This document shows, piece by piece, positions 1 through 64,000 of a DNA stretch of 64,000 bases. A program made the translations under genes and the position numbers. The DNA is from Stylophora pistillata. Lineage: Eukaryota. The notes under the pieces are model-generated. The model was given only the letters and a program-made list of their open reading frames with translations, ran no database searches and was not told the DNA's origin. How positions within the stretch are numbered: the first letter of the stretch is position 1; the number at the start of each line of letters is the position of its first letter. Where the stretch lies: NCBI RefSeq assembly GCF_002571385.2, contig NW_019217784.1, positions 2,084,863 through 2,148,862 on the forward strand, given 5' to 3'.

Positions 1-24813: not shown

Positions 24814-27529
24814 CTCACAATAGTTAACCAGTCGTAGTTACGTGTGATATCTCTATATATATGTATTATTAACCAAGCGTGAGGTCAAGATGGTTGGATA
24901 TTGACCGAGTTCAAATACAAAAAGATTTTGCTTTTAATTATTAAGATTTAAGAATGAATTGTTTACTTCGAGAGCTGGGAAACAAAGCCAACTGTGCTTG
25001 TAGCACAACAAACTTACGAGTGGTTTTTGTCTTCTTTGTTTTGACTATCTTCTGCCATTTTTTGCATTTCCATCACCTAAAAACTGTCAGAGAATTACGA
25101 ACGTGGTTCCAATTCTATTTAGTATAGTTTCAGAGCTGAGCAAAGAGTTTCCAGCAATCTGATTGGTAGAGGGTTTCCTTATATGACACTATATAAACCG
25201 CTCCATGCGGTTTATATAAAATGTTAAAATAAAATGTTAATAAAAGCTCCTAAATTGTTATTATTTTAGAAAGTTCTCTGTTGTTCAGCTCTGAAATTAT
25301 ACTATTTTACAATTATTCACCTCAGGTTCGGTGAATATTGTTGAATAATCAAATTGTAGAATATTTATTTGACGGTATTCACCTTGCCTTTGGCGAATAA
25401 TTGTTAAATATTTTTTTTTATGTGCAGGATCAATGTGGGCAATCCCGAGCGGGATGAGCCCATCATGCCAGCTTGGGTAGCCAATCAGAACACAGAATTT
25501 GCTTTGTCTCACCCACGGGCTCTATAAGCAATGTAATGATGCCATTTATAAACCCATGCAGCATACTTGGAATCAGCTTGATAACATGAATGAAGGCAGG
25601 CTTTGCTTTGTTTGATTGCATCCTCATTGGCCAGGAGTTGGAGAAGTAATGCTAAACAGAGCAGAAAATTGGCGGGTCGGTGATTGTTTTTATCTCAAAA
25701 ATTCACTCTTGCTTGTTTATTTTAAATTGCACTCAAATTGTTAGTCTTCTTCGGAATTTTGGGTTCAATTTCACTCATTTCTTCGCTTTAATTAATGTGA
25801 AAGTTTCCTTTGAGGGTAATGAATATAATTTGCTGTCAGTTGTTCGTCATAGTTAGGGATATTTAGAAAGAAACCAGTACTGCACTGTAAAATATGGGAA
25901 TGAAAATCCTAGATCGAAACACAGGAAACTTAACAAATTTGGAGAAATTGATAGGGATTATTAAGATCGTCAGAGAGCCAACTTTTTTATGGTTTTGTCT
26001 TCAGCATATCAGAAACCTCTGGCTGAGTTTGTTTGGAAATCAAGAACTTCTATGAATGAAGTTAACTTCTACATGGTTCAAGAGAGCAATATCTCTTCTA
26101 ACAGCAACTTATGGCAACAGTTCATTATGAAGAACGCCTTAATGGACCATGGTTACCATAATGTGAAGAAAAAAACGTACTTCTTCTGGATACGGGTTTT
26201 TTTCTAGGGCTATACCAGGCTAAAAATGATGAACATAGGGAAAAAAAAATGATAAAATGAGAGGCAAAATGTCTTTTCTAAGATGTGCTAAAACAATAAA
26301 GTTATTGTAGGTTTTCCAAGCAATAAACGTCATGGGCAAGTCATTGGTATAATTACAGTACTCCAAAAGATAACTGTTTGTGCACCAGTCCTCATGTGTC
26401 AGAGTACACTCAGGAGGACAAATGTAACACCTTCACCCATTGCCACAGGGTCCTCACCATCCACGATTTAGAATAAATGAGCAGTCAACAACCTTGCGTG
26501 CCGAAAATTTGGAACGTGGGAGGAGGGGGGGAGGAAGAGAGGTACTTTTCAGTACCATGGATCCTTGATGGTAACACCATTCCTACCTCTTATCTGAAAC
26601 CTAAGTTTGAAATTGGCTAGTGCCCTGGCTGTTGCACGTGTTTTTGCGTCCCCATAACACTACTTTGTTCGTTTGTGATACGCTTCTCCTTAAATCTCAA
26701 ACACATAAAACTTTTTGGACTTCTGCTAAAATAAACAACAAAACTAAAAGACAACTTTCTACAAATGAGGTATTAACAGAGCATTGCTTTCTTTTGATAA
26801 CCTTTGGAAATAAAATCCTGATTACTAATCTTTAAAATACAGTTTTCAATAAATAAATATTTCATGACACGTAAATTCAAAAATCTGATTTTCAATTTTG
26901 TCTAGATTTTAAATTGATTCTTGCCTAATGTATTTTTTATTATTTCAAACTCTTCATCTCATGAAGTAATAAAAAAATATTGTGATCTAATTATTTAACT
27001 TTGAATCTCGAGGGAATTCAGTTAACACGTTAACACGTTAACAAGTACTAAAATTGAAAGAGTATTGTATTCAGTCACTGCTCCTTGTGGCTTCCCAATC
27101 TGTCTCCATGGCCTCTGTGTTACCAATTTGAAAGTAGTACTAATTGTACTGAGGGACCAATCAACAAGGCCATATTGAGCAATGCAAAACAAGGACTAGT
27201 GCCCCTATTAATCCACCCTTGTGTAGTAGTTAGTGTGCTTGCTATGCAAGCTGTGAATTGCAGGTGGTTCAGTGGCACTTGAAAAACTATTCAAATATCT
27301 TGGTCCGTTAAATTCAATCCTCGTGTTGGGAGAGATGATATTTCATTGGAAGAGGTAGACCTCTGTAATTGAATGTGAATTTGATGGTGGTAGAATTTTC
27401 AGACCACAGACTGGTGAGTCTTGTCATATACATGTAAATGTTACATGACGACTGTTGGCAAGAAGTAGTGTTCGCTCACTGATGTGTTGTTTCACTTAAA
27501 CACCCTTGTTTTGTGATAGTTGAAGTCTC

Positions 27530-30500
27530 TTACAACACTGCACAATTCTTGCTCCCATCTACTCCATCTACAAAGAGATTTACTGTTGATCTAATAAAAT
27601 GAAAACAAAAAAATATTAAAGTAACAAAAGAAGGGAAATCGATAAAACTTAACATGTAAATTTCGTTGTTACATGGCAATAACTCGAAACCATTGAAATA
27701 AACATGAAAAGTTGTTTTTAAAGTTACCTGTTTAGAGTTAAGTGACTTCTAACCAGATCACCAGTAGCAAGAGCTGATAGTAAAGACAACTCTCCAGCAA
27801 GAACAGTGCCACATATTATTTGTGCTAATTTTGTTGAATTCTTTCCTGGCTCAGATTTGTTTGGCCCACGAACACCAAGAATCTGAAAAGGGAAAGGTGC
27901 AACACTGCAGGAGACTGTACTATCTTAAGAAATCAAACCCCAAAAAGGCATACAAATCATGGTGAGGAAAATAAAATGGTGCCCCTAGTCAATTTGTGCC
28001 TCTTATAAGGTTTTCCATGATGTTATCAATCATATCATGATCATGACAGTCAGAATCATAAGAAAATATTATTGGTTTTTGGACAACTAAGAACAAGGAA
28101 GTGAGTTATTGACAGCGAAAATTTTGTTTTGTGAACCCCTTTACACTTAAATAACGAATTACAGGAAATCCTTTGTTGTAAGTACCTTTGATGGCACATA
28201 AGGACAAGTACTTTCACCTATTGACGTCCAGTGCGCCCGTAAGCGCCCATGTGAACCCACACCCTTTCTACGCCTTGTGACGTCATCACTGTTAACCCTG
28301 GAGCATGACTTTGAGCACGTACTTGAAAATATCTTACAAACGATACCAGAATGAGTGCAATCGAGTGAAGGCGATTGGAGAAATAGCCAAAAAACCATGT
28401 AAACTTTGACCTGAAAATCTGCATGAAAATCTTATTCCATTACCCACCTACCTTTCTGAGCATGTGGTTTGAAAATAATGAGTAGTTTCCTAAAATATCT
28501 CTACATCAAAATGAAGCCTACCAAATTTCCAGCAAGTGAGGAGAAACTTCGGGCAAGGAAAGGGGGAAAAAGGGCAGGAGAAAGAGAGAAAAGTAAAAGT
28601 CTCCAAATTTTGCTTTCTGCGCGTGCCTGAGATTTTCAGGCCGCCATTTTGCATTTGGATCAAAGGCCGTCGAGCGTACAAACTGTCTATGGGTTTGTGG
28701 TAAGTTTGAGCTTTTACAACAACAACAGTGACCCGAAATCTGGTTGACTAGCTTCAAAACACAGTTTTTCACAAAAGCTGCAGCTATTATTGGGTTAATC
28801 ATAAAAAGAATATTACCTTAAGACAAGCAGACTGGGGGCCCAACACAGTACCTCCTCCTACTGTTCCAACCTCAAGTGATGGCATAGTACAGCTGATCAT
28901 AGATTGAAACAAAAGAATAGAAATTAGAAAGAAAGAGGAGGTATGCAAGTCACCTATAACTTGATTGTTGGTACAAATTAGTTCACAAGTGTCACAATTA
29001 TCTTGAGGAATGGCTAGTTTGTCTGCAGATTCAAGTCTCCCTTCTCAACCCCCCACTCACTAAAAGAAAGCATCAGAACTTATTACCTAACATAAAGGTC
29101 TTCTTTAGTTGGTCCACATGCCTCAAACAGAGTGATACAGTTGCTGCTTGAAACACACTGTGCAGGGTCCTAACAAAAGGAAGATGTAATCTTAAATCAC
29201 TTTCTTATGCACTTAAAATCTGCTTCCTGAGAAATCAATCTGCGTTAGTTTGTAGGCATGATATTAAATAAAACAGCTTGAGAACAAACTTGCTTATTAA
29301 ATGTCGATTGAGTTCTTAATATTTAAATTTGTGTTAAGAAAGTGGATTAAAATCACACAAACTAATACTCAGTGTGAACAATTCATTTTTAACATTCAAT
29401 AAGTTTTCATTCCACTGAAAAATGCATTTTAAACTTATTTTTTTTCTTTTCTACTTAAACAAATGGTCAGCTGTACTGTTCAAATTAACCACTTTAGAAT
29501 ATCAGGAAATCTGTGAAGTGAGGAAAAAAGTAAGTACAGCAACAAGGCATTATAATCAGAAGGGGGGGGGGGGGTGACTATATATCTTTGACACCAGCTT
29601 AAACAGAGTCAGCCCAAGGGTAAAAGGTAGCAAATGAAATCAACAGCAATGTTGTAGTTGCCTTCTTATTTGTACCCAACTTGGAGAAAAGTAAATTGAT
29701 GTATTTTGGCTAAAGAACATTACCTGGCCTGTAGCTATAAATATTGCTGTTACTATGTTAGCAGCATGAGCATTGAATCCTCCAATGGCCCCAGCCATAG
29801 CAGAACCAACAAGATTTTTATTGATGTTAAGTTCTGAGAGGGCAGAGACTGTTGTTTTCAAAACCTGGAAGCAAGAAAAATAGAATCAATACATTATACT
29901 TTGCACAAAATCCAAGCACTCGTATTCATCTCAAAAGTTCTCCTGATGGTGAATGGAGAATTTATAACTATAATCAACTGGTCAAATGGTGCAGACTACT
30001 TAAAGATGTTCCGGCACTAATTTTGAAATTTCCAATCAAATTTCAATAGCATACCATTTACAGCAGTGAGAAAGTGAGTGAAACATACATACCTTCTGAA
30101 CAACATGCCCTGGGATAATAGCCTCACATACAACAGACTTCCCTCTGCCTTCAATCCAGTTTATAGCTGTTGCTTTTTTGTCTGTGCAAACATTTCCACT
30201 CAAACTCAGCACTTCAAGAGTAGGAAAGTGTCCCTGTAAGCAGGTGAGGGCTTTTTCTGTTCCCTGTCACAACAAAATAAAAAAAAAATTAATAAAACAC
30301 CAAATTGAATATGTCTTTTATTCTGTATGCTTGTTTACTAAATTATGAAATTAAATGGATACAAGTGGTTACTAGTAACATATAAATATAATTCAAGATT
30401 TCTATTACCTTTGATACCATGTTCATCCCCATTGCATCTCCAGTTGATGCTACAAATCTAATGAATAACAAGCGCCCTGCGATTATACCTCTTACTGACT

Positions 30501-33500
30501 GCAATCTGGCAAATCTGCAAGTTATATCCATCTATTAGAATGTTCTGTCCAAAGGAATAAATTGAACTATTCAACAAATTTATACTAATCATTAATTTCA
30601 ATTCAGATCCATTTATGGGAGTCATACATTGTTGTTACCTTCCCCTAGAAAACAGATCAGTTTGGGAAGCCTATGCTTTTTTTGGGGGGAGCCTATATCC
30701 CTACCCTAACCCTTTCTCTAGACAGGTCTTTGTTTGATTGTATGACACCAAAGAGACCTGGATCAATCTAATATGAAAAATTCTAACTCTTGAAATTTGA
30801 AATTCTGCACCTACCTGCTTGTGCTGTCAAACTCTTTCTTGATTTCCATAAAATTTTTCTCTTCCTCTAACCACTGCTTAGCATTACTGTGATTCAATGT
30901 TAAATGAAAAAGTGAATATCATTTGTTTTCTTTTGTGCACAGTCCTTGGAAGTTTAGTTTTACAATTTTTATCTTCACTTATTTAGGACAAGACTAGCAT
31001 CTGACTTGGAAGTATTTGATATTGAGAAGTAAAGAAACATGATCCAGTATTGATTACTGGTAGTTGAACATGTAACGGAATTTACCTGGCAAGAACTGCT
31101 GAAGGAAATCTTACTACAGGTCCCCTTGTCATGCCATCGCTAAACACAGAACTGCGAACACCACCACTCAGCTGAGAAACAAACCACTTTAATCAGAAAT
31201 GACACCTCATTGTAACCGTAATTGTTTGTGAAATACTGTTTTTTTAAAACAGGTACTGAGGATTTTAACTTGACTCTGAAATAGTGTGGTTCAACATGTA
31301 GACGCTACAAAAGGAAAGTTACTAAACTGGAAAATTACCAGGAGAGCTCGACAACCACGATTAGTGCTTGCTACCAGACACCCTTCTGTAGTTGCCATGG
31401 GTACATGATAGTTCTCCCCATCTAGCAAAAGAGGGCCAGCAACACCTACAGGAACAGGCATGTAACCAATCACATTTTCACAACAAGCTCCCACTACCTG
31501 AAATAAAAAAAGGACAGCTGTTAGTTTGATATCAAGGGTAAATTCTCTGAGTATGAACAGCAGATAATACCACTTACATCAGAGTAGTTGTAATGGTCAC
31601 AGGGTAGATCAAACAAATCTGTATCAGATGAGAGTTTCTTTGACACCACACTGCGCCTGCAAAATGGTTCAATATAAGTAATGTCTCATGAGCACAGTAT
31701 TGTTGCTAGCCTTCTCATTAAATCATCTAGAAAACAGGGTGGAGATTTTGAGAAATCCCATTTTCAGTGGCATGTGAGCAATCTTCTACAAAGTAGTTTT
31801 ATTGTAATGCTTGGATCACAGACTGAAGTAAAATTAAGTTCTTGAGCATATTCGACAGCACATACGTGTCAGCTTGAGAAGATTGGAGACACTCAATTAT
31901 TCTGACTGGAATTACATGACTGGCCTCAGTCATGCAATTCAAAACCCACTTCCTTGTATTTTACATTCAACAGAAGTCACTTTGTACCTGATTCTCACTG
32001 CCCTTGCTGGATCTTTCAGAACCTTTTCTAGCTGATGACCAGGAATGGTTTTACACTCTACTAACATCTGGACTTCCTTGTCGTTCAAGCGTAACACTCC
32101 ATCCTGTTAAGAAAAATGTACCAAGAAAACATCAATTTTACATGGTTCACACTTTGATTGACAACTGAAAGTCATTTTTAACTCAAGTTTTAGACAAAGA
32201 AAAGTTAACCTACTGGTTGTTTTAGCATCAGCTTGCATTCTTCCATACTGCGTTCTTTGTATTCCGCTATTGGAGGACTACTGTCCAACCTGGCAAGAGC
32301 TAGAGGATGCTTAATGTCATCACTTGAATAGCACACACTACAGTGACCTTCACTAACTGTTCTTCTTCTATCATGGACCTTTAATTTTGTTATAGAACTA
32401 AGTTTCTGGGATTGTTCTTGATTTTCTTCCTTGATGGCCTCTTTTCTAGATAAGCATACAGGCTCAGATCTTGTTTCAGCAGTCTTTTCAGAAGCTAAGC
32501 TTTCTTCACTTGATTTATCAGATTCTTGTTCACCCCCTTGAATGTCTGTGACTGTGGTGTTAGATGCCCGAGCTTCTATGTGTGTCTGCTCCACATGCTC
32601 ATGCATTCTGTCTTCATTATACAAAAAGAACCTGATTGCTAAGCTGACCCCAAACACTAACACAACAATCTGAAAAAGATTAACAAGAATTGATTAAACT
32701 CCAAGCAAATCCACCAGAAAATAAAGATCAAAGGTGGAGTATTATTACTAGTTGGTCAGGTTTCTTTCATCACCTGTTCAGTATTTCCAGCTAAGAACCT
32801 GTGAAGAAGTAAGAAAATTATTGTAAGATAAATTTCAACAACAGCACATACTATAATTTTCTTTATATTTTTTCATTAGTTCAATGTCACTGGGTCCGTT
32901 TGTTAAAATATTATATAGATAGAGCCATTGTAGACTCCCTTTAAGTTCCTCAATTTGATCATGCATGTTTGACTGAAGAGGAGTTCAGTTCCTTGCCTTC
33001 TTATTTAATTCTTAGTCAGGACTGTATAATTGTGACATCCAAACCTGTTTTTCAGGGTCATCTGTCTCAACCTTGAAAATAATTATAACTTTCACATGAC
33101 ACCCAAATACCTTTTAAACCAGTCTTCTTCAAGAGGAGTATTCCCGAAGGAATTTTCACTGTTATCACCACTTCTAACCATAACCCAACGGTGCAGATGA
33201 ACAAACATTAAACCTGTGGACTACAATGATAACAGCCACAAAATTAGGTAATATTTTATGATAATCCAATACATAATTACATACATTTTACAGCTCACAA
33301 ATGACTGATACGAGAAGAACCCTTACAAGTTGGTACTAAACAATTAAACCTAAAACCTAGGTTTTAGGCTTCCTGGGTTGGGTAAGGTCTTTGAACCTTG
33401 TAGGGGATGCTATATCCTTTTGTTGTAACACCTGTATATATATTCTATATGTATAAATCTTGAAATAATTAAATAGTAAATAAATAAATAATATAAGTTC

Positions 33501-36500
33501 CAAGAAATAATAACGTATAACCTCCTACCAAGGTTATTAAAAGAGATAACTACAGTGTACTACTTAATAAATCAATCTTTGTACCATCATTATATAAACA
33601 GAGTTCATTCAGGAGGTGGTATGGAATTCCTGGTGGGTAGTTCCATATTTGAGAAATTCTCAGCTAAGTATCAGTACTATAATGTAATGAAAAAGAAACA
33701 TCACTTGGCCATACCATAATAAGTTTAATCTGCTGCACAACAGGGTTTGGCTCAAGTTCCTCCTCTGTGGTATCTGAAGATTCCAACTGCCACCTTGGTC
33801 TACTGTTTCCTCTTCCTGTGCATAACTATAAAATACATATAACAGGCTTCCACTATAACTTAACACATTTTTTACTTTTCCTTAAGGTGCAAATTAGTAG
33901 TTTCTTTTGACACATTATAAAAAATATTCAAGTATGGTAACAACTTGAAACTGAGGGAATAGGTATAGGTGGTCAATTTTATGGAAATTCATTGCTGCGT
34001 GCCTGCTTTTGTCGAGACAATAGAAAGTTTGAGAATTCACCTCAGTTTCAAGCAAGTCCAAACAAAATTAATCTCTCTGGGACTTTAAATTACAAACAGT
34101 TGAAACTACAAAAAGCTTCCTGTATTCATACCTCAAGGAACAATGACAGGCAGGCAGGAAAGAAGGTCATAAATAACACATAATGGGTGATAAGAGATAA
34201 ACATCCAAACTGACAAATAGTCTCCAACTCTGTGACATCTGCAATAAAATACAACAGATTTGTAATTTAACATGCCAAGATAAAAGTGTAAATTCAATAC
34301 ACTTCAATTTATGTTGAAGAAAAGTGAGAAGGTTAGGTTGACTTGTGGCTAGTAAGATAAACTCTCCCAGGAAATGTTTTGGTTTAAATCCCAGCGTGTT
34401 CTTAGAAAATGCAGTTTTCTCTTAGAGGAGTTCATATGTGTAGCAAGGAACTGTTTAGGGAATTTGATGCAGACTGGGTATGCTGTAACAGACAGGGGTC
34501 CTATCCAAAAGTCCTGATCACTTCATGCAACAGAATCTAGGATAGACTTTGGCAGTCTGAGTCACCAAAAAAAAGCTTGGTTTTTTTTTGTTCTCTACAA
34601 AGGAAATTAAAGTATATTTAACTTAGGACTGTACACTGCACAAACCTGATAGAGTTCCTATACCAATTACCAAAGTACCAACTAGTGTATTGAGTGTCAC
34701 AGTTGGACCAAGGTAGCAAATACTTTCAGCAATCCTGCCAGGAACTGCACTCTAAAAAGTAATGTGGAATTTCAGTTGTTATCTAAAAAACACTGAAAAT
34801 AAAACACTGTTAATAAAACAAATCAACTTTAATGACCCAACAGTCCAGATAATGGAGAGTTTGGATAATCAAAAATATGAATATAAATGTTGGTAGGTTA
34901 AGTCACAGGACTAGAGAAGCAAGTTCAAATAATAAAAAAAATCTGGATAACTGTGGTCCAGATAATCGAGGTTTGATGATACTTACATAAGTTGAAGACT
35001 GAAGAGTGTGCTTCACTAAGGAACTAGCTGTATTGAAGTCACTAAGAAGAAAGAAATACGGAAGAGCCTCCCTGCAAAAGTTAACAGTCTGAGATTACTA
35101 GAAGCTCTTGACTGTTGAACAAATTCTCCTTGTCAGCACTATAGGAAATGTATGGAACTGTGTTGAGACTATGCATACTGATGATAGGGTGTCAGGGGTT
35201 AATAATAACTCAATGACTCCTGCGAAAGTGAAAGTCAAAAATCAGTATCACAGAAACAAAGAGCATGTGATTTGAGCTTAACCCACTGGTAGGAAACAAA
35301 TACATGAAGTTATCATAGTCAGGCATTAGGCTAAACACACTCTTCTATTTCTGGCATAATCATATCTTTGATAACTAATTACAACATACAGTTTGCAAAC
35401 TTGACAGGAAAGTATTAGCTTACAAGATAAGGCCTGTATTTTATTGTATTGTATTGTATTGGCCTTAAACTTAAAATTTCATAGAATGTTTGTGAATCAT
35501 GTCTAAAACCTCACCTTACAACCCAAAAATCTCTGCCATATAAATTAGCCACAATGGAACTGAAGACTAGACAGGAAAAGACTGCAAACATGGATACAAA
35601 TCCTGAAAATTGAATAGAGAAAATGGCTCAAGAAATTTTATTGAGGATAAATTTAGTTGTAGATGGAAAACATTTCTTGAAATTANTTGCAAACTGTATG
35701 TTGTAATTAGTTATCAAAGATATGATTATGCCAGAAATAGAAGAGTGTGTTTAGCCTAATGCCTGACTATGATAACTTCATGTATTTGTTTCCTACCAGT
35801 GGGTTAAAGTGCACCTACACTCAAAAAATTTTTTTCGCCTAACGAAGTAAGCTTATTTTTTTGAGTATTTCTGCGCAAAAATTTTTTTATTTGCTCAAAT
35901 CTTCAATTTTCTATGCCCAGTCAAAATACGGAAGATCGGCCGCCATCTTGCCCCACGACCGAGTTTAAAGAAGAATGGCTCTAGCGGGTAATGTGACGTC
36001 AAATCGAGAACACGAAAGTCTGCTTTTCACACATTTTCACTTGTTTGGGAAGGTTGTAGTCGATAATTGTCCGAAAATATGCCGACTAAGTGTGTTGTAG
36101 AAGGATGTAGCAACGTGCGAAATTTGCAAGAGGGTATCGCGCTCCATAAAATCTTCATAGAACACACCTAGTCGGCATATTTCGGACGATATCGACGACA
36201 ATCTTCCCAAGCAAGTGAAAATGTGTGAGATGCAGACTTTCGTGTTCTCGATTTGACGTCACATTACCCGCTAGAGCCATTCTTCTTTAAACTCGGTCGT
36301 GGGGCAAGATGGCGGCCGATCTTCCGTATTTTGACTGGGCATAGAAAATTGAAGATTTGAGCAAATAAAAAAATTTTTGCGCAGAAATACTCAAAAAAAT
36401 AAGCTTACTTCGTTAGGCGAAAAAAATTTTTTGAGTGTAGGTGCACTTTAACCCACTGGTAGGAAACAAATACATGAAGTTATCATAGTCAGGCATTAGG

Positions 36501-38297
36501 CTAAACACACTCTTCTATTTCTGGCATAATCATATCTTTGATAACTAATTACAACATACAGTTTGCAAACTTGACAGGAAAATATTAGCTTACAAGATAA
36601 GGCCTGTATTTTATTGTATTGTATTGTATTGTATTGGCCTTAAACTTAAAATTTCATAGAATGTTTGTGAATCATGTCTAAAACCTCACCTTACAACCCA
36701 AAAATCTCTGCCATATAAATTAGCCACAATGGAACTGAAGACTAGACAGGAAAAGACTGCAAACATGGATACAAATCCTGAAAATTGAATAGAGAAAATG
36801 GCTCAAGAAATTTTATTGAGGATAAATTTAGTTGTAGATGGAAAACATTTCTTGAAATTAAACAATTATTGAGCAGCTACTTTCAACACACCTGTTATAA
36901 AGAACAAAGCATTTAAAAAATAACTCAACACCACTGTGAAGATTGAGCCTGCTACAAGATGTCTACTTTTCTATCGCTTTGACTGTTAGACTCAGAAAAT
37001 TGCTTTAAAATCAAAATTGTATCTACTTGCATGGATGACTATCTTACCTAAGATGTATGAAGATCCTTGATGAATAAGCTTTTTACACTGAAGATAAATG
37101 CACACAAGAGCAAAGAAATAACTTGTGGGGCCCACATGTAGGCCAGCTGGTAAAGATATCTAAAATTAAAACAAAAGGGCAAATATCAGTGAATAAAGCC
37201 TAAAATTCTTGCCAAATTCTTCACATTTAACGATATATTTACTCAAACAATTGAAACTGTCTGGATTTCTGTGAAGATTACACAAACAAATATGCAACAA
37301 TGTTGTATGGGATTTTCCATTTGATTCCATTTGATCATGTGAAAATGGAATTTCTCTCAAAGGTCCACACTCTTCTCTTAGTCGAAACCAAATTAGGACA
37401 ACTCTGATATAATTATATCAGATTTGCCTCAACTTGTAAAAAAAACATTATAAAAGGTACGATCAGAGTGGAAAGTTCAAATAATATGTTCACACCTATA
37501 ATAATTCCGATGACTAACAATTTACCAAACTCTAAATAACTTTTTTTTTATATTGACCAAATACAACTTCTTTGTGATATGCCCTAGACTACCTTCTGTG
37601 GTAAAATCATGGAAAGCAATTTGGATTAAACTATTCAGGAGGAAAATGTTTATTTACAGCAATTATCTAAAACAATTGCTTTCTTGTAAGTTCTTGATAT
37701 TCAAACAAAGCTTAGAGAGGGTTTCTTACACCGCTTCCCATTCAAGTTGTTAATTTCCGCTAAACTGAAATATGTACACCGCAAATGAGATTAGGTTATG
37801 GCCATAAATTCACACTATTCAAACCATTTCCTTGAATGACTTTCGTATGATTTCTTTGCTCATTAAGCAGCACGCAATTGAATTAGTATCGTGGACGAAC
37901 TTTCATGAAATCAAAAGGCATAAACCATAACCTGACATTCGGTGTAAACACTTGTCGATATCTAAGCTATGAATTTAGTCACGACATGATCCGTACCAAA
38001 ACATCCTTTCAAAGTGGAAGTTTGCTAAATTTGATCAGACTTATTTGCTACAAAGAAGATATACGTAGCGGTCTAAAACTGTACCCAGTAATTTAAATTT
38101 CGATAAGTCTGGAAAAGTCTACTGACCTCCTCGCCGGAACCTATGGTCAGGTCTTTAGAAGAATGTGTTGCATCGTATATATTCAAACTTAACAAACAAA
38201 CAGTTCCAGTGATACAGACCAACAGAACTTCAACAGGATGACGAGAACACTGTCTACCATGGTAGTAAAACAGGTTTGAAATACCACTTTGCGACAT
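27530..38297 (-). CDS. HMGCR: 3-hydroxy-3-methylglutaryl-CoA reductase (class I), 22 coding exons; last exon 27590-27530 ends ...GSKNCAVL*
   Basis: Membrane/sterol-sensing-domain exons plus catalytic motifs [57 protein letters not shown] and RSHLTLNRS. The splice phases checked are consistent. Confidence 0.96.
35278..36860. other. Duplicated ~410-bp segment including an 88-nt HMGCR exon (35515-35602 and 36690-36777); probable haplotype-merge artefact
   Basis: 35278-35685 is nearly identical to 36448-36860. A single n at 35686 is followed by a reverse-complement copy of the flank. Confidence 0.75.
35804..36451. mobile_element. Kolobok-like foldback element with a THAP-domain N-terminal remnant
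   Basis: TTAA-AGTGCACC ... GGTGCACT-TTAA with about 300-bp arms. 36079-36150 reads [24 protein letters not shown] (THAP-type MPxxC-x4-C...H start). Confidence 0.75.
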
Positions 38298-39968
38298 GAA
38301 GAATTTTTTTAACCGAAAACTTGAAACACTTGAAGTTTACTCCCTGCCTTCCAGCATGTTATGTCAAAAAACGTGGCCGGTTACCAAGCCGATATGACGC
38401 AACTCAGGGGGGTAAATCCCTTGTTATTTTAGCATCAAGTTAGCTTAAGACAAAAAAATATGCCTGGATCGGATTAATTTTGCCACAAAACGCGGAAAAT
38501 TTTCTGATATTCGTATTATTCACCTGAAAATAGACAAAAGCAAACGATTGTTGATTTTCATGAAAATGAGACAACCGCAAAGCCAGAAGAGTCATGTGAC
38601 ACAAATCTTTCGTTCGTAAAGCACCATGGGTATGTACCCATAGTACCTAGCAAACTCCTAACGCGTGCACCAGGTGTTCAGGAAAAAGAAGGTGAAAGGA
38701 GGAATTTGGTGAGTAAAACTTTGCTTTTTCGTTAATTCTAAGCAATCTTTTCGCACAACAGTACCTCAGGAATGTTAAAACGATATTTTTTATCTCAGCT
38801 GTATTTGATAATTTATGTATTCTGGTCGAAAGCTGCGAAAAATCGCTCCGATTATCTGCACGCGTGCATGCACCCAACTGGTACTGAGAGCATTGAGTTA
38901 ATTTTACGTTAGCAAAATCATTCGGCAAATTGACCTTTTTTCTTCTTTCAAACCCATCGTGTACTTCCCCTTAAGAATGATAAATATAAAGTTAATGCAT
39001 TGCAAAAGGCACTAGATTTTCTTGTCAAATGCACATGTAGTTCGCCGTTTCGTGTGATTCGCCACTTATTGAGGAAATTTTTTTGTGAGGGCCATGCCGT
39101 ACTCACATCATCTTGCAAACGAGTAAGCTTGGCGAGCCCTGGTTTCTCCCATGAATTTTAAATATCTCTAAAATGGAAGAATATTAATTTTATTGTTTTT
39201 GAGAAATGGCTGATTGATTCCTTTAGTATATACGTTGTATCAAGGAATAATTATGGTTAAATTGTCTTCAACAAGCTATGCATCATTATATAGCCGTCCG
39301 TAATGCATTTATCTTTAAAAATGTATAAGTAAGCAATAGAACACATTTTTGCAGGCCCAATAACATGATAAAGTCATGAAGGATGATAGGAGAACACAAA
39401 AAAAGCTTGTAAATCACAAGCCGAAGGCAAGTGATTTACAAGCTTTTTAAGTCTTCTTCCAATTTCCCAAGTGGTTTTATCACATTGTAGAGCCTGCAAA
39501 AATGCATTCTATAGCTATTATGACATAACTACCTACATGCAGGCTCTATAACATGATAAAGCATCCACTTGGAAACTGAATTGACCAATCAGTTATTATC
39601 AATTATTAACATTTATAATACTGTCTAAAAGGAATGCTGGAATTAATTTTTGCTGGTATGGCAACCATGCAAACTAAGGGTTATTTTTAGTATAATATTT
39701 AGAAAAATCAACAAAGATATCAACATTTCTGACATGTGAACTAATGAAGGGCAAACAATTTTGTTAGTCACATGGAAACTAATTATCATGTTTCTTTCTG
39801 TGAAATGGCAGATTTTTCTGCCATGAAGATGGGATATATATTTTAATAGTTATTCTGTTCAGTGTCTGTTCATCATGAGCTGGATCTTCTTTCAACTAGC
39901 CAGGCTTTAAAAATGAGGCTTAAGACCTTCTCTTTGAAGAGTATCATTTCTCTCAAACTTTTTTGTTA

Positions 39969-41092
39969 TTAACACATTGACACCTGAACTGCCCGTAACT
40001 GCCCGAACGTCGCAATTGCCTCGCGCGAGAACGCTTTCCCCCTTACCTCCCTTACTAAGTAGAGTTTTGTCCCCAAACTTCCTCTATAGTTTGGAGATCA
40101 ATAAGCCAATCAGAATCCGTCGCTTGAGCATATATTTTGTTGGCTTTAGGGGGTACTAGAGGGGCATTATTCTATGTGTCTTCACTAAATGACCAAATTT
40201 GAAAAGATGGCATCCTCGCGGCCAACCCTCAAAATTTTCAGGTCTGATTTTTCGTTCATTTGCGATCGAGTTAGACCTTGTGGAACTCAGAATGTAAAGT
40301 AACAATGCTATAGAATACTCTGCTTGGAAAAGAATGGATATCAAGGTCTTCAAGGTGACAGAATAAGCTCTCGAGTCAACGACACTACGATTCTCTAAGG
40401 TGATGCAAATTATGGACGTAAAGTGAAAACCGAACTTTCGGACGTCAAGCAGGGCCTAGCGACAATTTGACAATTGGATGGCCCGGTAAATATTATGTTA
40501 GAGTAACAACGTGTTCAAAAAGTATTGTTTCATAGAATATTTTGCCTCAAATTGAAGTTTTTTCAGAATTTTCAACATAATGCTGTGCAATTTCTGGCCA
40601 TGAAGGCAAGTAAACAACGATCTAAGCATGATGAATTTTACCGCCTGGGCTTTGTACATGTAAGAAATTCCTACGTTTTTCGCTTATAACAGCAAATCAA
40701 AAACTGTTTTGAATAAATCCGACATCCCGAAATAATTCTTGGCCATTTTAGTCTAGCTTCCTATTGATAGATTCCTTGGAACTTGAGATCTCTTCACTCA
40801 TGGAGAAATTTGCATATTCCCTTTTGAAATATGATCCACGCGCCCATTTTCACACATGCGAAAATATTTAGCGATTTTTATCTTTCATCTTGATTTTTGA
40901 GTTAAAACATAATATGCACCTATGGCTTTTTTTGCCGGAAATAGGTTCTTTAATTTGTCTTCTTTCACTGGAGCTTGTTTTTTGGAAAAGATGATTTTTA
41001 AAAATTTACTGTGCATTGTGTTTGCCTTCTTGGTTTCTCCAGAATTTTGACTTTTCGTAGGCAGGTGTTACATGTAAGTGTCAATGGGTTAA
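39969..41092. mobile_element. piggyBac-like non-autonomous element in the first (5'UTR) HNRNPK intron; second copy at 53305-53720 runs into a gap
   Basis: TTAA-C(A/C)CATTGACAC ... GTGTCAATGGG-TTAA. The two copies are highly similar over about 400 bp. Confidence 0.8.
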
Positions 41093-41528
41093 GGTATTTA
41101 CATTTTACAATTCAAATGACACATCGGTAGTGGGCTCTTTATACATACAACGGCCTTTACTGCGGTGAGCATTCCTCATCATTTATGTTGCATGGTTTCA
41201 GCTTCCCAGGTATCAAAGTTTATTTACTGTGAATCTTGTAACTGGAAAATCTTCTTCAAAACATAATCTTTCTGCTTACAAGATTTTCAACATGGTTTCT
41301 CCCTATTGTCTGCTTCAAATTTTGTTCATAATTTTTATTTTACTTTAGTCATTACCTTTTTGCTTGACAACACTTTGAGGAAGGGGAAAACTGCCGATTG
41401 GGCATTCATTTGGAGTGAAAGGGTATAGTAAAACTTGCCCTGCACAGTTGTAAGGTGAATAACATTCTGTGTCATTCTCTTACAACAGGTCAGTGTATTT
41501 CAGAAAAAAACATTGTTCATTATTTATC

Positions 41529-44500
41529 ATGGAGCAACCTGCGGCTGATCAAGGTGAGTACATGTACTTTTTCCAAGTTTTAGATAAGATTCTTGACAGA
41601 ATATTGGCCTAAAGACAGAAGTTTAAACTATTGAGGATTTAAACTCTGGCCAGTTCCAGTTGCATTTAGTTGTATAACAAACTTTAAAAACAATTTCAAG
41701 AATATTTTCGTCAAACTGTGGCTTTCCAATATAACTTTTTTGGAGTTAACTTCTAGCTCTTTTAAAAGAAAACTGAATTTTTCCTTTTAAAATGATAAAG
41801 GAATGGGGATGAAGAGACCAGCTGAAGAGGACTACAACAGCAATGTTCATGCCAAGAGAGTGAAAGATGAAGAGGGTGGAGTTAGTGGAGAACAGACAAC
41901 TCTTCGCTTTTTACTTGAAAGCAGGGTAAGAAGTTTGATAAGGATTATAGTTTTATAGTGTTGTCAGTACAGTTTTGTTTGGCGGTCATGTTTGTCCCTG
42001 TTCTGTTTGATGCATCTGTGGTCATTCAAATTTCTTCTTGGAGTGGAATTTTCCAAACCAGTTTCTTCTTAATCATCTTCCCTTGTTTTTGGTTATGAGG
42101 ATAAATACAAGACAAAGGAAAACAAAAATCAAACTGTTTTGCAAAATTTGAACCATAGCTTATCTTTAACCAGATTTCCTCATGCGGCATGTAGGTGTTG
42201 TGTAATTAATTTTTTTCAAACATGATTATGAAAACTGAAATAAATATTGACAGCAAAGTAGGCAACTTTGTGACATTCAATCGAAAAGGTATTTTGGGGA
42301 AAATGTTTGCATGAACTGTAATAGATAAAAAATTTTGAACCAAGTTACCTGCTTGTTAGTAAGGGGATTTTGATAAAAAAAAATGCATTGTTTATTAATT
42401 ATTTTAGACACATCTGATGCTATTCTCTCTCGATATATTTTAGGATGCTGGTGGTATCATTGGCAAGGTAATGCTTATTTGATGGTAGTATGTACTTGTG
42501 ATTAGATTTACTTTGATGAAAGAACTTTCATCGTATCTTGGGTTCAGTAACTTTGTTTTATGCATGCTGATGATGCCTTTGTGAAGCCTTTGATGAAGTT
42601 GTGGAGTATAAAATGAAGTATAGTTTCAAAGTTTAGAAACAAGATGACAGATAGTTGCTCCCTGTATTAGTATTGCAAAGCTTATAAATAATAAATCTCG
42701 TATTACTGTTGATTAGTATTACACCTATTTACAAACATTTGTTTTCTGTTTTCAGGGGGGACAGAATGTGAAAAGATTACGTAGTGAGGTATGAAACTAT
42801 GTTTTTTTTTTCTTTATTCTATGTTTTGAAACAGTTTTGTTTATAGTTAAATTGCAAATAGATCAGTGTTTGATTACTGGTCCAATTTACATCAGTAAAC
42901 AGTTATGTATGAAAAGTTGGTAAACAATTTCTTTTTCTGCTTCACGAGATTTATTATCACTGGTTTGATGTCAATGTTAAAATTTTTTAATCTCATCATG
43001 ACTTATTTTGTTTGTCTCTACATACGCATTTAGCAGATACTGTATTGACGTCCAGATGAATTATTTCATTCACAATAATTTTACATTATGTTTCAAGGGT
43101 TTTTACCTCATAAGATTGCCTCTGTTCCTCTTTAAATGTTTTATGACTTGTGATTTTCCCAGGCTTAGGCTTTGAACTGCATTCTGTTTAACTCCTTCCT
43201 TTCCCTTGTAGCTTATCCAGCTAACCAAGTACCTTCATAGTTGTCAGATGCTCTGTTCTACCTCTGGAATTATAGTAGTTTATCCCTGCTAAGTTGTTGT
43301 TGTTTTTCTCTCCTATTATTCCCTCTGTGTTCCCATCCCGGCCCTATCTACCCGTTCCCATCCATCTACCTGCCTGACACCCGCCCGTGTTGGTCCCTGT
43401 TGTGATCTCACCCAAGTTCAAAGCAGTGGTCAATGTCCCGGATACCAATACCCCTGAGCGGTATGTCCCATGCGTCACATTAATGTGTGTCCTGGCTTCC
43501 TTTACATTACACTGCATGTCACTGATAACAGTGTAATCCTATCATAACTAGTGGGATTGATTAAAACTATAGATAGAAGTCATGCCTCAAACTTTTACTT
43601 TAACTCAAATGCCAGATTTTTGGGGTGTAATGGCCAGTATTGAATGAGTTGAGTGATGTAGATATGAGCATATGCTGTTTGATGCCCTTTGTTGTATTGA
43701 AATGTAATGTTTTCTGTGGTGGTCATTCATATATTTCAAATTTTCTGTTAGGAATGTTAGGATGACTTTACTACCATAGACACATGTGTATCAGAAATAA
43801 GCACATGTCCTAAAAATGTGAACAATCACATTTTGGGCACTTGAGAAGTGAGGAAAATTCTCAAAACAAAAATTTGCTTCTTATATAAATGGTGTCTCTA
43901 CCCAATCTGTTTTGTCTTAGTTTTTAAGGCATGTAGCCCTCTGCACACTCTCATTTCCAAATTATTTCTTTATTCATAGTGTATTAACCATCACTGCTGC
44001 TTATGATGATGCAATGGCCATATTTTCAGAGTGCTTACCAAAGATCGGTGGGGTAAGATGACTCAACTTCAACAATTTTGATATGTTTGGGTCGAAAGAG
44101 ATCACATTTTGCAGGCAACAAATTTTGGTTCTGTTGTCATATATGTTCCTGAAATCATTTGCATTTGGTCTAAGTTTGCATTTTCAAACCATAAATGATG
44201 TACTTTCTTCAGTTATGAAGGGTTTTTGACAGAGGCTTCAACTAATAAAAGTGGTCATTTATGAAGCTTTGAAGGCTGGTGGGCTATTTGTTTGGGATTT
44301 AACTCTGGCTCTCTGTTTTTACCTGTTGTATTGTTTATGGTTATGTATATGGTTTATGGTTAGGTATATGGTTATGGTTATGTATGTTTACCGCCTCCCA
44401 GTTAGCTCAATGGTTAGAGCGCTGGACTGTTGTGCGGGAGGTCGAGGGTTCGAGCCCCGGGCTGGACCAACACTCAAGGTCTTAAAACAAGTGAGAAGAG

Positions 44501-46890
44501 TATGCTACCTTTCTATAACATCAAGAAATGGTTAGATACTCTAGTCTTCTCGGATAGGGACGAATAAATGGAGGTCCCATCTCCTGCAAGATTAGGGGGA
44601 GGAAACGTTAATTTCCCGAGATTACTGTGTGATGGATGTCCTCCCCTGAGGTGGTTGCTGGATGGGAATTGGCCTTGAAAAGTCCCCATGGGGAGTGGTC
44701 AATTAACATATATATATGTATGTAATGCGGTCCTGGTTTCTTTATGATACTAGCTGGTCAGAATAAACTGATTACAAAACTGAACTTTTTTTTGTACTTT
44801 TTTTAAGCGCCAATCAAATCCCAATGGGAAAGAAATCCAGATGTTAGTACAACGAAGTCAGGTCGGGAGTGTGATTGGGCAAAAAGGACAGAAAATTAAG
44901 GAAACTCGAGAGGTAATTTTTGCTGGGTAATGTTTCCTGGATAATTTTAAGTGTCACAAAAACAAAGAAAAGATGTACTCAAGGAGAAGTTCTCTGCTAA
45001 TAATTCTTTTTATTTTCTTGGCAGAAAACTGGAGCACAAATCAAGGTGAGTGGGTTTGACATAAAGCACTTCATATGTTAACTTAAATTAATCTGTTAAC
45101 TGTTGACAAGGCAAGAAGTTGTTTGTTTTCTTGAATTTTTTGATGTTGTAACAATGATTTCATAGCATGCCTATTTATCACTTTAAGGTTCATTCTGATT
45201 GTTTACCTGGATCAACAGAAAGAGTCGTGTCTATTCGCGGTAAGTTTTTGATCATTAACATGTTTCTTTGCCCTCAGTTATATCTCTTTCACCTCTGCAC
45301 TCAACATAATATCCTAAATGTGAGATTTTTCCCACAGGTACTGATGAAGTCATTGTACAATGTGTCAGAGAAGTTATCGATCAGTTAAATGAAGTAAGTG
45401 AAGGAGGAAGTTTTATCAATATTTTTTATCCTTAAGAAGGCAATATGCAAGCTCTGCTAGCTAACCTTTGTTGGGCTTTTTATTATAGTTATTGAAGTAT
45501 ACAAAACATTTCTTTAGTCTCCCTTGAAAGGGTCAGTGTCCTTGTACGATCCAGCTGGCATGAATGACTGGGATTATGGTGGTGGTTATGGACCCAGTGG
45601 AGGTGGCCGTGGACGTGGAGGAGGCAGAGGACGGGGGGGTCGAGATGGAGGAAGAGGAGGATCTCGTGGAGGTCGCGGGGGAAGAGGTGGTTTTGGTGGT
45701 GGTGACAATATGGGATACGGAGGAAACTACTCACAAGATTTTGTAAGTTTCAGATGTAATTGATTGGTCAGCAATTTCAAAGTATTTGCTGGAGATTTCA
45801 CCTTTATCTTCTGGAGAACATCTGTAAAGCCAGATTGATCTAATATTTGTGATTTTTTTTTTTTTAACATTTCAGGGTGGTGGAAACGTGGGAGGTGATG
45901 TGGGAGGTAAAAATCATGTCTTATTCTCTTTGTAATGTTTAAGGCAAATACATTATGCATAATATTGAATGTATACTTACTTTTTGTCTAAGCTTCCTCA
46001 TACAACATTTACCCCCTGAATGTGGGGTGCAGAAAATTTCTGTGGAGATTTTTACATTGTTGAGTGATAAACACTTTCCTTAAAGCTCCACACACTTAAA
46101 AATTATGTGGAATGATGGTGGTGATTCTGTTTGGCTTGGGCCATCAACCTTTTAAGAAATTATCTTTGATGAAAATCAAGCATTGTGTCAGAAATAAAAC
46201 TGTTTCTTTGCATTTTGTATTGAAGGTCAGTGGAATCAGGGGGGGCCTTCAGCAGGAGGAGAACAAACTACAACACAAGTTACCATTCCCAAAGATGTAA
46301 GTTACATTTATTAAGGTCCTTGCTGAGGAAATGGAAATTGTCTGTTCTTCTTACCAAATTGAAACCTGTTTGTTTTATTTAGGTATTCAAATGCACTAAT
46401 TAAATGACAACCTTTTTATAGTTGGCAGGGTCTATTATTGGAAGAGGAGGAGAAAGGATAAGACAAATAAGGTGAGGATATGAGATGAATACACTCTATG
46501 TTGATTCTGGAAGTTATTTTAAGTATGAAAAAGGATTGCAGCAAAGTATGTATACCGGTACTTTACATAACCATTCACTTGTATGTTTGCAGAAGTCGCA
46601 GTGGCGCAAACATAAAGATCGATGATCCTCTTCCGGGTTCAAATGACAGGATTATCACCATTGGGGGCAACCAATCCCAGATTAATTTTGCTCAGTTTCT
46701 TCTTCAACAAAGGTAAGTTTATCAACACTTCTATGATAATTAAAAGGTTTATTCTAGAAATTGGCTAAATAGGGCGCACAAGTTGCTACCATCTTTTTGT
46801 CCAGGTAAATTTGGTTCCACCATCCATCTTAGCTAACAACTGAATTTTTTTTCTTGCAGTGTACGACAATACTCGGGCAAGAATTACTAA
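41529..46890 (+). CDS. HNRNPK: Heterogeneous nuclear ribonucleoprotein K (3 KH domains, RGG region; many small exons of 21-51 nt)
   Basis: Bipartite NLS KRPAEED...KR; KH1 [44 protein letters not shown]; KH2; RGG repeats; KH3 [25 protein letters not shown]; end [10 protein letters not shown]. Confidence 0.93.
44391..44725 (+). mobile_element. tRNA-derived SINE in an HNRNPK intron
   Basis: gttagctcaatggttagagcgctggactg...ggtcgagggttcgagcccc (A and B boxes) continues into a non-tRNA body and a (TA/TGTA) tail. Confidence 0.75.
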
Positions 46891-47972
46891 ACTTGGCCAA
46901 ATTGTCTGGCTGGACATGCCTAGTCACACTAAGTTTCATCACTGTTAGCTTCTCATGACAAGTTCAGGGACTTTTTTTGAACAAAATCTTTTTTCCTTAA
47001 AAAAAATCTCTATCTGGAAAATCTATATTTCCTTATTTGTAAAAATTACTTTGCCATTTTAAAATAGTGCGATTAAGTTAACTGAATTCTATTCTGCTCT
47101 GACTTTTATTTGATCTTAGTTTTCCAGAAAAGTGTAATTTGCATTGTTCTGAGAAATGGGATACCCACTTTGCATTAAAGATTAAGCAGTAGTTTGTTCA
47201 CTAGTGACTCGGGTAGAAAATGCTGGATAAATGTGATTTTTTAGCATCACTACAGATTAAGTGTAATATAGATAAGTGATTGAGCCTTTTTATTAGTTCT
47301 TTTTGTAGTTGTTTTTTTTTTTCATTAGTGATTGACTTAGAAATGGGTTGTAAATCTGGTTCTATTATGTAATGGATTCTTAAATTTTGTTGTAAACTTA
47401 ATAAAGCCGTTTGACTTGAAAAGGTGTCAGCAGTGATTGTTCTTAATCTATCATTTCAGAGGCTTAGCTTGGCACCACAAATATCTTCTTAAGTGAACAG
47501 CTTCTTTTCCAACAATTGCAATTTTAGATTCTCAAAAATGCTTCAACAAGTCGGTCTCACTGCGCCTGTTGAAACATTCTATTCTTTTCTAGAGATGATT
47601 TGTGATCAAATGATAGGACAGTCTACTGAGATTGCTTTTTCGAGGATATCTGGTAAAAATATTGCAGATTGTTTCACTTGAAAACGTCTTGTAGAGTTCG
47701 TTTCACAATAGTAGCAACTTGTCGAAAGTAACTCAGATGCCATAGGTAAATGGAGTTCCCTAGTTGCATGTATTAAAAGGTAACTTTAAGGTAGGAAAGC
47801 TACCCGAATGCTTCATTTCCTTGTGGAAAAACATGTTTATTTTTTTCGAGGTGGCAAACCTCTCAGATTACATAACAGAAAGCTATCTCTCGGATGAAAA
47901 GAATTGAATGAAATGAAACTTTTAGTAATCTAACTAATCGGAGAATGGTCTTGCCACAAGGTTGATTTTGTC

Positions 47973-47983
47973 ATTATTATTAC

Positions 47984-48027
<44 letters not shown>
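47973..48027. repeat. (ATT)n microsatellite
   Basis: Direct observation. Confidence 0.95.
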
Positions 48028-48500
48028 TAAGATCCCTCGCAAGTAAGCTTTCAAACAAGAATAATGAACCCTATGCCAGCATCATTTACTGGCTACAAAT
48101 ACAACTTTCACTTGCCATATTAAGAACTGTACACAGATGCGTAAGAGGTTCTAGAGTTCCGTTTAAATCACGCGAGGTCGCAGAAGACTTCACCCTCGCT
48201 GTAGCTGGTCTACATCTGCACTCATAATTTTTAGGTCTTTATTATTTTAATAGTTTTTCCTATTTAGTAATGCTAAGTTTTTTCTTTTCTCATACATTGT
48301 AATCAGTCCTCGATCGTGAAAAAATTAATTTTAATTCATTTAAAAAATTGTAAATAATCAGATGTATGGTTGAAAATTGCTATCATTATTATTAAACGAA
48401 GCGGGCTAATTTTTATCATAATTTTTGTAAATACTTTTAGTGATTGTAGTGAATAAAGGTATTATTATTATTATCATCATCATCATCATCATCATTATTT
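48027..48500 (+). mobile_element. 5'-truncated non-LTR retrotransposon (RLE-type C-terminus) between (ATT)n tracts
   Basis: 48027-48227 reads LRSLASKLSNKNNEPYASIIYWLQIQLSLAILRTVHRCVRGSR...*, resembling the C-terminal end of restriction-like endonuclease domains. AATAAA plus an (ATT/ATC)n tail lies at about 48452-48500. Confidence 0.55.
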
Positions 48501-49037
48501 CAGTCATAAAGGTTTGATTCCACTTCTCGTTCTGAATGGAGGTTTCAAGTCTTCCTCATCACATGGCACGAATCACAAGAAGCTGTGCCCTTGTAAACAA
48601 TCGCCGCTGGAACCTGCTAGGTTGGTTAAAGTTTATAAAACGATCAATGGACTTTGAAAGTTCAGGAACGGAGAAAAAATAACCCAGACGTACAAATCGT
48701 TCCCATAATCCACTCTTTACTACCTATTACTTAATAGCTATAAAAGCGAAGGCCCAACTGGAGATGCATGTTGGATTTTGTGATAGCAATCGATGGTAAG
48801 AGTTGTTTGAGGTTCCATTGACCTAAGACGGATAGCTCGAAAAGTAGCTACATGTCGTGTTTGCTCACAAAGATAAAAACATAGATTATGTTTTAAAAGA
48901 AATGATTAAAATTAAAAAAGTGAGAACCCTCCAGAAATATTTAATCGCTTACTAAATTCGTCTCTCCGATGGAAATAGAAGTGGAAATACATTCTCTAAA
49001 AGCGCAACTAAACCGGTGTAAAGTAACTTGGTACCAG

Positions 49038-49096
49038 TTTCCCGCGAGAGCGCGCCAAAATTATGTAGCACGTGACCTGACAACTTTTTCGCCAAA
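49038..49096 (+). promoter_or_regulatory. Putative UBAP2-like promoter: three E2F-like sites and an E-box
   Basis: TTTCCCGC 49038-49045, GCGCGCCAAAA 49050-49060, CACGTG 49069-49074, TTTTCGCCAAA 49086-49096; donor gtaagt at about 49169. Confidence 0.55.
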
Positions 49097-50100
49097 CGCA
49101 TGTATTGTGTCCTGCATGTCTGGTGCAGCGGCAAAAGTCTTCGGTTCTAATTTCCAGCCAAATTATTCGTAAGTATCTCTTCATGTTCATGGATTTCTAA
49201 CAAGGAATGGCGTATGTAGCGACAAAGCTTTGAATTTTGAAAAGATCTTGCAATTTACGCTTGCGAGGTGGAGAAATATTGTTGCATTTTTTTGCCATAC
49301 ACCCGGGTTTAATTCCACGGAGGAAACGCGAATGACGATGAACGACTTAAAACTATTTTATCTAGCCTTTGAAGAAGAGAAAATCGTTATGAGAGCTTTA
49401 TACCGTCGATGGCCTTGTACACCTCGAATGTTTAAGTCTGAAACGACGAATGATGAAACGAAAGCCTTCCTACAGCAGTCGGCACATGTGCAGTTCAAGG
49501 GAAATGCCAATGCAATGGGACTAACTACTAAGGAGTTTCTATATGGATGTTTTGGCGATACCTTTTATCTCAAAGAACATAGCTTTGCTTTCCATTCAGC
49601 TATGGATAGATTCTATCGAAAATCATAGCTTGATTGTGTTTGACTCGCCTCAAAAGTTGAACTTAAGTATCAATGTGTGCTTGCCTTTCGATGGTGGTCA
49701 TTCACCAATTTCGATTCGTGACTCATTCGTAGTTCGTTGTCATTTTTGCGCTGACCACATGCCTGCCCCTTCTTCAAATAGTGTCGAAAAGTAACAGCTA
49801 TTGTTAGTTACCACTGTTTTCTTTTTTATACGGGAAAGAAATTATTAATTTCAAGGACTACGTTATCGCATGAAATTAGGTTGAGTATCGACGATGTATT
49901 TGACGTATTCTTGCACTTCCGTTCTCTGAATTCGCATCGTAAATTTCTTAAGGCGGGTTTTAATTTCTTCAATTACTCGTCAAATCTCCGCTTGGCAAGC
50001 AGTAATATGTTTTGAATGCCCTCACTCTGCATTTTTTGCTCTATATTCCAGGAGCGTTGTACATACCTTGTATATACTGTACAGATAGGGAACTAGAAGA

Positions 50101-64000: not shown

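What the first reader, a model, noticed from the sequence alone, without database searches (positions are those of the whole stretch)
33715..37159. The same HMGCR lacks the Insig-binding YIYF motif and both ERAD ubiquitination lysines
Seen: exon 37159-37048 reads ...[21 protein letters not shown] and exon 33825-33715 reads ...[19 protein letters not shown]. Known: human HMGCR has YIYF (75-78), GSK89YILG and EEENK248PNP, required for sterol/Insig-dependent ubiquitination. Here YIYF is CIYL (37102-37091), K89 is Ser (37060-37058) and K248 is Glu (33753-33751), while the surrounding motifs are intact. Inference: the enzyme is uncoupled from sterol-triggered ERAD. That would fit an animal thought to obtain sterols from food or algal symbionts, and together with the CaaX tail suggests control by non-sterol isoprenoids.
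Basis: partly seen in the sequence, partly recalled or inferred. Interest (0 to 1): 0.7.

Follow-up and report, generated by a model that had tools for sequence, protein, structure and literature searches.

The report
Hexacoral HMGCR's rewritten Insig-binding helix
The coral's statin-target enzyme HMG-CoA reductase has lost the motif and both lysines that mammals use to destroy it when sterols are high, as has a non-symbiotic sea anemone, so it likely escapes that switch for reasons older than algal symbiosis.

Summary
The spliced, expressed gene is this genome's only HMG-CoA reductase found with a sterol-sensing domain. It reads CIYL, Ser and Glu where mammals have Y75IYF, K89 and K248.

Symbiosis is not the cause: non-symbiotic Nematostella also lacks all three. 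It is not the general invertebrate state either. No named invertebrate bilaterian has exact YIYF (0/17), but most keep Y75 (13/17), K89 (13/17) and K248 (14/18).

The three residues belong to a wider rewrite of TM2-TM3 fixed in hexacorals: 10/26 bilaterian-conserved columns changed, against 6/210 in the catalytic domain. Y75C matches the Scap Y298C mutation that blocks Insig binding.

The genome keeps INSIG, SCAP and UBIAD1, and HMGCR keeps its UBIAD1-contact residues. No squalene synthase, squalene epoxidase or oxidosqualene cyclase was found.

Most likely, the enzyme is insensitive to mammalian-type sterol/Insig degradation and is controlled by non-sterol isoprenoids; this is untested. A conserved Cys-Lys-Lys in the K89 loop could substitute. 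A fly keeps these residues although Drosophila lacks Insig, so they are imperfect markers. Medusozoans and sponges were not sampled. The scan's earlier notes do not hold this.

The parts
27530..38297 (-). Coding span of the HMG-CoA reductase gene (891 aa; ATG 38297, stop 27532-27530; the transcript contig starts near 38572)
   Evidence: tblastn of P0001 covers the gene exon by exon, with mismatches only where hits run into introns; Pfam PF12349 + PF00368; RNA joints and 3559-nt contig
38127..38297 (-). Coding part of exon 1 (TM1 and lumenal loop L1-2; lacks the Cys-x-Trp loop residues of bilaterians)
37048..37159 (-). Exon 2: rewritten TM2 and cytosolic loop L2-3
37091..37102 (-). CIYL at the Y75IYF site; first residue Tyr to Cys, the same change as Scap Y298C
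   Evidence: Y298 is the first Tyr of Scap YIYF (numbering); phenotype in PMC12773782
37079..37087 (-). Cys-Lys-Lys (mammalian positions 80-82), conserved in 10 of 10 anthozoans; candidate substitute ubiquitin acceptors (inferred)
37058..37060 (-). Ser at the K89 site
36690..36777 (-). Exon 3 (TM3)
35515..35602 (-). Identical second copy of exon 3 beside an N (35686) and an inverted repeat; likely an assembly artefact
   Evidence: record positions in the mRNA contig leave room for one copy only
34987..35071 (-). Exon 4 (TM4; D133 kept)
34646..34751 (-). Exon 5 (TM5; hexacoral D171N and E175G; UBIAD1-contact site 181 is Ile, S185 kept)
34132..34238 (-). Exon 6 (TM6)
33715..33825 (-). Exon 7: cytosolic loop L6-7 (no lysine in this species) and start of TM7
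33751..33753 (-). Glu at the K248 site
33727..33747 (-). N250, V252 and I256: the UBIAD1-contact face of TM7, kept
   Evidence: contacts from PMC9314443
27533..27544 (-). C-terminal CAVL, a CaaX-like tail (predicted geranylgeranylation site; untested), in 9 of 9 hexacoral proteins

Best explanation
This is the coral's ordinary membrane-bound HMG-CoA reductase, whose Insig-facing helices TM2-TM3 carry a rewritten sequence shared by stony corals and sea anemones, which likely makes it insensitive to mammalian-type sterol/Insig-triggered degradation and likely leaves its feedback to non-sterol isoprenoids. Shown: the substitutions; their spread (K89 absent in 10/10 anthozoans, Y75C in 9/9 hexacorals, K248 absent in 9/10 anthozoans); expression; INSIG, SCAP and UBIAD1 in the genome; the kept UBIAD1-contact residues. 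Inferred: Y75C with F80C, R69Y and C70F spoils the Insig interface as Y298C does in Scap. With no sterol pathway to switch off, sterol-triggered destruction of the enzyme that supplies prenyl groups, dolichol and quinones has no benefit. GGPP-dependent release of UBIAD1 remains as the likely control, perhaps with the CAVL tail. The change predates and does not depend on photosymbiosis.
For: Site table, segment identities and tree. 10/26 bilaterian-conserved columns in TM2-TM3 are changed in all five named hexacorals, against 6/210 in the catalytic domain (Fisher p 2e-7; columns are not independent and all share one ancestry). Five of the ten have a single new residue in all five species. The filasterean Pigoraptor has YTYF and K89, so the change is derived. 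Scap Y298C fails to bind Insig-2 (PMC12773782, passages) and Y298 is the first Tyr of YIYF. YIYF, K89 and K248 are required in mammals (PMC9314443). No SQHop_cyclase_C or SE match in the genome; the single SQS_PSY match is one short exon, while the control family ERG4_ERG24 was found exon by exon. Cnidarians are described as sterol auxotrophs lacking CYP51 (PMC6548501, PMC8110760). UBIAD1 ortholog present (E 5e-82 to 8DJK_B); N250, V252, I256 and V267 kept. Predicted HMGCR(1-330)-UBIAD1 complex: weak support only, score 0.43 against best control 0.00, runs agreeing in at least 91% of contacts, partner pLDDT at least 74. The mark was reached by 51/78 solved and 2/108 mismatched pairs, but at 0.60 or under by only 5/78 solved and by all 4 passing mismatches of 180; a like complex (8DJM) is solved, so the pass may be from memory.
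Against: No functional test. INSIG is kept and well conserved (E 2e-30 to Insig), and HMGCR keeps G87 and D133. SCAP in the same genome also departs from YIYF (YLAF), so the interface may have co-evolved. Cys-Lys-Lys sits in the same loop as K89 in 10/10 anthozoans. Actinia keeps K248 and the octocoral keeps YLYF. Arthropods, sterol auxotrophs by recall, mostly keep Y75, K89 and K248, including the fly Rhagoletis although Drosophila has no Insig (PMC3653402), so neither auxotrophy nor Insig loss predicts these residues. Gene absence in a fragmented assembly is not proof, and PMC8110760 notes reports of sterol synthesis in some anthozoans. The SQS_PSY hit is called NDUFAF6-like from recall only (one search found no solved match).
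Confidence: 0.5

Rival explanations
1. Insig-dependent degradation persists. The HMGCR-INSIG interface co-evolved in anthozoans, and ubiquitin goes onto substitute acceptors in the same cytosolic loop (K81/K82, C80 or the serines). It would respond to dietary or symbiont sterols.
For: INSIG retained, with the F115, H120 and basic 110 positions kept; SCAP motif also changed; D133 and G87 kept; C80-K81-K82 in 10/10 anthozoans; the new TM2 C-terminal half is 72% identical between corals and anemones, so it is constrained; gp78 can ubiquitylate a cysteine (PMC6969111, abstract and passages).
Against: Y75C matches a known Insig-blind mutation; SCAP keeps the first Tyr and last Phe while HMGCR lost both; K81 or K82 also occur in many bilaterians that keep K89, so they need not be replacements.
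Confidence: 0.25
2. Nothing was uncoupled. Sterol/Insig degradation of HMGCR is a vertebrate or deuterostome refinement, Y75 and K89 are conserved in other animals for structural reasons, and the anthozoan changes are one of several lineage-specific remodellings of the sensing domain with no regulatory meaning.
For: Exact YIYF only in the vertebrate rows (0/17 invertebrates); residues kept in a fly lineage despite Insig loss in Drosophila; similar TM2-3 remodelling in Octopus 13/28, Nymphon 11/27, Tigriopus 21/29 and Styela HMGCR2 19/28; Pigoraptor lacks K248.
Against: YTYF and K89 in a unicellular relative show the motif is old; molluscs and echinoderms keep YxYL/M, K89 and K248 together; the hexacoral changes are fixed to new residues while the catalytic domain is as conserved as in bilaterians (69% against 66% identity to the vertebrate row).
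Confidence: 0.2
3. The loss is an adaptation to sterol supply from algal symbionts.
For: All seven stony-coral proteins lack all three features.
Against: Nematostella, non-symbiotic per PMC6548501, also lacks all three; Actinia tenebrosa and Dendronephthya gigantea (non-symbiotic by recall) lack K89 and share much of the rewrite.
Confidence: 0.03
4. The gene is a divergent paralog, a pseudogene or an assembly artefact, and a canonical HMGCR exists elsewhere in the genome.
For: A second intron-bearing HMG-CoA-reductase-like gene lies on G000:C241; the locus has a duplicated exon and an N.
Against: The C241 gene is far more divergent and shows no membrane-domain exons in 24 kb upstream (N gaps of about 0.7 and 1.2 kb remain); the window gene is fully spliced and groups with anthozoan HMGCRs (SH-aLRT 99) in species order.
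Confidence: 0.02

Closest known systems
Mammalian HMGCR with Insig-mediated, sterol-accelerated ERAD (hamster membrane domain, PDB 8DJK/8DJM)
   Same: Membrane sensing domain plus class I catalytic domain (64-67% identity to the human catalytic part); G87, D133, S185, N250, V252 and V267 kept; INSIG, SCAP and UBIAD1 in the genome.
   Different: Y75C, F78L, F80C, K89S, K248E; TM2 18% identical to the vertebrate row; lumenal Cys/Trp loop residues lost; CaaX-like C-terminus; no sterol pathway found downstream.
Scap Y298C sterol-resistant mutant
   Same: Tyr to Cys at the first position of the YIYF motif.
   Different: A laboratory mutant of another SSD protein; the effect of Y75C in HMGCR was not found in the papers read.
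Yeast Hmg2p, degraded in response to GGPP rather than sterols (PMC10873557 passage)
   Same: A precedent for HMGCR turnover driven by a non-sterol isoprenoid.
   Different: Fungal isozyme with a different membrane domain; no sequence comparison was made here.
Drosophila and other arthropod HMGCR (sterol auxotrophs; Drosophila lacks Insig)
   Same: Animal HMGCR in a host that makes no sterols.
   Different: Mirror image: the arthropods sampled mostly keep Y75, K89 and K248 while Drosophila lost Insig; the coral keeps INSIG and lost the residues.

Membership tests
Metazoan membrane-bound class I HMG-CoA reductase | Catalytic HMG-CoA_red domain | tested here: met
   PF00368 E 7e-145; 1DQ8 E 1e-180; Foldseek top hits are human HMGCR
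Metazoan membrane-bound class I HMG-CoA reductase | N-terminal multi-pass membrane domain with a sterol-sensing domain | tested here: met
   PF12349 E 9e-11; 8DJK_A E 3e-63; predicted helical bundle over residues 6-339
Metazoan membrane-bound class I HMG-CoA reductase | Orthology and expression | tested here: met
   Anthozoan clade SH-aLRT 99 in a quick tree; spliced mRNA; only SSD-bearing copy found
Insig-dependent sterol-accelerated ERAD substrate (mammalian type) | Y75IYF in TM2 | tested here: not met
   CIYL
Insig-dependent sterol-accelerated ERAD substrate (mammalian type) | Ubiquitin acceptors K89 and K248 | tested here: not met
   Ser and Glu
Insig-dependent sterol-accelerated ERAD substrate (mammalian type) | G87 and D133, which contribute to Insig binding | tested here: met
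   Both kept; roles from PMC10873557 and PMC9314443
Insig-dependent sterol-accelerated ERAD substrate (mammalian type) | INSIG gene in the genome | tested here: met
   G000:C182
Insig-dependent sterol-accelerated ERAD substrate (mammalian type) | Sterol-induced Insig binding, ubiquitination and degradation | not testable with these tools
   Needs cell assays
UBIAD1/GGPP-regulated HMGCR | UBIAD1 ortholog and the TM5/TM7 contact residues V181, S185, N250, V252, V256, V267 | tested here: met
   (Ile at 181 and 256, the others identical)
UBIAD1/GGPP-regulated HMGCR | Physical complex that dissociates with GGPP | tested here: inconclusive
   Predicted complex gave weak support, 0.43 against control 0.00, with a like complex already solved; GGPP response untested

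The most novel reading that the evidence does not exclude
Hexacorals rewired the rate-limiting step of the mevalonate pathway from sterol feedback to purely isoprenoid feedback. On their stem lineage HMGCR became Insig-blind through a natural Y298C-equivalent change, kept the UBIAD1/GGPP arm, and gained a C-terminal CAVL tail by which the enzyme is geranylgeranylated by its own end product, while INSIG serves SCAP alone.
Probability: 0.15. Interest if true: 0.75.

Novelty: new variant of a known kind. Interest (0 to 1): 0.42.

Why it matters
If true, it shows how an animal that must import sterols but keeps INSIG and SCAP detaches isoprenoid supply from sterol level, by changing the enzyme rather than losing Insig as Drosophila did. 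It gives a natural HMGCR variant that separates the sterol/Insig arm from the GGPP/UBIAD1 arm of degradation, which can be tested in existing S2-cell or CHO assays. It does not bear specifically on coral symbiosis.

Tried and rejected
A PDB search with exon 2 alone found no HMGCR; the exon is too diverged. The third homolog search (alignment A2, longer proteins) searched only 1678-4790 aa and found nothing, so Hydra, jellyfish, sponges, placozoans and ctenophores were not identified among the hits. The careful tree did not finish; the quick tree was used. The Foldseek listing showed only catalytic-domain chains in its top 50, so it says nothing on TM2. PMC10873557 names no sterol-binding residues, so retention of sterol binding could not be tested. 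PMC8787064 passages held nothing relevant. The SQS_PSY hit had no solved relative. Rejected: symbiosis as cause; general invertebrate state for K89 and Y75; divergent paralog; an alternative exon restoring YIYF (no such joint among those listed); the duplicated exon 3 as a real tandem exon. Earlier scan notes: two look-ups were empty and one gave three notes on unrelated HMGR genes.
Full report
Observation. The two exons and three sites are as described: CIYL at 37102-37091, Ser at 37060-37058, Glu at 33753-33751, with canonical splice ends. The hamster membrane domain in PDB 8DJK carries K89R/K248R (PMC9314443, passages). Its alignments put the coral Glu opposite site 248 and fix the numbering of site 89. 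The protein P0001, labelled by NCBI as Stylophora pistillata HMGCR-like X1, matches the window exon by exon, so I used it as the full-length gene product. RNA from the same species label shows every joint of the membrane region and 13 listed joints of the 3' part; one 3559-nt contig runs from 38572 to the 3' end. Exon 3 occurs twice in the assembly, identical and next to an N and an inverted repeat, but the contig has room for one copy, so the duplicate is likely an assembly artefact.

Is it the real ortholog? A genome search with PF00368 gave 12 matches at three places: this gene, an intronless bacterial-looking fragment on a 1135-nt contig, and a very divergent intron-bearing gene on C241. 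I saw no membrane-domain exons in 24 kb upstream of the C241 gene, apart from N gaps. In a quick tree of 32 proteins (6 of 38 left out as truncated, misaligned or redundant), the 10 anthozoan rows form one branch (SH-aLRT 99) in species order.

Distribution. Homologs came; names for 30 representatives were looked up. The sample is biased towards 50%-cluster representatives. tabulates 38 proteins: 10 anthozoan (4 unnamed, placed by the tree), 2 fish (one unnamed), 19 named invertebrate bilaterians, Pigoraptor, and 6 unnamed rows that I did not count. Stony corals (7/7): CIYL, S or P at 89, E at 248. Actinia: CVYL, T, K. Nematostella: CVFL, R, V. Dendronephthya: YLYF, R, V. Named invertebrate bilaterians (Priapulus and Mya dropped for TM2, Tachypleus dropped for 248, for lack of coverage): exact YIYF 0/17, Y75 13/17, K89 13/17, K248 14/18; both lysines lost in 2/16 (Styela HMGCR2, Tigriopus). 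Pigoraptor has YTYF and K89 but no K248. So lack of exact YIYF is the usual invertebrate state, but loss of Y75 and K89 is derived. K89 is absent from all anthozoans sampled and Y75C marks hexacorals. Nematostella is non-symbiotic (PMC6548501, passages), which removes symbiosis as the cause. No medusozoan, sponge, placozoan or ctenophore was identified (one search was empty).

A wider rewrite. Mean identity of five named hexacorals to the vertebrate row is 16% in TM2, 38% in TM3, 58% in TM5, 62% in TM7 and 69% in the catalytic domain; for 14 bilaterian invertebrates it is 47, 61, 64, 70 and 66%. Of columns conserved in bilaterians, 10/26 in TM2-TM3, 10/60 in TM4-TM6, 2/22 in L6-7/TM7 and 6/210 in the catalytic domain differ in all five hexacorals. 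Many changed to one fixed residue (R69Y, C70F, Y75C, F80C, S103C, D171N, E175G), which suggests a new constrained state rather than decay. TM2, TM4 and TM5 form the modelled Insig face, and F80 and D133 are named in it (PMC9314443 section 10). Octopus, Nymphon, Ramazzottius, Tigriopus and Styela HMGCR2 show their own heavy TM2-3 change, so such remodelling recurs. The AlphaFold2 model (mean pLDDT 67) keeps a helix over residues 66-87 that ends in the Cys-Lys-Lys loop before TM3.

Partners and pathway. INSIG is present; a single Insig was already reported for Nematostella and other invertebrates (PMC6969111, passages). SCAP is present on C1175 and reads YLAF at its YIYF site. UBIAD1 is present, with extra divergent copies. 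HMGCR keeps the contact residues whose mutation breaks the hamster complex (PMC9314443 section 5 part 1). A predicted complex gave weak support: 0.43 against best control 0.00, contact agreement at least 91%, partner pLDDT at least 74. At 0.60 or under the mark was reached by only 5 of 78 solved pairs and by all 4 passing mismatches of 180, and the solved 8DJM complex may be remembered. No oxidosqualene cyclase or squalene epoxidase match was found, and the one SQS_PSY match is a single exon that I recognise from recall as NDUFAF6-like. The control family ERG4_ERG24 was found. This agrees with published sterol auxotrophy and CYP51 absence in cnidarians, though the latter paper notes conflicting labelling data (PMC6548501, PMC8110760; passages).

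Mechanism. The strongest single clue is that the first motif residue is Cys. [quoted passage not shown] With both acceptor lysines gone and no lysine in loop L6-7 of this species, the enzyme likely escapes mammalian-type sterol/Insig degradation. The kept UBIAD1 face, and a CAVL tail in 9/9 hexacorals that first appears on the same branch as Y75C, point to non-sterol control; yeast Hmg2p is a precedent (PMC10873557, passage). All of this is inference. Against it: INSIG, G87 and D133 are kept; SCAP's motif also drifted; Cys-Lys-Lys is invariant in the K89 loop, and cysteine ubiquitylation by gp78 is known (PMC6969111); and arthropods keep these residues although Drosophila lacks Insig and sterol synthesis (PMC3653402, passages), so the residues are imperfect markers of the pathway.

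Novelty. Nine full-text searches (listings and abstract starts, plus the passages cited) showed no paper on the cnidarian HMGCR membrane domain. The library lacks most subscription journals, and I read neither the original YIYF/lysine papers nor the 2019 survey of cholesterol-pathway evolution; no supplements were opened. The scan's earlier notes do not hold this finding. Verdict: a real, lineage-wide variant of a well-known regulatory module, older than symbiosis, with an untested but easily testable functional reading. Interest 0.42.

Noticed in passing
G000:C241:85294-89074 (-) = L003 1783-5575: A second, very divergent, intron-bearing HMG-CoA-reductase-like gene with no membrane domain seen upstream; possibly an old horizontal acquisition or a soluble paralog.
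   Followed up: partly
G000:C4867 (L006 1-768, -): Intronless bacterial-looking HMG-CoA reductase on a 1135-nt contig; probably a symbiont or contaminant.
   Followed up: partly
window 27533-27544 (-): CAVL C-terminus in 9 of 9 hexacoral HMGCRs; the octocoral ends CPLP; no bilaterian row ends in a CaaL.
   Followed up: partly
L016 1082-1093 (+) (G000:C1175): SCAP reads YLAF at its YIYF motif. Its next SSD exon appears twice on the contig (1851-2153 and 8502-8804), perhaps another assembly duplication.
   Followed up: partly
G000:C29:217479-224322, C29:252391-253077, C132:72037-72546: Besides the UBIAD1 ortholog there are divergent UBIAD1-like copies, two of them clustered on the same contig.
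   Followed up: partly
window 35278-36860: Direct duplication of 249 + 184 nt around a 379-nt inverted repeat and an N at 35686; it duplicates exon 3 and is likely an assembly artefact at a high-copy repeat.
   Followed up: yes
window 34236-34238 and 34644-34646: The window and P0001 give Asp at the exon 5/6 junction where the other corals have Gly; reads of two runs fit a joint shifted by 2 nt, consistent with a Gly allele.
   Followed up: no
proteins P0184, P0193, P0196, P0194: Octopus, the sea spider Nymphon, the copepod Tigriopus and Styela HMGCR2 show independent loss of Y75 and/or K89 with heavy TM2-TM3 change.
   Followed up: partly
window 9054-10490 (+), 13705-13082 (-), about 16789-24138 (+), about 1956-3989 (+), about 56477-64000 (+): Neighbouring genes recognised from recall only: an intronless DET1-like ORF, ribosomal protein S6, a gamma-tubulin complex component, an ion-channel-like gene and an ataxin-2-like gene. 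No functional link to HMGCR is evident.
   Followed up: no

Follow-up and report, generated by a model that had tools for sequence, protein, structure and literature searches.

An AG-free, C-rich acceptor with a predicted distant branch point before the 44-nt KH1 exon of a coral hnRNP K gene: a layout shared by corals and mammals and a candidate for self-regulation

In vertebrates, a class of exons with distant branch points has been described. In the accessible sections of Gooding et al. 2006 (PMC1431707), such exons lie behind an AG-exclusion zone (AGEZ) of at least 100 nt, followed by only a short second zone, and are sensitive to newly created AGs, while a branch point with its tract at the 5′ end of the zone is the hallmark of the class. 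PTB (PTBP1) exon 11 is arranged in the same way: this small exon, in the gene of an RNA-binding protein, follows a long AG-exclusion zone and has its branch at -351 (PMC1431707). The consulted parts of two papers report that PTB-induced skipping of this exon yields an NMD substrate (Gooding et al. 2006, PMC1431707; Spellman et al. 2007, PMC1940037).

The closest described system is human HNRNPK itself. In the part of Taggart et al. 2017 (PMC5378181) available to us, Table S5 lists 13 branch positions from human lariat reads located 230-270 nt upstream of one acceptor, and none at the expected distance near it; four of these positions are classed as distal in Table S2 (-240 to -251), and Table S11 gives HNRNPK DBP primers for human, mouse, rat and zebrafish; the main text, in that part, leaves HNRNPK unnamed and connects the branch neither with feedback nor with hnRNP K sites. 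Three of the tabled branch motifs occur in the mammal-like locus L014 of our own comparison, within 1 nt of the tabled offsets. The branch rows carry no gene name, and we take them to be those of HNRNPK from their genome position together with the motifs in L014. A distant branch point before the 44-nt exon is already known for vertebrates.

The Au-Kline variants c.214-6A>G, c.214-35A>G and c.214-77G>A (PMC13494470, PMC9606382, PMC9001983, PMC9664736) fall in the same acceptor zone, and c.214-6A>G is described in the available sections of these papers as giving an out-of-frame, NMD-sensitive transcript. They are disease alleles and not natural regulation, and in those sections no tie to a distant branch point is drawn. 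Placed in the context of L014, each of the three would create an AG, as the scanning model predicts. The string HNRPK or HNRNPK is absent from the text and two supplementary files of Gooding et al. 2006, and a term search of the main text of an autoregulatory NMD screen that included HNRNPK eCLIP and knockdown (Pervouchine et al. 2019) did not find HNRNPK named. Knockdown of HNRNPK is described, in the portion of the report consulted, as raising the retention of 130 introns in K562, which does not give the sign of any hnRNP K feedback. A literature search that covered subscription journals thinly returned no paper on splicing autoregulation of hnRNP K, enrichment of its own motif or conservation in invertebrates.

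The window analysed here is a stretch of 64,000 nt of the Stylophora pistillata genome (contig NW_019217784.1, forward strand). It contains an hnRNP K gene with the following parts around the exon of interest, where X numbers denote runs whose assembled contigs were aligned to the window.

41529..46890, + strand: hnRNP K gene, 16 coding exons (KH1, KH2, RGG, KH3), 361 aa, from the open spliced frame
42756..42788, + strand: exon 4 (33 nt) with the upstream donor; joint 42788>43417 in X5, X11 and X23
42789..43416, + strand: intron 4, unspliced in RNA contigs, with its boundary to exon 5 bridged in X1, X2, X4 and X12
43415..43416, + strand: productive acceptor AG, without a pyrimidine tract of its own; joint in 3 of 8 runs, score -6.5
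43417..43460, + strand: exon 5, the 44-nt frameshifting KH1 exon, orthologue of human c.214-257
43461..43979, + strand: intron 5, unspliced in RNA contigs, with its boundary from exon 5 bridged in X1, X2, X4, X5 and X11

The encoded protein has the KH1-KH2-RGG/KI-KH3 layout and is closest to hnRNP K, as expected of an orthologue. Its KH3 exon is 98% identical to that of the Oculina patagonica hnRNP K homolog, for which the top solved-structure matches are the KH3 domain of hnRNP K, and the genome contains a single KH3 match. The gene model is supported by RNA contigs, which list 13 of its 15 coding joints and, separately, the exon 5-6 joint. The initial annotation, made from the sequence alone, had given the exon behind the C-rich zone as 44 nt long, placed an exon of equal length at the equivalent position in human HNRNPK and predicted that its skipping shifts the frame. 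The length was confirmed in the sequence, the human counterpart spans c.214 to c.257 according to the variant names in the accessible text of PMC9606382, and translation of the skipped form gave a product of 77 aa instead of 361 aa. In total, eight alternative forms were translated, and all of them stop 777-1470 nt before the last junction, against a threshold of more than 50 nt; the unproductive forms end in or just past KH1, with 70-108 aa compared with 361 aa.

The same annotation had described the sequence before this exon as free of AG, unusually rich in C and closed by a weak acceptor, and all three properties were recovered. The relevant elements are as follows.

43294..43414, + strand: AG-exclusion zone of 121 nt, read from the sequence
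43287..43293, + strand: predicted distant branch point TGCTAAG with branch A 43292 (-125), the best branch-plus-tract score in the zone
43294..43320, + strand: U-rich pyrimidine tract adjoining the predicted branch point, seen in the sequence
43320..43414, + strand: C-patch spacer, candidate hnRNP K binding region, with 10 CCC, 2 GCCC, no GCCCA and no CCCC

The closest AG upstream of the zone is 43292-93, nine further AGs lie between 43161 and 43293 beyond those previously named, and the second AG-exclusion zone measures 13 nt. Positions 43321-43440 form the most C-rich 120-mer of the whole window (0.40; mean 0.18, SD 0.05), and the productive cccAAG acceptor scores -6.5 on a small 35-site matrix. 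AG-to-AG gaps of at least 121 nt are found 4 times among 3895 in the window, while the AG-free zones at the 14 other acceptors of the gene are only 11-44 nt long. On shuffling, the absence of AG in this zone alone has P=0.13 and is largely explained by the low purine content; the significance of this absence comes from the cross-species data.

For this comparison, metagenome contigs were scanned with a degenerate pattern that required a 44-nt exon, so that lineages that lost this exon are invisible to the counts. Of the 64 loci obtained, 3 were cut short upstream, and the 61 with enough flank were combined with the window into 21 groups, between which the 120 nt upstream of the exon are not alignable. 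According to their exon peptides, compared with named proteins, these groups are stony coral, anemone-like, mollusc-like, insect-like, teleost-like and mammal-like, besides several less well placed invertebrates; these affinities are rough, as the peptides are only 14-117 aa each. An AG-free zone of 118-396 nt was present in all 61 loci, corresponding to 121-396 nt (median 228 nt) in all 21 independent groups, whereas 22 neighbouring control acceptors from the same loci had zones of 11-79 nt (median 29.5). One of these controls, the 'ex6' call of L001, is probably false; it is included in the 22 but was dropped from the affinity and polarity/acceptor analyses. The C fraction was 0.37 in the zones and 0.19 at the control acceptors. 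No AG was counted where 1.5-6.0 per locus were expected, and shuffling gave P<0.06 for its absence in 19 of the 21 groups. The second zone was 0-60 nt long across the groups, and GA was not excluded; the 21 groups, the window among them, all combine a zone of at least 100 nt with a short second zone. The conservation of the C-tract in cnidarians and bilaterians that had been put forward as a check was found, as an AG-free, C-rich layout in 21 of 21 groups. This layout is pan-animal and persists from corals to mammals even though the sequence itself cannot be aligned.

Within the zones, the composition is polarized. In all 21 groups the 5′ third contains more T than the 3′ third, in 19 of them C is higher in the 3′ third, and for 17 of 21 groups the best branch-plus-tract site, scored with a hand-set matrix, falls within the first 30% of the zone, compared with a mean of 6.8 and a maximum of 13 groups in shuffles. 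In the window, a branch consensus (A43292) with an adjacent U-rich tract is likewise found near the 5′ end of the zone. TGCTAAG is invariant in five corals, and a related CTAAG is present in the anemone-like locus L035. Gene models of Porites evermanni and P. lobata contain a 53-aa insert whose first 11 residues are the same as those encoded from window position 43279 onward, so that conservation of the branch block reaches Porites. A nearer branch-like CTGAC (-40) was found in the window only and is missing in the four other corals. Taken as a prediction from sequence, the acceptor of the 44-nt exon very probably has a distant-branch-point layout. A distant branch point, which the initial annotation had not considered, explains the AG-free zone better than a competing acceptor does, and the TAA at 43290-92, read there as a stop codon, is probably part of the branch motif.

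Compared with human HNRNPK intron 5, the coral locus shares the orthologous intron, the 44-nt exon and, as predicted, a far-upstream branch beside a U-rich tract. It differs in that the human branch is located ~245 nt away and the coral one at a predicted 125 nt, that the human intron lacks an upstream acceptor of the coral type, and that the distal branch is known only for vertebrates. Similarly, while the distant-branch AGEZ class, in the accessible text of Gooding et al. 2006, is described for vertebrates, the hnRNP K intron is conserved from cnidarians to mammals.

When the zones were compared with dinucleotide shuffles, the top 4-mer was GCCC (116 vs 51, z=11), which occurs in every one of the 21 groups and exceeds expectation in 20, and the top 5-mer was GCCCA (39 vs 8.6, z=10.6-10.9), above expectation in 18. 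In contrast to these motifs, CCCC is depleted (42 vs 132 expected). GCCCA is the hnRNP K motif from in-vitro RNA Bind-n-Seq, as cited in the accessible parts of PMC11269977 and PMC12333503. CACGC, the second reported hnRNP K motif, showed no enrichment across the zones. The zone in the Stylophora window carries two GCCC and no GCCCA, and four other corals and the anemone-like locus carry one GCCCA each. Weaker enrichment was observed for YCAY (z=3.9) and YGCY (z=4.4). The GCCC/GCCCA enrichment would provide the conserved own-protein sites expected at a site regulated by hnRNP K. C is abundant on the donor side as well (median 0.30 vs 0.15), which contains the following element.

43461..43469, + strand: donor GTATGTCCC with adjoining C patch, identical in the window, L035, L014, L020 and L064

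These nine intronic letters are common to coral, anemone-like, teleost-like and mammal-like loci, corresponding to 5 of the 21 groups. Behind the donor, a hairpin-capable CACTG...CAGTG (43509-43535) is kept in corals, without covariation.

Combined, we prefer a reading in which the AG-free acceptor is likely served by a distant branch point and the C-patch spacer likely binds hnRNP K, an excess of which would stall splicing of its own 44-nt exon; from the sequence data, we put its probability at roughly 0.58. The starting point is visible in the sequence, namely a branch-like motif and U-tract ~125 nt before a weak AG with no AG between. By analogy with the human orthologue and known distant-branch exons, the spliceosome would branch at A43292 and then take the first downstream AG, 43415-16. 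Motif enrichment suggests that hnRNP K may coat the GCCC/C-patch spacer as well as the C patch that follows the donor. High levels of hnRNP K might then leave the exon poorly defined, so that introns 4 and 5 would be retained, as they are in some RNA contigs, with exon skipping or, in corals, use of the 43211 acceptor as presumed rarer outcomes. In translation, each unproductive outcome meets a premature stop. If such RNA stays in the nucleus or is cleared by NMD, a negative loop would be closed. Feedback by hnRNP K on its own exon, taken by itself, is somewhat more likely than not. The parallel with PTB exon 11 goes only so far, as PTB feedback has been shown experimentally whereas we infer that of hnRNP K; in addition, the PTB spacer is U/C-rich and serves an RRM protein, while GCCC patches would serve a KH protein here, and in coral contigs retention was seen and skipping was not.

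The most serious alternative, to which we give considerably less weight, is a distant-branch acceptor without self-feedback, which either only slows splicing or lets PCBP, NOVA or MBNL cross-regulate hnRNP K. In its favour are the reported general delay of splicing by distal branch sites, the enrichment of YCAY and YGCY in the zones, the lack of GCCCA in this coral's zone and the absence of HNRNPK from the main text of the autoregulation screen, as far as the available text goes. Besides, the genome contains a three-KH frame (L066, G000:C477) that looks NOVA-like, making it a possible second regulator at YCAY sites. Against this, the top motif is that of hnRNP K itself, with a z well above those of YCAY and YGCY, and long C runs are depleted. 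No PCBP-like match was found among the 11 KH loci read (4 ORFs, 7 translated) of 59, a search that misses exon-split genes and in which hnRNP K itself is absent from the 59 KH matches.

RNA contigs were consulted for the forms expected under the self-feedback reading and its rivals. In 20 of 24 listed runs, at least 93% of the words from 43140-43500 are present, and 11 of those are recorded as RNA. Eight runs, all as contigs, were aligned, six chosen because they contain the stretch and two from outside this set. The exon 4-5 joint was found in three of the eight and the exon 5-6 joint in two. With at least 31 letters required on each side, the unspliced intron 4/exon 5 boundary was bridged in four runs and the exon 5/intron 5 boundary in five. 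In X2, X5 and X11, records carry the whole of intron 5 and are spliced further down, and in X5 and X11 a separate record joins across introns 1-3; the main contigs of these three runs lack the spliced intron 5 joint, which the assembler may have dropped, so that dominance of retention is not implied. In X12, the spliced exon 5-6 joint occurs alongside a complete intron 5; X23 is fully spliced and has no cover of introns 3-5. Introns 3 and 6 are covered too in X1 and in part in X12; X2 and X4 have no cover over exons 1-3, and X21 has none over intron 4 or exon 5. The upstream contig of X21 ends one unaligned letter past exon 4 with no joint listed; a split of the assembly into inclusion and skipping forms would be consistent with such an end, since both next exons start with T, but the case was not counted. 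Contig depths in X12 were 117 for intron 4, 101 for intron 5, 203 for the exon 5-6 joint, 9 for a piece of intron 3 and 46 for the start of intron 6; being a single figure per contig, such depths were not used for ranking. A Logan protein of the Porites cluster (P0020) has foreign in-frame sequence before exon 6 and spliced exons behind it, and the foreign sequence would be intron 5. Altogether, the unspliced introns 4 and 5 in contigs of polyA RNA show presence and not regulation, an observation weakened by the choice of runs containing the stretch, by nascent RNA or DNA and by assembler pruning.

The joints 42788>43212 (upstream acceptor) and 42788>43980 (skipping), proposed earlier as the diagnostic ones, were listed in none of the eight contig runs, in all but one of the rows, and contigs drop rare forms. 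The first of them belongs to a second alternative, in which hnRNP K would block the productive acceptor, the principal off-product being spliced to a poison acceptor at 43211 and then degraded by NMD; we regard this as improbable. The elements concerned are as follows.

43188..43211, + strand: candidate upstream (poison) acceptor, comprising TTAAC, a pyrimidine tract and AG 43210-11, from the coral alignment
43168..43530, + strand: coral-conserved island around the 44-nt exon, from identity to four coral loci

Identity to the four coral loci is 70-88% in 43168-43416 and 60-81% in 43461-43530, and drops to 32-50% elsewhere in introns 4 and 5. As had been noted, AG 43210-11 is the stronger acceptor 205 nt upstream, scoring +3.7 on the 35-site matrix (top 1.5% of 3259 AGs), and the TAA at 43290-92 is in frame from 43212, giving a stop at codon 27. 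The tract and AG are kept inside the island in five of five aligned corals, with extensions of 205, 212, 208, 208 and 214 nt that are never a multiple of 3, and contigs would miss an NMD target because of its rarity; in X11, a mean contig depth of 31.9 over the 3′ half of intron 4 against 2.6 over its 5′ half is a weak hint in the same direction. However, contigs of six runs (X1, X2, X4, X5, X11 and X12) cross 43211 without a break, the combination of conserved elements and frameshift found in all five corals has no equivalent outside corals, and the Porites models (P0002, P0017) take a different AG, the equivalent of 43277-78, for their in-frame KH1 insert. The TAA was rejected as a conserved stop, as the first stops fall at codons 27, 67, 83, 83 and 26 in the five corals. 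A pan-animal poison acceptor was rejected too, as outside corals the top-scoring AG upstream does not exceed the strongest one within 150 nt of downstream intron, and in 9 of 21 groups it keeps the frame, and the coral alignment shows no conserved donor for a cassette poison exon at 43212-43293.

The Porites insert is either a real isoform breaking KH1 or an annotation artefact; a protein search with it gave matches in the Porites cluster only, and the extension from the 43277-78 equivalent is stop-free in L010, L053 and L055 and not in the window. The block TAG-TTTATCC-(1-2 nt)-GCTAA occurs twice in tandem (43209-43225 and 43276-43293; the first copy reads CTTATCC in the window), as if an acceptor/branch unit had been duplicated.

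With conservation confined to corals and its junction listed in none of the eight contig runs, the competing acceptor is not supported as the core mechanism of the ancient negative-feedback circuit that was initially proposed. What stands of that proposal is the antiquity of the element (21 of 21 groups), an enriched motif that is that of hnRNP K, and unproductive forms that stop early. The 43211 acceptor is plausibly a coral-specific addition rather than part of an ancient core, and its use at some level in corals is possible, at slightly under even odds.

That the zone is a local compositional oddity, an embedded non-coding RNA or an RNA structure unrelated to splice regulation, as P=0.13 for AG absence in the window alone might suggest, is very improbable, being already contradicted by the cross-species counts (21 of 21 groups share the layout although their sequences cannot be aligned), and a structured RNA or embedded RNA gene was rejected because the Rfam search of the stretch gave six matches, all far below gathering scores, and, of the 72 pairs predicted in the consensus fold, 1 showed a compensatory two-sided change.

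Taken together in the preferred self-feedback reading, the parts could form one self-sensing element dating from the cnidarian-bilaterian ancestor, with a distant branch, a scanning path paved with GCCC(A), a motif grammar and a coral-added poison acceptor; from the sequences compared, we consider this unified picture evenly balanced between true and false. If true, few conserved splicing feedback elements of animals would be as old, and the clustering of deep-intronic Au-Kline variants in this one intron would be accounted for. If hnRNP K represses the exon, the zone becomes a candidate target for raising the output of the healthy allele, and AG-creating variants in the ~250 nt of human intron 5 deserve scrutiny. 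In terms of evolution, a non-coding splicing layout has been preserved from corals to mammals in sequence that cannot be aligned.

Several further observations were made in the gene and elsewhere in the window. In Oculina, an optional 8-aa segment follows the first coding exon (P0001 vs P0015). Intron 6 contains a high-copy repeat at 44390-44700 (contig depth >10,000) that is SINE-like by appearance and in which ARAGORN finds no tRNA. On the minus strand, a frame at 38073-38336, which appears to resemble the N-terminus of HMG-CoA reductase, stands head to head with the hnRNP K gene and has no Pfam match. Near-identical repeat copies occupy ~39900-40455, 53180-53700 and 54600-54790, two of them flanking an N gap of ~900 bases. 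Finally, a plus-strand exon at 52133-52252, with a weak CUE/UBA-like match (E=0.002, below the cut-off), is probably the start of the next gene.
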